DNA of 64,000 nucleotides, taken from contig OY760686.1 in assembly GCA_963663865.1 (NCBI GenBank), forward strand, positions 1,216,001 through 1,280,000, given 5' to 3'. Under the pieces are notes generated by a model. It had not been told where the DNA came from and searched no databases. It saw only the letters and a program-made list of their open reading frames with translations. The position numbers were made by a program, and so were the translations under genes. The stretch comes from Spirochaetota bacterium (GTDB lineage Bacteria; Spirochaetota; UBA4802; UBA5550). Shown one piece after another: positions 1 through 64,000 of this stretch (positions are counted from its first letter, which is position 1; each line of letters opens with the position of its first letter).

Positions 1-38
1 CTCCCTGTCTGCCGCGATCAAACAAACAGCGGGTGCAC

Positions 39-1433
39 ATGTCATATCAGGTAATAGCCAGAAAATGGCGTCCCCAGAAGTTCGACGATGTAGTCTTTCA
101 AGAACACGTATCAAAAACAATCCAGAACAGCATTAAGGCCGGAAGGATTTCTCACGCCTATATATTCAGCGGGCCCCGCGGTGTCGGCAAAACGACGATG
201 GCGAGGATACTTGCCCGCGCGCTTAACTGCGTAAACGGCCCGACGCCTGAACCCTGCGGTGTCTGCGAGAACTGCGTTGAAATAAAAAACGGCACCTTTT
301 TTGACGTAATGGAAATTGACGGGGCTTCGAATAACGGTGTCGAAGACATAAGAGAGCTTCGTGAAAATGTGAACTTCGCGCCCGTTAAGGGCCGTTACAA
401 GGTGTATATCATTGATGAAGTTCACATGGTTACAACGCAGGCCTTTAACGCGCTGCTGAAAACCCTTGAAGAACCGCCCGAACACGCTGTCTTTGTCCTT
501 GCAACTACCGAGCTTCATAAAATTCCCGACACCATTCTGTCACGCTGCCAGAAGTACTTTTTCAAGCAGATCCCGGTCGATAAAATCGCGGAGCACCTTA
601 AGCATATCGCTGATAAAGAAGGCTATCCGGTTTCTGACAGCGCTATTTATCCGATAGCGAGGGCGGCGGGCGGTTCCATGCGCGACGCTCAATCGCTGCT
701 CGATCAGGTGATATCGTACTCATCTGAGGCGGCTGACGGAGGACAGATCGGCGAGGCTGAGGCGTTGACAATACTGGGCATAGTTCCGGCGGAGAGCTAT
801 GTGAGGCAGTTCAGAAACATTGCCTCGGGTGATTCCGCCGCGATAATCGGCGAGATCGCGCGTGTCGCCGGCATGGGCGCTGATATCAGCCGCTATGCCG
901 GAGGCTTTATCGATGTTTTGCGGTCTCTCAGGCTGATGAAAAGCGGAATCGCTCTGAATGAGCTGCTGGGCCTTTCGAAAGAGGAAGCCCATGAGTTCAG
1001 GGAGGTCGCGGCTCTGTACCATGACGAGGAGCTTTCAAGGATGTTCAGGCTGTGCATGGAGCTTATATCGAGTCTCAAGTTTTCGACTGATGAGCGGATA
1101 AATCTTGAAATGTCCATGCTTGACATGGCGGCCGTAAAGAAGGCGCCTTCAGTGGCCTCAATAATCAGGGCGCTGGGGGCCGGGAATGCGCCTTCGGGCG
1201 GTACCGTTAAGAACGCTGTCCCAAAAAAATCTGCGGGTTCCGCTTCTGCGGATGAGGCGGTGATGACGCAGACGATATCATCCACCCCTGAAAAAAAAGC
1301 GGTAAATGTTAGCGCAGCAGTCAACAGTACGGAGCGGAAGGACAACCCGGCTGAACCGGGGAGTTCAGTGAGCCCGGCTGTTGAAAAAATAAAAAACGTA
1401 TTCCACGGACAGATTGTGGAAAGAGGAGAATAG
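39..1433 (+). CDS. dnaX: DNA polymerase III subunit gamma/tau
   Basis: SYQVIARKWRPQKF N-terminus, Walker A GPRGVGKTT, Zn cluster CxxCxxC, IIDEVHM, SRC motif; ATG at 39 preferred. Confidence 0.97.
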   Translation: MSYQVIARKWRPQKFDDVVFQEHVSKTIQNSIKAGRISHAYIFSGPRGVGKTTMARILARALNCVNGPTPEPCGVCENCVEIKNGTFFDVMEIDGASNNGVEDIRELRENVNFAPVKGRYKVYIIDEVHMVTTQAFNALLKTLEEPPEHAVFVLATTELHKIPDTILSRCQKYFFKQIPVDKIAEHLKHIADKEGYPVSDSAIYPIARAAGGSMRDAQSLLDQVISYSSEAADGGQIGEAEALTILGIVPAESYVRQFRNIASGDSAAIIGEIARVAGMGADISRYAGGFIDVLRSLRLMKSGIALNELLGLSKEEAHEFREVAALYHDEELSRMFRLCMELISSLKFSTDERINLEMSMLDMAAVKKAPSVASIIRALGAGNAPSGGTVKNAVPKKSAGSASADEAVMTQTISSTPEKKAVNVSAAVNSTERKDNPAEPGSSVSPAVEKIKNVFHGQIVERGE

Positions 1434-1434
1434 A

Positions 1435-1743
1435 ATGCTTAAGGGACTTGGCGATATAGGAAATCTGATGAAGCTACAGAAACAGATGAAGGATATTCAG
1501 AAAAAACTCAAGAAGGCGGAGGTTGAGGGTGAATGCGCCGACCAGAGCGTGAAGGCCGTTGTAAATGGAGAGTTTGAGCTTCAGTCTTTGAAGATAAGTG
1601 AAGAGCTTGCCGCGTCGGCAAACCGCAGCAGAATCGAAAAGATGGTTGTTCTTGCGGTGAATGATGCTGTTGAAAAGATGAAGAAAAAGTCCGCTGAGGA
1701 GATGGCTAAAATCTCAGGCGGTCTCAACCTGCCCGGCATGTAA
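1435..1743 (+). CDS. ybaB: YbaB/EbfC nucleoid-associated protein
   Basis: MKLQKQMKDIQKKL...AVNDAV...GGLNLPGM; classic dnaX-ybaB-recR order; GAGGAG RBS before ATG 1435. Confidence 0.93.
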   Translation: MLKGLGDIGNLMKLQKQMKDIQKKLKKAEVEGECADQSVKAVVNGEFELQSLKISEELAASANRSRIEKMVVLAVNDAVEKMKKKSAEEMAKISGGLNLPGM

Positions 1744-1744
1744 G

Positions 1745-2350
1745 ATGGAAGGCCCTTCCAAATACCTTGAGAACCTTATCAGGGAGTTTTCCAAACTGCC
1801 GGGCATTGGAACCAGGAGCGCTTCACGCCTGGCCTTTCATATTCTCAAGTCAGGGAGCAGCGAAGCGGAGTCGCTGGCGCGCGCTGTGCTCGAACTTAAA
1901 GAGAATATTGTAACGTGCTCCATCTGCGGCGGAATATCAGATTCGGATGTCTGCCCGATATGCGCTGACTCCGGGCGTGACCGTTCCTCGGTCTGCGTCG
2001 TGGAGAACGCGAGAGACGTTCTGATTCTGGAAGCGACGGGAAGCTTCAAAGGTATCTATCACGTGCTTATGGGCACAATTTCGCCTCTTGACGGCATCGG
2101 GCCTGATGATATCAATATCAGGGGGCTTGTTGAAAGGTGTTCGGCAGGCGGTGTTGCCGAGGTGATTCTCGCGCTTAACCCCACGATTGAGGGAGACGCG
2201 ACCTGTCTGTATATTGCCCGCGCTTTAAAACCTTCGGGCGTAAGGCTTACGCGCATCGCGCACGGCCTTCCGGTGGGCGCGGATCTTGACTATGTGGATT
2301 CTGCTACAATAATTAAATCAATTGAGGGCAGGGTGGAGGTTCACTCCTGA
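1745..2350 (+). CDS. recR: Recombination mediator RecR
   Basis: LPGIG HhH, CxxC-CxxC zinc finger, TOPRIM with GDAT and RIAHGLPVG. Confidence 0.97.
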   Translation: MEGPSKYLENLIREFSKLPGIGTRSASRLAFHILKSGSSEAESLARAVLELKENIVTCSICGGISDSDVCPICADSGRDRSSVCVVENARDVLILEATGSFKGIYHVLMGTISPLDGIGPDDINIRGLVERCSAGGVAEVILALNPTIEGDATCLYIARALKPSGVRLTRIAHGLPVGADLDYVDSATIIKSIEGRVEVHS

Positions 2351-3672
2351 CCGCCCATTCTTCTTTTCTTGCCGGAAATCTGTATTGAAACGGGAAGGCC
2401 GTGAAGCGAGAACTCCTTTTGCAGCGACTTTTCAAAAAAACGCACGACGTCTCTCTTAAACAGCAGCGGATTGTTTACGAAGAACTTGAACTCAGGTGGA
2501 GACGTGCTTATCTGGGCGGCATAGTATATCTTGAGCGTGCCTCCGAGCTGCCTGACACGGCCCGAATTCAGCAGTTTCGCGATTGTCCTGTTGAGCAGCG
2601 GGGTTTCAACCCGCTTTGAGGCCCTTTCTTTCAGGTCCAGAGCGAGCTCAAGCAGCTTTGCTGTTCTCTGTCTGTCACGAGCAGATATTGACAGAATCGG
2701 AAAGTCGTCCGCACGGTAGAGCTTGAAGACGAGTTTGTCCTTATAGCTGTTGAACGTCTTATCGTCCTTTTCCACTGTGTCCCATTTGTTTATGGCGATT
2801 ACAGCGGGTTTGCCTGCCTTTACAATCTCATCGAATATCTTCTTGTCCGCCTCTGTAAGTCCCTGCGAGGCGTCTATAAGAAACAGAACAACATCGCTTT
2901 TTGAAATTGAATCAAGGCTTCTTCTGAAGGAGTAGAATTCTACGCTTTCAGCGGACTTGCTTTTCTTTCTGATCCCAGCTGTATCCACCGCCCTGAAAAG
3001 CTTGCCGTTATATCTGAAGTAGTCGTCAACTGAATCACGTGTTGTTCCGGGGATGTCTGAGACAATCGCGCGCTCGTAGCCTAAAAACGCGTTCATGAGT
3101 GTTGACTTGCCCGCGTTTGGCCTCCCCGCAATGGCTATGGTTACATCCGGTTCTGATACCGCTTTTCCGCCGGAGGGAAGAAGGTCGGTTATTCGTCTGA
3201 GCAGCATGTCGATGTTGGAGCGCCTGAGAGCGGACACCGGCACGATGTCTACAACGCCGGTTTCGTAAAAGTTTGACATCTCCTGCATTCGTTCAGCGCT
3301 GTCCATCTTGTTTACAGCGATTATCGACGGCTTGTTGAGTTTTCTTATTATGCGGAGTATCTCCATGTCGAAAGGGGCCGGCGAAGGATATTCCATCAGG
3401 AAGACGATGATTGACGCCTTCTCAAGATGCGCCCTGGCATTATCAAGGATGGGGCCTGAAAGCTCTGAGGATGACTCCAGGTCGAGGCCGGGTGTGTCCG
3501 TAATAGTAAAGTGTTTGTCGTGAAAGTTTACTGTATATGAAAGGATATCTCGTGTAAGTCCCGGATGGGAGTCCACAATGGCCTTCTTTTCACGTATTAT
3601 GCTGTTAAAAAGGGTCGATTTGCCGACATTCTGGCGTCCGACAATAGCGATTACTGGTAGTTTTGTGTTCAT
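2341..3672 (-). CDS. der: Ribosome biogenesis GTPase Der (EngA)
   Basis: Two G domains (GRQNVGKST, GRPNAGKST; DTPG/DTAG; NKMD/NKWD) plus KH-like C-terminus. Confidence 0.96.
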   Translation of the reverse strand: MNTKLPVIAIVGRQNVGKSTLFNSIIREKKAIVDSHPGLTRDILSYTVNFHDKHFTITDTPGLDLESSSELSGPILDNARAHLEKASIIVFLMEYPSPAPFDMEILRIIRKLNKPSIIAVNKMDSAERMQEMSNFYETGVVDIVPVSALRRSNIDMLLRRITDLLPSGGKAVSEPDVTIAIAGRPNAGKSTLMNAFLGYERAIVSDIPGTTRDSVDDYFRYNGKLFRAVDTAGIRKKSKSAESVEFYSFRRSLDSISKSDVVLFLIDASQGLTEADKKIFDEIVKAGKPAVIAINKWDTVEKDDKTFNSYKDKLVFKLYRADDFPILSISARDRQRTAKLLELALDLKERASKRVETPLLNRTIAKLLNSGRVRQLGGTLKIYYAAQISTSPPEFKFFVNNPLLFKRDVVRFFEKSLQKEFSLHGLPVSIQISGKKRRMGGQE

Positions 3673-3866
3673 GGTTTATACTTTTCCGGTCGATTAAGGT
3701 AATGTGATCGGGCTTGTTCCGATGCAGAAAGATAAGCTGTCAGCTATATGACTCGATGATCGTTGTTTTATAACGATTATTCTTGTTAATAGGATAAGTC
3801 GATGTTATGCAGTAAAGCGTCAAGACTTTTATTCAGCCTTGTCTTTCGGTAACAAGTATTTTTTGC

Positions 3867-3894
3867 TTGCATATTTATCAGTTGTGAGTATAGT
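3867..3894 (+). promoter_or_regulatory. Putative sigma70 promoter of the small Lys/Ala-rich gene
   Basis: TTGCAT-16 nt-TATAGT about 45 nt upstream of ATG 3938. Confidence 0.45.
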
Positions 3895-3937
3895 TACAAA
3901 TTAATATTTTTATAAAACCAATCGAGGTGTTAGGCAC

Positions 3938-4180
3938 ATGGCAGAACAATCTTTAAAGCAGTTGCAGGTTTCAAAAAAGCGAAAAGATGAAAAGCTTGCC
4001 AAGCTTAAGAAAGAAGTGAAAGCCTTGGAAACAGAGCTTGCTAAAATCAATAAGCTTGTCGAAGCAGCGAAAAAGAAAGAGCAGGCTGAGAAGGCTAAGC
4101 AGGCTAAAGTGAAGGCAAAGGCTAAGCCTAAAGCAAAGGCAAAAGCAAAGACAAAAGCCAAAGCTAAACCCAAGGCTTAA
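3938..4180 (+). CDS. Small basic coiled-coil protein with Lys/Ala-rich (histone H1-like) tail
   Basis: GAGGTG RBS, own promoter and terminator, KAKAKPKAKAKAKTKAKAKPKA tail. Confidence 0.8.
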   Translation: MAEQSLKQLQVSKKRKDEKLAKLKKEVKALETELAKINKLVEAAKKKEQAEKAKQAKVKAKAKPKAKAKAKTKAKAKPKA

Positions 4181-4215
4181 TGTTTTTCGGATTCGGAAGA
4201 TGATGCCAGTTTTGC

Positions 4216-4249
4216 ATAAAAAAGAGGGATATCATTCCCTCTTTTTTAT
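4216..4249. terminator. Intrinsic terminator (symmetric A/T flanks)
   Basis: ATAAAAAAGAGGGA-loop-TCCCTCTTTTTTAT inverted repeat. Confidence 0.85.
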
Positions 4250-4305
4250 TCTTCCTTCGTGTAATTAAAACTTATTTTTCCTTATAGATTTTCAGGAGTA
4301 CTACA

Positions 4306-5475
4306 TTGTTAAGTCCAAACCAGAGAAAACAGCGCGTTTTCAACGATCTTGAGTCGGTTGAGGATATAGTTTCGGAGTTGAGGGGCAAATTCTCGGATAA
4401 AAAACTATACCTGCGGTATTCTATCGAGAAGACTGAACTTGTAATCAATGAATTCTTCGATGATAACACACTTATGGTAGTAACTGACCCGTCAGTACAG
4501 ACGGAGAAGGGAATCAGTATGTACGGCCTTGCGGACAAGTATATTGAAGTTGATCTTGAGGTGATTGAGGAAAGAGGCCCCGGCTATTTCCACTGCCGAG
4601 TTGTGGGAGGAAGAAGGGCGCTTCACGGCAGAAAGGATCTGAGGTTTAAAGTCAGCATGGATCAGGTTATCGCCACAAATTTTAGAATTTCGAAACACAC
4701 AATTGATGTGGGCGCCTACAATATCCCGACGAGCATTAAGGTTGTGCTTGATCAGTTTCTGGCTAACAACAGCTCATTGGCTGATATTGTCAAGGTGGAT
4801 GTGTTCAAACCTGATGACAGAGACGCTGTGCTCAAGCAGATTCGTAAAACAGGTCAGGCAGTGCTTGTTTCGGACATGTCAAATCCTGAATCATATAAGG
4901 CGGAAAACGATAATATGCTTGATCTGTATTCAATGTACAGGCAGGAGCTCGGGAGATATATCAAGCAGGCCGTTGAAAGGGGATACCGGTCACTGGCTGT
5001 TGTGCCCATTATCTACATCAATGAAAAGCAGGAAAGCATACCATTCGCGTATATACAGCTTGTTTCCAAGACGAAGGAAATGGATATCGAAACGGTCCTT
5101 GAGCTCAAGGAGTTGTCCTTTTCGCTCGTTGACAGGATTAGGGACGCTAACACTCTGCTCATTCCGGTTCATCAGGAGGTTGTTGATCTGAGCAGAGGAG
5201 GCGCCAAGCTCAGAGTGACAAACGATACTTTGAAGAAGTCCATGCAGAAGGCAAGGGGTTTCATCTTTGACCTTGTCTTTAAGCTCCAGGCGCCGATAAC
5301 AATCTACGGTGAGATAAAGGCTGTCATGAATGAGGATGGCGGCAGGCTCGTTGTTTCTGTCGATTTCGAAGGCAATTCATCGCGGAAGGATGAGTTGAAG
5401 CGTTTTTACGGGATTCTACAGCCCATGGAACTGGATTACAAATCCAGACTTATCAAACAGCTTAAGAGCAGGTAA
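4306..5475 (+). CDS. DUF1577-like protein with PilZ motifs flanking a GAF-like insert
   Basis: RKDLR (RxxxR) and DLSRGG (DxSxxG); GAF-like YRSLAVVPIIY...PFAYIQL; AGGAG RBS, TTG start. Confidence 0.75.
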   Translation: MLSPNQRKQRVFNDLESVEDIVSELRGKFSDKKLYLRYSIEKTELVINEFFDDNTLMVVTDPSVQTEKGISMYGLADKYIEVDLEVIEERGPGYFHCRVVGGRRALHGRKDLRFKVSMDQVIATNFRISKHTIDVGAYNIPTSIKVVLDQFLANNSSLADIVKVDVFKPDDRDAVLKQIRKTGQAVLVSDMSNPESYKAENDNMLDLYSMYRQELGRYIKQAVERGYRSLAVVPIIYINEKQESIPFAYIQLVSKTKEMDIETVLELKELSFSLVDRIRDANTLLIPVHQEVVDLSRGGAKLRVTNDTLKKSMQKARGFIFDLVFKLQAPITIYGEIKAVMNEDGGRLVVSVDFEGNSSRKDELKRFYGILQPMELDYKSRLIKQLKSR

Positions 5476-5493
5476 CCCGATGGGCTGGCGTAT

Positions 5494-6201
5494 TCATCTG
5501 GCGGCCCCTGTCTCTTTTTGCCTTTTCGCGACTTCAGCGTCTGAGAGCCTCGCGTAAAATGGAACTGCCTCTCTGTAATCGCCTCCGCCCGGGGCGATAA
5601 GTTCCGCCTTTTCTCTGACGAACGCGGCGGTTTTTTCGGCGCTGAGTGTTGTTTCGTTTTCTATATCGCAATTGTCAAAGTATGAAGTTATTTTTTCAGC
5701 ATAGAGTGCGCATCCGTTGCCCGCGCACAGCGTCTTTGCGGATGGGTCGCATTTTTTCAGTAATTCTTCGGGTGGATAGTCTCCCGCCGGGACAAGGCTT
5801 TCGGCCCGGACTCCGCAGACACTGTGGGCGGCGCCGAAAACACGTTTCTTCTTCGCGTCTAATGCCGTGATTATCTGGGCATATCCACGATCGGCTGCAG
5901 AAGCGGCGTAAAGGTCGTGCGATATAAATCCAATCAGCGGAATCGAGAGTATCTGCGCGAGCGTCCTTGCGGTAGTAAGTCCAATTCTTACGCCGGTAAA
6001 TGAACCCGGGCCTCTACCCGCTGCTATTAAGTTGATTTCGTCCATGGAGAGTCCGCTTTCGCTCAAAAGGCTTTCAAGGTTTTCAAATATTGCGTTTGAG
6101 TGGGACAGTCCCTTTATTGTGCTCTGGATTGGGGTTTTATCCGTCGAGCATATGCACAGATAATCGTTGTCAGTCGAGGTGTCTATTGTCAGGATATTCA
6201 A
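5494..6201 (-). CDS. tsaB: t6A biosynthesis protein TsaB
   Basis: ILTIDTST start, GPGSFTGVRIG, ALDAKK, PFYAR; TTG start at 6201 with AAGGAG RBS. Confidence 0.93.
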   Translation of the reverse strand: MNILTIDTSTDNDYLCICSTDKTPIQSTIKGLSHSNAIFENLESLLSESGLSMDEINLIAAGRGPGSFTGVRIGLTTARTLAQILSIPLIGFISHDLYAASAADRGYAQIITALDAKKKRVFGAAHSVCGVRAESLVPAGDYPPEELLKKCDPSAKTLCAGNGCALYAEKITSYFDNCDIENETTLSAEKTAAFVREKAELIAPGGGDYREAVPFYARLSDAEVAKRQKETGAAR

Positions 6202-6619
6202 TAGTGATTCTCCTTGATTCTTCATCAATGTATTCAATATAAATATTAATTCTGCTGTCAGGAAGAATGGCCGCCGCCCGTTCAGCCCATTCGACTACGG
6301 AAACACCGTTGCCCTCCCAGTAATCTTCGAAGTCAAGGTTGTCAAATTCACGGATGGTTTCAATTCTGTACAGGTCAAAGTGATAAAAGTTGAGTTTTCC
6401 GCTGTATTCTTCCAAAAGATTGAATGTAGGGCTGGTAATGTCTTCGTCTATGCCCAGTCCGGACGCAAAACCGCGCGCGAAGACCGTTTTGCCGGCACCG
6501 AGGTCGCCTGACAGCGCGAAGACGTCTCCGGGCAGGGCTTTTTCTGCAAGCCTGGCTGCGAGATTGAATGTATCGCCGGGAGACTTGCTCATGAATTCAT
6601 TTCTTTTTCGGACGCTCAT
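6170..6619 (-). CDS. tsaE: t6A biosynthesis ATPase TsaE
   Basis: GDLGAGKT, SPTF, HFDLYR, VEW motifs. Confidence 0.96.
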   Translation of the reverse strand: MSVRKRNEFMSKSPGDTFNLAARLAEKALPGDVFALSGDLGAGKTVFARGFASGLGIDEDITSPTFNLLEEYSGKLNFYHFDLYRIETIREFDNLDFEDYWEGNGVSVVEWAERAAAILPDSRINIYIEYIDEESRRITIEYPDNRHLD

Positions 6620-6738
6620 GAAAACACCTTTTCAAGTCACTCCCTGATTTGTAAAATAAATAATTTGAGTTTGTTAAAATTCTTTACAGCAGGCCGCGAT
6701 GCTTTTACAGGAAAGCGGTACGGTGAGGTGCTGTTTTT

Positions 6739-7653
6739 TTGATGATAGATAAAGATGAACTGTATAATAATCTTAACAGCGGCGTGATTGACGAAAGGCT
6801 GGCTATTTTCAGAATTAACCTGAGAAAAAATCTTCCGCTTATTTCTGAATTTGGCGGTCTTCGCCCCGTATCGGCTGCCATAAAAAACAGGCATGCTGTT
6901 ATTGCTGGAGCGGGGCCTTCTCTCGTGCACAATCTCGAAGCGATAAGGGAAATCTCGGAAAGGGGCCTTGCCGTTGTTATATGTGCTGATATGGCAGCTT
7001 CCGTTCTGCTTAAATCGGGGATTGTTCCTGATTATGTGATATCCTGTGAGACAAGGCCTTATGATTTTTTCAGCGGGCTTGATACGCGAAAAATCAATCT
7101 ATTAGCGTTCAGCTGCATATCTCATTCCAATCTGAGAAAGTGGAGAGGACCGTTGAGTTTTTACAACTGGCTTATTGAAGGCGAACATTACAGCAGGCTG
7201 TGGGATGAGGCAGGGGCTGATCTGGGATTTCTTGCCACGGGCAGTATAGTTACGACGCAGGCTGTATCCCTTGCCGCAGGGTCGGGAGTAAGGTCGATTC
7301 TGTTAGCGGGGAACGATCTTGCGTTTAAGTGGGAGTTCTACGCGGCAGGCGCTGCTGCGTCAGGGAAGATGCTCCTTGACTCGTCAAGGCTCAGTCCCTC
7401 TGAAACGGAACACGCGGAACTGGGGAAAAGGAATATTCACTATAAGATTGTGAGAGAGGGCAGGACATACTTTGCCAATCATCAGTTCCTGGCCGCAAAG
7501 GTCTGGCTGGAGGACCTTTTCAGGAACGGTTCTTTGCCGGTTTTCGACTGCAGTGTTCCCGGCTGTTCGCCTTCGGCTGTGAGGCATATGAGCTCACGGG
7601 AATACGCGGAAAATATAATAAAGGCGGAGGTATCAAATGATAAAACTTCATAA
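6739..7653 (+). CDS. DUF115 / motility-associated factor (Maf/MptE-like) protein
   Basis: VIAGAGPSL, IVPDYVIS, GSIVT...ILLAGNDLAF motifs typical of the family. Confidence 0.75.
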   Translation: MMIDKDELYNNLNSGVIDERLAIFRINLRKNLPLISEFGGLRPVSAAIKNRHAVIAGAGPSLVHNLEAIREISERGLAVVICADMAASVLLKSGIVPDYVISCETRPYDFFSGLDTRKINLLAFSCISHSNLRKWRGPLSFYNWLIEGEHYSRLWDEAGADLGFLATGSIVTTQAVSLAAGSGVRSILLAGNDLAFKWEFYAAGAAASGKMLLDSSRLSPSETEHAELGKRNIHYKIVREGRTYFANHQFLAAKVWLEDLFRNGSLPVFDCSVPGCSPSAVRHMSSREYAENIIKAEVSNDKTS

Positions 7654-7864
7654 AATGAATGGAGATGAATTTCTGCTCAACCCATGGCATATAGAGACTG
7701 TTGAGGAAAGGCCTGATACGGTTATTACGCTGACCAATGACAGAAAATATCTGGTAAAAGAGAAGGCTGAAGAGATTGTCCGGCTTGTGGAAGCCCACTT
7801 TAAAACAATTCGTCTCGGGATCAAGGTGGAAAAGAGCGAATCGGAAGATGGTGTTAATGGATAA
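7637..7864 (+). CDS. flbD: Flagellar protein FlbD (SwrD family)
   Basis: MIKLHKMNGDEFLLNPWHIETVEERPDTVITLTNDRKYLVKE; GGAGGT RBS. Confidence 0.92.
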   Translation: MIKLHKMNGDEFLLNPWHIETVEERPDTVITLTNDRKYLVKEKAEEIVRLVEAHFKTIRLGIKVEKSESEDGVNG

Positions 7865-8000
7865 AAGGCAGTTTTTTGTTCAGAACACCCGGTTTTTATG
7901 CCGAAAAGAGAGTAAAGGCGTTGATTATAGCGGTCTTTAGAACAGCGGTACTTCTAAAACGCTGACACGGTGCTTTTATAACATTTTTCTTTAAATGAAT

Positions 8001-8053
8001 AAATTAATTGACAGTAGCAATTAATTTTTGATATTATGTCACATAATTATGTG
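8001..8053 (+). promoter_or_regulatory. sigma70 promoter of the fliL operon with overlapping inverted repeats
   Basis: TTGACA (8008-8013), 18 nt, extended -10 TGaTATTAT (8029-8037); AAATTAATTG-N7-CAATTAATTT (8001-8027) and palindrome CACATAATTATGTG (8040-8053). Confidence 0.65.
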
Positions 8054-8125
8054 TAAAATTAGCCGAGCTGTTTTCGGGTTTTCCGGCAGCCGGTAGAAGT
8101 CGGAGCATAACTGGAAGGTGCCCCA

Positions 8126-8659
8126 ATGGGTGATGAAGAAAGAGATGATATAATGGATGATGAGGACAGCTCGCCCCAGAGTGAAAGCGGCGGTGGCGGC
8201 GGAGGTTCTTCCAAAATAGTAAAGATTCTTCTCTATGTTGCGGGAGGCGTTCTTTTTATAGTCCTGATTACGGGTATTTCCTATCTTGTCAGCAAGAATG
8301 TTCAGGAAAGCAGCTATGAGAGAAGGCAGGATATAGTATCTGCTCCGCCGCCTCCGCCGCTGCAGACTTATGAACTGCCTGGCTTTTCCAAAACGACGGC
8401 TGATCCGGAGCCGCACTTTGTAAAGATGACAATTTCTCTCGGCTATGAGATGAGTATTGAGCTTAACAACGAACTTGTACGCAGGAGAGATGAGATTCAG
8501 CATATAGTAAATATTATACTTCAGGGAAAAACGCTGGAAGAGCTGAACTCCACAAGCGGGGCGCTTGATCTCGCCGAGGAGATTAAGGCTCATGTAAATG
8601 TCAGGCTGATTTCCGGAAAAATTAAGGAAGTATATTTCAAGGAACTGATAGTAAACTAA
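8126..8659 (+). CDS. fliL: Flagellar basal body-associated protein FliL
   Basis: Single TM, PHFVKMTISLGY, LAEEIKAHVN...KIKEVYFKELIVN C-terminus. Confidence 0.9.
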   Translation: MGDEERDDIMDDEDSSPQSESGGGGGGSSKIVKILLYVAGGVLFIVLITGISYLVSKNVQESSYERRQDIVSAPPPPPLQTYELPGFSKTTADPEPHFVKMTISLGYEMSIELNNELVRRRDEIQHIVNIILQGKTLEELNSTSGALDLAEEIKAHVNVRLISGKIKEVYFKELIVN

Positions 8660-8700
8660 GACGGAGCAGGTTTTCGTTAACATTTTACCCGGAGGATGTC

Positions 8701-9747
8701 ATGGGTGACGGCTCATTATCTCAAGATGAAATTGATGCTCTTTTACAGGGGGCTGACGACATAGGTTCAATGGGTGCCGCTCAGGGCCCGGCCGATACAG
8801 GTTCGGCCTCGGGTTCGCTTTCCATGAGCGATCAGGCGGTTCTGCGTGATGCTCTTAATGGAATAGCCGGGGCGGTCGCTCCTTCTCTCTCCGGATATCT
8901 CGGCGGGAAGAACCTGATAATATCAAATCCCGTGATTGATGTAAGGCAGAGGGATGCCCTTGTCAGGGACTTTTCAGGCCGTTTTGTTCAGATATCAATG
9001 GACTATTCCGGCAGAGCGAACGGGAAGAACCTGGTTGTGTTCAAATTTCCTGACGCCGGCGTAATTTCCTCGCTTATGATGGGTGATGAGTCAGGCATGT
9101 CTCCTGAAACCCTTACTGAGGCGCATCAGAGTACCATTCAGGAGTTTACTAATCAGTTTTTATCGACCGTTGCAACCCAGTTCGGCACAAGACTCGGCGG
9201 CGGAATCAGCACCACTCCCGCGGCTGTTTCAATAGTTGAAGATCCCTCAGAGCTGCAGATACCTTACGGCGAAGCAGTGAGGGTTACATACGATTTCGCG
9301 ATACAGGGTATTCTTACTTCCAAGCTTTATCATTTTATGGATGCCGGCCTCGCGTCGACTCTGGTCCGTTCTGGCGCCTCACAACAGCAGGCACAGCAGC
9401 AGTTTGCTCCACAGCAGGGGCAGCAGGTAGGAATAAGCCCGGTTAAATTTCCTCCGCTCGATGAGAGGGGAATTCAGTCGTCGGTGGGAGACATCTCTAT
9501 TCTGCTTGATGTTCCTATGACGCTTACTGTAGAGCTTGGCCGAACGTCAAAGCTTGTGCAGGAAATATTAGGGCTTGGAGAGGGATCCATTATTGAGCTC
9601 GATAAGCTCGCAGGTGAGCCCGTTGATCTTCTTGTTAACGGAAAGCTTATAGCGAAGGGCGAGGTTGTTGTAATCGACGAGAATTTCGGTGTCAGGGTAA
9701 CCGATATTGTCAGTCCCGATCAGAGGCTCACAAGTCTGAACGGCTGA
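8701..9747 (+). CDS. fliY: Flagellar switch protein FliY (CheC-like plus FliN domain)
   Basis: LSQDEIDALL CheY-P-binding peptide, CheC-like middle, SPOA LLDVPMTLTVELG...GEVVVIDENFGVRV. Confidence 0.92.
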   Translation: MGDGSLSQDEIDALLQGADDIGSMGAAQGPADTGSASGSLSMSDQAVLRDALNGIAGAVAPSLSGYLGGKNLIISNPVIDVRQRDALVRDFSGRFVQISMDYSGRANGKNLVVFKFPDAGVISSLMMGDESGMSPETLTEAHQSTIQEFTNQFLSTVATQFGTRLGGGISTTPAAVSIVEDPSELQIPYGEAVRVTYDFAIQGILTSKLYHFMDAGLASTLVRSGASQQQAQQQFAPQQGQQVGISPVKFPPLDERGIQSSVGDISILLDVPMTLTVELGRTSKLVQEILGLGEGSIIELDKLAGEPVDLLVNGKLIAKGEVVVIDENFGVRVTDIVSPDQRLTSLNG

Positions 9748-9755
9748 TTGGACAA

Positions 9756-10541
9756 ATGGAAATAATGGTTAAAGGGCACTATATAATGAGACATAATAAA
9801 AAAAGCCGCCTGATATACGCCGCGCTTTTTGTTCTGTGCGTGTTTTTGGCCGCAGGTTCGGTCTACGCAGCGGCAGATGCCGGAGCCGCGGGTTCAAAAA
9901 AAGATGCGGGTTCACATCAACCCCCCAAAAAAAATTCCGTAAAGGATCCAGTTAAGGTTAAGTCAGATGAGACCGGAGAAAAGGCCGGTGAGACAGGGCT
10001 TATTTCAAAAGAATACACTGAAAACGATTTCAGACCAAAGCCTGACGACGGTTCTCTCGTCTGGAGCTTTATTAAAACTCTTATCGTTCTCGCGGTGCTG
10101 ATAGCGGTGTTTTATTACTTCTTCAGATTTATGTCAAAGAAGACCGGCACTGCCTTCAGAGGAGATGCCTCGGCCAGGGTTCTTTCGGCTGTCCCGCTTG
10201 GTCAGAACAAGAGTCTGCAGGTTGTTGATATCGGCGGAAGGATCCTCATAATCGGAGTATCGGACGGAAGCGTAAATCTCATCACAGAAATAACTGACAG
10301 AGATGAAATAAACAGAATGAGGGTTAACCTCCCCTCTGAGTCAACAGCAAGTCACGGCTCCTTCAATGAGATGCTCAGACGTTACGCGGGCAGGATGATT
10401 GACAGGATAAACGATAAGAAAACTACGCAGTCACGGCATAAAGAAACAGAGTGGAACCATGATTCCGGGATAGACATGAGCTATCTCAAAGCGCAGAGAA
10501 AGAGGCTTCGAAAGATGGACGGCGGTGACGATGAAGATTAA
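9756..10541 (+). CDS. fliO: Flagellar biosynthesis protein FliO/FliZ
   Basis: TM followed by VPLGQNKSLQVVDIGGRILIIGVSDGSVNLITEI; sits between fliY and fliP. Confidence 0.88.
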   Translation: MEIMVKGHYIMRHNKKSRLIYAALFVLCVFLAAGSVYAAADAGAAGSKKDAGSHQPPKKNSVKDPVKVKSDETGEKAGETGLISKEYTENDFRPKPDDGSLVWSFIKTLIVLAVLIAVFYYFFRFMSKKTGTAFRGDASARVLSAVPLGQNKSLQVVDIGGRILIIGVSDGSVNLITEITDRDEINRMRVNLPSESTASHGSFNEMLRRYAGRMIDRINDKKTTQSRHKETEWNHDSGIDMSYLKAQRKRLRKMDGGDDED

Positions 10542-11292
10542 GCACTTTGCCATAATTGCAATCCTGATGGCTGTTGCATTTCCTGCCGCACTGCATGCGC
10601 AGGCGGGCGGCGTTCAAATGCCTATACCTAAAATAGCTTTTGATATTGAGGCTGCCCGTTCCCCGAGGGATGTCGCGCTCAGCCTTCAGATTCTGTTTTT
10701 GCTGACTATACTGACCCTCGCGCCTTCAATTATTTTGATGACGACTTCGTTTACAAGGGTGGTCATTGTCCTTGATTTTGTAAAGAGGGCATTGTCTCTT
10801 CAGCAGATGCCGCCAAACCAGGTGATTGTCGGCCTCGCTCTTTTTCTGACCGGCTTTATTATGGCTCCGACTCTCGGCGAGATAAATGAGAAGGCGCTTC
10901 AGCCCTATCTCGGCGGAAAGATATCCAATGAACAGTTTTTTGACCGGGGGATGAAGCCTTTACGTGAGTTTATGTTCAAGCAGACGAGAGAGAAGGATAT
11001 TGCTCTGTTCATTAATCTTGCTAAGATTGAGAAGCCAGCCACCAGGGATGACGTGCCCACATATTGTCTAATCCCGGCTTTTATGATAAGCGAGTTGACC
11101 AGAGCCTTTGAGATAGGCGTGTATCTGTTTATCCCATTTATTGTAATCGATATGATAGTGGCGAGTGTTCTCATGGCAATGGGGATGATAATGCTCCCTC
11201 CGGTAATGATCTCTTTGCCCTTTAAGCTGATTCTTTTCATTCTTGTCGACGGATGGAACCTTATAGCTTACGAACTAGTCAGGTCGTTTTGA
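10531..11292 (+). CDS. fliP: Flagellar export apparatus FliP
   Basis: MTTSFTR, QQMPPNQV, PAFMISEL, LPFKLILFILVDGW. Confidence 0.97.
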   Translation: MKIKHFAIIAILMAVAFPAALHAQAGGVQMPIPKIAFDIEAARSPRDVALSLQILFLLTILTLAPSIILMTTSFTRVVIVLDFVKRALSLQQMPPNQVIVGLALFLTGFIMAPTLGEINEKALQPYLGGKISNEQFFDRGMKPLREFMFKQTREKDIALFINLAKIEKPATRDDVPTYCLIPAFMISELTRAFEIGVYLFIPFIVIDMIVASVLMAMGMIMLPPVMISLPFKLILFILVDGWNLIAYELVRSF

Positions 11293-11334
11293 CGGAACGC
11301 TCCCGGAAACTGAGGGTGCTTAATTTAGCTGGAT

Positions 11335-11619
11335 ATGGTGAAACGCATGAATGAACTTGTAGTAATTAAACTTTTAAGGGATTCGCTTTTAACGACACTT
11401 ATTATTTCGGCTCCCATACTCGGGGCTGGAATGATTATCGGACTGATTGTCGCTATCTTCCAGACGACTACTTCTATTCAGGAGCAGACTTTGACCTTTG
11501 TTCCGAAGATCGTTGCCATTTTTTTCACAATCATTTTGTTCGCGTCGTGGATTATCAGAATGCTGGTGAATTACTCGTATACTGTATTTGAAATGATAGA
11601 GAAGACTGGAGTAAAATGA
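11335..11619 (+). CDS. fliQ: Flagellar export apparatus FliQ
   Basis: FQTTTSIQEQTLTFVPK. Confidence 0.96.
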   Translation: MVKRMNELVVIKLLRDSLLTTLIISAPILGAGMIIGLIVAIFQTTTSIQEQTLTFVPKIVAIFFTIILFASWIIRMLVNYSYTVFEMIEKTGVK

Positions 11620-12401
11620 CATACTTCGTATATAACTTTCAGATTTTTTTGCTGGTCCTTGTCAGGATGAACGCGATGTTTACCATTGCGCCTTTCTTTT
11701 CCAGCGGAGTTGTCCCGGGAAGACTGCGGGTGATGCTTTCTTTTCTTATAACTCTCATTATTTTTCCTACGGTATCGGCAAAGGGGATGGTGCTTCCTGA
11801 CGGGATGTCAGGCTATTACCTGCTTGTACTTAAAGAAGCAGTTATAGGCCTCTATATTGGATTTCTTGCGGGCGTTGTGTTCGCAGCTTTTCAGCTTGCT
11901 GCTCAGTACTTTGCCCCTCAGATGGGTTTCAGTATAAATGAGGTGTTTGATCCTCTTTCCCAGATATCTATACCTGTGATTGGTCAGCTTTTTAATCTTG
12001 TCGGGCTTCTCGTTTTTATCGCAATTAACGGTCATCACTTTCTCGTTCAGGCATTATACAGATCTTATGAACTAGCGCCGGCAATAATACCTACCACGGG
12101 CTTTATGGGAAAGCTGTTTGATTATATTCTCTACTCATTCGGCGGAATGTTTATTGTGGCGCTTAAAATTTCGCTGCCCATACTGGGCGTACTATTTCTC
12201 ATGTCGGTCAGCATGGGAGTCCTTGCCAAAGCAGCTCCTCAGATGAATATTATGATGATGGGACTGCCCCTTAATGTTGCAGTTGGATTCGGTCTGCTTA
12301 TTCTAACTACGCCAGTTATTGTAAAGGTTATGCAGGTTGCTCTCGAACGTTCATTCAGCTTTATTACCGGTGTGCTGCATCACTGGCCGGCGGGTACATG
12401 A
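11616..12401 (+). CDS. fliR: Flagellar export apparatus FliR
   Basis: Multi-TM, QMGFS..FDP, NGHH, KAAPQMNI. Confidence 0.95.
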   Translation: MTYFVYNFQIFLLVLVRMNAMFTIAPFFSSGVVPGRLRVMLSFLITLIIFPTVSAKGMVLPDGMSGYYLLVLKEAVIGLYIGFLAGVVFAAFQLAAQYFAPQMGFSINEVFDPLSQISIPVIGQLFNLVGLLVFIAINGHHFLVQALYRSYELAPAIIPTTGFMGKLFDYILYSFGGMFIVALKISLPILGVLFLMSVSMGVLAKAAPQMNIMMMGLPLNVAVGFGLLILTTPVIVKVMQVALERSFSFITGVLHHWPAGT

Positions 12402-13564
12402 TGAGCTATTTTGATAACATTCAGCTGAAGCTCTATCCTGCAAGCTGCTATGCGCCGGCTGTCAGCTTTGATCTGCAGCTCTTTGCTTCTCCTGAGGATG
12501 AGGGCAGGACTGAAGAGCCTACTGAAAAAAGGATTAGGGACGCGCGCGAAAAGGGGCAGGTTGCCAAGTCGCAGGAGCTGGGGCAGACCCTTGTCGTCAT
12601 TAGTTCCATAATGATAATATTTGCTTTTGGAGGATGGATTCTTGAATCGCTGGCTGAGATAACAAAATACTTTTTATCTTCATTCTCTACATACCGGGTA
12701 ACTGAGAGAAGGGTTATCACGGATTTTTATTTTATTCTGTACGAATCCGGGAAAGTGGTGCTGCCGGTCTTCGCCATATCGGTCTTTGCAGCGGTAGCTG
12801 GAAACCTGATGCAGGTCGGGTTCATGTTTACGACTCATCCACTTAAGGTTAACTGGAGCAAATTAAAATTCGATCCGGCTACTATAATGAAAAAAGTCCT
12901 GTTTTCAAAGCAGGTCGGCATGAACCTTGTTAAATCTCTTTTCAAGGTTGGGGCTATAGGCTTTGTAGCTTATCTGGTTATTATGGGAGATATTGATGAT
13001 ATTCTTAAAACTCCCGATCTTTCTATAGGCGCCGCCTTGCATATTATACTCATGAGCGGTTTTAAGATTATTGTATGGACCTCTGTTCTGCTTTTGATTA
13101 TGTCAGTACCAGATTACTTTTTTCAAAAAAAAGAGCTGATGGAGTCTCTGAAGATGACCAAACAGCAGCTGAAAGAAGAGTATAAAGAAAGCCAGGGGGA
13201 TCCTCATGTGAGAGCGAGACTCAGGGAGATGCAGAGAAACATTGTCATGAAGAATATGATACGGGAAGTCCCAAAAGCTGACGTGGTCGTTACGAATCCT
13301 ACTCATTATGCTGTTGCTCTTAAATATGACAGCAGCACAATGGAAGCACCTACCGTAATAGCAAAGGGAGTCGACAGCATGGCTCTGAGGATAAGGCAGA
13401 CTGCTAACGAGAATGGCGTTGTAATGATAGAAAACCGTCCTCTTGCGCAACGGCTGTATAAGGATGTTGAAGTAGGAGACATAATACCTGTTGAACTGTT
13501 TCAGGCTGTGACACTGGTTTATGCTGAGCTTTACAAGAGAAGAGAAGCAAAAAGGGCAATTTGA
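12398..13564 (+). CDS. flhB: Flagellar export switch FlhB
   Basis: DLQLFA, TEEPTEKR, GDPHVRAR, NPTH autocleavage motif. Confidence 0.97.
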   Translation: MMSYFDNIQLKLYPASCYAPAVSFDLQLFASPEDEGRTEEPTEKRIRDAREKGQVAKSQELGQTLVVISSIMIIFAFGGWILESLAEITKYFLSSFSTYRVTERRVITDFYFILYESGKVVLPVFAISVFAAVAGNLMQVGFMFTTHPLKVNWSKLKFDPATIMKKVLFSKQVGMNLVKSLFKVGAIGFVAYLVIMGDIDDILKTPDLSIGAALHIILMSGFKIIVWTSVLLLIMSVPDYFFQKKELMESLKMTKQQLKEEYKESQGDPHVRARLREMQRNIVMKNMIREVPKADVVVTNPTHYAVALKYDSSTMEAPTVIAKGVDSMALRIRQTANENGVVMIENRPLAQRLYKDVEVGDIIPVELFQAVTLVYAELYKRREAKRAI

Positions 13565-13584
13565 AATTAGGGTGAGATATTAGT

Positions 13585-15672
13585 ATGTCAGACAAAAAGA
13601 ATCAGTTAAATCTTTCCTGGATGAACAGGTCAGATCTTCTTACGGGATTGGGAATTATTTCTGTTGTGGCAATGCTTATTATTCCTCTTCCCACGTTTAT
13701 GCTCGATTTTCTGATGGCGATTAATATAACTATTGGACTGCTCGTGCTGATGATAGTAATGTTTATTCACCGTTCATTTGATTTTTCTATATTCCCGTCA
13801 TTGCTTCTGATAACGACAATTTTCCGGCTTGCTTTGAACATTTCGTCAACAAGGCTGATTCTGATGCAGGGGTCAGCGTTTGACGGGAAAATTATAAAAA
13901 CATTCGGTGAGTTTGTTGTCGGTGGTAATTATGTTATCGGATTTATAATCTTTATTATCCTGGTAGCCGTTCAGTTCATTGTTATCACAAAAGGAGCGAC
14001 CAGGACTTCTGAGGTTGCTGCAAGATTTACCCTTGATGCCATGCCCGGTAAGCAGATGAGTATTGATTCCGATCTCGCCAATGGCATGATAAATGAAGAG
14101 GAGGCCCGCAGACGGAGGGATGAAATCAGGAAGGAAGCTGATTTCTACGGGACAATGGATGGTGCTTCAAAATTCGTCCAGGGCGATGTTAAAGTCGGTA
14201 TACTGATAACGCTTATTAATATTATCGGCGGATTCATGGTTGGGATGCTTGTGCATGGCGAGTCGTTCGACGTGGCAATTAAGACATATACTTTGCTGAG
14301 TATAGGAGATGGACTTGTCGCGCAGATCCCGTCGCTGCTCATTACAACCGCAACAGGTATAATTGTTACCCGTGCGGTTTCAGATAATAATATGGGAGAT
14401 CAGATTGCTGAGCAGGTCGGATCTCAGCCAAGAGCTATGTATATTACGGCAGGGGCCCTTGGGGCATGCGTTCTTATACCGGGTTTTCCAAAGATATCAT
14501 TGATACTTATATCAGCGGGAATGGCTTCTATGGGATATGTTCTTTCAGCTGCAAAGAAAGAAAAGACTGAACAGGAAGCCAGGGAGGTCGAACAGGCTTC
14601 AATGAAAGAAAAGAAACCAGAGTCTGTATTGCCTCTCATACAGGTTGATCCTCTCGCGGTGGAGATAGGATACAACTTGATACCCCTTGTTGACCCCGAT
14701 CAGGGCGGTACTCTTCTCGACAGGATAACGAACATCAGAAGACGGAGTGCCCTTGATATGGGACTGGTTGTTCCTCCTGTCCGTATAAGAGATAATATGG
14801 AGCTTGAGCCGGAAGCATACTCCATTCTGATAAAGGGGGTTGAGGTTGGAAGTTCCAGGCTTCAGGTAGGAAGGCTTATGGCTATGGATTCGGGTGAAGT
14901 ATCCGATAAAATAGAAGGTGTCGAGTTTGTTGAGCCTGTATTTGGATTAAATGCCATTTGGATAGAAACTGAAATGAGGGATCTGGCTGAAAGCCGCGGT
15001 TATATGGTAGTTGACTGCCCCTCAATAATAGCGACTCACTTAACCGAATTGATCAAGAAACATGCTGATGAAATACTGGGCAGGCAGGAAGTTAAGCAGC
15101 TAATTGACAATCTCAAGGCAGAATACTCAGCGGTTATTGATGAGGTTCAGGAGAAAAAAATCGCCGTTGGAGACATTCAGAAAATTCTTCAGAACCTTCT
15201 GCGGGAAAGGGTCTCAATCAGAAACATGCTTACAATCATGGAAACAGTAGCCAGCTATTCAGATTATACCCGCGATACAGGGACTTTAACGGAATATGTC
15301 CGCTCAGCTCTTTCGAGACAGATAACAAGGGACTATCTGGATTCAAACCAGATGCTCAATGTTATTACAGTTGATCCTGAGATTGAAAGCATAATCCGAA
15401 ATTCCATTCATGATGATCCGGTCGAGGGACGAATTGTTGCAATGGATCCTGAGACACACGGCCTGGTTACAGGATCTCTGGTAGAAGCATTTAAAAAGGC
15501 CAGAAATGGAGGATTTACGCCGGTTTATCTGGTTTCTCCGCAGGTGAGGAGTTTAATTTTTACAATGCTGGAAAGGGAAATACCTGTTCCGGTAGTTATT
15601 TCATATAATGAAATTAACAGCAGCGTCAAGGTAAATGTAGTAGCGTCCGCTTTAATGACATCGGCGGCATAA
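13585..15672 (+). CDS. flhA: Flagellar export gate FlhA
   Basis: FPSLLLITT, EVAARFTLDAMPGKQMSID, FYGTMDGASKFV. Confidence 0.98.
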   Translation: MSDKKNQLNLSWMNRSDLLTGLGIISVVAMLIIPLPTFMLDFLMAINITIGLLVLMIVMFIHRSFDFSIFPSLLLITTIFRLALNISSTRLILMQGSAFDGKIIKTFGEFVVGGNYVIGFIIFIILVAVQFIVITKGATRTSEVAARFTLDAMPGKQMSIDSDLANGMINEEEARRRRDEIRKEADFYGTMDGASKFVQGDVKVGILITLINIIGGFMVGMLVHGESFDVAIKTYTLLSIGDGLVAQIPSLLITTATGIIVTRAVSDNNMGDQIAEQVGSQPRAMYITAGALGACVLIPGFPKISLILISAGMASMGYVLSAAKKEKTEQEAREVEQASMKEKKPESVLPLIQVDPLAVEIGYNLIPLVDPDQGGTLLDRITNIRRRSALDMGLVVPPVRIRDNMELEPEAYSILIKGVEVGSSRLQVGRLMAMDSGEVSDKIEGVEFVEPVFGLNAIWIETEMRDLAESRGYMVVDCPSIIATHLTELIKKHADEILGRQEVKQLIDNLKAEYSAVIDEVQEKKIAVGDIQKILQNLLRERVSIRNMLTIMETVASYSDYTRDTGTLTEYVRSALSRQITRDYLDSNQMLNVITVDPEIESIIRNSIHDDPVEGRIVAMDPETHGLVTGSLVEAFKKARNGGFTPVYLVSPQVRSLIFTMLEREIPVPVVISYNEINSSVKVNVVASALMTSAA

Positions 15673-15720
15673 TATAATTAACCTCAATGGTTAACTATCC
15701 TGACTGAAAGGAGTAATGAT

Positions 15721-17049
15721 ATGAAGTACGTAAAAATCAAGGCAGAGAATTATAAAGAAGCGATGATGAAGCTTAAAACACAGTATGGAAATGATGCTAT
15801 TCCAATCAGCCACAAGTATGTGAAGGAGGGCGGAATCCTGAGTTCACGCCTTTTTGCCAGGACGGTCGTGGAAGTTACTGCAGGCGTGCATGAGAAAAAA
15901 ATACCCGCAAGGTCTAATGCAGCCAGCGGAAGGTTTGATGTCCTGGTTGGCGAACAGGAGCTGCCTGGTACCCGCATGTCATCCAGGGGCGCGGGGGATA
16001 ATAGAGAATCCCGGAATTCAGAAGTAACAGTTGATAAGCTTGTGAAAAGTATAGACAGTCTAAATGACAGTCTTGGCGGTGTTAAAAGACAGCAGCCGGC
16101 AGGTAAGGACGCATCAGAGCATTCCGAAGAGAATTTTTCATTGACTGGAAGAGCAAGCACAAAATTTGAGAAGGAATTCAGCGAATTGAAGGATACTTTA
16201 AATAAACTCCTTGCTGGTCAGGAGCAGAAAACCGTGAATTCAGTTAAGGAAAGCGAAGAGCCTGCGCTGAAAAAATTCTATGATCTTCTCAGGCGAAACG
16301 ATTTCGACAGAGATGAAAGAGCTCAAATAATGAAAGAAGTAAGGCATTCAGTTAGCCGGGACGATGTCCGTGATGAATACAAGATTGAAAAAAGCCTGAA
16401 GGAGCTTCTAAAAAGTCGAATCGTAACAACTGGCCCGATTGAAATGAAAGGGAAGAAAATAATAATGTTTGTAGGTCCCACCGGAGTCGGGAAAACAACT
16501 ACAATTGCTAAACTGGGGGCACTTCATTCTCTCCGGGAGGGGAAGAAGGTCGTTTTCATCACAATAGACAATTACAGGATTGCTGCTACTGAGCAGCTCA
16601 AGAAGTACGCGGAGATAATGAAAATTCCAGTATATGCAATCAACGACCAGAAGGAGTTTAAATCCGTGATCTCCAGAGAAAAGGCTGATCTGATTCTTGT
16701 TGATACATCCGGCAGAAGCCATCGTAACCAGCTTAAGATAGCGGAGATGAAAAGCTATGCTGATTCCATAGAATATGATTTTGAAAAAATACTCTGTGTC
16801 AGCGCGAATACAAAAAAAGATGATCTTCATGATGTTTTCCGGGCATTTGATATTATGAATTTTGACAGTATAGTGATCACAAAAGTTGACGAAACATCTT
16901 TTATTGGGAATGTTGTAGATATTGCCGATAAGTATCACAAGCCCATATCATATTTTACGAACGGCCAGGAAGTGCCCAATGACATTGAGGTCGCCGAATC
17001 GGGCAGGATAGTTGATATGATGATCGGGGATATCAACAAACAGGTGTAA
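15721..17049 (+). CDS. flhF: SRP-family GTPase FlhF
   Basis: GPTGVGKTTTIAKL, DTSGRS, TKVDET, GQEVPNDI. Confidence 0.96.
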   Translation: MKYVKIKAENYKEAMMKLKTQYGNDAIPISHKYVKEGGILSSRLFARTVVEVTAGVHEKKIPARSNAASGRFDVLVGEQELPGTRMSSRGAGDNRESRNSEVTVDKLVKSIDSLNDSLGGVKRQQPAGKDASEHSEENFSLTGRASTKFEKEFSELKDTLNKLLAGQEQKTVNSVKESEEPALKKFYDLLRRNDFDRDERAQIMKEVRHSVSRDDVRDEYKIEKSLKELLKSRIVTTGPIEMKGKKIIMFVGPTGVGKTTTIAKLGALHSLREGKKVVFITIDNYRIAATEQLKKYAEIMKIPVYAINDQKEFKSVISREKADLILVDTSGRSHRNQLKIAEMKSYADSIEYDFEKILCVSANTKKDDLHDVFRAFDIMNFDSIVITKVDETSFIGNVVDIADKYHKPISYFTNGQEVPNDIEVAESGRIVDMMIGDINKQV

Positions 17050-17060
17050 GGAGGTCCCGG

Positions 17061-17939
17061 GTGGATCAAGCTGCAAACCTCAGGAGGCTGGTCCTCGAAA
17101 AGGGGACAGGCGCTAAAAAAACGAGAATAATAGCCATAACAAGCGGAAAGGGGGGGGTCGGAAAGACAAGCCTTGCCGTCGGTCTGGCCATATCCATGGC
17201 AAGGAAGGGAGCTTCTGTCACTCTTCTTGATGCAGATCTTGGATTAGCGAATATTAACGTCATATTGGGCATTATCCCCAAATATAACCTCTATCACGTT
17301 ATAAAAGGTAAAAAAAAGCTCAGGGATATTGTGATAAATGTGCCGGAGGGTATAAAGATAATAGCTGGGGCTTCCGGTTTCCATCAGCTTGCCAACCTGG
17401 AACCCCGCCAGCGGACGGAGTTTATTGAGGCAATGGGCGAGCTTGAGGCTGACGATTATCTTATTATTGATACCGGGGCGGGCGTTTCCCAGAATGTTAT
17501 GAGCTTTGTTTTAGCCGCAGATGAAATAGTTGTTGTCACAACTCCTGAACCGACGGCTATAACTGATGCTTACGGCATAATCAAGTCAATTGCAGCTCAA
17601 TCCTCGGATAAAATTATCAGGTTGATTGTAAATAGAGCTCAGTCAGTTTCCGAAGGCAACAGAGTCGCTCAGCGTGTAATTAGTATAGCAGGGCAGTTTT
17701 TGAATATCAAGGTTGAGAGTCTTGGCTTTGTGTTTGAAGATCCAAGTGTGCCCAGGTCCGTAAGAAACCAGAAGCCCTTTGTAGTGAGCTTCCCCAAGTC
17801 GAAAGCGTCCGGCTGTGTTTCTATTATTTCTGACAGAATCTGTGACAGAGTCGTGGAAGATGCTAAAAACGGGGGCCTTGTGGGGTTTGTCAAAAGGCTT
17901 GTTTCCGGTAATGCGGGAAAAAATGACGAAGAAGAATGA
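17061..17939 (+). CDS. flhG: MinD-like ATPase FlhG/FleN
   Basis: DQAANLR, SGKGGVGKT, DADLGLAN, PEPTAITDAY. Confidence 0.95.
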   Translation: MDQAANLRRLVLEKGTGAKKTRIIAITSGKGGVGKTSLAVGLAISMARKGASVTLLDADLGLANINVILGIIPKYNLYHVIKGKKKLRDIVINVPEGIKIIAGASGFHQLANLEPRQRTEFIEAMGELEADDYLIIDTGAGVSQNVMSFVLAADEIVVVTTPEPTAITDAYGIIKSIAAQSSDKIIRLIVNRAQSVSEGNRVAQRVISIAGQFLNIKVESLGFVFEDPSVPRSVRNQKPFVVSFPKSKASGCVSIISDRICDRVVEDAKNGGLVGFVKRLVSGNAGKNDEEE

Positions 17940-18032
17940 CCGAGTCAGGGAAAATAACTTGATTTGTATGATTAAAGATATATTTTGTGAAATGTCATGC
18001 TTACGGAGGCTATGTTTCTGTAGGATAATGCG

Positions 18033-18569
18033 ATGATGAATTTGAGTGAAATAAAAATTGAATACAGGTTTTCGGCTGTGTTTGCCGCGCTCTCTTTTGT
18101 CTTTTCTCTTGCAATAGGATTGATTGCGGGAATTGATGTCTCGGTTGTGGTAGTACGCACTATCTTTTCTGTTGTGATTTTCGGTTTGCTTGGTTATGCT
18201 GCGGCTTTTGTGCTCAGCAAATATGTCCCGGAGGTTTTGAGTCTTATCAGATCCTCGGATTCTGAAGAAATTGACATTTTACCGGAGAGTGGGCTTGGCG
18301 GTGCGGCTGATTCTGAAACAGCTGATGAAAGCACAGGAGCTTTCTCTGAGATGGATGAAAGTTCTCTGCCGAGAGTTGAGAGGTCGACGAACCAGGGCTT
18401 CGAGGATAGTCTTAATGATGATTTGGGCTCATTCTCATCACGAAGCGGCGTTGATCCTGCAGGAGGAAAGCTGGGGAAGCATATTATTTCCGAAGACAAA
18501 AAATTTAAGTACGAACCAAAGCTGATGGCACAGGCTGTAAGGACTATGATGCGAAAGGATGTGGATTAA
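18033..18569 (+). CDS. Hypothetical membrane protein (two TM helices plus acidic tail) between flhG and fliA
   Basis: Hydrophobic N-terminus, acidic linker, conserved-looking PKLMAQAVRTMM end; operon position. Confidence 0.75.
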   Translation: MMNLSEIKIEYRFSAVFAALSFVFSLAIGLIAGIDVSVVVVRTIFSVVIFGLLGYAAAFVLSKYVPEVLSLIRSSDSEEIDILPESGLGGAADSETADESTGAFSEMDESSLPRVERSTNQGFEDSLNDDLGSFSSRSGVDPAGGKLGKHIISEDKKFKYEPKLMAQAVRTMMRKDVD

Positions 18570-18587
18570 TTTCCAGGAATAGCGATT

Positions 18588-19388
18588 ATGAATAATAAAA
18601 AATTTTTAGAACTGGATGCCGTCGGAGAGGAAAAGCTCTGGGAAAACTACATTTCTTCACAGGAACAGAATATCCGTGATTATTTTGTAATTAAATACGC
18701 GCCACTTGTGAAATACGTAGCCGGTAAAGTTTCAATGGGGATGCCCCAGAACATAGAGTTTGATGATCTCGTGTCGTACGGTGTTTTCGGGCTGCTTGAT
18801 GCTATTGGGAAATTTGACCCTGCGCGAGGGATAAAGTTCAAAACTTATGCCATGACTCGTATTAGAGGCGCAATTTTCGATGAGCTGAGATCAATCGATT
18901 GGATTCCGAGGTCTATCCGGCAAAAGGCAAAACAGGTTGAACTGGTTATATCCGAACTTGAAAACAAGCTGGGAAGAACTGTTGAGGATGACGAAATTGC
19001 TCAGGAGATGGGTATTTCAAGTGAGGAGTTCCAGTCACTTCTTAACAAGCTTACCGGAACATCAATGCTCTCACTCAATGATATCTGGTATATGGGCGAT
19101 GAAAATGATGAGCTTTCTATACTTGAGACACTTGAAGCTCCGGAGAGCATGAACCCTGACATCCTGATTGAAAAAGAAGAGATTCGCGATTATATAATTG
19201 ATGCAATTAAAAAACTTCCAGAAAAGGAAAAAAAAGTAATAGTACTCTATTACTATGAGGACTTGACACTCAAAGAAATAGGAGAGGTCCTTGATGTAAC
19301 CGAGAGCAGGGTTTCACAGCTTCATACAAAGGCGATTATGAGGCTCAGAGGAAGGCTGGGCAGAATAAAATCGAATATAGTTGGTTAG
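18588..19388 (+). CDS. fliA: Flagellar sigma factor sigma28 (FliA/WhiG)
   Basis: [43 protein letters not shown]. Confidence 0.96.
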
Positions 19389-19389
19389 A

Positions 19390-21363
19390 ATGGCCGGATT
19401 AAAAGAACTGTTTCTTGAGTTTGATGATATCGACGATGATCAGAATGATGACTCAGTCGAGGTTTACGCAGACTCTGTGAAGCAGGCCATCCAGCTGGCT
19501 TCGCATGAACTCAATGCTGATGTTTCTATGCTGGACTATGAAATCATCAGGAAGGGAACAAAGGGATTTTTGGGATTTGGGCGCCAGCCCTACCGTGTCG
19601 TTGTCAGAAAAGCATCCATAAACTCAGACCATCAGGACCTCGACGAGCTTGAAGCCAGACTTTCGGCTCATGTTCCGGGAGTTGTACTCGAAGAAAAAAA
19701 ACATCAGGATGGGACTTTCAAGATCAGGGTTACCAGAAGCGGAATATGGCTTACAGTAACTACACCTAAAGGAAAGGGCCGTCCTGTCGAACCCAGCATA
19801 GTAAATACTCGCCTTTACGCCATGAGAATATCCAATGCGGATACGGCGCTCATTGAAAAAACTGTTAAAAATGCCAGCGGAGAACCCGCCAAAATCGGAG
19901 ACTGGACGCCCAATCCAGACTTTGACAGCAGACTGAAAATTGAGATTTCTGAAGACGAGATGAAGGCATATCTCCACTTTACCCCTCCAAGATATTATGG
20001 GAGAAACCTTGACCTTGAAGAGGTCATGAGCGCTTTGAAGCTTTCCGGGGTAGTTTTCGGAATTAACGAAGAAAAATTAAAGGAGTATCTTGAGAATATG
20101 GATTACTCCTATCCTCTGCTCGGGGCCGAGGGACAGAGGCCAAAAAACGGAAGAGATGCTAAAATTGACTACAAGGTTCGTATTAATAAGGCAAATATTA
20201 AGTTTGAAGAAGACGAAAGCGGGAAAGTCGATTTCAGAAACCTTGAGCTTCTGGAAAATGTCGTTGTTGGACAGGTACTCGCTGTAAAGATACCTCCCGA
20301 GAAGGGTACTCCCGGAAGAACCGTCACTAATAAGGTAATCCCTGTCAAGCCAGGCCGTGATATCAGCATACAGTTTGGCAAGGGTACAATCCTGTCACAG
20401 GACAAGACAGAGTTGACGGCAGAAATAAACGGCCAGGTTGTATTCAAAAGAAATAGAATAAGCGTCGAACCGGTTTACATTATATCGGGGGATGTAGGAC
20501 TTGAGACAGGAAACGTAAACTTTCTGGGTTCTGTAATAGTTTCCGGAAATGTGCTCGATAACTTTGTTGTTAAGGCCGCTGGAAATATCGAGGTCAAAGG
20601 CACAGTTCAGAAGGCTTTCATTGAAGCAGAGGGGGACATCATTGTCCATCAGGGAATATCCGGCAGAGATGAGGCTATAGTAGAGTCGACTGGCGGATCG
20701 GTTTACGCAAAGTTTATTCAAAACGCAAAGGTAATATCTGAAAATAATGTTATAGTGCCAGAGGGAGTTCTTCACGCGAATGTTGACGCGGGCGAATCTA
20801 TTATCAGTATCGGCCGCCGGGCGAGGATTGTAGGCGGACTTATCAGAGCTGGTTCCGATGTAAATGCCAGGTTTCTCGGGGCTGATGTGGCAACAAAAAC
20901 CTCAATATTTGTCGGTGTTAATCCAAAAGTTCTTCAGCAGATTTCAGAATTAGAGAAATCAAAAGTAGAAATCGTAGCGGAATTGGAGGATGTTAAGAAG
21001 AATATCACAACCCTTTCAAATCAAAAAAAGGTATCGAAGCTATCAGACGAAAAAGAGGTGCTCTTTCAGGATCTTGAAAACAGGTCAGAAAAAGGAAATC
21101 TACGAATTGAAGAAATAAAAACGGAGCTTGAAGAGCTTGAGACCTATATAGCGATGCTTGACCAAAAAGGTAAGGTTTGCGCCGAAAAGAAAATATTTCC
21201 AGGGGTTGATATCAATATACGTCATCAGAAGTTTGTCGTTAAAGATGAATATAATTATATTAAATTCAGTCTGGAAGGAGATGATATACGACTTTCCGAG
21301 TATGAGCCGCCTAAACTCGGCGAAGGACAGAGGATTTCAACTCTGGTCTCAAGAAGAAGATGA
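19390..21363 (+). CDS. fapA: FapA/DUF342 family protein with N-terminal Jag-like domain
   Basis: Jag_N-like YEIIRKGTKGFLGFG; GKVDFRNL; beta-helix TGNVNFLGSVIVSGNV; coiled coil; IFPGVDI. Confidence 0.85.
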   Translation: MAGLKELFLEFDDIDDDQNDDSVEVYADSVKQAIQLASHELNADVSMLDYEIIRKGTKGFLGFGRQPYRVVVRKASINSDHQDLDELEARLSAHVPGVVLEEKKHQDGTFKIRVTRSGIWLTVTTPKGKGRPVEPSIVNTRLYAMRISNADTALIEKTVKNASGEPAKIGDWTPNPDFDSRLKIEISEDEMKAYLHFTPPRYYGRNLDLEEVMSALKLSGVVFGINEEKLKEYLENMDYSYPLLGAEGQRPKNGRDAKIDYKVRINKANIKFEEDESGKVDFRNLELLENVVVGQVLAVKIPPEKGTPGRTVTNKVIPVKPGRDISIQFGKGTILSQDKTELTAEINGQVVFKRNRISVEPVYIISGDVGLETGNVNFLGSVIVSGNVLDNFVVKAAGNIEVKGTVQKAFIEAEGDIIVHQGISGRDEAIVESTGGSVYAKFIQNAKVISENNVIVPEGVLHANVDAGESIISIGRRARIVGGLIRAGSDVNARFLGADVATKTSIFVGVNPKVLQQISELEKSKVEIVAELEDVKKNITTLSNQKKVSKLSDEKEVLFQDLENRSEKGNLRIEEIKTELEELETYIAMLDQKGKVCAEKKIFPGVDINIRHQKFVVKDEYNYIKFSLEGDDIRLSEYEPPKLGEGQRISTLVSRRR

Positions 21364-21375
21364 GGAGGTGAGGTT

Positions 21376-21696
21376 GTGAGCCTGAAACCGATAGATCTTC
21401 AGACTAATATATCACAGATGCATGAGGTGGGGCGTCATGAGCATTCAAGGAATACGTCTGTAATTCTTCAGCAGCAGGCTCTCGATGAAGAATCTACAAA
21501 AAAAACAAGAGAGTTCAAAGACAGGCTGGACGAAGCAAAAAAAGCAGAAAAAACTGAAGTACGGGATTCGCTTGCAGATGACCGCGAACGTGAAAAGGCC
21601 AGAAGAGAAAAAGAACGAAAGGAACGCGAAGCATCTGAGGAGTCCGAAAAAATGAAGGACGACAGGCTTGGCAGGATAATTGATATCCTGAAGTAG
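21376..21696 (+). CDS. Conserved hypothetical flagellar-operon protein
   Basis: MSLKPIDLQ N-terminus and GRIIDI C-terminus; GGAGGTG RBS. Confidence 0.75.
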   Translation: MSLKPIDLQTNISQMHEVGRHEHSRNTSVILQQQALDEESTKKTREFKDRLDEAKKAEKTEVRDSLADDREREKARREKERKEREASEESEKMKDDRLGRIIDILK

Positions 21697-21735
21697 CCGG
21701 ATAGAATTTATTCTTTTGATGTCTGAGGAGACATA

Positions 21736-22551
21736 ATGCAGATTGTTTTGATAATACTTGTCAATGTTTTGATGTGGGCCATATTCTATTTCATAATAAG
21801 CTTAAAACTCGAAAAGTCGGCATCTGAGTTTCGGGAAAAAAAGCTTAGAAAAGAGATGGATGATATTATCCGTGAATTTAACTTAACAGCTGAAAGGAAT
21901 ATTTCACTGCTTGAGAACAGAATAAAAGCTATAAAGAGGCTTCTTGCGGCAGACAACAGCGTAAAGGGCTTTGATCGTGTTGTGGGGGATGATACCGTTG
22001 ATTATCAGCAAAAGAGTAGTGAGGAGTACCCCGATCATAATAAGGGAAATATTAATAAAAGAAGCTCTTATCTACAGGCAAAACAGGAATTTTTAGACGA
22101 TTCTTATCGCTCTTTGCCTCTAAAAAAAAGCTTGCTAAAGCGCTGTCAAAATGTTATAAAGATAGCGGCTGTTTATATTGGAAGAAAATTTCAGGAAATG
22201 GCGGCTGAGGACCGTCATTCTTATGCTGCAAGGAAGACGGTAAAGGGTGCGGATGAGGTTCCTGTCCTGCCGGAGTCCGAAGCCTCAACAAAAAATATTA
22301 TATCAAGGGATTTCTCTTCGGTTTTTCCCGATAATGAGGTTTCCGGCGATAGTATTGCCCGTAAGGAGAGTAATGAGTCTAGTCCTGTTGTGTACAACCA
22401 GGAAAAGATGAAAGAGAGATTTTCCGGTGTAAAGGACAGGTTTGTCCTTGTTGAAGAGATGAGTAAAAGCGGTTATACTGCTGAAGATATCAGCAGGTTT
22501 TCAGGAATTCCATCCGGGGAAGTTAAGCTTATAATCAATCTGTGCAGATAA
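21736..22551 (+). CDS. Membrane-anchored hypothetical protein with C-terminal HTH-like (DUF6115/SwrB-like) end
   Basis: N-terminal TM, coiled coil, EDISRFSGIPSGEVKLIINL end. Confidence 0.65.
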   Translation: MQIVLIILVNVLMWAIFYFIISLKLEKSASEFREKKLRKEMDDIIREFNLTAERNISLLENRIKAIKRLLAADNSVKGFDRVVGDDTVDYQQKSSEEYPDHNKGNINKRSSYLQAKQEFLDDSYRSLPLKKSLLKRCQNVIKIAAVYIGRKFQEMAAEDRHSYAARKTVKGADEVPVLPESEASTKNIISRDFSSVFPDNEVSGDSIARKESNESSPVVYNQEKMKERFSGVKDRFVLVEEMSKSGYTAEDISRFSGIPSGEVKLIINLCR

Positions 22552-22592
22552 GATTAGTGTTTAACATGACTGGGATCACAGGTTATTAGAAT

Positions 22593-23444
22593 ATGGAAAT
22601 GAATATTAAGAGATTGACTCCGGAGGAGTTTGCAAGTTTTTCCCGTTTGATATACGAAGCCTCGGGCATTTTTATGAAGGACACAAAGATTACTTTGCTT
22701 TCCAACAGGCTGCGAAAAAGACTCCAGGCACTGGGATTGAATGAGTTTGCCGAGTACTATGATTATCTTGTTTCGCTTACCGGCGATAAAATGAAGAGGG
22801 AATATGAATCCCTGCTTGATGTGGTTTCTACAAACGAAACCTATTTTTTCAGAAATGAAAAACACTTTGACGCTCTGATGACTCATTGTATTCCGGAAAT
22901 AGTAAAAGTAAAAAAGAACAAGAAAATTAGAATCTGGAGCGCTGCCTGTTCAACTGGAGAAGAGCCATACACAATAGCAATATGCGTTGCTGAACTGCAA
23001 AATATCCTGAAAGGCTGGACGGTTGAGATACTTGGAACTGATATCGCTCTGTCAGTTCTCGATTTCGCAGAAACGGGAGAGTATTCTGGCAGAAGAATTG
23101 AAAAGGTCCCGCCGGAATTTCTTAAAAAGTACTTCACTCAGCGGCAGGATGAACCGGAAGTTTACTGTGTGAATGATGATCTGAAGAAGATGGTTAAGCT
23201 GAATTATCTTAATTTTTTTAAAGATTCATTTCCTTCAGACATTGATATTATTTTTTGCAGAAACGTAATGATATATTTTGACAAGGAACATCAGCAGCGT
23301 CTGATTAAGGATTTTTACAGAGTAATCAATCATCCGGGATATCTGTTTATAGGCCACTCAGAAACACTTCATATGATTTCAAACGATTTTGCTTATCAGA
23401 AGATGTGCGAATCTCCTGTTTACATAGCGAAACCCAGGAGCTGA
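22593..23444 (+). CDS. cheR: Chemotaxis methyltransferase CheR
   Basis: TNETYFFR, IWSAACSTGEEPY, IFCRNVMIYFD, GHSE. Confidence 0.97.
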   Translation: MEMNIKRLTPEEFASFSRLIYEASGIFMKDTKITLLSNRLRKRLQALGLNEFAEYYDYLVSLTGDKMKREYESLLDVVSTNETYFFRNEKHFDALMTHCIPEIVKVKKNKKIRIWSAACSTGEEPYTIAICVAELQNILKGWTVEILGTDIALSVLDFAETGEYSGRRIEKVPPEFLKKYFTQRQDEPEVYCVNDDLKKMVKLNYLNFFKDSFPSDIDIIFCRNVMIYFDKEHQQRLIKDFYRVINHPGYLFIGHSETLHMISNDFAYQKMCESPVYIAKPRS

Positions 23445-23446
23445 AT

Positions 23447-23926
23447 GTGGAATTTAACCTGATTAATGTTGGAATTGCGGATTTGCAGGTTGGCGGAGAA
23501 GGCGATGTTCTTCGGACGATACTGGGATCCTGTGTGGGTATTTGTCTTTATGATCCAGTCTCGAAAATCGGAGGGCTAAGTCATATCATGCTGCCGACTT
23601 ATAAAACTGGATCATCATCAAAGAAAAAATATGCTGATACCGCGATTCCAATGATGCTTAATGAGATGCTTGCGAGAGGAGCGGAACATAAAAGGATTAT
23701 TGCCAAGATTATCGGCGGTTCACAGATGTTCAACCTGAGCTCTAACAGCATCATGTCCGAAATAGGAAGAAGTAATGTGGATAAATCAAGGGAGATACTA
23801 ATTTCAATGAAGTTTGATATTGTCTCTGAAGATACTGGCGGAAATTATGGCAGGACAATTGATTTCTATCTTAACGATGGCAGTATCAAAGTAAAATCAA
23901 TTGGTAAAGAGGATATCTACATATAG
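23447..23926 (+). CDS. cheD: Chemoreceptor glutamine deamidase CheD
   Basis: TILGSCVG, HIMLP, EDTGGNYGR; GTG start with AGGAG RBS. Confidence 0.95.
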   Translation: MEFNLINVGIADLQVGGEGDVLRTILGSCVGICLYDPVSKIGGLSHIMLPTYKTGSSSKKKYADTAIPMMLNEMLARGAEHKRIIAKIIGGSQMFNLSSNSIMSEIGRSNVDKSREILISMKFDIVSEDTGGNYGRTIDFYLNDGSIKVKSIGKEDIYI

Positions 23927-23935
23927 GGTTTATTC

Positions 23936-24802
23936 ATGGAAAGTATGACGGGCTACGCCTTTATTGAACAGAGCACAACACAGTTTACGTTCTCAGTCGA
24001 AATCAAGTCCTTAAATTCAAAATACATTGAAACCTACGTCAACTTGCCCCGGGTTATTAGAACTGAGGAGGATGCTCTTGCAAGAATGCTGAAGTCATAC
24101 TTTGAAAGGGGCAAAATTGAATTAACGATAGACATCTATGATTGGCAGGAAACGAGGCCGGTATCTATCAACGGTGCTGTAATAGAAAAGTATTATAAAG
24201 AGCTAAGTGAAATACACAGACGGCTGAATGTGGATAAGCCACTGGATTTCGAATCTATACTTGGTCTTGAGGGAGTAACTACAAAAGAGAAGAGCTCTAT
24301 TAGCGGCCGGAGTATGGCTTTGATAAATGAATGCATTTCCAGGGCAGTCAAAACCGCGGTCAAGATGAGAAGAGAAGAGGCACTTTCAGTAAACGCAGAT
24401 ATCACAGATTGTATTAATTCGATCGCCAGAAATTGCTCGGAAATAAAAAAAATGTCAGCGGATAATGCCAAAAGCAAGATGTCAAATCTGAGAGATAAGA
24501 TAGCGGAGCTCTGCGGGAATTTGGCGGATCAGTCAAGAATACAGACGGAGATAGCTTTGATGGCAGATAAGTTAGACATCAATGAGGAAATTATCAGATT
24601 GAACGATCATATCAAAAAGTTTAAAAGCGTTCAAAAGCAGAAAGGACAAATCGGCAAAACACTTGATTTTCTTTCTCAGGAAATGTTCAGGGAGATTAAC
24701 ACGATTGCTTCAAAGTCAAACAGCTCTAACATCGCTCATGCCGTGGTAGATGTTAAAAATCACATTGACAAAATCAGAGAACACTGCCGGAATGTCGTTT
24801 GA
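23936..24802 (+). CDS. yicC: YicC/YloC family endoribonuclease
   Basis: SMTGY start, [36 protein letters not shown]. Confidence 0.93.
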
Positions 24803-25053
24803 TGAAGACTACACTGATTAATATAGGCTTTGGCAACGCAGTGGCTGCAGAGAGAGTGGTTGCCGTAATATCTCCGTCTTCTGCTTCAGGCAAACGTCTC
24901 AGAGACGATGCGAAAGAAGGCGGTCTTCTTATTGATGCTACTCATGGTAGAAAAACCAGAGCAATAATAATAATGGACAGTAATCACATTGTACTCTCAG
25001 CAATGCAGCCGGAAACAATATCCGCCAGACTTACAACAAATGAAGCAGAATAG
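24799..25053 (+). CDS. remA: RemA (DUF370) regulator
   Basis: [31 protein letters not shown]; yicC-remA-gmk-rpoZ synteny. Confidence 0.92.
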
Positions 25054-25666
25054 CTTTTCCCTGATAATATCAGCCCCTTCAGGCGGTGGAAAAACCACAA
25101 TTATTCGAAGAATTCTGAAAGAAAATCCGCTCCTGGAATTTTCCGTCTCAACAACTACAAGGAAGTTGAGAGAGGGAGAGGTTGAAGGAAAAAGCTATTA
25201 TTCTGTCAGTCGTGATGATTTTATGAAAGCTGTTTCCGCTGATGAATTTATTGAATTCGCTGAAGTGCATGGAAGTCTTTATGGTACTTCAAAAAAAGAG
25301 ATTGACAGGATTCGTTCGGCGGAAAAAATTCCAGTTTTCGACGTAGATGTGCAGGGGGCTGAGTCGCTTAGAAAAGCGCTACCCGGTTCAGTGTTTGTTT
25401 TTATTGTACCTCCGTCGATGGATATTTTGGAGGAACGCCTTCGTTCCAGAAAAACGGAAACTGATGATCAAATCCAGTTGAGGCTGAATAATGCCATGCA
25501 GGAGATTAAATCATACAGGTTCTTTGACTACATTGTTGTCAATGATTGTGTCGAAGAAGCGGTTGCCAGGCTGCAGGCCATCATCGTATCGGAACTCTGC
25601 CGGACGGATAGAAATTTCAAAATAATAAAAATGCTGGAGGACTGGAATGATAATTCCAATGGATAA
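25040..25666 (+). CDS. gmk: Guanylate kinase
   Basis: [25 protein letters not shown]; ATG at 25040. Confidence 0.96.
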
Positions 25667-25856
25667 GCTGGTTGTTTATAACAGCAATAAATACATATTC
25701 ACCAGGGCTGCGATGAAAGCAGTCGACAAGGTAACAAATATCAAGGATTATCCCGAGGAAAACTATAACTGGAAAGTTGTTCCAAATGTGCTGAAACTTG
25801 TCCTCAATTCCGATATCAAGCTTGTGTACACAGAGCCGGAAGCCGAACAGGAATAG
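25647..25856 (+). CDS. rpoZ: RNA polymerase omega subunit
   Basis: [17 protein letters not shown]; directly after gmk. Confidence 0.75.
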   Translation: MIIPMDKLVVYNSNKYIFTRAAMKAVDKVTNIKDYPEENYNWKVVPNVLKLVLNSDIKLVYTEPEAEQE

Positions 25857-25869
25857 AAGGTAGAAGGCT

Positions 25870-26814
25870 ATTCGAGCTGTAGTTTTAACAGGGCCGACGG
25901 CTTCCGGAAAGACGGAGCTGGCTTTGAGGTTGTCAGGAAGTGATTTTGAAATAGTATCATGCGATTCTGTTCAGGTTTATAGATATCTTGATATTGGAAG
26001 CGGTAAGCCTTCAAAAGATGATCTCAATCGAGTCAGGCATCATCTTGTAGATGTTGTCAATCCGGATGAAATTTTTACGGCAGGCAGTTTTGTGGAAAGC
26101 GCCTGTGCTGCAGTAGAGAGAATTGAAGAAAGAGGCATGGTGCCTTTATTTGCCGGCGGTACGGGGATGTATGTCGACTCATTCTTTTACGGTATTTCGG
26201 ATATTCCCGAGATAGACATATCCATTCGGAAGGTTTTATTACAGCATCTTGAAGAAGGGGCAATTGGGCGATTATATGACGAATTATATGCAGTCGATCC
26301 GGTATTTGCCGCATCAATTCACAGAAACGACAGACAGCGTATTGTCAGAGGGCTTGAGGTTTACAGAGGCACAGGGAAACCATTATCAGGTTTTTATTCC
26401 AATAAGCCGAAAAGGGTTTCTGAAAAAACCCTTTTCATATCAATCTGGAGAGACAGAAGCGAACTGATTGAGCGTATTTCGGCGAGGGTGGATGCAATGA
26501 TTGCCGGCGGACTTGTGGATGAAGTTGACTCAATCAGAAAAATGGGGTATAGCCCTAATCTCAAATCAATGCAGTCAATCGGCTACAAAGAGATTAATGC
26601 CTATCTTAATGGAAATATGAATCTCGATGAGGCAGTTGACGCATTAAAGCTTGAGACATCCAGATATGCTAAAAGGCAGATGACCTGGTTCAGGCGGAAC
26701 GCCGACGCGGTATGGTACAATGCATCCGATTTTGAGGGAATATACAGTAAAATACGGTACTGGTTAGAAGGTACGCAGAAAAAGGGGTGTAGCAATGACA
26801 AAGAATGTCAGTAA
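25870..26814 (+). CDS. miaA: tRNA dimethylallyltransferase MiaA (start probably non-canonical ATT at 25870)
   Basis: In-frame GPTASGKT upstream of the TTG at 25924; [27 protein letters not shown]. Confidence 0.93.
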
Positions 26815-27031
26815 TCTTCAGGATTTTTTCTTAAATAATGCTCGAAAAGAAAAGTGTGATATCACTATATATCTTGTAAATGGCGTGCCCATTAAAGGAA
26901 AAGTTCTCAGTTTCGACAATTTTACTATTCTCATGGAAGTAGATAAAAAGCAGAATCTGATATATAAACACGCGGTATCAACACTATTGCCGTCAAAGCC
27001 CGTTGCTTATAAAGAAGAAACTGAAAAGTGA
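26795..27031 (+). CDS. hfq: RNA chaperone Hfq
   Basis: [27 protein letters not shown]; miaA-hfq synteny. Confidence 0.96.
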
Positions 27032-27067
27032 ACTAAGTCAGGTTTGTGACGGCAGGGGAGGCGAAGA

Positions 27068-27988
27068 GTGATGAAATCAAAAGTTTTAGGCTTTTTTGTA
27101 CCGCTATTCTTGATAGCTGTCGCTGCTGCTGTTTTACTCGCATACAATCCGGTTCATCATGATTCGGTACTGCTTATTAAAGATATAAAAAGCGGTAAGG
27201 CTATCCGATATTACAAAACTGGCACCCTTTTTACCCCTGAAAGCCTGATCCCCTGGAAGTACAGCATTGAAGTGATGAATCTTCATGTTGCTGAAACCAC
27301 TGAGCTTGAAATTCCAATTTCTCAGTTTAAGACTATTCAGGACGATCTTTTTGATATCGTTATACCGATCAGAGTTACGATGTCAATTAATCCCGATATT
27401 ACGGGTCCAGAGCTGCTGGCCGGCAACGCCGGGGAACTGAAAAAACGAGTTTACAGAGATTTGAAGAGGTCTATTCAGATATCTCTCGACAAATATTTCA
27501 GGCCGATATATGCTCCGGATGAGATGGTATCAAATATTAAGGATGTAATCAGAACTGCAGTGACGTCGTATAATGCCGGAGCTGTTAATACTGGAGCTGG
27601 CATCGTTTCAGTAGATGTAATTGGTCTGATAAGCTATCCTGATGAGGATATGTACATGATGGCGGTAACGCATATCAAGGATCTTACCGGGCTCAGGATG
27701 AGCAATGAAAAAGAACTTTTAAAGATAAAGCATGATATTCAGAGAGACAATCTGAAAAAAGAGGAGCTGTACAGTCATTATCAGAAGATGTCAGTAATTA
27801 TTGAGAATCATCCTGAGATTCTTAAATATATTTATATTGACAAAATTTCTGATGATATAAGTGTGATAATCTCATCTGATAGAAGTGGTATCCCTATGTT
27901 TATGGATAGTGCGGGCAAAATTTTAAAAGCTGCCCAGCCTGAGAATAGTACTGAAAACGGATCTAATCCCAAGAAAAACAAACAATAA
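27068..27988 (+). CDS. Membrane-anchored SPFH/Band-7-like protein (divergent)
   Basis: N-terminal TM, coiled coil, PEILKYIYIDKISDDISVI C-terminal pattern. Confidence 0.5.
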   Translation: MMKSKVLGFFVPLFLIAVAAAVLLAYNPVHHDSVLLIKDIKSGKAIRYYKTGTLFTPESLIPWKYSIEVMNLHVAETTELEIPISQFKTIQDDLFDIVIPIRVTMSINPDITGPELLAGNAGELKKRVYRDLKRSIQISLDKYFRPIYAPDEMVSNIKDVIRTAVTSYNAGAVNTGAGIVSVDVIGLISYPDEDMYMMAVTHIKDLTGLRMSNEKELLKIKHDIQRDNLKKEELYSHYQKMSVIIENHPEILKYIYIDKISDDISVIISSDRSGIPMFMDSAGKILKAAQPENSTENGSNPKKNKQ

Positions 27989-28003
27989 AAAGGAGTAGTC
28001 TAT

Positions 28004-28093
28004 ATGCCTTGCGGTAAAAAGAAAAAAAGAGCAAAAATTGCAAACCATAAGAGAAAAAAACGCAGAAGACTGAACAGGCATAAAAAGAAATAG
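28004..28093 (+). CDS. 29-aa basic protein, AURKAIP1/COX24 (mS38/bS22-like) small ribosomal-protein family
   Basis: MPCGKKKKRAKIANHKRKKRRRLNRHKKK; AAGGAG RBS; hairpin downstream; below ORF-track cutoff. Confidence 0.85.
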   Translation: MPCGKKKKRAKIANHKRKKRRRLNRHKKK

Positions 28094-28104
28094 ATGTATT
28101 TAAG

Positions 28105-28130
28105 CGCGGAAGGGTGAAGCCCTTTCCGCG
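28105..28130 (+). terminator. GC-rich hairpin after the small basic ORF (possible terminator or stabiliser)
   Basis: CGCGGAAGGG-TGAAG-CCCTTTCCGCG with one bulge; no clear U-tract. Confidence 0.5.
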
Positions 28131-28145
28131 TAAATATCCACTATT

Positions 28146-28886
28146 ATGAAAAGACCCGCCCAAAATGAAAAATCTGATAACGAAAGAATAGTCTGGAAAA
28201 GACGCCCTTCAGAGATAAGAGGGTACCAGAAGGCGATTTACGTTACTGAGGACAATGGTGATTATGTCCGGGTCGATTATAATCTTTCTGATAAAAAAAT
28301 AAGGCTCTATATAGAGCTGGCCTCCGAGGGGGGAAGTCCGTATTACTCTGTAATCAAGGACGGAAAGATTACTATTGAAAGAAGTGTTTTAACAGGACGC
28401 TCTTTGGGTTTTTCCGATAAGTTTTCTTCGAAATCTGCAGTTTTTAACACAATTCCGAGCAACACCATACTCAAGCTGATCGGAGGGAATTACGGGATTT
28501 CTTCGAGTAAGTTTGAGCGGACCCGCGAAAAATCGACAGCAAGGACTCAGTTGCTTGCTGAAACACGAAAAAAGTACTTCAGGACTGAAGATAACCCTTA
28601 TATTCACCGCAGAAGCGGAGGAGGAAGCCCCGGAGGGCCTCTGTCATCAAAGGCCAGGGTGTACGATCTGCTCGATTTATCTGTCGCTTTTCTTCTTGGT
28701 CTCGGAGCATATTTTTATTTCAATTACAGCTTCATGGCTGCCGGTGCGGTAGCTGCTTTTACCGGAGTAACTTCTGGCATAGTTGATATGTTTATCAGAG
28801 GAAGAGAGCCGTTTTTTATAAAGGTTATTTCTCTGGTGGCTGCTGGAACGGCTTTGTATGTTTACGGTTATTATTTTTCCGGTTAA
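28146..28886 (+). CDS. Hypothetical protein with C-terminal TM helices
   Basis: 246-aa ORF, soluble N-terminal domain and about three hydrophobic C-terminal segments. Confidence 0.7.
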   Translation: MKRPAQNEKSDNERIVWKRRPSEIRGYQKAIYVTEDNGDYVRVDYNLSDKKIRLYIELASEGGSPYYSVIKDGKITIERSVLTGRSLGFSDKFSSKSAVFNTIPSNTILKLIGGNYGISSSKFERTREKSTARTQLLAETRKKYFRTEDNPYIHRRSGGGSPGGPLSSKARVYDLLDLSVAFLLGLGAYFYFNYSFMAAGAVAAFTGVTSGIVDMFIRGREPFFIKVISLVAAGTALYVYGYYFSG

Positions 28887-29073
28887 TTAAGAATGTTCTC
28901 CATCTTATATGTTTGCGGTATTCTATCGTAGAAGTACGAATAAGTATTCAGATTAGAAGTGTGATATTAGATTATTTATTGCTTTTAGTGTAAGCGTTCG
29001 ATTTTATTGTTGAAAAGAATGATAAGTAATGTAATCTTTCACTATCAGTTCAAGAGGTTTTCGGGGGTATAAC

Positions 29074-29559
29074 GTGCAAACAGCTGCCAGTAAAGTAAAG
29101 CGTAACAGCGAAAGTTCTTCTGTTTCACAGCAGGTAGTGTGTTTTAAAATCGGAAGAGAAGAGTACGGGATACCAATTCTTCTGGTTCAGGAAATTTTAA
29201 AGCTTCCCAAGGTAACCGTGCTGCCCAAGTCGGTTCCATATATAAAGGGTGTAATTGATCTTAGAAGCAAGGTAATTCCGATTGTTGATTTGAGTAAAAA
29301 ATTTAAAATTGATTCCGCCGGGGACTCTGGAAGTACAAGGGCTATCGTTGTAGATATCAGCGGTAAACAGGTTGGCCTTGCAATAGATTCTGTAAGTCAT
29401 GTTATAAAAATCGGATCTGACGAAATTGAGCCGCCTCCGCCTGTTGTTAAGGGGATATCAGGAAGATACATAACAGGCATAGCGAAGTTCGAGCAGAGCT
29501 TTGTAGTAATTCTTGATATTAATCAGATATTTTCAAGTGATGAGCTGAATTCCATCTGA
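29074..29559 (+). CDS. cheW: Chemotaxis coupling protein CheW
   Basis: EEYGIPILLVQEI, GVIDLRSKVIPIVDL, GLAIDSV. Confidence 0.95.
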   Translation: MQTAASKVKRNSESSSVSQQVVCFKIGREEYGIPILLVQEILKLPKVTVLPKSVPYIKGVIDLRSKVIPIVDLSKKFKIDSAGDSGSTRAIVVDISGKQVGLAIDSVSHVIKIGSDEIEPPPPVVKGISGRYITGIAKFEQSFVVILDINQIFSSDELNSI

Positions 29560-30723
29560 TTAAAAGGCTGAAATAAGGATAGTCTCCAGCTCACTTGCGT
29601 TGAGCTGTCGGGGGCTGTTCTCGACAAGTTTGCATGCTGCTGCCCTTTCCGCAACAGTTCTGAACTGGGACTTATGTATGTTTAAATCTGAAAGCCTTTG
29701 TGCTGCTCCTATATCTGACTCGATTTTTCTAACCGCCTCTACGGCTTTTATAGCGGCCTCAATAACAGTGATGTCCCTGACATCCTCGCCCATGACCTTT
29801 GCCATGTGAACGTACTTGCCCGGAGAAGACGTAAGGTTGTATTCAAGAATATGAGGAAGCATTATGCCTGCACCTGTTTCAATGTCGAGTCCCGTTACAG
29901 AGGAAAGGGCGAAGGCAAGAGCCATTGCGACTGACGAACGGGCTGTCGAGAATGCTATGCCCGTCATAAGCGAAGCGGTTACCAGATTCAGTCTCAGTGT
30001 GATGTTTTCCGGATCATTGAAGAGCTGCTGAAGGTTTTTGAATGTTATATCTATGCTTTTAAGCGAATAGGTATTAATGATATCGTTGTTGGCTCTTGAG
30101 ATGACTGACTCAATAGCGACTGATAGAGAAGCAAGCGAGGTGTTTAGCAGCAGCTTTTCAGGTACATTAATGCCGAGGGTTGGGTCGACAACAGACGCAG
30201 CGGGATAAACGCGATTGTCAAAGTAGAACCTGTGTTTTGAATCCTCAATATCTGTTACAAAAAAAACCGGCGCGATTTCGAACCCGTAGGCCGGAAAACC
30301 GGTAAGCGATATAAATGGAAGTGCAGGAGCTGTTAGTTCAGGATTCGTAAATATGTCATCACAGAATATGTGATTGTCAGTTAGAAGCGAAACGGCCCTT
30401 GCCGCGCTCAGCGATTCTGTACCGCCCAGCCCTATAATACAGTCACAGTTTGATTTTTTAGCGAAAGCTACAGCTTCGTCAATATCCTCGGTATTGGGGG
30501 AGGAGGGCAGGCTGTCATAAACAATACAACCGATTTCGGAGCGTTTCATGCCTTCGGAGATTTGTTCTATTTGAGAGTCGAAATACTGCAAGTCGCCGGT
30601 TGTGAGCATAAGTATTGTTCTTCTGCCGAATCTGGATACAATCTGGGGCAGAGTTGATGCTGAGTCCTGCCTGATATATATCTCTGTCGGCAGTTTAAAA
30701 TCTGGTGCGGGGGTTATACTCAA
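29560..30723 (-). CDS. Iron-containing alcohol dehydrogenase-fold protein, metal ligands absent (probable pseudoenzyme)
   Basis: Overall Fe-ADH layout (FKLPTEI, DCIIGLGG, VVDP, MLPHILEYN, NSPR); see findings. Confidence 0.85.
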   Translation of the reverse strand: MSITPAPDFKLPTEIYIRQDSASTLPQIVSRFGRRTILMLTTGDLQYFDSQIEQISEGMKRSEIGCIVYDSLPSSPNTEDIDEAVAFAKKSNCDCIIGLGGTESLSAARAVSLLTDNHIFCDDIFTNPELTAPALPFISLTGFPAYGFEIAPVFFVTDIEDSKHRFYFDNRVYPAASVVDPTLGINVPEKLLLNTSLASLSVAIESVISRANNDIINTYSLKSIDITFKNLQQLFNDPENITLRLNLVTASLMTGIAFSTARSSVAMALAFALSSVTGLDIETGAGIMLPHILEYNLTSSPGKYVHMAKVMGEDVRDITVIEAAIKAVEAVRKIESDIGAAQRLSDLNIHKSQFRTVAERAAACKLVENSPRQLNASELETILISAF

Positions 30724-30748
30724 GGGAATCCTTCATAAAGTATGATAT

Positions 30749-30772
30749 AAAAAAAGCGGAATAATTCCGCTT
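30749..30772 (-). terminator. Intrinsic terminator after flgM
   Basis: AAGCGGAA-3 nt-TTCCGCTT hairpin followed by a U-tract on the minus strand. Confidence 0.75.
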
Positions 30773-30803
30773 AATCTATTACTCCACAGATATTTCCTGA
30801 TCG

Positions 30804-31097
30804 TTATTCTTTCAGGAGAATGCCAGCTACCTTTCCGGCTACAGCGCTCAGAACTGTGCTGTCATCAAAGTCGTATGACCCGTTCTGTATTCGCTCTTTT
30901 ATGTCTTTGACCTTATCTGCTCTTAAATCAGGGGTCTCATGTACAGTCTGCATGCTCTTGGAAATCTCAGCAGCGAGTTTACCTTCGCTTGAAATCTCAA
31001 TCGCGTCTTTTCGCCCCGCCTCTCCTGCCGCGGAGGTCTGCTTCGACTTTTTGGGTTCCGGGATGTTGTGAATTCCGCCGATTTTATCAATTACCAT
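30804..31097 (-). CDS. flgM: Anti-sigma28 factor FlgM
   Basis: DAIEISSEGK, PDLRADKVKDIKERIQNGSY. Confidence 0.92.
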   Translation of the reverse strand: MVIDKIGGIHNIPEPKKSKQTSAAGEAGRKDAIEISSEGKLAAEISKSMQTVHETPDLRADKVKDIKERIQNGSYDFDDSTVLSAVAGKVAGILLKE

Positions 31098-31126
31098 ATT
31101 GTTAACCCTTCTTGTATCTGTTATTA

Positions 31127-31153
31127 TTATCGGAAAAAAAAGTCAAATCTTTA
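31127..31153 (-). promoter_or_regulatory. sigma28 promoter of flgM
   Basis: Minus strand TAAA-N15-TCCGATAA, near-consensus (TAAA-N15-GCCGATAA), 30 nt upstream of the flgM ATG. Confidence 0.85.
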
Positions 31154-31273
31154 ATGAAAATATAGAGCACTTACACATTATTGAGAAATATCCACACTCA
31201 GTAAATATACAAAAAAAACCGATAAAAGACAAATTTACCTGTTGAACGGACGCTTAAAGCCTTTGTGAACGCA

Positions 31274-31978
31274 TTAATCAGATTTCTTTTTTAGGCCTGT
31301 GTTGGAAATCGCAATGGCAAATTCCCCCTTGGCCTTTACAAGTTCAGGATTTGAAGCGATTTGAATAGCCGTTCCGCGGATAAATTCCTCATACATTTTC
31401 GTCATCTCGCGGCCAATAACTAATTCATTTTCTGGAAAAACCTCAGCAATGGCGGCTAACAGCTTGTGAATGCGGTGGGGCGATTCATAAATGACTATTA
31501 TCCCTTCGTACTGCTTAAGCTTTTCGAGCTCGTTAATGCGTCTGCCGGGTTTTTTACTGATAAATCCAGCAAAGATAATGTCCTTCTGAATTATGCCGGC
31601 GGCAGAAATCAGGGCCGTCAAAGCGGAGGCGCCTGGAAGAGGTGATATCTGTATGCCCGAGTTAACTGCCGCATTTACAAGCTTGCTTCCCGGATCAGAC
31701 AGGCCCGGAGTACCGCAGTCAGTTAGATACGCAATGTTTTCTCCATTGAGCAGCCTTTTGCAGGCTTCATCAATTCTTGCCGCCGGCGAATGGGAATGGA
31801 GCGAATAAGAAGGCAACTCGATTCCGTATGCGTTCAGTATTTTTTTACTCTGGCGGGTGTCCTCGCAGAAGATACAGCTGACCTCTTCCCTGAGCACCCT
31901 GACAGCCCTGAAGGTCATATCCTCAATATTGCCGATTGGCGTCGCAATCATGTACAGTACACCTGTTTTCATAAACAC
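31274..31978 (-). CDS. rsmI: 16S rRNA C1402 2'-O-methyltransferase RsmI
   Basis: LYMIATPIGNIED, EDTR, DCGTPGLSDPG, YESPHR, REMTK. Confidence 0.95.
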   Translation of the reverse strand: MFMKTGVLYMIATPIGNIEDMTFRAVRVLREEVSCIFCEDTRQSKKILNAYGIELPSYSLHSHSPAARIDEACKRLLNGENIAYLTDCGTPGLSDPGSKLVNAAVNSGIQISPLPGASALTALISAAGIIQKDIIFAGFISKKPGRRINELEKLKQYEGIIVIYESPHRIHKLLAAIAEVFPENELVIGREMTKMYEEFIRGTAIQIASNPELVKAKGEFAIAISNTGLKKKSD

Positions 31979-32155
31979 AACATCACCAGATATACCGGGT
32001 ATTTGTAAATCAGTTTATATTTTTTTTAGGGGGGATGATATCGTCTCATATGACTATATTTTATTAAAAAGTATGAGACTTTTTACAGGCATATTTGTTT
32101 GATGTCCTTGGAAAGACGATACTATACGTTTATCACAGGGGCAAATAACAGAACA

Positions 32156-33268
32156 ATGAAATTCCAGATCAAAGATAAGTGCACAAATACGTCCGCGAGG
32201 ACCGGTACCATAACAACAACAAGAGGTGAAATTCAAACGCCTGTTTTTATGCCAGTGGCCACAAGAGCGGCCATCAGGGCGTTGACTTTTCAGGATATAA
32301 AAGAAATTGGTTTTGATATTATACTGTCAAATACTTACCACCTGTACATAAGGCCTGGTACAGATACCCTTGACGTCGCCGGCGGGCTTCACAGCTTCAT
32401 GAATTACGATGGTCCAATACTGACTGACTCGGGCGGTTTCCAGGTCTTCTCGCTTTCTGATCTGTGCAGGGTTAAGGATAACGGAGTTGAGTTTAGCTCT
32501 CACCTCGACGGCTCAAGGCATCTTTTCACTCCTGAGAAGGTTCTGGATATTCAGCGTTCAATCGGATCAGATATTATGATGGTGCTGGACCAATGTACTG
32601 ATTATCCTGTCGGGAAAAAGGACGCGAAGGCCGCGCTTGATAGAACATTAAGCTGGGCAGGGATTTCAGCTGAGTATTGGGGAAATACCTTTAACGTAGA
32701 TGAACAGGCGCTTTTTGGAATTGTCCAGGGAAGTGTTTATGCTGATTTGAGGAAGGAATGCGCTGAGAAACTGGTGGAACTTGATCTTCCCGGCTATGCT
32801 GTAGGGGGACTGTCTGTCGGAGAGCCCGGCGAGCTGTACAGGGAAATGACTGAATATACGCTGAAATATCTGCCGGCTGAAAAACCCCGTTATATGATGG
32901 GTGTCGGCAGCCCACTGGAGATTATCTTTGCCGTCAGAAACGGCGTGGACATGTTCGATTGTGTCATGCCCACGCGTATAGCCCGCAACGGGACACTCTA
33001 CACATCAAAGGGTAGAATCAATATTAAATCTGCTGCCTACGAGAGGGATTTTTCTCCGTTGGATGAAAACTGTGGTTGCTATGTGTGCAGGAATTATTCA
33101 AAGGCGTATCTGAGGCATATTTTTAGAGTTGGAGAGATTGCTGCCCTGACATATAACACCTATCACAATCTGTATTTCATGAAAAATTTTATGCTTGAAA
33201 TGCGCGAGGCTATAGCATCGGACAGATTTGAAAGCTTTGAGCAAAAGTGGAAGTTGGTTTTTGCCTGA
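32156..33268 (+). CDS. tgt: tRNA-guanine transglycosylase
   Basis: TPVFMPV, NTYHL, TDSGGFQ, GGLSVGE, DMFDCV, CxCxxC...H zinc site. Confidence 0.97.
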   Translation: MKFQIKDKCTNTSARTGTITTTRGEIQTPVFMPVATRAAIRALTFQDIKEIGFDIILSNTYHLYIRPGTDTLDVAGGLHSFMNYDGPILTDSGGFQVFSLSDLCRVKDNGVEFSSHLDGSRHLFTPEKVLDIQRSIGSDIMMVLDQCTDYPVGKKDAKAALDRTLSWAGISAEYWGNTFNVDEQALFGIVQGSVYADLRKECAEKLVELDLPGYAVGGLSVGEPGELYREMTEYTLKYLPAEKPRYMMGVGSPLEIIFAVRNGVDMFDCVMPTRIARNGTLYTSKGRINIKSAAYERDFSPLDENCGCYVCRNYSKAYLRHIFRVGEIAALTYNTYHNLYFMKNFMLEMREAIASDRFESFEQKWKLVFA

Positions 33269-33285
33269 CTGCCGGATAAATTCTC

Positions 33286-33314
33286 TTGACACTCATTGTT
33301 GCGACGGTTATATT
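33286..33314 (+). promoter_or_regulatory. sigma70 promoter of the STAS-lipoprotein pair
   Basis: TTGACA-17 nt-TATATT. Confidence 0.7.
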
Positions 33315-33363
33315 GCAATGATTAGCTTTTGGCCATTTGAGCTATTGCTTCAGGAAGGGATAT

Positions 33364-33702
33364 ATGGAAATCAATAAGAGGTTCAGCAACGGTGTTGTGA
33401 TTCTTGACATAACCGGGGAGATTGACCTGTACAATGCCCCCGAGATTAAGGATATTGTGAACAGTCTGATAGAAGACAAACATTTTAATCTTGTCATCAA
33501 TCTTGAGAAAGTCAGCTATATAGATTCGTCAGGGATCGGCGCTTTGATATCCAGCCTTTCTAATTTGAAAAAGTATCAGGGCGGATTGAAAATAATCAAT
33601 GTTTTTGCTTCAGTCAGGAAAGTATTTGAGCTGACCAAGCTGACTTCCTTCTTCGAAATATACGATGAGGAACCGGAGGCTGTTGCTTCCTTTAACTCGT
33701 GA
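33364..33702 (+). CDS. STAS-domain anti-sigma factor antagonist
   Basis: GEIDLYNAP, VSYIDSSGIGAL, VFELTKL. Confidence 0.93.
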   Translation: MEINKRFSNGVVILDITGEIDLYNAPEIKDIVNSLIEDKHFNLVINLEKVSYIDSSGIGALISSLSNLKKYQGGLKIINVFASVRKVFELTKLTSFFEIYDEEPEAVASFNS

Positions 33703-33764
33703 ATCCGTTATTTAATGACTTTTCCGGGCTCCTGTAGCCCCTACTATTTCCTGTGAGGTATACT

Positions 33765-34982
33765 ATGAACAGATTCAAAAGATTCGGTATCGTAAGTCTT
33801 CTCCTGTCGCTTGTAGTAGTGAGTTGCGGAGATCCTCTTCCAATAAAAGAGATGAATTCAGCCAGAGAGTCAATAAACAGAGCTCTTTCCGTAAAAGCTG
33901 ATAAATACGCCCCCGAAGAGATCGAGGCCTCAAAAGCCAGGCTCATTGAATGTCATGACTTTATTGTTGATAAGGAAGACGTTGAAAAAGCAAAAGCTTC
34001 CGCTCTCGAGTCAAAGAAACTCGCTGACGCTGCCTATGACAAAGCGATTCCCCTGTTGGCGAAGGACACTATTGACATTGCCGAGCAGGGAATGGAAGAA
34101 GCCGTTGAGGCTCATGCGGATGTACTTGCCAGCCAGGAGTATGCGGATGCCAGAGCGACACTTGACAAAGGCGTTACTCAGTACGAGGAAAAACAGTACT
34201 ATGAAGCCTATCAGAAGGCTATACAGGCTGACCAGAAAGCGAAGAGTGCAAGAAACACAGCCCTCGGCAGCAAACACCTGCTGAAAGATGAGATTGCCGA
34301 GGTTAAGATGACTCTACGCAGAGCTGATAACTATAATGCAAGTGAGAACGCAGCTGAGTCCTACAACCTCGCGCAGGAAAACATTGCCACTGCAGAGGGA
34401 GCCTACAATGAAATGAAGCTTAAGCGCGGTTTTGCCGCAACTGAAGCTGCAAGAATAAGTGCAGAGGAGGCTTTCAGAACGGCCCTTGAAAAGACGGCCA
34501 CTGAGGAGTTGGCGATGTCGGCTGAGGCGGTTGAGAAGGCCGGTGCCTCTGAAGGAGCTTCGGTTGCCGCAGATGAGCTGGCCGCCGCGAAAGAAGCATA
34601 TTCGACAGCAAAAGCTATGCATGATGAAAAGCGATATGAAGAGTCGATAGAGTACTCAAAGGAAGCAGGCAGGCTGGCGGGAATTGTTGCGATGACCAGG
34701 CCGGCTCAAGAGGACACTTCAGTTGCTCAAAAAGATGAAGACGAAGATGATGCTGAAATCTCAAAGGCTGCAGAAGAGCTGGAAAAAGCGGAAGAAAAGG
34801 ATTACACCCTCTACACGGTTGTTTATAGAAAGGGACCAAAAGACTGTCTGTGGAGAATAGCTGGAAGACACTACCAGAATCCCAGAAAATGGAAAAAGAT
34901 ATATCAGGCGAATAAGGACAGAATTAAGAATCCTGATCTGATCTATCCTGGCTGGGTTCTGAAAATACCAAAGCTTAAGTAA
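33765..34982 (+). CDS. LysM-domain lipoprotein with Ala-rich helical repeats (LipL71/LruA-like)
   Basis: Lipobox LVVVSC; A..YA.EE repeats; DCLWRIA...WKKIYQANKDRIKNPDLIYPGWVLKIP LysM. Confidence 0.85.
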   Translation: MNRFKRFGIVSLLLSLVVVSCGDPLPIKEMNSARESINRALSVKADKYAPEEIEASKARLIECHDFIVDKEDVEKAKASALESKKLADAAYDKAIPLLAKDTIDIAEQGMEEAVEAHADVLASQEYADARATLDKGVTQYEEKQYYEAYQKAIQADQKAKSARNTALGSKHLLKDEIAEVKMTLRRADNYNASENAAESYNLAQENIATAEGAYNEMKLKRGFAATEAARISAEEAFRTALEKTATEELAMSAEAVEKAGASEGASVAADELAAAKEAYSTAKAMHDEKRYEESIEYSKEAGRLAGIVAMTRPAQEDTSVAQKDEDEDDAEISKAAEELEKAEEKDYTLYTVVYRKGPKDCLWRIAGRHYQNPRKWKKIYQANKDRIKNPDLIYPGWVLKIPKLK

Positions 34983-35007
34983 TTGTTCAAAACGCATGTA
35001 ATGTTTC

Positions 35008-35035
35008 AGAAGCCGCCGTTAAAGGCGGCTTCTTT
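35008..35035 (+). terminator. Intrinsic terminator
   Basis: AGAAGCCGCC-GTTAAA-GGCGGCTTCT followed by TT. Confidence 0.8.
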
Positions 35036-35163
35036 GCGTTGTTCAGGGCTGTTTCAGTGAGAGGATGTGAAGACGGGGAATAGGGGCGTATATTCAAAAA
35101 TTATGTCTTGACTCTGACCAGGAGCTCTATTGATATCAACTGAAACTGTGCGGTGGTTTAATC

Positions 35164-36186
35164 ATGGCGACAAAAAAGAAAAAAACAGTCAAAGATGAAG
35201 CTGAACTCGAGGTTCGGAATCAGAAGCCGGACGATTCTGATTTTGATGATGGCGAAGGCGATTTTGCTGATGATGATGAAGCTGATGAAAGCGTCTATGA
35301 ATCCGAGGGCGTTCATGCCGATGAGGACATGTCCAGGTTAAAGGGCGGCCAGGGGTATACTGACTCTTCAATCTCGTGGTATCTTGATCAAATAAATCGC
35401 ATTCCGCTTCTTACACGGGAAGAGGAGGATTCGCTTGCGAGGGCGGCTCGAGAAGGCGATGAGAAGGCAAAGAACCAGCTCGTCAAGGCGAATCTGAGAT
35501 TTGTGGTTTCGATAGCTAAAAAGTATCAGACAAGCGGTATTTCACTCCTTGATATTATCAATGAGGGGAATATGGGGTTGATAAGAGCCGCGGAGAAATT
35601 TGATCCAGACAGGGGATTCCATTTTATTTCATACGCTGTCTGGTGGATCAGACAGGCCATAATTCTTGCTATTTCTCAAAAGGCCTCTCTGATAAGACTC
35701 CCTTTAAACAGAACTGCGGATATACAAAAAATTGAGAAGGTTCATAAAAAGCTTGAGAACAAGCTTGGGCGTGAACCCAGCGCTTCCGAGATAGCGGAAG
35801 AGCTTGATATGGATGACGAGGAAATAAACCACCTGAGAAATATCACTCAGGATTACATTTCTCTCGATTCAACCTATGGAGAGTCTGATGACACGACTAT
35901 CGTGAGCATGATTGTTGACCAGAGGGTTGATTCTCCGGATAAGAAGGTACTTGATGAGTCACTAAAGGAGTCGCTTAACTCGATTCTTGACACTCTGACG
36001 GAATCAGAGAGAAAGATTCTTGAGATGAGATTCGGGCTGAATGGATATGAACCTATGTCCCTTCAGCAAATTGGCGACAAGTTCAAGCTGTCAAAAGAAA
36101 GAATACGGCAGATTGAGAAAAAAGCGATAAGGCGCCTAAGGCATCCTTCGAGGAGTCAGAAACTAAAAAGCTATTTGCAGGATTGA
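35164..36186 (+). CDS. RpoD/RpoS-type sigma70 factor lacking region 1.1 (acidic N-terminus)
   Basis: [45 protein letters not shown]. Confidence 0.93.
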
Positions 36187-37250
36187 TGCTCATGAGATAT
36201 TTAATAGCCGGGCTAATAGCCGGATTTGTAATTAATCTTTTTGTTTTTAAACCAGCTGGCGGAGCGGCAGTATATCCTCTCTATTATAAATCAATTAACT
36301 CATTGGAGATCAGCAAGGCCGCCGGAGATGAAACATTCGGTTTAAGCGACAGGGGTTTGATCTATCGTGTTGATTTTTACGGAAAAGTTAAGAGTAAATT
36401 CGAAACGGGAAAGCGCCTTTCATCGCTTACTGCTGACGGACGTTTCGCTGTTTTATTTGAGAAAACCGGATCTGAGCTGGAGCTTGTGAGCACTTCCGGA
36501 GACAGGTTCTGGAAGATGAAATCCCTTGAATACCCATATATATCCAGCGGCGGAAAGCTGATTTTCCTGATGAACGGCGATCATAGCGCGGTGAGAATTG
36601 CCGATATAAACGGGAAAATAATCGGCCGGGAAACGATTTACGGACGAATCTGTACGGTGCTGTCCTTTTCTGAGCGTAACGATTTTGGAGTAATCGGCTT
36701 TTTTGACGGATCATATTACGTCGTCAATGAAAAGGGTGATATACTGAAACAGGGAGCCTGCCCGCTCGGGAACACGGTTAAAAGCGCCGCAATAAGCTGC
36801 ACCGGCAAATATGCGGCTGTTCACTGCGGAGACGAAAACAGCGATAGAATCATGATCGTTGATATTGATAATGACTCGATTGAAACCTTTGAGTTAAATG
36901 AATCGCATTACACTACATCACCTTTACAAATTGATGACAGCGGCAGAACCATTTTTCTGGGGCACAGGGCGGTCAGCGTATTGGATTCGGAGGCTGAGTT
37001 GCTTTTGAAATTGCCTGTTGCTGAAAGGCGTCCCGGACAGGCCTCTGTGCTTTCAGCAAAGGGCTGTCTGGCGGCGGGTTTTACGGAAATTAACGGCGGT
37101 TCAAGATGTGTAATTTTTACAGAGGATGGAGATGTTATTTTCAGCAGGGAATATCCAGGTGAGGCGTTTCTTAAGCTGATTTCATCTCCCGGAAAAATCA
37201 CTGTAAGGGGAGCAGGCAGCATTTTCTGTTACGCTGTTGAAGGGTTGTGA
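36183..37250 (+). CDS. Hypothetical exported beta-propeller-like protein
   Basis: N-terminal hydrophobic segment, repeated beta-strand motifs; coupled to the sigma gene. Confidence 0.65.
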
Positions 37251-37618
37251 CGATGGATAGAGCTTTACCACAGGCTGTAATGCTCTACGGCTATGACGAG
37301 GCTTCGGCTGAAGTAATTCTGAGCGCGTTTGAATTAATAACGGGTGGAAGGCCTGTCATGTTTAACGCGACCGGCAGAGAAGCCTCAACAGTCTCCGAGG
37401 TGCTTGAAGGAGGCGAGGGGAGTTTCAATACATGCACTGTGCCTTTTCTTATGTTTCTGGGATATGGTTCTGATGAAATACGCATGATTATGCAAAGGTT
37501 CCCATCCACCCCTGAAATTAAAAGACCGATATTCTGCGGGCTTACTTCCAACAACATTAGCTGGAAGATTGAGTATCTGCTCGAACACCTGATTGAGGAA
37601 AGGAGAGCTCATGCATGA
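37247..37618 (+). CDS. DUF3783 family protein
   Basis: RPIFCGLTSNNISWKIEYLLEHLIEER C-terminus. Confidence 0.75.
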   Translation: MTMDRALPQAVMLYGYDEASAEVILSAFELITGGRPVMFNATGREASTVSEVLEGGEGSFNTCTVPFLMFLGYGSDEIRMIMQRFPSTPEIKRPIFCGLTSNNISWKIEYLLEHLIEERRAHA

Positions 37619-38714
37619 GGAAATATTGAGTGAGTTTCGCAGGAAGAGTCGATCTGTAAATGCCGGCGGGCTGCTTATCGGTGGAGGTGCGCCCGTAAGT
37701 GTTCAAACTATGACGAACATTCCAATAGATGATGTCGGTGCGAACACAACAATGATTGCAAGACTTAAATCGCTTGGTGCGGAACTTGTAAGGCTCGCAG
37801 TCAGGAATGAGAATTCTGTTAAGGCCTTTCGAGAGATTAGAAAGGCGGTTGATATTCCAATATGTGCTGATATTCACTTTGATTACAGGCTCGCGATTAA
37901 GTCAATTGAGGCCGGAGCGGACAAGATACGCATCAATCCGGGTAATATCGGCAGCGAAACCCGGGTGAAAGAGGTTGTCCGCGCAGCCCGGGAGAGAGGA
38001 GTGCCAATCCGCATAGGAGTAAACGGCGGCTCAATTGACAGAAATCGTTTCAGCGGTCCAACGCCCGAGAACCTTGTCGAGTCGGCCCTTGAACATGTAA
38101 AAATTCTTGAAGATGCGGGCTTTTATGACATAGTAGTCTCGATAAAAACATCTGACCTTCGTGAAATGATAGAAGCGAACCGGATTTTTTCCGGAAGGAC
38201 TGAATATCCGATACATGTCGGCCTTACAGAAGCAGGATTCGGTCAGGCCTGTCTTGTATCAAGCTCAATCGCTATTGGACATCTACTGCTTCAGGGTATC
38301 GGAGACACAATAAGGGTATCAATGACTGGTGACCCGGCAGATGAGATTCTGGCCGGAATCGAAATACTTAACTCTCTCGGATTAAGAAAGGCTCCAGTAA
38401 GGATTATTTCGTGCCCGACATGCGGACGGACTGACCCATCGCTCGATCTGCTGATGCTGGCAAAGCGAATTGACAGGGAGTTTAACGAAAGGTTTGGCTC
38501 TATTTTGCGGGAAAGGGGGCAGACTTTGAAGGTTGCCGTTATGGGATGCGAGGTTAACGGTCCCGGTGAGGCATCTGACGCGGATTTGGGACTCGCGGGT
38601 GGGAGAAACGGCTCAGTGGTAGTTTTTTCTTCAGGCCGGAAAATAAAAAAAATCGACGTTGAAGAGGCAGTTGAATACCTTCTCTGTATGGCTGAAGAGT
38701 ATATTAAAGCTTAA
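37611..38714 (+). CDS. ispG: HMBPP synthase IspG
   Basis: VSVQTMTN, ADIHFDY, RINPGN, GDTIRVS, SCPTCGR, VMGCEVNGPGE. Confidence 0.97.
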   Translation: MHEEILSEFRRKSRSVNAGGLLIGGGAPVSVQTMTNIPIDDVGANTTMIARLKSLGAELVRLAVRNENSVKAFREIRKAVDIPICADIHFDYRLAIKSIEAGADKIRINPGNIGSETRVKEVVRAARERGVPIRIGVNGGSIDRNRFSGPTPENLVESALEHVKILEDAGFYDIVVSIKTSDLREMIEANRIFSGRTEYPIHVGLTEAGFGQACLVSSSIAIGHLLLQGIGDTIRVSMTGDPADEILAGIEILNSLGLRKAPVRIISCPTCGRTDPSLDLLMLAKRIDREFNERFGSILRERGQTLKVAVMGCEVNGPGEASDADLGLAGGRNGSVVVFSSGRKIKKIDVEEAVEYLLCMAEEYIKA

Positions 38715-38827
38715 TTACCGCCCGGTCGTGCTGAACATTTTCTAAAAGTGTCCAAAATGTTATGGAAAGGGATGCCGGCAATCTGGTATAATATGACGAA
38801 AAGAGGGATGTTTGAGGAAATGGAATA

Positions 38828-40021
38828 ATGGTTAGAGATATCAAAATAAACATCGATTACCTTCGTCCGAATTCATCGCTTATATATCCGCTGTATGCCG
38901 GCAATGGGGAGAGGATCGTTTCCGAGAGGGTGACCCTGACTGAAAATCTGCTAAGGGATATCAGAAATCGTTACGGAATTCATGTCTACGGAAGGGATTC
39001 GATTGACAGCTCAATTGTCCCCGGCTACAGGATGAACATAGCCCTGAATAAAGCCCGCGATATTATGAACGAGATTATATCTTCCGGCCGTTTCAGTCAC
39101 ACGAATTTTAGACTTGCTGAGAAGCTTGCTGAAGAGATCGTCTCTGATCTTAATTCCTCTGAAATAGAGGCGGTCAGCCTGCTGAAGGACCTCAGGTCTT
39201 TTGACCAGTATCTCTACATGCATTCAGTTAATGTTGGTGTTCTGGCCGGAATTTTCTCAAGGCTTATGGGCTACTCTCCGGATGATGTTAAGAATTTTAC
39301 TCTGGGCGGATATCTAATCGATATAGGACACATGCTGCTCGATAAACAGCTCAACGGCAATACATCGAGATTCTCCATATCGGAGATTCAGAAGGTTAAA
39401 AGGCATCCGCAGCTCGGATATGAGCTTCTAAAGAATATCAGAGGTGTTAATACTTTAGTCCTTCAGGCCGTTTTATTTCATCACGAGCGCTTCAATAACG
39501 AGGGTTATTTTCAGATGCCCTATGATAACCTTCCTTCAGCTCCGAAGATAATTGCGGTTTGCGATATTTTTGACGCGGTTACCTCAAGGCGGTCATACAG
39601 GGATGCTCAATCGGTTTCCTCCGCGCTCAAAATACTGCTGAATTCAGTGAATGTTCATCTTGACTATGAAACTGTCAGCCATTTTGTAAACAAATTGGGT
39701 CCACTTCTAAACAATTCTCAGTCTTTTTATGCTGTCGATGATATCTGTGAGCTCAATACATTTGAGCTCGCGCTGATAAGGGAAATTCCTTCATCGGATA
39801 TCCTGAAGCCCAGGGTGCGTATTTTCTGCAGGTTCGAGAAGAAAGGCAGCTCTCTCGGTGTGAGGTTTTATGACAGGCCTGTTGATATCGATCTCAGGAA
39901 TGACCCCGAGGAAAGGTATATCAGCAAGATATTGGATAACAGGAATCAGGTTGAATCCATAAGGCGTAAACTCGATGAGAAGGGGCTTGCCGCTGAAAGG
40001 TCAGGGCGTTTTATCTCATAA
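38828..40021 (+). CDS. HD-GYP family protein, degenerate (HD changed to ID, GYP to GYF)
   Basis: YMHSVNV, YLIDIGH, RHPQLG, HHERFNNEGYF, VCDIFDAVTSRRSYR. Confidence 0.85.
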   Translation: MVRDIKINIDYLRPNSSLIYPLYAGNGERIVSERVTLTENLLRDIRNRYGIHVYGRDSIDSSIVPGYRMNIALNKARDIMNEIISSGRFSHTNFRLAEKLAEEIVSDLNSSEIEAVSLLKDLRSFDQYLYMHSVNVGVLAGIFSRLMGYSPDDVKNFTLGGYLIDIGHMLLDKQLNGNTSRFSISEIQKVKRHPQLGYELLKNIRGVNTLVLQAVLFHHERFNNEGYFQMPYDNLPSAPKIIAVCDIFDAVTSRRSYRDAQSVSSALKILLNSVNVHLDYETVSHFVNKLGPLLNNSQSFYAVDDICELNTFELALIREIPSSDILKPRVRIFCRFEKKGSSLGVRFYDRPVDIDLRNDPEERYISKILDNRNQVESIRRKLDEKGLAAERSGRFIS

Positions 40022-40988
40022 GACTTTCCGGGTTTACCGCCCTGCTGTTCTTTCTGACTTCGAAGTGGAGATGAGGTCCTGTTGAGTGTCCTGTGTTGCC
40101 GGAGTAACCGATAAGCTGCCCCCGCTCGACTTTTTGTCCAGGCCGTACCGTGAACCTTGAGAGGTGTCCGTAAAGAGATTCGTAGCCTCTGGCATGACGG
40201 ACCACAATGAGCTTGCCGTATCCCCCTTTGTAACCCGAGAAGGTTACTGTTCCTCCGCATGAGGCTTTTATTTCGGTACCGACAGGGCATGAGACATCAA
40301 TTCCCCGGTGGAACTCGTGTCTCCTGGAGCCAAACGGATCGTTGCGGGTACCGAATCCAGATGTCTTCCTTCCATCAACAGGACTTATAAACCCTGTTCC
40401 GAGAAAAAATGATTTTTCTGTTTCTGACAGCTTTCCGCATGGAATAAAAAGAGGTCTGTTTACAAGGGATGTGATTCTGTTGACCTGACGGATATATGCC
40501 GCGTCGACTCTCTCTCTTTTTAGTATTTCTGTCAGTGATTTTGAGTCGAGACCGGAAGTGATTATCCCCCTCATGTTGGGCAGATACAGGGTTAGCCCCT
40601 CACGTATTTGTCCGGGAGAACTGAGGTTATTAACAGATACAATCGTATCAAGGTCGAGATTGGTTTTAGAAAGAATCAGCCAGAACGAATCGTTCTTCTT
40701 TACGGTGTACTTATAGAACTTCAGAGGCGGCATCTCCTTCAGGGGTCTTGTACTCTTGACAGTGTAAAGGCTCCTGTGGACATCGTCCCTCAGGTCTTTC
40801 AGCATGCTGCCGGTATTTACATCAAGACTTGTTATCGTACGGATGCGGGCCAGTCCCTCAAATCCGGACCCCGTTATAGCTGCGTAGAATATGGCTGTTA
40901 AGGCCAACAGGTTAAGTTTTCGTATGGTATTATGTCTCAATATATGCATATTTGATTTTCGGTATTGAAGTCTTAAGGGTTTAGCCAT
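40011..40988 (-). CDS. LysM / M23 family peptidoglycan endopeptidase
   Basis: YTVKKNDS LysM; HRGID, YGHLS, STGPHLHFEV; start uncertain. Confidence 0.92.
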   Translation of the reverse strand: MAKPLRLQYRKSNMHILRHNTIRKLNLLALTAIFYAAITGSGFEGLARIRTITSLDVNTGSMLKDLRDDVHRSLYTVKSTRPLKEMPPLKFYKYTVKKNDSFWLILSKTNLDLDTIVSVNNLSSPGQIREGLTLYLPNMRGIITSGLDSKSLTEILKRERVDAAYIRQVNRITSLVNRPLFIPCGKLSETEKSFFLGTGFISPVDGRKTSGFGTRNDPFGSRRHEFHRGIDVSCPVGTEIKASCGGTVTFSGYKGGYGKLIVVRHARGYESLYGHLSRFTVRPGQKVERGQLIGYSGNTGHSTGPHLHFEVRKNSRAVNPESLMR

Positions 40989-41078
40989 TATTTGATTGCG
41001 GAAAATCCTGTTGACAATTACATTTGCTGTTTATTATATAACATATACAGCAAGTTTAATTTCAAGGGATGGATTTAA

Positions 41079-41519
41079 ATGGCAATACCTAAAATGTCCA
41101 GCGATTCGGCAAGTAATGTCATAGGTGAGAATTCTTTTTTCACAGGCACTTTTATTATAAACGGTTCTCTCAGGATTGACGGCCGCTTTGAAGGCAAGTA
41201 CCTTCAGGCTGAGCAGCTCTATATAGGCCACTCGGGAAAGATCAAGACCAACATTAACGCCGTTTCGGTAATTGTTGAGGGCCTTATCATCGGGAATATA
41301 AATGCCTCAAGCAGAATTCTTCTAATGCCTACCGCCAGAGTCTACGGCGATATAAAAACACCGGAGCTTATCATTCAAAATGGCGTTATTCTTGAAGGAA
41401 GGTGTACTATCGCGAATGATCTGCGTTCTTCCGCCAAAGAGCTGATTGAGACTGACTACGAAAAAAACAGAATCAGTCCGGAGGAGATGTTTGGCGGCGC
41501 TGCAAGAAAGAAAAGTTAG
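41079..41519 (+). CDS. Bactofilin (polymer-forming cytoskeletal protein)
   Basis: VIGENSFFTG, LRIDG, VIVEG..GNI, GDIKT..LIIQNGVILEGRC. Confidence 0.92.
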   Translation: MAIPKMSSDSASNVIGENSFFTGTFIINGSLRIDGRFEGKYLQAEQLYIGHSGKIKTNINAVSVIVEGLIIGNINASSRILLMPTARVYGDIKTPELIIQNGVILEGRCTIANDLRSSAKELIETDYEKNRISPEEMFGGAARKKS

Positions 41520-42516
41520 AATTGTCGGGATTACAGCCGGCGATCCTTCCGGAGTCGGGCCTGAGGTTTCCATTAAAGCGTTGAGAGAACTCGCCAGGCC
41601 GGATATCATTCCAGTCCTGATCGGCAGGGCTGAGGCGCTCAGGCAGATTTACCCCGAACTTGCTAATTATATTATACTCGGCAGTGATTTTGATCCGGCT
41701 GATCTCAAGCCGGGTCTTTTATATTGCGCGGACACCGGCGGAGAGTATCCTGTCCCCGAGCCCGGCAGAGGTAATGAGTATACCGGCAGGGAGTCTCTGG
41801 ACTATATAGACTATGCAGTGGAGCTTTGGAAGTCGGGAAGAATTGATGCGGTAGCGACAGCCCCCGTCAGCAAGGAGCTGATAAACAGATCAGGAACGCC
41901 ATTCGTGGGGCATACGGAGTATTTTGCCGACATGATAGGCGAGACAAATCCCTACATGATGATGTATTCGCCACGTTACAGAGTCATTCTGTCAACAACG
42001 CATATTCCTGTCTCAGAAGTTGAGAAGAGTCTCAGCGTTGATTCAATACTAAACGTTATCAGAATGGCCGACAGGGCGCTGCTGCCCATAGATGGAGCAA
42101 GACCAAGGATCGCTGTCTGCGGGCTTGACCCTCACTGTGGAGACGGCGGGGCTATTTCGGGCTTTGACTCGGCCGTAACGAGGGAAGCAATCCGCTGTGC
42201 GGTTCGGGAGGGGATTGCCGCTGAGGGGCCTTACGCTGCTGACACGCTTTTTATTCCCGGAAGATGGAGCTCCTATGGAACAGTGGTTGCTCAATATCAC
42301 GATCAGGGGCTGATTCCATTCAAGATGCTCGCTTTTGATACGGGAGTTAATGTGACGCTGGGGCTAAGCATGGTAAGGACTTCCGCCGATCACGGGACCG
42401 CTTTTGATATTGCAGGAAAGGGGCTTGCCGATTTCAGAAGCATGCGGGAGTCCATTCTTCTTGCTGCTTCACTCTCGGCTGACTATGACAGGTCTACTCG
42501 GCAAACTCGGCCCTGA
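41491..42516 (+). CDS. pdxA: 4-hydroxythreonine-4-phosphate dehydrogenase PdxA
   Basis: GDPSGVGPE, GHTEY, YHDQGLIP, RTSADHGTAFDIAG; TTG start with GGAGG RBS. Confidence 0.93.
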   Translation: MAALQERKVRIVGITAGDPSGVGPEVSIKALRELARPDIIPVLIGRAEALRQIYPELANYIILGSDFDPADLKPGLLYCADTGGEYPVPEPGRGNEYTGRESLDYIDYAVELWKSGRIDAVATAPVSKELINRSGTPFVGHTEYFADMIGETNPYMMMYSPRYRVILSTTHIPVSEVEKSLSVDSILNVIRMADRALLPIDGARPRIAVCGLDPHCGDGGAISGFDSAVTREAIRCAVREGIAAEGPYAADTLFIPGRWSSYGTVVAQYHDQGLIPFKMLAFDTGVNVTLGLSMVRTSADHGTAFDIAGKGLADFRSMRESILLAASLSADYDRSTRQTRP

Positions 42517-42892
42517 TTTTGTCCTTAAGTCCGTTCAGTACAGCATCTTTGCCGTTTCCTGAAGCCTCAATGAAGCGGTTTTCGATCAGCTTCCCTCCTG
42601 AATTGAGCTTGAGAACAGCTTTGATGTTGCCCTCTCTGTGCCCGACATTGAAATCGCTGCCGGAATAGTTAATTGTCTCAATTCCTGAAGAAAAGGAGTA
42701 TACCGCTATCTCAAGCTGGTATTCACTTTCACTTGAAATGAGTCCCTCAGGTAGAGAGGCCCTTATTTCACTTTCGGATACAACTAAACTTTCCGGCACT
42801 GTAATTGAGACAGTGCTCACGCTTTTAACCTTACCGGAACAGGAGGTCGCAGCGGCTATAAGCGCTGTGAAAAAAATAGCAAGAAGCCTCAT
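42494..42892 (-). CDS. Hypothetical lipoprotein
   Basis: MRLLAIFFTALIAAATSC lipobox; ATG at 42892 preferred. Confidence 0.65.
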   Translation of the reverse strand: MRLLAIFFTALIAAATSCSGKVKSVSTVSITVPESLVVSESEIRASLPEGLISSESEYQLEIAVYSFSSGIETINYSGSDFNVGHREGNIKAVLKLNSGGKLIENRFIEASGNGKDAVLNGLKDKIRAEFAE

Positions 42893-43070
42893 GACAAATA
42901 ACCTGATATTGATGTATTTTAGCTTATTGGCAAAGCTTAAAGCTGAAAGGGTGTGAGTCATATAAATTTTCATGTTTTTTGTTTTTATTCCGAAAATTAA
43001 TTGAATGGATCTGCCGAATAACGGTATGCCGGCAATTAAGTTTCACCTGCATAAGGATAAGGGGAATCAA

Positions 43071-43511
43071 ATGAAGGATGTAATTATTATCAAGTCAATT
43101 TTTCTTTTTGCTTCAATATGGGGACTCTCCCTGTTCCTGATGTGGTTCCGTCCGAGAATTGAAATATTTTGGAAGATATCCGCTACTGTCCTGTATGCCT
43201 TTTATGGATGGTTCTTTTACAGCGAGATCGTTAATGGATTCAGAGAGTTCATGTCTTCATGGTATTTAAGTTTTCTTGCTTTTTTTAAAGAGCTCTTTAT
43301 TCTCGTGTTTGTAAATCTGTTTTTTCTCTGGCCTGTTGCTCTCGTGCTTGTCTATTTCAAGGCCGATGAAATCGGGGCAGAAAAGCTTCTGAGATTTATG
43401 TGCCTTCTTACAATAGCTCTGTGGATAATTTTCGTATTATATTACTATTTCAGCTCGGGTATAGACAGCTTTCTTCTTGAAAAGCTGAAAGAGATGGTGC
43501 CAGGTGCTTAA
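43071..43511 (+). CDS. Hypothetical integral membrane protein
   Basis: Four hydrophobic segments; AAGGGG RBS. Confidence 0.75.
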   Translation: MKDVIIIKSIFLFASIWGLSLFLMWFRPRIEIFWKISATVLYAFYGWFFYSEIVNGFREFMSSWYLSFLAFFKELFILVFVNLFFLWPVALVLVYFKADEIGAEKLLRFMCLLTIALWIIFVLYYYFSSGIDSFLLEKLKEMVPGA

Positions 43512-43965
43512 ACTTCTCGTTGCGGCTCTCGTTTTTAGTGCGCCTCCCGGCGTTCCGGCGGAGCCTGCAGTTATGTACAGGCAGGGAGCCGATCTTGCCT
43601 CTTCGGCGAGGTATGATGAAGCCGCGGCAGTTTTCAAGTCGCTTGTGGATATCAGTCCAAACTATACGCTTGCACACTACGGCTATGGCAGATGCTGCCT
43701 TTATACCGGGAAAACGGAGGAGGCGGTATATCATCTTTCTATTTGTGTTAAGCTGGACCGGACTTTAGCGAAGGGGCATTTTCATCTGGGTATGGCTTAT
43801 CTGAGATACGGGAAAAAAATCAGAGCCATTCATTCATTTAAAAGGGCTTACGAGCTAGATTCTTCGTTCAGTGCCTCTCTGTTTAACATAGGAGCGGTTT
43901 ACGATTCAACAGGCGACTCATACAAGGCTGGAAAGTACTTCGCTATGTTCAACGGAACCAGGTAG
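43504..43965 (+). CDS. Exported TPR protein
   Basis: Signal-like N-terminus and TPR repeats (AHYGYG, GHFHLG, SLFNIG). Confidence 0.8.
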   Translation: MLKLLVAALVFSAPPGVPAEPAVMYRQGADLASSARYDEAAAVFKSLVDISPNYTLAHYGYGRCCLYTGKTEEAVYHLSICVKLDRTLAKGHFHLGMAYLRYGKKIRAIHSFKRAYELDSSFSASLFNIGAVYDSTGDSYKAGKYFAMFNGTR

Positions 43966-43982
43966 TTGATCACAGATCTTCG

Positions 43983-45476
43983 TTAAACCTTGCGTGAAAG
44001 GCAATTGTCGCAAGAACCGCATCCATGAAAATCAGATTCAAAGTATGTATGGATAAACTCTCTGCGGCATTCTCGTGTCTTTGCGTATTCTACCATTTTG
44101 ACAAGGCGTCCGGTGTCTCCCTTGAGCTTTAATTCGAGAAAATCAGTATCAATAAGCTCATCCGGGTTTTTGCCGGTAAGCCTCAGGTTGTTCTTCTCAG
44201 GTGAGCCTTCTGTAATACCGTACCTGTCGAACAGGCTAAGTACTGTCTGAAGCCTGTGGTCCGAACGGTCCCTGTATACCAGCATTTCCTGGAGATCCGA
44301 GTATGAATGCGAGACCGCTGTTTCCCCCAGGGATTTTAACAGGGTAAAGGTTTTTTTCATGAAGTCAGCGCCGGGGGTTTTCCAGCGAAGAAACTCCATC
44401 TGGACGGCAAGGTCGTCCTGGGTGTACATGAGCAGGCACGAAGATGGTTTTCCGTCCCGACCGGCGCGGCCAATTTCCTGGTAGTATGATTCCAGCGAGT
44501 CAGGTATGTCAGCATGGACAATCATTCTGATATTGTCCTTATCCACCCCCATACCAAAAGCGTTAGTGGCCAAAAGGGTCGCGTTTGAGGACTTTAAAAA
44601 ACCGGACTGGACGGATTTACGTTTGTCGGGTGCAAGCTGTCCATGGTATATGCTGTGGGGGTGCGAGCGAGCGTGAAGGAATGAGCTGAATTCTTGAATG
44701 CATTTTATAAGGGTGAAGTAGACCACCCGGTTGCCGGATTCATTCTTAAGGCGGCTCAAGATCATTTCAAACTTTTCAGACTGGTCAATCGGGTCTTCAA
44801 CCTGAAGAAAAAGATTTGGCCGGGTTATTCCGGAGTTGTACACTGCCGTGTCGGGCCCGAGCCCGGACTGTCTGATGATATCGTCCCGGACTTTTTTGGT
44901 TGCTGTTGCGGTCAGGCATACGGTGACAGGGTTGCCCGTCTGTTCACGGAAAGAGGCGATAAGGCTGTAGTCAGGCCTGAAGTCATGGCCCCAGCTGCTT
45001 ATGCAGTGCGCTTCGTCTATCGCAAGAAGGTTGACTCTGCGCTCTCCCAGGCTCTTAGTGAACTCGTTGTTGCGGAACCTTTCCGGAGAGACATAGACTA
45101 TTTTATAGCGGCCGGCCCGTATGCCTTCGTAGCGGGCGGAGCGCTGTTCCTTGCTGAGGGAGGAGTTGATGTAACAGGCATCTATCCCCCTGCCTGTGAG
45201 TTTGTCGACCTGATCCTTCATCAACGCTATTAAGGGGGATATTACCAGAGTCAGCCCGTCGAATATAAGGGCGGGCAGCTGATAGCAGAGCGATTTGCCC
45301 ATTCCTGTGGGCATGACGACAAGCGTATTTTTACCTTCCAGTACACCGGTTATTATTTCCCTCTGACTGTCACGGAAGGATGTAATCCCGAAATAGTCTG
45401 AGGCCAGCTCTTCAAGGTTCTTTTTTAGTTCCACAGGATTATTATGTACGTCAGTTTGTGTTTTTTCTTTTCTCAT
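43983..45476 (-). CDS. recQ: RecQ-family DNA helicase (short, no HRDC)
   Basis: MPTGMGKSLCYQLP, DEAHC, TATA, FGMGVDK, QEIGRAGRDG, CRR...CGSCDNC. Confidence 0.92.
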   Translation of the reverse strand: MRKEKTQTDVHNNPVELKKNLEELASDYFGITSFRDSQREIITGVLEGKNTLVVMPTGMGKSLCYQLPALIFDGLTLVISPLIALMKDQVDKLTGRGIDACYINSSLSKEQRSARYEGIRAGRYKIVYVSPERFRNNEFTKSLGERRVNLLAIDEAHCISSWGHDFRPDYSLIASFREQTGNPVTVCLTATATKKVRDDIIRQSGLGPDTAVYNSGITRPNLFLQVEDPIDQSEKFEMILSRLKNESGNRVVYFTLIKCIQEFSSFLHARSHPHSIYHGQLAPDKRKSVQSGFLKSSNATLLATNAFGMGVDKDNIRMIVHADIPDSLESYYQEIGRAGRDGKPSSCLLMYTQDDLAVQMEFLRWKTPGADFMKKTFTLLKSLGETAVSHSYSDLQEMLVYRDRSDHRLQTVLSLFDRYGITEGSPEKNNLRLTGKNPDELIDTDFLELKLKGDTGRLVKMVEYAKTRECRREFIHTYFESDFHGCGSCDNCLSRKV

Positions 45477-45669
45477 AAAACGCGGCGATTACCTCTTTGG
45501 ATTTGCCGGGGGTGTAAGTTAATTCAGCAACAATGCGACTCTTTCAGAGGGACGATTATAGTCAATCGCAATACTCCCCCGTCCGCTCTCGGTTTGCTTC
45601 AGTTATTTTATAGTAAACTTTCTACAGTAAAAATAATTTCACTGAGTGTGCCGCCTTTGCAACATATTA

Positions 45670-45729
45670 TGGAAAGGCACGGGGCTGTTTGTTATAGTAG
45701 TTGCAAAAAAAATACCGGCCGGCTATACT
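45670..45729 (+). promoter_or_regulatory. Tandem sigma70 promoters of the RRM-citrate synthase-protease operon
   Basis: TTGCAA-17-TATACT (45701-45729); upstream TGGAAA-17-TATAGT with extended TG (45670-45698). Confidence 0.6.
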
Positions 45730-45840
45730 GGACTTCCGGCTTTGGCAGTGCAGAGAGTTTCTTCATAAAAGCCCGGTCACCCCGAGGGGTGGTTGAAGTC
45801 TAATCCGCAGCAGAATATTTGGTCATTGAAGAGGGCGCTT

Positions 45841-46158
45841 ATGTGGATACTTGTAGAGAACCTTTCATCGGAATCTACTGAAGATGAAATTGCCGAGCTT
45901 TTTGATATTTACGGTGATGTTGACAGTATTACGGTGATAGCTGAAGAACCGGGTGAGGATTCCCCCGCTACGGCGCTTGTAGTGATGAGTTCGGCTGAGG
46001 ATGCAAGTTCAGCGATTGAGGCTCTTGATAAAACCGTGTTTATGGACAGAAGACTGAAAGTCCGCCGTGTCACGGCTAAAACAGCGATGAAGTTCAGGGG
46101 GGATGAGCTTTCAGCTCCAATGAGCTCGCATGGACGCGCAGGGCAGCCCGGGGTATAG
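45841..46158 (+). CDS. RRM (RNP-1) fold protein with degenerate RNP1/RNP2
   Basis: ILVENL..ESTEDEIAELFDIYGDV...AEDASSAIEALD....RRLKV; GAGGG RBS before ATG 45841. Confidence 0.8.
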   Translation: MWILVENLSSESTEDEIAELFDIYGDVDSITVIAEEPGEDSPATALVVMSSAEDASSAIEALDKTVFMDRRLKVRRVTAKTAMKFRGDELSAPMSSHGRAGQPGV

Positions 46159-46168
46159 GAGGGACGAA

Positions 46169-47542
46169 GTGGTAGAAAAGCTTATTGATCAGATCAGTTT
46201 ATTCCTTGAGACCCATAAACCCATCCCTGAAGAGATAATCCGGGCAAAGAACGTGAAGGTAGGGCTCCGGAATGAGGACGGTTCCGGGGTTCTCGCTGGA
46301 ATAACCACAAAAGGTATCGTTACAGGTTACAGGATTGAACAGGACGAAGCGGATCCTGACTTTAAAAAGAAAGTCCCGGTTGAGGGAAAGTTGACCTACT
46401 GCGGCTATGATGTGAAGGAAATCGTTGAGTCGCTCACCAGGGAGGAGCGTTTCGGATTCGAAGAGGTCGTTTTTTTGCTTCTGTCAGGCCGTCTGCCCGA
46501 GAAGTCAGAGCTCAAGATTTTTTCAAAAGAGCTGGTTAGGCGCAGAAGGCTGACAAGAGCAGAGAGAACTGTTGTTATGGAAGATGTGCCTGATTACAAT
46601 CAGATGTATGTTCTTCACAGCGCTGTATCCCATCTTGGAAGATGCGACGCTAGTTCAGATTCAGTTGAAATTATCGATGTCACCAAACAGTGCATTAACC
46701 TTATAGCTAAAATTCCAAACATCATTGCGAATGCCTGGAACGTAGTGGGTTTTTTTTCAACAGGTGACCTTAAGATTCACCGTCCGCGAAATGAGCTTTC
46801 AACTGCGGAAAACTTTCTGTACATGCTAAATGGAGTCCTTCCTACAAAGAGGGAGGCCCTGCTGTTTGACAAATTGCTTATTCTTCACGCTGAACACGGC
46901 GGAGGCAACAATTCAACATTTACTGTAAGAACTGTATCTTCAAGCGGGGCCAATACCTATATGGCGCTTGCTTCCGGAGTCGCATCTCTGAGCGGCTACC
47001 TTATGGGAGGTGCAGATGAATCTGTTGTTGATATGATTGATGAGCTCAGTTTCAGAGGCGGCAGTCCCTCCGACAGCGACATTAAGGAATATCTTCTGTC
47101 ATATATTGAACGCAAAAAAAGCCTGAGGCCTTCAGAGATGATGGGATTTGAACATGTGATACCGGGATTCGGTCACGCTGTTTACACAATTTCTGACCCG
47201 AGATCGGTTATTCTGCGCGAGATGGCTTCCTCTTACGCTGAGGAGAAGGGTTTGCTTGCAGAGCTGGATTTGTACATAAGGGTGGAGAAGATTGCAGTTC
47301 AGCTTTTGAGCGAAATGAACAGCGCTCCGGTATGTTCCAATGTTGACTTCTACTCAGGATTTCTCTACAGGCTTCTTGGGATACCCAAAGAGCTCTTTAC
47401 CCCAATCTTTGCTATGGCGAGAATGGTAGGCTGGTCTGCTCACAGAATTGAACAGCTCATTCAGGCAAAGATTATCAGGCCCGCGTATATATCATCGTCT
47501 GATTCAGAAAATGAGTTTGTACCGATGGCTGACAGGGGATAA
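46169..47542 (+). CDS. Citrate synthase family protein lacking the GPxHGGAN catalytic His
   Basis: GLRNEDGSGVL, GKLTYCGYD, HAEHGGGNNSTF, GFGHAVY..DPR, NVDFYSG, ARMVGW, IRP; GTG start after AGGAGG. Confidence 0.9.
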   Translation: MVEKLIDQISLFLETHKPIPEEIIRAKNVKVGLRNEDGSGVLAGITTKGIVTGYRIEQDEADPDFKKKVPVEGKLTYCGYDVKEIVESLTREERFGFEEVVFLLLSGRLPEKSELKIFSKELVRRRRLTRAERTVVMEDVPDYNQMYVLHSAVSHLGRCDASSDSVEIIDVTKQCINLIAKIPNIIANAWNVVGFFSTGDLKIHRPRNELSTAENFLYMLNGVLPTKREALLFDKLLILHAEHGGGNNSTFTVRTVSSSGANTYMALASGVASLSGYLMGGADESVVDMIDELSFRGGSPSDSDIKEYLLSYIERKKSLRPSEMMGFEHVIPGFGHAVYTISDPRSVILREMASSYAEEKGLLAELDLYIRVEKIAVQLLSEMNSAPVCSNVDFYSGFLYRLLGIPKELFTPIFAMARMVGWSAHRIEQLIQAKIIRPAYISSSDSENEFVPMADRG

Positions 47543-47543
47543 G

Positions 47544-48335
47544 ATGAATCAGGACCAGGTTGTTCAGAATTTACTGCTTCTTGACAGTAAAGTTCCGGAT
47601 TTTATAGTAACGTTTACAGGAAAAAACAGCGACAGGGTTGACGGGCTCTATAAGCCCGATAGCTGTGAAATCATCATCCACAATAAAAACCATGAAACCG
47701 ACAATGCGCTCATGTACACCGCCATTCATGAATTCGCTCATCATGTTCAGTTTACCGGCTCAGCGAAGCCGGTAACATCACGGGCGCATACGACTGATTT
47801 CTGGAATACATTTCACAGGCTTCTCGAAAGGGCTGAAGAGCTCGGGATTTACACCAATGTGTTCGAGAGCGAAGAGGAGTTTATCGTTTTGACGAAGCAG
47901 ATAAAACAGAATTATCTGCACGAGAACGGCCGGATGATGAAAGAGATGGCCTCCATACTCTTTAAAGCATTTGAGCTCTGTTCCCGCTTCCATGTTTCAT
48001 TCGATGACTACATGGACCGGGTTATCGGACTTCACAGGTCAACAGCAAGAACAATTTTGAAGATGCAGACAATGGATATTGACCCGAGCATTGGATTCGA
48101 GAACATGAAGGTGGTGGCATCTGTTAAAGACGAGACAGTAAGGGCTGAAGTTGAAAAGGCATTTTTGAAGGGCAGCAGCCCGGATATGGTGAAGGCGATG
48201 CTTGCTGGCAGAAAACCTGAGAACAGATTGGACTACCTTCTGGAAGAAAAGGAGCGGCTTGAAAAAATGCTTGAATCAGTCACGGTCAGACTGGCAAAAG
48301 TTGAGCGAGAGATAGAAAATGAAAAATACGTGTGA
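47544..48335 (+). CDS. SprT/WLM-like zinc metalloprotease with helical C-terminal domain
   Basis: TAIHEFAHH...RAHTTDFW; ATG one nt after the upstream stop. Confidence 0.75.
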   Translation: MNQDQVVQNLLLLDSKVPDFIVTFTGKNSDRVDGLYKPDSCEIIIHNKNHETDNALMYTAIHEFAHHVQFTGSAKPVTSRAHTTDFWNTFHRLLERAEELGIYTNVFESEEEFIVLTKQIKQNYLHENGRMMKEMASILFKAFELCSRFHVSFDDYMDRVIGLHRSTARTILKMQTMDIDPSIGFENMKVVASVKDETVRAEVEKAFLKGSSPDMVKAMLAGRKPENRLDYLLEEKERLEKMLESVTVRLAKVEREIENEKYV

Positions 48336-48405
48336 CTGTGTTAGACTATAAACCTTTATTAGCTGCTCTCTATTAAGGTGTTGAAGCGGGAAAAAGGAAA
48401 CCGGA

Positions 48406-48594
48406 CTACGCCGAGAAGGCAGGTTCTTTTCTGATTAGAATCTCTTTTATCTTGGCATCTCCGGCCGAAAAATAAATAACATGCGATTCCATGGTTTTAT
48501 ACTCGTTCAGTAGCTGCAGGTAGTCTTCATATCGGCTCATGTCGGTAAAATCCATTTCACTTAACTGACGATTGCTGATGTATATTGTTTTCAT
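48406..48594 (-). CDS. Small hypothetical protein (62 aa)
   Basis: ATG with AGGT RBS; fills an otherwise empty intergenic gap. Confidence 0.55.
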   Translation of the reverse strand: MKTIYISNRQLSEMDFTDMSRYEDYLQLLNEYKTMESHVIYFSAGDAKIKEILIRKEPAFSA

Positions 48595-48933
48595 TTGATT
48601 ACCTGCGGAAGAAAGATTCGATCCATTTAATAAACAGCCTATTCCAGACGATTTATTTGTCCAGCATTTTTGGAAAGGACAGGAATTTTCATCGATATTT
48701 AGACGGGCCGCTTTGTTTGCTTCTAAGCCTGTCTGGAAGACGGTATGCTGTATATTGACGGGATTTATCCTTTTACAGGCGGAGTATTTATTAAAAACTC
48801 AGTTGCTGAAACTTTTATGAATAAATAATGAAAAAGTATTGAAAAACACCGGGTTTTTTAAGATTGACTTTATGAGGAGTATTCCTGATTTTTACATTGT
48901 ACAGTTGGAATTCCATCTTTAAGAGAACAGGTT

Positions 48934-49623
48934 ATGAATAAGAAAGTAAGATATCTATCACTGATGCTGATGACAGTGTTGTTTTTTGGAGTGCAGGCGA
49001 ATGCCTACAAATTTGATTTCGTTACAGTAGGGGATGTCGTTAAAAAAATCCAGGAAGCATTTGGGAAGCTGGAGTCCTATCAGGCAAATTTTACTATTAT
49101 GACTGAAAAAATGGGTAAAAAATCTCAGCAGAACGGACAGGTCAAATACAAGTCGAGTGATAAGCTGCTGGTGAACTTTTACAATCCTTCCGGTCAGAAG
49201 ATTATTGCTAATTCCGATATTATGTGGATATATATCCCTTCAATGAATGTTGTTGCCGAACAGGATCTGAAGAATAAATCAGGCATTTTTTCCAATACTG
49301 AGTCAGGATTAAAAAGGCTTTTCTCTAAATACCATTACAAATTTGACAGCAAGGATCAGCCTGAAACCCTGAAGGACGGCTCGAAGTACTATACAATACA
49401 GCTGAAGCAAAAGGAAAGCAGGAGCGGATACAGGACCATGAAGCTGTGGGTTGACGCGGATTACATGATTGTTCGCGCCTCAGGAGAGACGTCGACCGGG
49501 AAAAAGGTGGATATTTCTTTTTCAGACATAAAGAAAAACATAGATTTGCCCAACGGACTTTTCAAATTTGAAGTCCCATCAAGGGCAAGAGTGATTAAGA
49601 ACCCAATGATTTCAGAGGAATAG
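48934..49623 (+). CDS. lolA: Outer-membrane lipoprotein carrier LolA family
   Basis: Signal peptide, YQANF, QKIIANSDIMWIYIP, LFKFEVP. Confidence 0.85.
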   Translation: MNKKVRYLSLMLMTVLFFGVQANAYKFDFVTVGDVVKKIQEAFGKLESYQANFTIMTEKMGKKSQQNGQVKYKSSDKLLVNFYNPSGQKIIANSDIMWIYIPSMNVVAEQDLKNKSGIFSNTESGLKRLFSKYHYKFDSKDQPETLKDGSKYYTIQLKQKESRSGYRTMKLWVDADYMIVRASGETSTGKKVDISFSDIKKNIDLPNGLFKFEVPSRARVIKNPMISEE

Positions 49624-49627
49624 AATT

Positions 49628-50758
49628 GTGGAAAGCATAGGCGAAAAACTGCGCGCAGCGAGGGAGGCCAGAAAACTGGCCGTCAGAGATGTTGTAAAAG
49701 ACACAAATATCTCACCACTTTACATTCAGGCGCTTGAGGATGAGGACTTTGAGAGATTTCCCAGCGAGACATATTTAATAGGATTTCTGCGGACATATTC
49801 CGAGTACCTTAAGCTTAATCCTGAAGAGATGATACAGTCGTACCGGGGTTACAAGATTGGAGAGAGCGTTACTCCGCTTGAGGAGCTGACCCGGCCTACA
49901 GGCCAATCCTTCGGAAGTATTCTTGCTCTTTTCGCCGGCAGGCATAAAAATCTTGTTTTACCTGCTGTGATTGTGGTAAGCGCGGCTCTGGTCATCTGGG
50001 GAGCTATTTCGCTTTTCTCCGGCAATGTTGAGATTGGCAAAAGCGAGTCTCTTACCGCCATTAAGGATGAATACAACAGAAAAAATCCTGGCTCAGATAT
50101 TGAAAACGTAAGAAGCCTTCAGCTCCATTCAGGTAAGGGCTTCGTGCTTGTTTACCGGAACGAGGCTGTACAGTTTATGGTAGAGAATAAAGAGGTTGTT
50201 TTCATTCTCAAGAGTATTGATGAAAAATCTGTCAACATTGAAGTTTTGCCGGGGTCTGTCACGGAAAAGCTTGAAATAAATACAACGCGCGCTTTAAAGA
50301 TTGCGGGGACTTCGCGTGATATCAATATCACCTTAAAGGGTATGACCACTAACAGGGCAAATCTTCTTGTTGAGCTTGCTGCCCAGCAGGAGGAGGAAAA
50401 GGCCCCCGAGCAGAAAGAGGAGGTTGTGATACCAGGCGGAGACAGCACAAGTGTCATAGCTCAGAATCCAAAAAGTCTCAGAATTGTGCTCGAAGCAGAC
50501 TTTAAACAGCAGTCCTATGTTGAGCTGTATATTGATGGTACGAACAAGCTGCGCGGCTTTGTGCCGGCTGGAAAACGTCAGGTCTGGGAAGCTAATGAGT
50601 ATATGCAGCTCAAACTCGGAAATGCGGGGGGCGTGGGCCTGAAGATAAATGGCAGGGTTTACATATTCGGAAGAATCGGCCAGGTCGCTAACAAGGTGAT
50701 AACCTGGAGAAAAGATACTCAGAATCCGAATTTATATCATATAGTAGTAAAAGATTAG
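49628..50758 (+). CDS. rodZ: RodZ-like HTH/DUF4115 membrane protein
   Basis: IGEKLRAARE, YIQALE, YLIGFLRTYSEYL, TM, LKLGNAGGV. Confidence 0.85.
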   Translation: MESIGEKLRAAREARKLAVRDVVKDTNISPLYIQALEDEDFERFPSETYLIGFLRTYSEYLKLNPEEMIQSYRGYKIGESVTPLEELTRPTGQSFGSILALFAGRHKNLVLPAVIVVSAALVIWGAISLFSGNVEIGKSESLTAIKDEYNRKNPGSDIENVRSLQLHSGKGFVLVYRNEAVQFMVENKEVVFILKSIDEKSVNIEVLPGSVTEKLEINTTRALKIAGTSRDINITLKGMTTNRANLLVELAAQQEEEKAPEQKEEVVIPGGDSTSVIAQNPKSLRIVLEADFKQQSYVELYIDGTNKLRGFVPAGKRQVWEANEYMQLKLGNAGGVGLKINGRVYIFGRIGQVANKVITWRKDTQNPNLYHIVVKD

Positions 50759-50774
50759 AAGTGTCGGTAAGAAA

Positions 50775-52091
50775 TTGTTTTATTCTTCAGATATTACTTT
50801 TTGTATTATATCGCTTGGATGTTCCAAGAACCTTGTAGATTCTGAAAAGGTCAACGGACAGATGATATCAGCCGGTTTTGTACCGGCTGATTCTGTTCAG
50901 GACGCGGCAATTATCATTCTTAATACCTGCGGCTTCATTCTCCCCGCCAAAGAAGAATCCATTGAAGAGATATTCAACGCTGTAAGTGAAAGGGACCGTG
51001 AGCCTCTTGCTGCCGGCGGCTTCAGGAGGAGGGTGGTTGCCATGGGGTGCCTTACACAGCGCTATCTAAGCGATATTCGCAGCGATATGCCGGAAATAGA
51101 CTATGTTATCGGCATTCCTGATGATTCCTTCGTGCAGAAACTCGCTGATGAGTTATCAATCAGTATTTTAAACAACCCGCAATCCGTTCAGGTGCCTCTC
51201 AATAAGGGGCTCTATTATATGAATATTAAAATATCAGAGGGATGCTCAAACAACTGCAGCTACTGTGCCATACCGCTTATCAGAGGGCCCCACAGATCAT
51301 TCTCTACCGAAAGCATTCTCAATGATGTGAGAAACGCGGCTGAAAGAGGGGCGAAGGAAGTGATTCTGATGGGGCAGGACACTGCAGCATACAGCTTTTC
51401 AGGTGTTCGTTTGCCCGAACTGATTGAAAAGGCTGCTTTAGTTGACGGGATAGAGTGGATCAGGCTGCTGTACTGTCACCCTGATCACCTCTCGGACGAT
51501 ATTATTTCCGCAATCGCTGATGTTGATAAGGTGGTCCGTTATATTGATCTTCCATTTCAGCACGCTAATGAACGGATATTGAAGTCAATGGGGCGAAGTG
51601 GGAGCAGTCGCAGCTATGCTGAGCTTGTTCAGCGAATTCGGGATAGAGTTCCCGGAATAGCCCTCAGGTCAACTTTTATGGTTGGATATCCCGGAGAAAC
51701 CGAGGATGAATTTGCCGAATTATTCGACTTTGTTTCGCAAACAGAGCTTGACAGAGTGGGAGTGTTTCAGTATTCGCCTGAAGAAGGAACAAGGGCTGCT
51801 TCAATGAGGCCTTACACGGAGAAGCGGATTGCCGCAAAAAGGCATAGCAGGCTTATGAAGCTTCAGAAAGCCATGTCTGAAGAGAAGCTTCATAGGCTGG
51901 TTGGACAGAAAGTAAATGTCCTTGTCGAAGGCCGGACGGAATCGGGCCTCTTTTTCGGACGGACAGAGTTTGACGCGCCTGATGTGGACGGCTTGTTTTA
52001 TCTTGAGGCCGAAGGCTCTCTTGAAGGGAAGATTCTTACTGCCCTGGTCACTGGTTCCACAGAGTATGATTTAATAGGAGTTATCTCTTGA
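50775..52091 (+). CDS. rimO: Ribosomal protein S12 methylthiotransferase RimO
   Basis: SLGCSKNLVDSE, NTCGFI, KISEGCSNNCSYCAIP, DAPDVDG TRAM. Confidence 0.95.
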   Translation: MFYSSDITFCIISLGCSKNLVDSEKVNGQMISAGFVPADSVQDAAIIILNTCGFILPAKEESIEEIFNAVSERDREPLAAGGFRRRVVAMGCLTQRYLSDIRSDMPEIDYVIGIPDDSFVQKLADELSISILNNPQSVQVPLNKGLYYMNIKISEGCSNNCSYCAIPLIRGPHRSFSTESILNDVRNAAERGAKEVILMGQDTAAYSFSGVRLPELIEKAALVDGIEWIRLLYCHPDHLSDDIISAIADVDKVVRYIDLPFQHANERILKSMGRSGSSRSYAELVQRIRDRVPGIALRSTFMVGYPGETEDEFAELFDFVSQTELDRVGVFQYSPEEGTRAASMRPYTEKRIAAKRHSRLMKLQKAMSEEKLHRLVGQKVNVLVEGRTESGLFFGRTEFDAPDVDGLFYLEAEGSLEGKILTALVTGSTEYDLIGVIS

Positions 52092-52705
52092 ATATCCCGG
52101 TTTTTAAACTGAACGTGCCTAACCTGATCTCAATGGTTAGAGTTGTGCTGATTCCCGTCTTCATATACTTTTTGTCTCAAGGGACAATTCATGGATGGAA
52201 GTGGGCAATATTTATATTTATCTTTGCTTCCTTTACCGACCTGCTTGACGGCTGGAGCGCCAGGAAGTTGAGGCAGGTTTCTGAGTTCGGAGAATTCATC
52301 GACCCGCTGGCTGACAAGTTTTTAGTTCTTTCAGCGCTCATTGCACTCATGGTCGTTGATCCTTATCTTGAGGTCTTTGATTTTTGGATGATCGTTGTTA
52401 TCGCTGGAAGGGACATCTTGATTACCGTCATGCGCTGGCTGGCAATAAAGCAGAACAGGCCTCTCAGAACGAGCCGTTTTGGAAAAGTGAAAACTGCGTT
52501 TCAGATGGCATCAATTGTTCTGATAATAATGGTCTACATGGCAAAGAAGAGCCGTTTTTTCGAGGTGCATGAATCTCTTCCATACTGGATAATGTTTTCG
52601 GTGACATTGTTGACCGCTTTCTCCGGATTAAGGTATCTGTTAACAAACTGGAGATTGTTTTTCCCTTCAAAAACAGCTGAGAGGTCGCCTGTAGATGAGA
52701 ATTAA
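52088..52705 (+). CDS. pgsA: CDP-diacylglycerol-glycerol-3-phosphate 3-phosphatidyltransferase
   Basis: NVPN, TDLLDGWSAR, FGEFIDPLADK, GKVKTAFQM. Confidence 0.93.
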   Translation: MNIPVFKLNVPNLISMVRVVLIPVFIYFLSQGTIHGWKWAIFIFIFASFTDLLDGWSARKLRQVSEFGEFIDPLADKFLVLSALIALMVVDPYLEVFDFWMIVVIAGRDILITVMRWLAIKQNRPLRTSRFGKVKTAFQMASIVLIIMVYMAKKSRFFEVHESLPYWIMFSVTLLTAFSGLRYLLTNWRLFFPSKTAERSPVDEN

Positions 52706-53177
52706 GGAGTTCTTTTTTACCGCATTTTACAGCGGATACATTCCACGGGCCCCGGGAACGGCCGGCAGTGTAGTCGGTCTTGCTCTTTTCTGGGGAATGT
52801 ATTTGATATTCGGAGAATGGCATTCAGAGGCAGCTCTTGCTGTAGTTCTGGTTTCTGCCTATCCCCTTGTCAGGCTCTGTACGGCCGCAGAGAATTATTA
52901 CGGCAAAACTGATCCGCAATGCGTTGTTATTGATGAAACAGCCGGAATGTGGATAACCCTTCTCTTTGTTCCGCTTAACTGGAAGACGTCACTGCTGGGT
53001 TTCGTACTTTTTCGTCTTTTTGATATCGTAAAGCCATTTCCAGCCGACCGATTTCAGGAGCTTAAAGGCGGGCTGGGAATAATGGCTGACGACTGGGTGG
53101 CTGGAGTGTATGCCTGTATTGTACTTCATCTGATATACCAGGCTCAGTTTCTCGCAGGAATTACTATTCTGATTTGA
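52695..53177 (+). CDS. pgpA: Phosphatidylglycerophosphatase A
   Basis: APGTAGS, DPQCVVIDE, FRLFDIVKP, GIMADD. Confidence 0.93.
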   Translation: MRIKEFFFTAFYSGYIPRAPGTAGSVVGLALFWGMYLIFGEWHSEAALAVVLVSAYPLVRLCTAAENYYGKTDPQCVVIDETAGMWITLLFVPLNWKTSLLGFVLFRLFDIVKPFPADRFQELKGGLGIMADDWVAGVYACIVLHLIYQAQFLAGITILI

Positions 53178-53218
53178 TATTAGCGGATGGATTATTTTTG
53201 TCCGTACAGGGAGGCGGA

Positions 53219-53692
53219 ATGAAGCGCATTCTCAAACAAATCCCGATAATCAGTCTTCTCGTTCTAATCACGGGTGCAATCGTCTTTGCGCAGGAATCGA
53301 ATATCTTCAGCCATTACGATGGTAGCAGGTCATCAGAGTTTGATTTCATTCTGAGCGATATCGCTGATATAGAGAAAGATGCGCGAACAGCTGTTTTGTC
53401 TGGAAATGCCCTGGCTTCTACAGCTCTTTCGGAGATATCCGAGCTGAATGCTCTCATTCATGCAGCGGCCGATTCACGGGACAGCGAATCAGCTGAACAG
53501 ATAATGACTTATGTCAGGGTCAGGGCAGCTGAAATAAAGGCAGAACTTGAGAAACAACAGAGGCAACATCGTATTTCGCGCAGTATCTATTCCGCCGTAT
53601 CAATGATAATGATAATAATGCTCATGACTCTGATCGCTTACACCGCATACGCAAATTTCCAAAAAAATCAGAGAAAGGGGATGCTCGAATGA
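53219..53692 (+). CDS. Hypothetical protein (signal peptide, C-terminal TM)
   Basis: GGAGG RBS before ATG 53219; hydrophobic ends. Confidence 0.65.
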   Translation: MKRILKQIPIISLLVLITGAIVFAQESNIFSHYDGSRSSEFDFILSDIADIEKDARTAVLSGNALASTALSEISELNALIHAAADSRDSESAEQIMTYVRVRAAEIKAELEKQQRQHRISRSIYSAVSMIMIIMLMTLIAYTAYANFQKNQRKGMLE

Positions 53693-54180
53693 GGGAATAC
53701 CTTTATAACACGGATAAAATTAAATATGCGAGGGGGGATAAGCCGGATGTCGAATGTATCCTCTGTGCGATAAGAGACAGGTCGCCAGAGGTTTCGAGTC
53801 TTGAGGTGTTCAGGGATGACGATTTTATCGTATCGGTAAACCTGTACCCTTTTAATCCAGGTCATCTGATGGTTTTCCCTCAGAGGCATATTGAAGCCTA
53901 CGATGAATTTTGCGACAGAGAAGCTCTTTCTCTGCACCACCTCGTGTCAGCATCCGTTAAGCTGATTCGTGAGGAGTTCGAGCCTTCAGGTTTCAACATC
54001 GGCTACAATATTGGCCAGGGCAGCGGAGCCAGTATACCGCACATTCACCAGCATATTGTACCGAGATACGGCAATGAGCTGGGGTACCTTGACGTCATAT
54101 CCGGTACAAGGGTGATTGTAATGGATCCGGTTGAGGTTCGTGAGAGGCTCAGGAAGCGCTTTGCATGTTATTTCAACTGA
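53689..54180 (+). CDS. HIT family hydrolase
   Basis: CILC, NLYPFNPGHLMV, GFNIGYN, HIHQHIVPR. Confidence 0.92.
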   Translation: MREYLYNTDKIKYARGDKPDVECILCAIRDRSPEVSSLEVFRDDDFIVSVNLYPFNPGHLMVFPQRHIEAYDEFCDREALSLHHLVSASVKLIREEFEPSGFNIGYNIGQGSGASIPHIHQHIVPRYGNELGYLDVISGTRVIVMDPVEVRERLRKRFACYFN

Positions 54181-54190
54181 AGGAGATTAA

Positions 54191-54937
54191 ATGGGACGCC
54201 TTCTGATTATATGTTTCCATTTTTGTTTTTTAATATCGTGTTTGACGGCAACCCATATTCCCGCCGGGAACCCGTGCGATGGAATTGACGAGGACTACAT
54301 CGAACGCCATATTCCCGTCGGGGAATTTGAAATTATATCGAGAAAACCAGCAGGCGATATCTGCGAGATAATTATCAATGCGGATAATTCGCGCATACCT
54401 CTTTATGCGGGAATGGGCTATGTCATCGCGGGTGATATGTTTGTTGAGAAAAAGCGGGTCACACAGGAAACGATGGATGCCCTGCGAAAAGAGCTTTTAA
54501 GCCGGAACATGAGCCGGTTTGACCAGCTTGCCGCCTTTGCATATGTTCCAGCCAGGCCGTCAGGCAGAGTGCTTTACATGGTAACGGAGCCCCTTTGCCC
54601 ATACTGTCACCGTGCTGCGGAGAAGATTATACCGATAGCGGAAAGTCTGGGACTGACGGTTAAGGCGGTGATGTATTCTGTCCATGGGGACAGGGGTTTT
54701 GAAAAATGCGTGGAAGTAATCTGCAGCGATATCAGTTTAAAGGAATATGTATCAATAAAATGGGATGACGTTGAAACACCGAAGGCTGTTCAATGCGGCG
54801 AGGGGATTAAAAAAGCCCGCGATTCCTCAAAGTTAGCCGAAGAAATGGGTATCGACGGTGTACCATTTATTTTTCTTGATGATGGAACTGAAATTCAGAA
54901 CAGCCGCCTTGATAGACTTGGCGAGTATCTTGACTGA
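54191..54937 (+). CDS. DsbC/DsbG-like thioredoxin-fold lipoprotein
   Basis: FLISC lipobox-like, N-terminal dimerisation-like domain, CPYC active site, GIDGVP cis-Pro loop. Confidence 0.8.
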   Translation: MGRLLIICFHFCFLISCLTATHIPAGNPCDGIDEDYIERHIPVGEFEIISRKPAGDICEIIINADNSRIPLYAGMGYVIAGDMFVEKKRVTQETMDALRKELLSRNMSRFDQLAAFAYVPARPSGRVLYMVTEPLCPYCHRAAEKIIPIAESLGLTVKAVMYSVHGDRGFEKCVEVICSDISLKEYVSIKWDDVETPKAVQCGEGIKKARDSSKLAEEMGIDGVPFIFLDDGTEIQNSRLDRLGEYLD

Positions 54938-54947
54938 GTTATTGGCA

Positions 54948-55253
54948 TTATCTGATTGAATCGCCGTAGTTTTTATAAACCGATGAAGCGTTTTTCGTGG
55001 ATTTAGATTGATTGTCGTCTGAGCATTTTTCGTCCTTTCCGCATTTCGCATCAACTTCCGATGATCTGCCCGAACTCTCCCGCGCTTTGTTGTTCGATTC
55101 TGTTAATCCATCATCTCCGAGTTCGCTTTCCACGTGATTTTTATTTACCGGAGCTATTATATTATCAGAAATTTTCAGTACTGAGATAGGTGTAAAGAAA
55201 AGAATAAGCGCGATTATAATGAGGACGAAGGCTATAAGAAACAGCTTTTTCAT
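54948..55253 (-). CDS. Small membrane-anchored hypothetical protein
   Basis: MKKLFLIAFVLIIIALILFF anchor; polar low-complexity tail. Confidence 0.65.
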   Translation of the reverse strand: MKKLFLIAFVLIIIALILFFTPISVLKISDNIIAPVNKNHVESELGDDGLTESNNKARESSGRSSEVDAKCGKDEKCSDDNQSKSTKNASSVYKNYGDSIR

Positions 55254-55466
55254 TATTTGCCCCTGTATTATTATTGATATGCTTTATTTGATAAACTCTG
55301 TCAGGGTTGTAAAGATAATTTTTAATTATCAATTATTTCCTGACCATTGTCCACTGTGAAGTATGTTTTTTACTTTGTAACAAGACTGAACCTCAATTAC
55401 GGGCTTATCATATGGTCTGAAAGGAAAAGCAGGTAATAATTCAGAATATCCCCTCATTTTAAGGGC

Positions 55467-55494
55467 TTGACAGCTATTACCGCCCGGGTATGCT
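55467..55494 (+). promoter_or_regulatory. Putative sigma70 promoter
   Basis: TTGACA-16-TATGCT. Confidence 0.5.
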
Positions 55495-55652
55495 GTTTGA
55501 TGATGGTTTTTTTGTTCGTGAGGATTATGTGTTAATGATGATAAAAGATTAACAATTTATTCGGTGTGTCGGGTAAATCCACGGCACTGAGCAGTATTCC
55601 ATCAGGATATATCAGGGTATATAATCGAACCCCTGCGGAGAGGGAAAGAGTT

Positions 55653-57083
55653 TTGAACAGAGCTTTTTTGGGCATTCTATCGCTCTTATTTTTGCTAAGT
55701 GGAATTCAGCAGTTATTTGCGGGTGATAAAGTTGTCATAGCGGTGACGGATACAGTCGTTTCAGGTGCATCGTCAGCTTCCGGCAGGCTGGTGTCGGATA
55801 TTTTGATATCCTCGTTAATTCACTCGGGGCGTGTAGATGTGAAGACCCATGATGATATAAGAGCAGCCGCGGCAGGGATTGATAATATCCGAGTTTCTGA
55901 TGAGGGCAGATGTCTGGACGGCAGATGTGTTGAGCTCATCGCGGAGAAGACCGGAGCTGAATATGTGATTGATTCCCGGTTGAAGGATGAACGGGGTTTA
56001 ATGCTGGTCTCCGTAACGGTGCTCAGATTAAACGGAGAAGTACATGTTCCTGAACAGAGAGCTGAAGTTTCAGACAACAAGAGCATTATTGATGCGGTGA
56101 GAGACATTTCAGCAAGTATATTAAACAGCTTTCCTCTCAATGGTCGCATCGTATCATTGGCCGGTGATTCAACCTATATCGTGAATATTGGGGAAACTCA
56201 GGGTATTAAACCCGGTGACCTGTTAGTTTTGCAGGGGAACAGGAGCACAGCCGGCATTATAAAGGCTATGAAGCTCTATTCTCTGAAAGTGTTCGAGGTT
56301 CAGCCCTTTTCGTCAAAGGTGAAGGTACATGAGACATTTCCCGGGGGACCTGAGCACACGATTGTACCTGGAGATTCTGTGACCCTTGCGACAAATAGTC
56401 TTTTCGGAGCAGAGGATGCTGGTATTTCTGAGGAAAATCCCAGCAATACTGAAATATCTGCTAATGATAAGGCAGGAAGTCGCAGGGAGTCGACTGACTG
56501 GGAAGAGAGCCTGAACTCGCGTTCGCCTTTTATGCGTTTTTCCTGCGGAATTCCCGGCAATGTCAGGATGGGGAATGATGAGTTGGACCGATATTACGGA
56601 AGCGGTCAGGGATTCATGGCAGATTTTTTCCCGTTGAGGGCTCGCGATATTTACGGTGACGGGTTTGATATCCTGTTTCGTTTGCTCTACAGGCATTATA
56701 CGATGGACAACAATGAGTTTCAGAGATTTAAGGATGAACTCCCGGACTCTGATGATTATATGGCTTCGAAGTCTGATCTGAAAATGTTTTCGGGGGATAT
56801 CGGCTTCAGGTACAGTCTGGGAACAGTGATTTTAGAAAGATTTGACTTTTATATTCTCGCATCATTTAGATATCAGTATACAATGGAGAATGCCGGAAGT
56901 ATCAGGAATTCTTTTTGGTCCTACGGCGCGTCAGGAGGTGCTGGTGTTGAGATGACGCTCTTTCCTGTTCTGGGGATTTTTGCCGAGTACAACTATGGTT
57001 ATAACACAATCGGCGCTGACAACAAGAATGTGGAGGGTCATCAGTTTTATGCCGGCGTAACTTTTCGTTCCGGGCATTATTAA
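55653..57083 (+). CDS. Exported multidomain protein: CsgG/TolB_N-like, FlgT_C-like and C-terminal outer-membrane beta-barrel
   Basis: Signal peptide from TTG 55653; CLDGRC..IAEKTGAEYVI; IVNIGETQGIKPGD; GAGVEM..GIFAEYNY..FYAGVTFR. Confidence 0.65.
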   Translation: MNRAFLGILSLLFLLSGIQQLFAGDKVVIAVTDTVVSGASSASGRLVSDILISSLIHSGRVDVKTHDDIRAAAAGIDNIRVSDEGRCLDGRCVELIAEKTGAEYVIDSRLKDERGLMLVSVTVLRLNGEVHVPEQRAEVSDNKSIIDAVRDISASILNSFPLNGRIVSLAGDSTYIVNIGETQGIKPGDLLVLQGNRSTAGIIKAMKLYSLKVFEVQPFSSKVKVHETFPGGPEHTIVPGDSVTLATNSLFGAEDAGISEENPSNTEISANDKAGSRRESTDWEESLNSRSPFMRFSCGIPGNVRMGNDELDRYYGSGQGFMADFFPLRARDIYGDGFDILFRLLYRHYTMDNNEFQRFKDELPDSDDYMASKSDLKMFSGDIGFRYSLGTVILERFDFYILASFRYQYTMENAGSIRNSFWSYGASGGAGVEMTLFPVLGIFAEYNYGYNTIGADNKNVEGHQFYAGVTFRSGHY

Positions 57084-57095
57084 GATTGAAGGTTT

Positions 57096-57863
57096 ATGGT
57101 TTTTATGAATATAAAAGTAATGGTGAGGTTGATTTGCGCGGTCGTTGTCCTGATCTCTTTCTCTGGATGGCAGTGCGCATCGGAGGAGAGGTCTCTTCTT
57201 GATGCCCCGTCAGGTCTGGAAGACGGGCCGGCGGATAGCGGTATTGAAATTCAGAAGGTTGAAATATCAGCGCAAGTTAACTGCGACGCGGTGGAACCGC
57301 ACGATATGGCCTATTACGGAGGCAGTCTATATATAGCCGACAGTCATGATCAGATGATCTATCTCGTCGCTTCCGGGGGAGATAACGTAACCAGCAACAT
57401 TGATGTTTCGGGGATTAATGTCAGCTGTATGGCCGAGGTAAATGGAGTTCTCTGCCTGCAGAGTGATGATTACTATCTGTACTATATTGATCTGACAGAT
57501 GAAGGCAGTCAGATGATTAAATCAGAGTACAGGTTGATTGTGTCACTGGCAGGTATGGGCTATGACGGCTCAAAGTTGTGGGGGGTATCCGCCGGCGGTG
57601 ACACGCTTTACTCTCTGAACCTGTCAGGTCTTCAGGAGAGCAGCTTCTTTTTTGAAGGTGAAGGGCTTAATGATATTACTTATCACCAGGGATATCTTTA
57701 TGCATGTTCAGGAGACAGGCTATACAAGATTAATTCCAGCGGAGAGAAAATGGCTGTCTATATGAATAGCTCTTTCACAGATATCGCCGGTATCGCAAGT
57801 GACGGAATAATGCTCTGGCTGATTGACAAAGGAAAGGGACTCCTCTATTCGGTATCGTTATAG
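57096..57863 (+). CDS. Beta-propeller lipoprotein (glutamine cyclotransferase/YncE-like repeats)
   Basis: Lipobox FSGWQC; repeats DMAYYGGSLYIAD, GMGYDGSKLWGV, DITYHQGYLY, GIASDGIMLWLID. Confidence 0.7.
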   Translation: MVFMNIKVMVRLICAVVVLISFSGWQCASEERSLLDAPSGLEDGPADSGIEIQKVEISAQVNCDAVEPHDMAYYGGSLYIADSHDQMIYLVASGGDNVTSNIDVSGINVSCMAEVNGVLCLQSDDYYLYYIDLTDEGSQMIKSEYRLIVSLAGMGYDGSKLWGVSAGGDTLYSLNLSGLQESSFFFEGEGLNDITYHQGYLYACSGDRLYKINSSGEKMAVYMNSSFTDIAGIASDGIMLWLIDKGKGLLYSVSL

Positions 57864-57954
57864 TATTCTGCTTGACCTGAAAAGAATAAGTAAGTTACTG
57901 GTCTTGCTTGTCGATCTTTGATATTTCAGTTTATTACTAACTGAACAATGATAA

Positions 57955-58117
57955 TTAGTTGCCAGATTCTTTCGAGAAAAGATTAAAAGGGAAACCCGTG
58001 AAAATCGGGTACGGGCCCGCCGCTGTAACCGGGGACGAAAGCCTGATATGCCACTGTCCTGATTAAGGGCGGGAAGGCAGGCGAGTAGGAAGATTCGGAA
58101 GTCAGAAGACCTGTCTG
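57955..58117 (+). ncRNA. Cobalamin riboswitch
   Basis: AAAAGGGAAacccGTGAAAATCGGG, CCCGCCGCTGTAA, GCCACTG...GGGAAGG, AGTCAGAAGACCTG; upstream of tonB-btuB. Confidence 0.95.
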
Positions 58118-58187
58118 AGCAATGCTGCCGCTGTCTTTCGGATGCAAAAGCAATATGCGGCGAAGATAATCTGCGGATAAAAAAGGG

Positions 58188-58220
58188 AATCCCCGGACTG
58201 TAAAGTCACGGGGTTTTTTT
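58188..58220 (+). terminator. Riboswitch expression-platform terminator
   Basis: CCCCGGACT-GTAA-AGTCACGGGG followed by T7. Confidence 0.85.
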
Positions 58221-58241
58221 GTTTAATAGGATGGCTATCTT

Positions 58242-58859
58242 ATGCCGGTAAAAGACCCCACAGAGGGACGACTAATTGTCTGGATGACCGTTTCAGCTAT
58301 TGCTCATGCTGCTTTTTTGCTTCTGTGCAGCATTAGTCTGGCTGATCGTGAAATGCCTGTAATATCCGGGGAGAATGCAAAAGAGGCAGTGTTGCCGGAA
58401 GCTGGTTCCAGTTTAAGCAAACCTGTGCCTGAAAGTGCAATATTTGTTTGTGCAATTTCAGGGACTGCTGACTCCAGGGAGAAGGCCGGCTCTGATTTAA
58501 GCGGCAATGGAGTAAACAGCGTTGAAGAGATTCTCTCATCTACGGCAAAAATTGAATCGGGTTTAAGTTTAGGGAAAATCAGCTACAGGGATATAGTTCT
58601 GAAGAGGATTAAGCGTTACAAATACTATCCGCAGCTTGCTCGGGATAGGGGGCTTGAGGGTGAGGTTGAAATCCTGTTTAGATTAAAAAGAGACGGCAGT
58701 CTTGAAGGCAGGGCTTCAATTCTCAAGTCAACTCCATACGCTGTACTTAACAGGGCTGCTCTGAGGACACTCATAAGCGCAATGCCCTTCGCGGAGTTTC
58801 CCGGGGAAGTGAAAGAAGATGAGCTGATTTTCAGGATAAGATTAGATTACAGGCTCTAA
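58242..58859 (+). CDS. tonB: Energy transducer TonB (short)
   Basis: SAIAH TM anchor; YPQLARDRGLEGEVEILF, LNRAAL TonB_C. Confidence 0.88.
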   Translation: MPVKDPTEGRLIVWMTVSAIAHAAFLLLCSISLADREMPVISGENAKEAVLPEAGSSLSKPVPESAIFVCAISGTADSREKAGSDLSGNGVNSVEEILSSTAKIESGLSLGKISYRDIVLKRIKRYKYYPQLARDRGLEGEVEILFRLKRDGSLEGRASILKSTPYAVLNRAALRTLISAMPFAEFPGEVKEDELIFRIRLDYRL

Positions 58860-58905
58860 GATTAAATCCAGGGGATAAACCCGATGGATTGTGTGGAGGA
58901 ATTAT

Positions 58906-60807
58906 ATGAAAGGATTCAAATTGTCTTCAGCTTTTATTGCAGTTTTTTCGCTTTATGCGAATGTCTATGCCGGAGCTTCAGAAGAAGATCTGGGAACGGT
59001 GGTCGTTACTCCGAACAGAATATCGGTAAGTACTGATGCTGCTTCAACAGGAGTAAGGGTGATTACAGCTGATGATATCAGAAAGAAGGGCAGCACCCAT
59101 CTTGCTGATGTTCTCGCTGACATCCCGGGGGTTTCATTTAATATCAGCGGGAAAGTTAAATATGTCAGCGTCAGGGGATCTGATCCTGGAAATACTCTCG
59201 TTTTTATCGACGGTGTCAGAGTCAACGATCCGTCAAGCATATCGGCTGCTTACGATTTTGGAAATCTGCTGGCTGAATCCGTTGAAAGGATTGAGGTGAT
59301 CGGAGGAGCTTCTGGTGCAGTTTACGGCTCACAGGCATCTGGCGGTATTATCAATATAACAACATTAAAAGGGACAAAGAAAAATACAGCTAATGTAAAT
59401 TTTGAAACCGGCTCGTACAATACAACAAGAGAGTCTGCATCATTTACGGGTTCATGGAAGAATCTCAGCTACGCTCTCAGCACATCTCATCTATACTCTA
59501 AGGGTTATTCTCAGGCGGATATAGATGACTCATTGAAACCTGATGATGATCCATATTCATCTAATTCGCTCAGCGGAAAAATTGGAATTAAGCTTAAGGA
59601 TAATATGAACCTCGCTTACAGCTTTATGTTTAATTCCAGCGATTTTCAGATTGATGATGCCGCTGAAACCGATGACCTCGACAGAAACGATACCGAAAAG
59701 AGTTTTATTACCGGCGCGGTTCTTGAGCATTCTCCCTCTACCTTTTGGGACTACAGCATTAAGGCGGGTTACAACAGAATCAAAAGGACAGATGATGATG
59801 AAAACGCGGACAACGATTTAGACTATACCTTTACAAGCTGGTACAAGGGAAATTCAGTAAACATTATGATGCAGAACAATTTCTATATCGGCGATATTGA
59901 TACGCTTACTGCCGGTGTAGAGTACCTTCGTGATTCGATGTCTCAGTCGTATAATGACGGCTTCACCGAGTCAGGGATGGATGAAGTCAGCGCATGGACC
60001 GTCAGCGGATATGCACAGAATATGCTTAGCATAGCAGATAGACTGTTTCACAACGCGGCAGTCAGGTATGACAATCATAAGGAGTTTGGTTCAGAGGTGA
60101 ACTGGCAGACCGGCCTGTCATTTATCGTACCCCTACTTGAAACCAGGCTGAAGTCTTCGTATTCTACAGGCTTCAAAGCTCCCTCGCTTTATCAGATGTA
60201 TGTGGATGATGCATATACTGTAAGGAACAGAGACTTGAAAGCTGAAGAGAGCAGAACTCTGGAAGCCGGGCTTGAGCAGGCTTTCTTAAAGAAACTGATT
60301 GTAGTAAACGGTACCTGGTTCTACAGCAAGTATAAAAATAAGATTGAGTATTCATCAGATCCGGTAACATGGGTTGGGCAGTATTACAATGTCGGTGAAA
60401 GTACTTCAAGAGGAATTGAAAGCTCAATTCAACTGAATATAGCGAAGAGCACTTACCTGAAGGCAGGTTACCTTTTCATGAAAACAGAAAATCTTGATAC
60501 CGGGAAAAGGCTGTACAAAAGACCGGAGCACAGGGCATCAGCTGAATTCAATGCGGGGCTGCTTGACGACAAGGCCAATTTGAACATTTCGTTTAATTAT
60601 ACCGGAGAGAGGGATGAAAACGAGGGAGTAACCCTTGAAAGCTATTGGCTCCTGAACGTTAAGGCTTCATACGATTTGTTTGAATGGCTGGAGGCCTATA
60701 TCCGGATGGAGAATGTTACGGGCAATGATTATACCGAGAATACCGGCTATACAACACCCGGTTTCAGTGTTTATGGCGGTGTAACTGGACGTATTGACTT
60801 TATATAG
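58906..60807 (+). CDS. btuB: TonB-dependent receptor, probable cobalamin transporter BtuB
   Basis: TonB box TVVVT, plug VERIEVIGG..YGSQA.GGIINI, GFKAPSLYQ, LKAEES; under a cobalamin riboswitch. Confidence 0.85.
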   Translation: MKGFKLSSAFIAVFSLYANVYAGASEEDLGTVVVTPNRISVSTDAASTGVRVITADDIRKKGSTHLADVLADIPGVSFNISGKVKYVSVRGSDPGNTLVFIDGVRVNDPSSISAAYDFGNLLAESVERIEVIGGASGAVYGSQASGGIINITTLKGTKKNTANVNFETGSYNTTRESASFTGSWKNLSYALSTSHLYSKGYSQADIDDSLKPDDDPYSSNSLSGKIGIKLKDNMNLAYSFMFNSSDFQIDDAAETDDLDRNDTEKSFITGAVLEHSPSTFWDYSIKAGYNRIKRTDDDENADNDLDYTFTSWYKGNSVNIMMQNNFYIGDIDTLTAGVEYLRDSMSQSYNDGFTESGMDEVSAWTVSGYAQNMLSIADRLFHNAAVRYDNHKEFGSEVNWQTGLSFIVPLLETRLKSSYSTGFKAPSLYQMYVDDAYTVRNRDLKAEESRTLEAGLEQAFLKKLIVVNGTWFYSKYKNKIEYSSDPVTWVGQYYNVGESTSRGIESSIQLNIAKSTYLKAGYLFMKTENLDTGKRLYKRPEHRASAEFNAGLLDDKANLNISFNYTGERDENEGVTLESYWLLNVKASYDLFEWLEAYIRMENVTGNDYTENTGYTTPGFSVYGGVTGRIDFI

Positions 60808-60814
60808 ACCAATA

Positions 60815-60844
60815 ATAAAAGGCAGGTTCAAGCCTGCCTTTTAT
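60815..60844. terminator. Bidirectional intrinsic terminator
   Basis: ATAAAAGGCAGG-loop-CCTGCCTTTTAT between convergent genes. Confidence 0.88.
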
Positions 60845-60845
60845 A

Positions 60846-62321
60846 TTATCTTGCCTTAATGAAGGTGACTTCAGCGTCTGCGGGCTGCCCCTTATCAGAG
60901 AAAAGCGAGTAGAGACCCCGGTTTGAAAGAATCTCGGGCAGTTCAACCTGTTTAACCATGCCTGATGCCGGCTGCCCGTCAATAGTCAGCCGGGCGTAAT
61001 CTCCTTCAGTTCTTTCCAGCCTGTAGGTATGCCATCTTGATGTATCCAGAGGAATTCTGATCCCGCACACATCTATAGATGAGCTGTCCAGCATTACATA
61101 GTATCCGGAGCGGTGCGCTGTTACATAGGCCAAAAGAATAAGATTTGAACCGCTGTTCATCCTTGCCTTTGATTCAACCGCAAAAAGCCTCGTCGTATTA
61201 AATCTTGTGAAAAGACCGGCTCTCTTTTCAGCCGGCGATTTGACAGTCGCGGTTTTGCTATTGCCGCTGGCGATGAAGCCGATTGATGTTTTATCGGCTC
61301 CGTCAATATGGTTCCAGGCTGAAGGCGTATTTGAATCTGACCAGCCGGAGAAGTGTTCTTCAAAAAGCCAGCTTTCCTCAGCGTTAGATTCCGATACAGC
61401 CTGAGCTTTGAATGGATTAAGAAATTTACCGAAAATCCAGCCTCTCGCTCCTCTAAGCGATGATACCCTGTACCAGTAATCCCTAGTATCGCCGATCTGT
61501 GTGGTATCCATTGATTTTTCAAGCTGCATGAGTATTTCTCCGTTGTCAGCATGCCCCACTACTGAACCTCCGGTGTGGGATGTATCTCTCAGGTTGACGC
61601 GGTCTCCTGAGCATGTGCGTATCATTGATGTGTAGGGGCTTGCCGGGTACCGCGAAGCGAAGTTGTTAAGTAAGACCTCCAGTCCGATGCTCTCGGATTG
61701 GGTCGAAGCCGATCCATTTTGAAGTGCCTCAAAAAGCATTTTGATTAAATGGGTGATGTAAGGAGTGCCCGGATGAGATTTGTAAAAGTTCAGGATGCCC
61801 TGTAATGCGGCTGCATTGTTTGATGCAATTGTTTTTTCAAGCTCTTCAAAATCCAGATATTCAAGCAGCGGGCTGCCTTTGAACCTTGTGGCAAATTCCC
61901 CGTAAAACAGGCTTCCACCGGATATCCTTCCGCCGTTAATGCCTGGTTCCACTGTAAAGTCGGTACCGAGTTCACTGTTGATCTCTGAAACAGATTTCGA
62001 TATTTTCCTCAAGGCTTCAGTATACTCCGGAGAAGCTGAGGCGGAAGACTTGAGGGCAATGAGTTCATCGGCGTTTTCCGTATTGAGTGTCAGAGCAAGT
62101 CTGTTGGCAGCCCTTGCCCTGTAGTAGTATATCTTCTCAAGTTCTTCGTATTGAGCGAGTGGGATGAGGCGGTTGAGAGCCCTGATGGCCGGAATGTAGT
62201 CTTCATCTTCAAAAAACTCAATTGCGTCTTCGAGATCATCATCCCCAATAAAAAAAACAGCCGACGCTGCTGCGATGCCGGCAACTAAAAGAGCTGAAAG
62301 GATAAAAGCTATTGGTCTCAA
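60846..62321 (-). CDS. Exported protein with helical N-terminus, bacterial SH3 domain and C-terminal beta-sandwich
   Basis: GDRVNLRD..VVG...DYWYRV...GWIFGKFL SH3b motif; TTG start with GGAGG RBS. Confidence 0.75.
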   Translation of the reverse strand: MRPIAFILSALLVAGIAAASAVFFIGDDDLEDAIEFFEDEDYIPAIRALNRLIPLAQYEELEKIYYYRARAANRLALTLNTENADELIALKSSASASPEYTEALRKISKSVSEINSELGTDFTVEPGINGGRISGGSLFYGEFATRFKGSPLLEYLDFEELEKTIASNNAAALQGILNFYKSHPGTPYITHLIKMLFEALQNGSASTQSESIGLEVLLNNFASRYPASPYTSMIRTCSGDRVNLRDTSHTGGSVVGHADNGEILMQLEKSMDTTQIGDTRDYWYRVSSLRGARGWIFGKFLNPFKAQAVSESNAEESWLFEEHFSGWSDSNTPSAWNHIDGADKTSIGFIASGNSKTATVKSPAEKRAGLFTRFNTTRLFAVESKARMNSGSNLILLAYVTAHRSGYYVMLDSSSIDVCGIRIPLDTSRWHTYRLERTEGDYARLTIDGQPASGMVKQVELPEILSNRGLYSLFSDKGQPADAEVTFIKAR

Positions 62322-62345
62322 GTCAATCCTCCATGAGATGAAGTA

Positions 62346-63572
62346 TTATAGTGTTCCGTTGATCATTATTTCAAGAAGTCTGTGCGCCTGATCAATAAAA
62401 AGGCCGGTTGTTGAAGAGTCTACTTCATTGAAACGAGGGGCAGTTTTGCCTGCAAGGCTGCCGTCAGTCCAGCCTCCGGTTCTCTGCATGCAGAATGGAA
62501 CCGGGTCGGAGGTGTGAGTTCGGATTGAAACCGGTGTAGGATGGTCGGGCATGATCAGAAGGGAGTACTTGTCGTAAGAGGAGACGGTTTCCAGAACCGG
62601 GCCGACTATTTTTGAATCAAAGTCCTCAATGGCTCTCAGCTTGTGTTCCAGGCTCCCTTCATGGCCTGACTCGTCAGGCGCTTCAACGTGCAGATACACA
62701 AAATTACCTTTTTTCAGTGCTGACTTGAGCGCATTCGACTTTCCGGAATAGTTTGTGTCGATGTATCCGGTAGCCCCATTGACAGGATAGGGGCTAAGAC
62801 CGGCCGCGCGTCCGATTCCGTGGATGAGGTCAACCGCAGAAATGGTATATCCGTTCAGACCGAAGCGCTGTTCCAGTGTCGTAACTGCCGGTTTGCGTCC
62901 GCCTCCCCAGAGCCAAATGGATGTCGGATTCCCCCTGTACTTGCCTTCAGCTTCTTTTACTGCAGCTGACTCAGATATTATACGCGAGGACAGTGCCATC
63001 AATTCGCGTAATACATCTGCACCGCCGCCTTCCGGAAGATATGGCTGAATTTCTCGATCGGTTATATCATGCGGCGGGGTCGTGGATGTAATCTCAGAAA
63101 ATGGGAAGTTCCGCCAGATTACAATGTTTCTGTATGAAACCCCGGGATAGAATTCGATTCCATCTATTTTGATATTGGCACGGAGCTCATCAATGATGAT
63201 CCGGGTGAAGTCGGAATCAATGTGGTCGGAACTGAAGTCAGCCATTACATCGCCGGAAAGGTTGACAAGGTTGCAGCGAAAAGCAGCGTCATTCGGTCCG
63301 AGTTCAATTCCCATATTCAGGGCTTCGAGAGGGGCCCGGCCCGTATAGAATTTTTCAGGATTATAACCGAAAACAGAGAGATTGGCCGTATCGCTTCCCG
63401 GCTGCATCCCGTCCGGAACTGTTTTTGCCATACCGGTGATTCCCTCTGAGGCGACTCTATCCATGTTGGGGGTCGAGGCGTATTGCAGAGGGGTCCTTCC
63501 GCCCAGAGAATCTATTGGAAGGTCAGCCATACCGTCTCCCAGGAGTACAATAATTTTTCTTTCCTCTGTCAT
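62346..63572 (-). CDS. apgM: Cofactor-independent phosphoglycerate mutase (ApgM type)
   Basis: GDGMAD, GSDTANL, YTGRAPLEA, HVEAPDESGH, PDHPTP, THTSDPVP. Confidence 0.93.
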   Translation of the reverse strand: MTEERKIIVLLGDGMADLPIDSLGGRTPLQYASTPNMDRVASEGITGMAKTVPDGMQPGSDTANLSVFGYNPEKFYTGRAPLEALNMGIELGPNDAAFRCNLVNLSGDVMADFSSDHIDSDFTRIIIDELRANIKIDGIEFYPGVSYRNIVIWRNFPFSEITSTTPPHDITDREIQPYLPEGGGADVLRELMALSSRIISESAAVKEAEGKYRGNPTSIWLWGGGRKPAVTTLEQRFGLNGYTISAVDLIHGIGRAAGLSPYPVNGATGYIDTNYSGKSNALKSALKKGNFVYLHVEAPDESGHEGSLEHKLRAIEDFDSKIVGPVLETVSSYDKYSLLIMPDHPTPVSIRTHTSDPVPFCMQRTGGWTDGSLAGKTAPRFNEVDSSTTGLFIDQAHRLLEIMINGTL

Positions 63573-63626
63573 AATATACCCGGTTATTAATGTTATATTG
63601 CGTCCCTGAGTTCGGGGAGGGTGGTG

Positions 63627-64000
63627 CTATTTTGATTTTGACCTTTTCAGCATAAAGAGATAATGCTTAATGTAGGGCTGTAGACTTTCATGAAAAGATG
63701 AAAGGTCAATGCCAGTCGGTTCTTTTACAACGGCGGTGAGGCTTGTCTTGGTAATGTCCTCTTCGCAGGTATCAATCATGATTTTAAAACGTTTGATTAT
63801 CTCCCTGTCCACCGCGTCATGGGCCACTTTATTCATCTCTGTACAGAGCTTGGAAAGATTGGTCTTTTTTCTGGGCTTGGCTCTGTTTTTGCTCTCAGAG
63901 ACCGGTTTTTTTATAGCTGTTTTTTTGACCGCTGGTTTTTTAACCGCGGATGCTTTTTTCTTCACTACAGTCTTTTTTGAAGAAGTCTTCTTTTCTGTCA
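63627..64000 (-). CDS. Hypothetical protein with Lys-rich histone H1-like N-terminus (5' end at or beyond the window edge)
   Basis: Frame stays open to the window end (xTG ACA GAA AAG AAG...); VKKKASAVKKPAVKKTAIKKP repeats. Confidence 0.7.
   Translation of the reverse strand, partial: TEKKTSSKKTVVKKKASAVKKPAVKKTAIKKPVSESKNRAKPRKKTNLSKLCTEMNKVAHDAVDREIIKRFKIMIDTCEEDITKTSLTAVVKEPTGIDLSSFHESLQPYIKHYLFMLKRSKSK

Follow-up and report, generated by a model that had tools for sequence, protein, structure and literature searches.

A diverged citrate synthase paralogue encoded between an RRM-fold protein and a SprT/Spartan-like zincin in a spirochaete genome

Citrate synthase is among the best-studied enzymes. 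An excerpt of one recent account (bioRxiv 10.1101/2024.11.06.622199) has the acetyl group hydrogen-bonded to His274 and Asp375, and CoA in contact with loops 314-321 and 365-369. A role apart from this chemistry is described for Caulobacter crescentus CitA, a citrate synthase that, according to an extract of the paper, acts in the cell cycle independently of catalysis (eLife 2020, PMC7083601). Here we analyse a locus in the window, which is the whole 64,000-nucleotide stretch of contig OY760686.1 from a Spirochaetota bacterium. It encodes a second, diverged citrate synthase copy of that genome, hereafter CS', between the genes for an RRM-fold protein and for an HExxH protein of SprT/Spartan-like type. 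The initial annotation knew of no description of this combination, and our literature search found none either; the same search found no natural citrate synthase members without the acetyl-CoA-activating His in print. We give a probability of about 0.45 to the reading that CS' is an impaired, ligand-binding citrate synthase which, together with an RRM-fold partner, was inserted beside an independent protease gene.

The three genes are tightly packed same-strand ORFs, as the initial annotation had them: the RRM gene (45841..46158, + strand; 105 aa, acidic, with the aromatic residues of RNP1 and RNP2 absent), the CS' gene (46169..47542, + strand; GTG start, 457 aa, a PRK14032-type citrate synthase paralogue), and the third gene (47544..48335, + strand; a 263 aa HExxH protein, HEFAHH, with zincin, ParB/Spo0J-like, and long-helix parts). 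The junctions also stand as described there, with the RRM stop TAG (46156-46158) overlapping an AGGAGG (46157-46162) that lies 6 nt ahead of the CS' GTG, and the third-gene ATG following one nt past the CS' TAA (47540-47542). The GTG start agrees with homologue N-termini, which favour it over an alternative ATG at 46130 that would create a 29-nt overlap with the RRM gene; the third-gene ATG agrees with 26 of 26 orthologues, whose N-termini read (M/L)NQ(D/E/Q)QV. From this arrangement we infer that the RRM gene, CS', and the third gene are co-transcribed. Divergent from them, as annotated, is the gene for a short RecQ-family helicase (43983..45476, - strand; 497 aa, TIGR00614 370.5 bits vs a cut-off of 219.8), which we treat as context of the locus. 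As a candidate conserved neighbour of the third gene, recQ was rejected: among relatives, only G001 and G002 have a RecQ orthologue within 2 kb of it.

Between recQ and the RRM gene, the interval 45477..45840 (+ strand) presumably holds the promoter and the 5' UTR, and we found no evidence there for a structured or conserved leader. The tandem promoters proposed earlier, at 45670-45698 and 45701-45729, are 9-of-12 consensus matches, and matches of that quality occur in the region at chance density (7 observed vs 5.1 +/- 2.4 in shuffles). The multi-stem leader likewise lacks support. For the segment 45700-45845 the predicted folding energy is -35.1 kcal/mol, weaker than the average of -40.8 in shuffled sequences (z = +1.57); 191 of 200 shuffles equalled or exceeded its stability. 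An Rfam scan gave no family at gathering score and no plus-strand match in the leader; four sub-threshold matches within 45300-46300 (E <= 5) were dismissed as chance, three of them being snoRNA models in coding sequence and one lying on the minus strand. The upstream region gave no alignment with G088, the sole other genome with an RRM-CS' pair.

CS' scores 339.6 bits against Citrate_synt PF00285 (cut-off 27) and 438 bits against NF010635 (cut-off 426). The loop S-G-Y-L-M-G-G-A-D-E replaces S-G-H-L-H-G-G-A-N-E, with Met279 aligned to the His of G-P-R-H-G-G-A-N-E in the T. thermophilus enzyme (1iom). This column is His in 34 of the 35 rows of alignment A5 outside A and G088, and the sole exception (P0093, Tyr) is itself a member of the variant clade described below. 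We take the Met279 site to be that of the acetyl-CoA-activating His, His274 in pig numbering. CS' retains its second catalytic His and its catalytic Asp (GFGH336AVY, NVD393FYS), both in columns invariant in A5; they presumably correspond to pig His320 and Asp375. H243, R345, R418, and R437 are invariant in A5 as well; mapped by motif, we take them to be the oxaloacetate/citrate-binding His238, Arg329, Arg401, and Arg421 of the pig enzyme. The motifs HAEHGGGNNST, DPR, and AR..GW..HR are also kept. The "His-less" label of the initial annotation goes too far, since of the two catalytic His a single one, on the acetyl-CoA side, has given way to Met, and the Asp stays as well. Before GFGH, CS' carries a 7-residue insertion with an E-H motif, whose new His, His329, might conceivably stand in for the lost one, and the resulting motif G-F/V-E-H-x-x-P-G-F-G-H is new and common to the window's CS' and the metagenomic members. 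Of 120 near-invariant columns, CS' breaks with the canonical consensus in just five, which together with the shared new motif suggests a protein that is not decaying.

A second, canonical citrate synthase, which the initial annotation had proposed to look for, is encoded elsewhere in the genome; it reads S-G-H-L-H-G-G-A-N-E and is 55% identical to CS' (252/457). H-G-G-A-N is present in 28 of 28 canonical loci of the relatives examined, and the usual gene upstream of canonical copies encodes a SpoIIE-type phosphatase. We then surveyed the loop in the 120 nearest proteins of a 5.8-billion-protein collection, where HGGAN(E/K) occurs in 108 and a remodelled loop in 12. The His position of these 12 holds His in seven, Met in three (one being the 99%-identical twin of the window's CS', with 7 of 470 residues different), Tyr in one, and Arg in one; G079 is a further variant, with Leu. 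In a tree from a quick search, ten variant sequences fall on one side of a branch and 23 canonical sequences on the other (SH-aLRT 97), and the branches of CS' and the variants are longer than those of the canonical copies. All variant-clade members seen have intact frames, and the clade is confined to one spirochaete family among the genomes searched. By alignment and tree, CS' is a member of a small variant clade in which the H-G-G-A-N-E loop is remodelled, and the catalytic His has several times given way, in some of its members, to Met, Tyr, Leu, or Arg. Because His is kept in 7 of the 12 remodelled-loop proteins, a loss of condensation would not be clade-wide.

The residues that are kept bear directly on a competing reading, which we regard as somewhat unlikely, namely that CS' is still an enzyme, with its chemistry or substrate changed and the RRM-fold protein as an accessory subunit. 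Such an enzyme might take a different acyl-CoA as substrate, have citryl-CoA-type lyase or thioesterase activity, or catalyse a reaction in which the lost His is not required for enolate stabilisation. Every remodelled or variant sequence with the motifs examined keeps the equivalents of His320 and Asp375, namely the His of GxxH and the Asp of N/I-V/I-D, so the clade could retain some chemistry and not only binding. The conserved E-H insertion, lying in a loop that binds CoA in studied enzymes according to the excerpt of bioRxiv 10.1101/2024.11.06.622199, speaks for a new site under selection, perhaps a catalytic one, and the small number of altered near-invariant columns would also suit a working enzyme. 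The match to the CS-fold citryl-CoA lyase model NF004864 points the same way, yet at 84.3 bits it is far under the cut-off of 261. Moreover, the lost His gives way to residues as unlike as Met, Tyr, Leu, and Arg, or is kept, a pattern that looks like relaxed constraint rather than a specific new catalytic residue, and no neighbourhood gene points to a pathway at the window, G088, metagenomic, G074, or G079 loci.

The RRM-fold protein matches RRM_1 PF00076 with 49.5 bits (E 4e-13, cut-off 20.7) and NF058537 Rbp_regulator with 46.3 bits, below the cut-off of 100. Its AF2 model (pLDDT 77.8) is beta-alpha-beta-beta-alpha-beta with a C-terminal helix at 79-88, and its best Foldseek match is 7qzp (rmsd 1.7 Å over 78 residues, target-normalised TM 0.91). 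RNP2 reads ILVENL and RNP1 PATALVVM, where the two other RRM proteins of the genome have IYVGNL and KGFGFVEM; the aromatics at RNP2 position 2 and RNP1 positions 3 and 5 are missing, and the domain pI is 4.05 vs 5.7-6.7 in canonical RRMs. With the RNP aromatics gone here and the His gone from CS', the earlier observation that two of the three proteins lack canonical functional residues while being conserved is borne out. RRM folds with degenerate RNP motifs are likewise found in UHM domains (SPF45, Puf60), Y14-Mago, and p14/SF3b14, and Foldseek matched the model to the protein-contact entries 2peh, 3dxb, 1hl6, and 3lqv, among others; ordinary RNA-binding RRMs (7qzp, HuR, PABP), however, match it equally well or better. 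UHM features are an R-X-F motif after helix 2 and an acidic helix 1. Helix 1 is acidic in the spirochaete protein (STEDEIAELFD), but its alpha2-beta4 loop, KTVFMD, is without Arg at -2 and so misses the UHM-defining R-X-F. A word-seeded homologue search with the RRM-fold protein returned its self match only, and when both CS'-linked RRMs were used as queries in an exhaustive profile search, the top 150 were mostly multi-RRM proteins, with the two queries as the only single-domain standouts and hence no further members. Complex prediction of CS' with the RRM-fold protein, run twice without controls, scored 0.00 and weighs neither for nor against contact.

The long branches of the variants, the canonical residues lost from both proteins, and a patchy distribution in which genus g7 lacks CS' would all fit a picture of CS' and the RRM gene as redundant duplicates, functionless and heading for loss. 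We hold this to be very improbable, given that frames are intact in every member seen, that 115 of the 120 near-invariant CS' columns are retained, that derived motifs are common to lineages just 56% identical, and that the twin of CS' remains at 99% identity.

The AF2 model of the third protein (pLDDT 89.6) has three parts: a SprT/Spartan/Wss1-like zincin domain at the N-terminus, then a helical domain resembling ParB/Spo0J, and a long helix at the C-terminus. VIA-align matched it to 6mdx (Z 11.3, rmsd 2.5 Å over 99 residues) and 5xbn (Z 9.5), so the predicted fold supports the earlier assignment as SprT-like, within a SprT/Spartan-like zincin class. Residues 130-223 matched ParB, Spo0J, and KorB at Z 7.3, 7.2, and 6.3, values too low to exclude chance where helical folds are compared. 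The HExxH residues H62, E63, and H66, together with H67, are invariant in 28 orthologues. Pfam SprT-like PF10263 gave 14.7 bits, below its cut-off of 25.6; among the orthologues, 23 of 28 have SprT-like matches at E <= 0.1 (best 1.3e-5) and 27 of 28 a sub-threshold DUF6782 match. The Atlas cluster is named "putative SprT-like domain-containing protein", and Foldseek gave no match for the protein at E <= 0.001. A search of a collection of genome contigs for loci related to the third protein found one distant locus only. We also looked for a conserved neighbour of the third gene and rejected the idea, the largest common flanking gene cluster covering only 7 of 26 loci.

The initial annotation treated the three genes as a unit that should be syntenic in relatives, and here the comparison went against it: among the genomes searched the full triad occurs in the window only, and each pairwise link recurs once. 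Of 122 genomes in the order, 84 carry the third gene. A coordinate comparison across these 84 places a citrate synthase within 5 kb of the third gene in two only, the window's genome and G088. In the third-gene loci of 29 relatives, neither citrate synthase nor RRM lies within 1.5 kb. Among 31 loci screened for an RRM upstream of citrate synthase, only the window and the G088 variant have one, so that the RRM-CS' pair recurs in a single other genus. Within the variant clade G088 branches outside the window's own sub-lineage; in this genome the pair lies 2.5 kb upstream of the protease gene, with three genes between them (a cyclophilin gene and two opposite-strand genes). Adjacency of CS' and protease recurs only in one metagenomic lineage, without the RRM; there CS' is 56% and the protease 62% identical to the window's, the outer flanks differ, and the gaps, over the window and this lineage, are 1, 19, and 15 nt. 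The variant genes of G074 and G079 have neither an RRM nor a protease neighbour in the available sequence. Absence of the RRM from the metagenomic lineage and G074 suggests that it is not obligatory for CS'.

On the metabolite-sensing module, regulatory or proteolytic, put forward in the initial annotation, CS' would be the sensor of oxaloacetate, citrate, or acyl-CoA, the RRM-fold protein the adaptor, and the SprT-like protease the output. The tight coupling of the genes in the window speaks for it, as do the G088 arrangement, from which all three may have adjoined in an ancestor, and the placement of the three CS'-linked protease genes within one 5-member clade (SH-aLRT 99). Persistence of the CS'-protease adjacency despite differing flanks is a hint of selection for co-expression, against an independent protease. 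Nonetheless, we consider the module unlikely, because all but two of the protease-bearing genomes have no citrate synthase within 5 kb, genus g7 has the protease without CS' inside that same 5-member clade, the cyclophilin gene and the two opposite-strand genes intervene in G088, the G074 and G079 variants stand without either neighbour, and common descent in a small clade can explain a common neighbourhood. A bolder form, in which CS', as a natural pseudo-citrate-synthase, responds to the oxaloacetate/citrate/acyl-CoA state and by way of the RNP-less RRM governs a DNA-bound SprT/Spartan-like protease, the ancestral neighbourhood having been a true module since broken up in some lineages, seems to us highly unlikely; if true, it would tie the state of the bacterial TCA cycle directly to chromosome maintenance or to the repair of DNA-protein crosslinks.

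In the reading that we favour, the locus centres on CS', impaired and ligand-binding, a quickly evolving paralogue of the PRK14032-type citrate synthase that the organism also encodes. It would no longer condense acetyl-CoA and oxaloacetate at a useful rate, citrate being made by the canonical paralogue; with its dicarboxylate/citrate pocket kept and its CoA-loop pocket reshaped, it may serve as a ligand-binding protein with a regulatory or scaffolding role. The acidic RRM-fold protein, apparently translationally coupled upstream, would be a dedicated protein partner of CS' and not an RNA binder. The SprT/Spartan-like protease gene, found across the order, would be older, and the RRM-CS' pair would have come to adjoin it in the forebear of a small sub-clade; the gene's position suggests co-transcription with CS' here, and the two may be linked in function.

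Among known systems, the nearest to CS' is the canonical PRK14032/NF010635 citrate synthase, with a full-length match, the same N-terminal extension, and 55% identity; CS' differs by its M-G-G-A-D-E loop, the 7-residue E-H insertion, a longer branch, and other neighbours. Citryl-CoA lyase and the CS-homology module of ATP-citrate lyase show the fold doing chemistry beyond net citrate synthesis, but their models match with 84 bits or less vs cut-offs of 193-409 and over the C-terminal half only; CS', in contrast, is a full-length protein with a clear place inside the PRK14032 family. The third protein has the HExxH zincin core in common with the DNA-protein-crosslink proteases SPRTN (Spartan), Wss1, and SprT-like proteins and likewise a putative DNA-binding domain after the protease domain; it differs in that Pfam SprT-like is sub-threshold and that the DNA-binding candidate is ParB/Spo0J-like. 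As a widespread spirochaete protein with a Spartan/Wss1-like core and a ParB-like domain, it is thus a candidate bacterial DNA-protein-crosslink protease. Should the RRM-fold protein bind CS', bacteria would offer a case of an RRM turned to protein contacts. CitA, as the extract of PMC7083601 has it, is a natural active enzyme whose inactive H303A/W forms were engineered; H303 is the oxaloacetate-side His, other than the one lost in CS', and within that extract no RRM or protease partner is described. CitA and CS' are homologous at the level of the citrate synthase family, both genomes carry another functional paralogue (the extract of PMC7083601 for Caulobacter), and CS' would, like CitA, have a role that needs no catalysis. 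With the same residue lost repeatedly, the remainder of the active site retained, and a canonical copy alongside, the variant clade amounts to a natural experiment on what else the citrate synthase fold can do, be it ligand sensing, scaffolding, or different acyl-CoA chemistry.

The locus is best read, at a probability of roughly 0.45, as a catalytically impaired, ligand-binding paralogue of citrate synthase (CS') with an RRM-fold protein as its partner, standing beside an independent protease gene. The open reading frames agree with the initial annotation of three packed same-strand genes at 45670-48335: on the plus strand lie the RRM-fold gene (45841..46158, 105 aa), CS' (GTG 46169 to 47542, 457 aa) and a third gene encoding an HExxH protein (47544..48335, 263 aa), with a minus-strand RecQ-family helicase gene (43983..45476) upstream and divergent, as first described. 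The tight junctions hold as well: the TAG of the RRM gene (46156-46158) overlaps an AGGAGG (46157-46162) with the GTG of CS' six bases on, and the third gene's ATG lies one base past the TAA of CS'. We favour the GTG because the N-terminus then matches homologues residue for residue; an alternative ATG at 46130 gives a 29-nt overlap with the RRM gene. For the third gene, orthologues settle the start codon: 26 of 26 open with (M/L)NQ(D/E/Q)QV. In two genomes of family f2 (G001:C7 and G002:C56), the HExxH gene also has a short RecQ-family helicase gene (about 480-500 aa) within 2 kb, there downstream on the same strand whereas the window's is divergent; elsewhere among the relatives checked, the pair is far apart or on separate contigs.

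The proposed regulatory elements upstream fared less well. Both of the supposed tandem promoters are 9-of-12 consensus matches at chance-level density (7 in the region vs 5.1 +/- 2.4 in shuffles), and the supposed multi-stem leader (45700-45845) folds worse than shuffled sequence (-35.1 vs -40.8 kcal/mol, z = +1.57; 191 of 200 shuffles equally or more stable), has no Rfam family near its gathering score and does not align with the upstream region of G088, the sole other genome with an RRM-CS' pair. The region's best sigma-70-like match (TTGACA, 16 nt, TATAGT; 11/12) is at 47581-47608 on the plus strand, within the third gene and 37 nt past its start codon.

CS' matches Pfam Citrate_synt at 339.6 bits and barely clears the NCBIfam model for the PRK14032 subfamily (438 bits, cut-off 426). 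Alignment with the Thermus thermophilus enzyme (1iom) places Met where that enzyme has the His of G-P-R-H-G-G-A-N-E, with GFGHAVY and NVDFYS intact; in pig numbering, we take this to mean that His274 is lost and His320 and Asp375 are kept. Substitutions of His274 lower activity by orders of magnitude. The description 'His-less' is thus half right, as the acetyl-CoA-side His has become Met but the second catalytic His (GFGHAVY) remains. In the loop that corresponds to the CoA-binding loop of studied enzymes, CS' and two metagenomic members have in common an insertion of 7 residues and a new motif, G-F/V-E-H-x-x-P-G-F-G-H. One preprint describes hydrogen bonds from the acetyl group of acetyl-CoA to His274 and Asp375, and CoA binding by loops 314-321 and 365-369 (bioRxiv 10.1101/2024.11.06.622199). 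The reading ranked second, an enzyme with changed chemistry, is one we consider rather unlikely; what speaks most for it is that the Asp and the second His are kept. The genome does hold a second, canonical synthase of the same subfamily (S-G-H-L-H-G-G-A-N-E), 55% identical to CS' (252/457). Of 120 near-invariant columns, CS' differs from the canonical consensus in five (L12F, D17K, N142D, H279M, G329H), and judged by sequence the variant is under constraint and not in decay; that CS' and the RRM gene are decaying duplicates ranks last and is very improbable.

The variant belongs to a small group. H-G-G-A-N is present in 28 of 29 relatives' citrate synthase loci from the order, the exception being contig 5 of G088 (H-T-G-S-D-E loop, GFDH). 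Among the 120 nearest proteins in a 5.8-billion-protein collection, 108 carry HGGAN(E/K) and 12 a remodelled loop: MGGADE in the window's 99% twin, MSRATE (P0002), MGKATE (P0003), HTGSDE (P0004), HFGSDQ in three proteins, and HFGSDL, HSGADR, HTGAEQ, YYGSDQ and R-H-G-S-N-Q in one each. Two further genomes, both of the same family, contribute HFGSDQ (G074) and LSGSEQ (G079). The catalytic His position is occupied by Met, Tyr, Leu, Arg or His, a pattern that suggests relaxed constraint at this single site, and the His320 and Asp375 equivalents are retained in every remodelled or variant sequence whose motifs were inspected. A quick maximum-likelihood tree, with P0022, P0050, P0076 and P0082 outside it, separates ten variants from 23 canonical sequences by a branch with SH-aLRT 97, the variants forming the sub-lineages {window, P0002, P0003}, G088 alone and {P0093, G079, G074, P0106, P0016, P0069}; monophyly of the first four variants found is not rejected by the AU test (p = 0.27). 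Both a canonical and a variant synthase are present in the window's genome, G088, G074 and G079. In a 401-genome phylum sample, PRK14032-type matches at E <= 1e-150 are confined to three families of the order, and every variant whose genome is known falls in family f1. Families f2 and f3 have further full-length homologues 41-45% identical to CS' (e.g., G011:C26, G005:C27), standing in place of the roughly 52-59% group. On two metagenome contigs (L073:1605-1790, L074:1279-1480) the CS' frame stays open for some 60 codons ahead of the conserved N-terminus; this repetitive stretch, rich in Ile, Phe and Ser, was taken in by gene callers to give proteins of 504-506 aa and is probably non-coding repeat DNA.

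A SpoIIE/PP2C-type phosphatase gene lies immediately 5' of the genome's canonical synthase (L001:320-1273) and, at 49-67% identity, at 18 of 31 other canonical loci, making this a conserved phosphatase-citrate synthase pair; a different phosphatase, of the cNMP-binding SpoIIE type, precedes G088's variant.

The RRM protein passes Pfam RRM_1 (49.5 bits) and falls below the bacterial Rbp_regulator cut-off (46.3 vs 100). Its ILVENL and PATALVVM, set against IYVGNL and KGFGFVEM in the genome's two other RRM proteins, lack all three RNP aromatics, and the G088 counterpart (IFVGNL, RGVGLVTM) lacks both RNP1 aromatics. The domain is acidic (pI 4.05 vs 5.7-6.7 in canonical RRMs), and its AF2 model (pLDDT 77.8) has a beta-alpha-beta-beta-alpha-beta order plus a C-terminal helix (79-88) and fits known RRMs (7qzp, 78 residues at 1.7 A). 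That the protein would be RNA-blind, as initially proposed, is a reasonable inference.

The third protein matched no family above threshold in profile scans. Below cut-off, its 28 orthologues match DUF6782 (27), SprT-like (23) and Peptidase_M78 (11). The label 'SprT-like protease' is borne out by fold and not by profile score: the closest match of the AF2 model (pLDDT 89.6) is the Spartan protease domain (6mdx, Z 11.3; 99 residues at 2.5 A rmsd), with Wss1 second (Z 9.5). From residue 130 to 223 it resembles ParB/Spo0J/KorB DNA-binding domains (Z 7.3, 7.2, 6.3), a likeness that may be chance for helical folds. Order-wide, the family combines a Spartan/Wss1-like zincin core with a helical domain of ParB/Spo0J type and an extended C-terminal helix; it is a candidate DNA-associated bacterial protease in its own right. 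G088 carries a second, distant copy (C10:452215-452922, 34% identity).

The three genes are not syntenic in relatives, contrary to what a three-protein module would predict. Of the order's 122 genomes, 84 have the third gene, with neither citrate synthase nor RRM within 1.5 kb at any of 29 relatives' loci; a synthase lies within 5 kb only in the window's genome and G088, and in four genomes a canonical one shares the contig at a distance of 22-29 kb. Its flanks are not conserved, the largest common gene cluster covering 7 of 26 loci. Among 31 synthase loci, an RRM gene precedes only CS' and G088's variant; in G088, RRM and CS' are followed by a cyclophilin gene, by two opposite-strand genes (a small one and an alpha/beta hydrolase) and then by the HExxH gene. 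A Met-type CS' stands before the HExxH gene on metagenome contigs L073, L074 and L091 (gap 19 nt in L073, 15 nt in L091); a sigma-factor-like ORF and no RRM precedes this CS', and the outer flanks are unlike the window's on both sides. The G074 and G079 variants have neither neighbour within the available sequence. From these layouts, the triad occurs only here and each pairwise link recurs once. The three CS'-linked HExxH copies and genus g7, in which no CS' was found, form one five-member clade (SH-aLRT 99), and since all recurrences fall within one small sub-clade, shared descent is a sufficient explanation. That CS' and the protease gene stayed adjacent when the flanks on either side changed hints modestly at selection for co-expression, and the initially proposed three-protein, metabolite-sensing module, which ranks third and seems improbable, has its main argument in their tight spacing in two lineages.

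Literature searches on citrate synthase with RRM, pseudoenzymes, spirochaete paralogues and catalytic residues found no such variant or pairing, and one on bacterial SprT-like/ParB proteins found nothing relevant. A comparison is offered by Caulobacter CitA, whose engineered H303A/W variants are inactive yet retain cell-cycle control (PMC7083601); H303 is the oxaloacetate-side His, whereas the His lost in CS' is a different one.

Follow-up and report, generated by a model that had tools for sequence, protein, structure and literature searches.

In the 64,000-nucleotide stretch of spirochaete DNA analysed here (the window), a full-length citrate synthase gene encodes methionine at the position where this enzyme family carries the histidine that stabilizes the enolate of acetyl-CoA. 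The gene, hereafter CS2, occupies positions 46169..47542 of the forward (+) strand, on which the codons and the two adjacent genes described below also lie, and it is a paralogue of the PRK14032 type, as judged from its translation, from its matches to PF00285 and NF010635, and from its place within a CS2 clade in both of the trees that were built. The explanation that we favour, to which we would give about an even chance, is that selection maintains CS2 as a paralogue with a rebuilt active site; it would bind oxaloacetate or citrate, would not catalyse the usual reaction fast enough to matter, and would have a regulatory, sensing or partner-subunit role beside a canonical enzyme, CS1. The case bears on annotation, since CS2 passes the NCBIfam cut-off and pipelines will therefore label it 'citrate synthase', so that metabolic reconstructions would count two enzymes where probably one works. 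Additionally, a natural and selected family that lacks the enolate histidine while keeping the rest of the site offers a ready test of what that histidine contributes, and CS2 could turn out to show that the citrate synthase fold has a new use in regulation, or else that its catalysis can be arranged differently. The reach of these points is limited by the small size of the CS2 clade.

The open reading frame at 46169-47542 (+) translates into a full-length protein of 457 residues, P0001, that includes SLSGYLMGGADESV. Against the Pfam family Citrate_synt (PF00285) this protein scores 339.6 bits (E 2.8e-101) and covers profile positions 19-357 of 357, and against the NCBIfam model NF010635 (PRK14032, 'citrate synthase') it scores 437.8 bits, barely passing the cut-off of 426; P0003, a further methionine-bearing member of the clade, lies under that cut-off at 420.5 bits. 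The GTG start at 46169 agrees both with the N-termini of homologues and with a Shine-Dalgarno-like AGGAGGG, read from the sequence at 46157..46163, that ends 5 nt ahead of it. An alternative start, the ATG at 46130, was rejected, as it would run into the upstream gene. In its length class, its domain layout and its 70-residue N-terminal part, CS2 resembles the canonical PRK14032-type enzymes, namely CS1 and those of Bacteroides, Prevotella and Alistipes, and the likeness extends to the oxaloacetate residues, the second catalytic histidine and the aspartate base. CS2 differs from these enzymes, however, by the changes of His to Met and of Asn to Asp, by Lys235, Ser346 and Pro332, and by an insertion of three residues; its branches are also longer, its dN/dS is higher and its genomic context is different.

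An earlier note, made from the DNA letters alone, had claimed that methionine replaces the catalytic histidine and that the remaining motifs are intact, and both statements were borne out. In HMMER alignments Met279, whose ATG codon lies at 47003..47005 and was also located by a pattern match in the window, falls under the histidine of GPRHGGAN in 1iom and of GPLHGGAN in 8bei and 8an1, while LHAEHGGGNNS, PGFGH, SDPR, SNVDF, FAMARMVGW and IIRP are all present in P0001. Translation and alignment show that the second catalytic histidine, His336 of GFGH (codon 47174..47176), is retained, as is the catalytic base, Asp393 of NVDF (codon GAC, 47345..47347). The residues that bind oxaloacetate are likewise kept, with H243 and N247 in LHAEHGGGNNS (where H240 is also present), R345 in SDPR, F414 and R418 in FAMARMVGW, and R437 in IIRP. 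Set against the features of a functional citrate (Si)-synthase, CS2 thus has the GFGH histidine, the NVDF aspartate and the oxaloacetate residues, but lacks the histidine of GPxHGGAN.

Several further changes surround the lost histidine. Asp283 (codon 47015..47017) stands in place of the asparagine of HGGAN, which is present in 97% of canonical relatives; among 12 CS2 proteins, position 283 is D, T, G, E or N. Five positions N-terminal of HAEH, Lys235 (codon 46871..46873) is a signature of CS2, being lysine in all 12 of these proteins and Ile, Ala or Leu in canonical enzymes. The insertion, Phe-Glu-His at residues 327-329 (47147..47155), sits directly ahead of IPGFGH and is seen in alignments in the methionine-bearing clade only; the corresponding columns are gaps in 135 of 135 canonical sequences, and Glu328 within it is fixed in all four full-length members of the Met clade. 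Downstream of the motif, the alignment also shows a change from MMK to MID in that clade.

Met279 occupies the position of pig His274. Laboratory replacement of the enolate-stabilizing histidine reportedly lowers the rate by about three orders of magnitude, and the pig mutants H274G/R and the Escherichia coli mutant H264A reportedly show a large loss of activity. These mutants, together with Thermoplasma H222Q, lie at the same position as Met279 and differ from it in being laboratory products rather than a natural, selected variant; it is from them that a steep fall in condensation activity is expected for CS2. For the Thermoplasma enzyme, the published account describes His222 as a hydrogen-bond donor that polarizes the acetyl-CoA enolate, and it records the mutant H222Q at this same position (PMC4601594).

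The methionine codon is authentic. The codon ATG mismatches the histidine codons CAT and CAC at all three bases, and a single-base error therefore cannot account for Met279. The same residue is kept in P0002, from another assembly, which is 99% identical to P0001 with five differences in 457 residues. Fourteen public runs were listed, and the stretch or a part of it is contained in 11 rows, which come from five studies and none of which is recorded as RNA; four were compared. The contigs of one run (X3), which may be the window's own source, span the stretch identically; those of a second (X7) cover 46981-47236 with zero differences; and a third (X8) represents a different strain that spans the stretch with 54 differences in 2701 bases. 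Among the differences listed for these three runs, none falls in the codon at 47003-47005, and 18 of the 21 listed for X8 within CS2 are synonymous and three nonsynonymous. The earlier opinion that a single-base error is unlikely is upheld by the three-base mismatch, the second assembly and the public runs alike.

The first search gave 121 proteins, and the residue in their catalytic column is histidine in 115, methionine in four, arginine in one and tyrosine in one. A partial sequence with methionine (P0122) was added by a profile search, and a metagenome locus whose motif reads GYLMCGAGE (L075) by a DNA pattern search, bringing the Met lineages to five: P0001/P0002, P0003, P0004, P0122 and L075. 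Methionine is invariant among them, while the positions at +1, +2 and +4 vary (GGAD, SRAT, GKAT, GGAS and CGAG), and the four full-length members share 56-86% pairwise identity. A phylogeny and an assessment of how far the methionine is conserved had been proposed as checks. In the careful tree, built from 34 rows, support for the Met clade is 100/100, and this clade is nested within a 10-row clade supported at 100/97, the other members of which carry the degenerate motifs HTGSD, HSGAD, HFGSD, RHGSN and YYGSD. Second copies in related genomes extend this range, with histidine kept in G020 (HFGSDQ) and leucine present in G018 (GHFLSGSEQ); with these two added, the CS2 clade comprises 12 rows with an SH-aLRT value of 99 by a quick method. 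On the 12-row tree, the catalytic position has changed at least four times, to Met, Leu, Arg and Tyr, and the members that keep histidine are P0005, P0017, P0024, P0111 and G020.

Outside the CS2 clade, every one of the 135 canonical relatives has histidine in the catalytic column. Histidine is also the residue in 78 of the 80 additional loci, which come from Deltaproteobacteria, Nitrospiraceae, Bacteroidales and other groups, the remaining two being loci that were not parsed. Given the histidine of canonical relatives, the methionine at position 279 is far from chance. Further Met-type copies were absent from all 122 genomes of the order and from a 401-genome sample of the phylum. The DNA pattern MA...G[IV]ASLSG[YH]xM gave zero matches in genome contigs and three in metagenome contigs, and no locus related to the L075 protein in genome contigs exceeded 52% identity. 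The Met lineage to which L075 belongs (L075-L077) is low in GC. The CS2 clade is small and has so far been seen in spirochaete-like genomes and metagenome contigs alone.

The CS2 gene is under purifying selection. By the Nei-Gojobori method, dN/dS between Met lineages is 0.156 (dS 0.55), 0.156 (dS 1.05) and 0.188 (dS 0.93), whereas, among 12 canonical control pairs, eight were saturated and the four for which dS was finite gave 0.03-0.08; CS2 is thus constrained, though less tightly than CS1. The earlier note had named, as the outcome that would speak against it, close orthologues that all keep histidine combined with relaxed selection on this copy, and that combination is not what was found. 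P0001 retains 119 of the 123 positions at which conservation among canonical sequences reaches 97% or more, its four departures being N142D, G198T, H279M and N283D. Across the 12 CS2 proteins, departures from the canonical consensus adjoin the catalytic motifs: G280 and N283 belong to HGGAN, Y332 lies four residues before His336, A346 follows Arg345, and G397 lies four residues after Asp393; N189 and Q432 depart as well. It looks from this pattern as if the active site had been remodelled in a directed way where it receives acetyl-CoA, its oxaloacetate side being untouched. Leu, Ile and Val codons are each one base change away from the ATG of methionine. The invariance of the methionine in five lineages, three of which are separated by dS values of 0.55-1.05, suggests that Met itself has a role and does not reflect mere loss. 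Lys235, which all 12 CS2 proteins share, could be a catalytic group that stands in for the histidine.

The host genome, which is assembled as one contig of 3.16 Mb and is 98% complete, has two Citrate_synt genes. The product of the second, CS1 (P0020), is a protein of 443 residues with the motif GHLHGGANE that scores 528.2 bits against NF010635 and to which CS2 is 55-57% identical. Genes for an aconitate hydratase (NF005558, 917 bits) and for an NADP-isocitrate dehydrogenase (TIGR00183, 670 bits) are present too, so that the oxidative branch to 2-oxoglutarate is completed by CS1. The CS1 gene is set in a context of pgi, a gene for a 317-residue protein, the synthase itself and, further downstream, a gene for a protein of 152/158 residues that is presumably CoA-binding; this arrangement is common to the related genome G024. 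A canonical copy is likewise present wherever CS2 was found within this family, namely in the four genomes G000, G018, G020 and G024.

Taken together, a catalytic residue that is lost, a fold that is intact by sequence, purifying selection and an active-type paralogue, CS1, are what would be expected of a pseudoenzyme, the loss of activity being the predicted element among them. Tolerance of Met, Leu, Arg, Tyr or His at the catalytic position, purifying selection and the presence of the canonical enzyme further indicate that the selected function of CS2 is probably independent of normal condensation, and the intact oxaloacetate site (H243, N247, H336, R345, F414, R418 and R437) suggests that CS2 can still bind oxaloacetate or citrate. 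Mechanistically, the changes of His to Met279 and of Asn to Asp283, one helical turn on, would alter the site at which acetyl-CoA is enolized, and without the enolate histidine the Claisen condensation would be expected to be slower by orders of magnitude. In such a cell, CS1 would supply citrate to the branch that runs through aconitase and isocitrate dehydrogenase. CS2 most likely folds, dimerizes and has oxaloacetate or citrate as its ligand, perhaps along with a CoA thioester, with no useful turnover. By binding metabolites it may act as a regulator or a sensor, or it may be a subunit that partners CS1.

A precedent for a non-catalytic role of a citrate synthase comes from Caulobacter crescentus, in which CitA exerts a regulatory function that is independent of catalysis; control of the cell cycle persists when CitA is catalytically dead, and its paralogue CitC fails to complement gltA (Berge et al. 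2020, eLife, PMC7083601). CitA and CitC are like CS2 in being paralogues beside a working enzyme, and the regulatory role of CitA survives mutation of a catalytic site. However, CitA is naturally active, was inactivated experimentally at the other, oxaloacetate-binding histidine, and belongs to a different branch of the family from CS2; natural loss of the enolate-stabilizing histidine, as in CS2, is not described there. A literature search, the coverage of which left out most subscription journals, found no natural bacterial citrate synthase paralogue that lacks the enolate histidine.

A less probable explanation is that CS2 is a neofunctionalized enzyme that condenses oxaloacetate with another acyl-CoA, or that acts by thioester hydrolysis or as a lyase on a citryl-CoA-like compound. 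The pocket, with Met279, Asp283, Lys235 and the loop insertion, would fit such a change, and retention of Asp393, His336, the oxaloacetate site and 119 of 123 invariant positions has the same bearing: Asp393, His336 and nearly all of the invariant residues are not obviously needed for pure binding, and their persistence hints that some chemistry survives. Purifying selection is also in keeping with a new catalytic role, as are the methionine held invariant across five lineages while its neighbours at +1, +2 and +4 vary, the lysine at position 235 in 12 of 12 CS2 proteins and the glutamate at position 328 in the four full-length Met-clade sequences. However, the occurrence of Met, Leu, Arg, Tyr or His at one position within one clade is hard to square with a single new catalytic role, and pathway partners for such an enzyme were not found in the genome.

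The lyase variant in particular can be followed through the genome. Ligase_CoA is needed for a citryl-CoA synthetase or an ATP-citrate lyase. A search for a citrate CoA-ligase or transferase had been suggested by the earlier note, and the single-contig, 98%-complete genome gave no match for Ligase_CoA (PF00549), CitF (PF04223), CoA_transf_3 (PF02515; family III) or CoA_trans (PF01144; family I), so that no citryl-CoA-forming enzyme or citrate lyase was found; for HpcH/CitE there was one fragment of 23.5 bits, under the cut-off. P0001 does match citryl-CoA lyase models, at E values of 1e-24 to 1e-5, but its score on the best of them, NF004864, is 84.3 bits against a cut-off of 261 bits. ATP-citrate lyase reportedly carries Phe at the position of the histidine. 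Its module belongs to the same fold family as CS2, but it is about 260 residues long and lacks the N-terminal half, whereas CS2 is full-length, and it works with a citryl-CoA synthetase, for which the CS2 genome gave no match. An authentic citryl-CoA lyase, the solved Hydrogenobacter enzyme 6hxp, keeps the histidine, as does a spirochaete lyase-like protein, so that a hydrophobic residue at this position cannot be taken to define a lyase. The catalytic role of the ATP-citrate lyase module is disputed, also by the titles of papers cited in PMC11365397, and one group argues that the module is allosteric rather than catalytic (PMC10115795). The earlier note had left a choice between a pseudoenzyme and a convergent citryl-CoA-type lyase; the first alternative gains from the second gene copy, the clade in which histidine is replaced, the 119 of 123 invariant positions kept and the purifying selection, and the second is not supported, in view of the partner genes not found, the low lyase score and the histidine of 6hxp. 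A 2-methylcitrate synthase (PrpC) was also considered and rejected, the score on TIGR01800 being 270.8 bits against a cut-off of 421.3 and the same genome giving no match for PrpD of the methylcitrate cycle. Two Nitrospiraceae genomes that were reached through the further loci have ordinary citrate synthases alone.

Somewhat less probable again is that CS2 is a working citrate synthase, a slow or specialized isozyme in which water or another residue stabilizes the enolate. Its score of 437.8 bits, just over the NF010635 cut-off, and the presence of all other catalytic residues are in line with this explanation, and the clade members that keep histidine (P0005, P0017, P0024, P0111 and G020) might still be active. 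Against it, the histidine is shared by every one of the 135 canonical relatives and by 78 of the 80 loci of other phyla, and sister lineages tolerate Arg, Tyr and Leu at that position. Each of the four CS2-bearing genomes examined has, moreover, a canonical enzyme. The enolate-polarizing role of the histidine is also established (PMC4601594).

The favoured reading, a selected paralogue with little or no normal condensation, can be taken a step further, with a correspondingly smaller likelihood. CS2 might represent a new subfamily of citrate-synthase-derived sensors, whose rebuilt pocket (Met/Leu279 and Lys235) would take up oxaloacetate or citrate, with acetyl-CoA as a further possible ligand, without converting them, and which would signal carbon status through mixed dimers with CS1 or through post-transcriptional control by the RRM protein encoded upstream of CS2; this proposal is rather improbable as it stands. 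The weakest explanation, an error of sequencing or a pseudogene in decay, can in practice be excluded by an ATG that is three bases away from CAY, by methionine in a second assembly and in runs of other studies, and by an open frame, five Met lineages, dN/dS of 0.16-0.19 and 18 synonymous changes among the 21 within-species differences listed.

The genes on either side of CS2 are closely spaced. Upstream, at 45841..46158, is a gene for an RNA-binding protein of 105 residues with an RRM domain (PF00076, E 6e-13, together with NCBIfam matches), the stop of which lies 10 nt before the CS2 start. Downstream, at 47544..48335, is a gene for a protein of 263 residues with the motif HEFAHH, read from the sequence, the ATG of which follows 1 nt past the CS2 stop; this protein has sub-threshold matches alone, to putative metallopeptidase families. 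No terminator-like site was found on the + strand between the RRM, CS2 and HEFAHH genes, and from this together with the gaps of 10 nt and 1 nt, the three genes are probably co-transcribed as a single transcript. Unlike the context of CS1, these surroundings have no metabolic neighbours, and an RRM protein beside a putative metallopeptidase-like protein speaks against CS2 as a neofunctionalized enzyme.

Parts of this arrangement recur in other genomes. The His-keeping CS2 of G024 is immediately preceded by an RRM gene, as in the window, and a homologue 60% identical to the HEFAHH protein is encoded 2.4 kb downstream of CS2. At the metagenome locus L075, a HEFAHH gene lies directly downstream of the Met-type CS2 and is followed by a DUF362 gene. 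Homologues of the HEFAHH protein occur in 30 of 41 related genomes, some of them without detected CS2, and their neighbours vary; a joint function of CS2 and the HEFAHH gene was rejected on these grounds, and their adjacency is read as synteny. In G020, CS2 adjoins a block of genes that, from our reading of the translations, we take to be HIT, PgpA, PgsA and RimO-like, and the same block lies at 50775-54180 of the window. These matching neighbours mark the four CS2 genes of the window's family as positional relatives.

The genome carrying the window (G000) encodes citrate synthase, aconitase and NADP-isocitrate dehydrogenase, and no Ligase_CoA domain was found in it, hence no succinyl-CoA synthetase either. 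Together, this absence and the presence of the three enzymes suggest that the cycle in G000 consists of the oxidative branch only, serving the production of 2-oxoglutarate.

Among relatives of CS2, the window's second citrate synthase paralogue, which has Met at the first catalytic His, the active-site motifs vary further. An orthologue from a related genus (L164, G018:C140:1-1248), which is truncated by the contig start, reads GHFLSGSEQ, with Leu replacing the catalytic His, and this is the fourth independent replacement of that residue. The CS2 of another genome of the family, G024 (L072, 6816-8174), keeps the first catalytic His and has PGFDH in place of PGFGH, thereby placing an Asp beside the second catalytic His, where the canonical residue is Gly in 100 % of 135 sequences. 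In L075 (1068-2426), a Met-type member, two new cysteines lie near the active site, one from a Gly-to-Cys change after the HAEH motif (HAEHCGGNNS) and the other in the Met-bearing motif (MCGAG). A very hydrophobic N-terminal extension of approximately 47 residues, missing from the window's CS2 and from L075, is common to three low-GC Met-type proteins (L076 and L077; also P0003, P0004 and P0122). Since it is conserved at the protein level, the extension may be genuinely translated and could serve as a membrane anchor.

Directly 5' of CS2 lies a gene for a small RRM-type RNA-binding protein, both in the window (45841-46158, + strand) and in G024 (L072, 6327-6650); it is absent upstream of CS2 in L075, where a KilA-N protein gene takes its place, and in L076 and L077, where a sigma-70-like protein gene does. 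Downstream, 1 nt past the CS2 stop in the window, begins a gene (47544-48335, + strand) whose 263-aa product carries a HEFAHH motif and has a C-terminal part resembling a coiled coil. Its matches to families of putative metallopeptidases (DUF6782, SprT-like) were all sub-threshold, NCBIfam gave no match, and a homologue is encoded by 30 of 41 related genomes. At L080 in the related genome G016 (contig C17), the HEFAHH gene is flanked by homologues of the window's sigma-70/355-aa gene pair (35164-37250) and IspG-like gene (37593-38714); this region must therefore have undergone rearrangement within the family.
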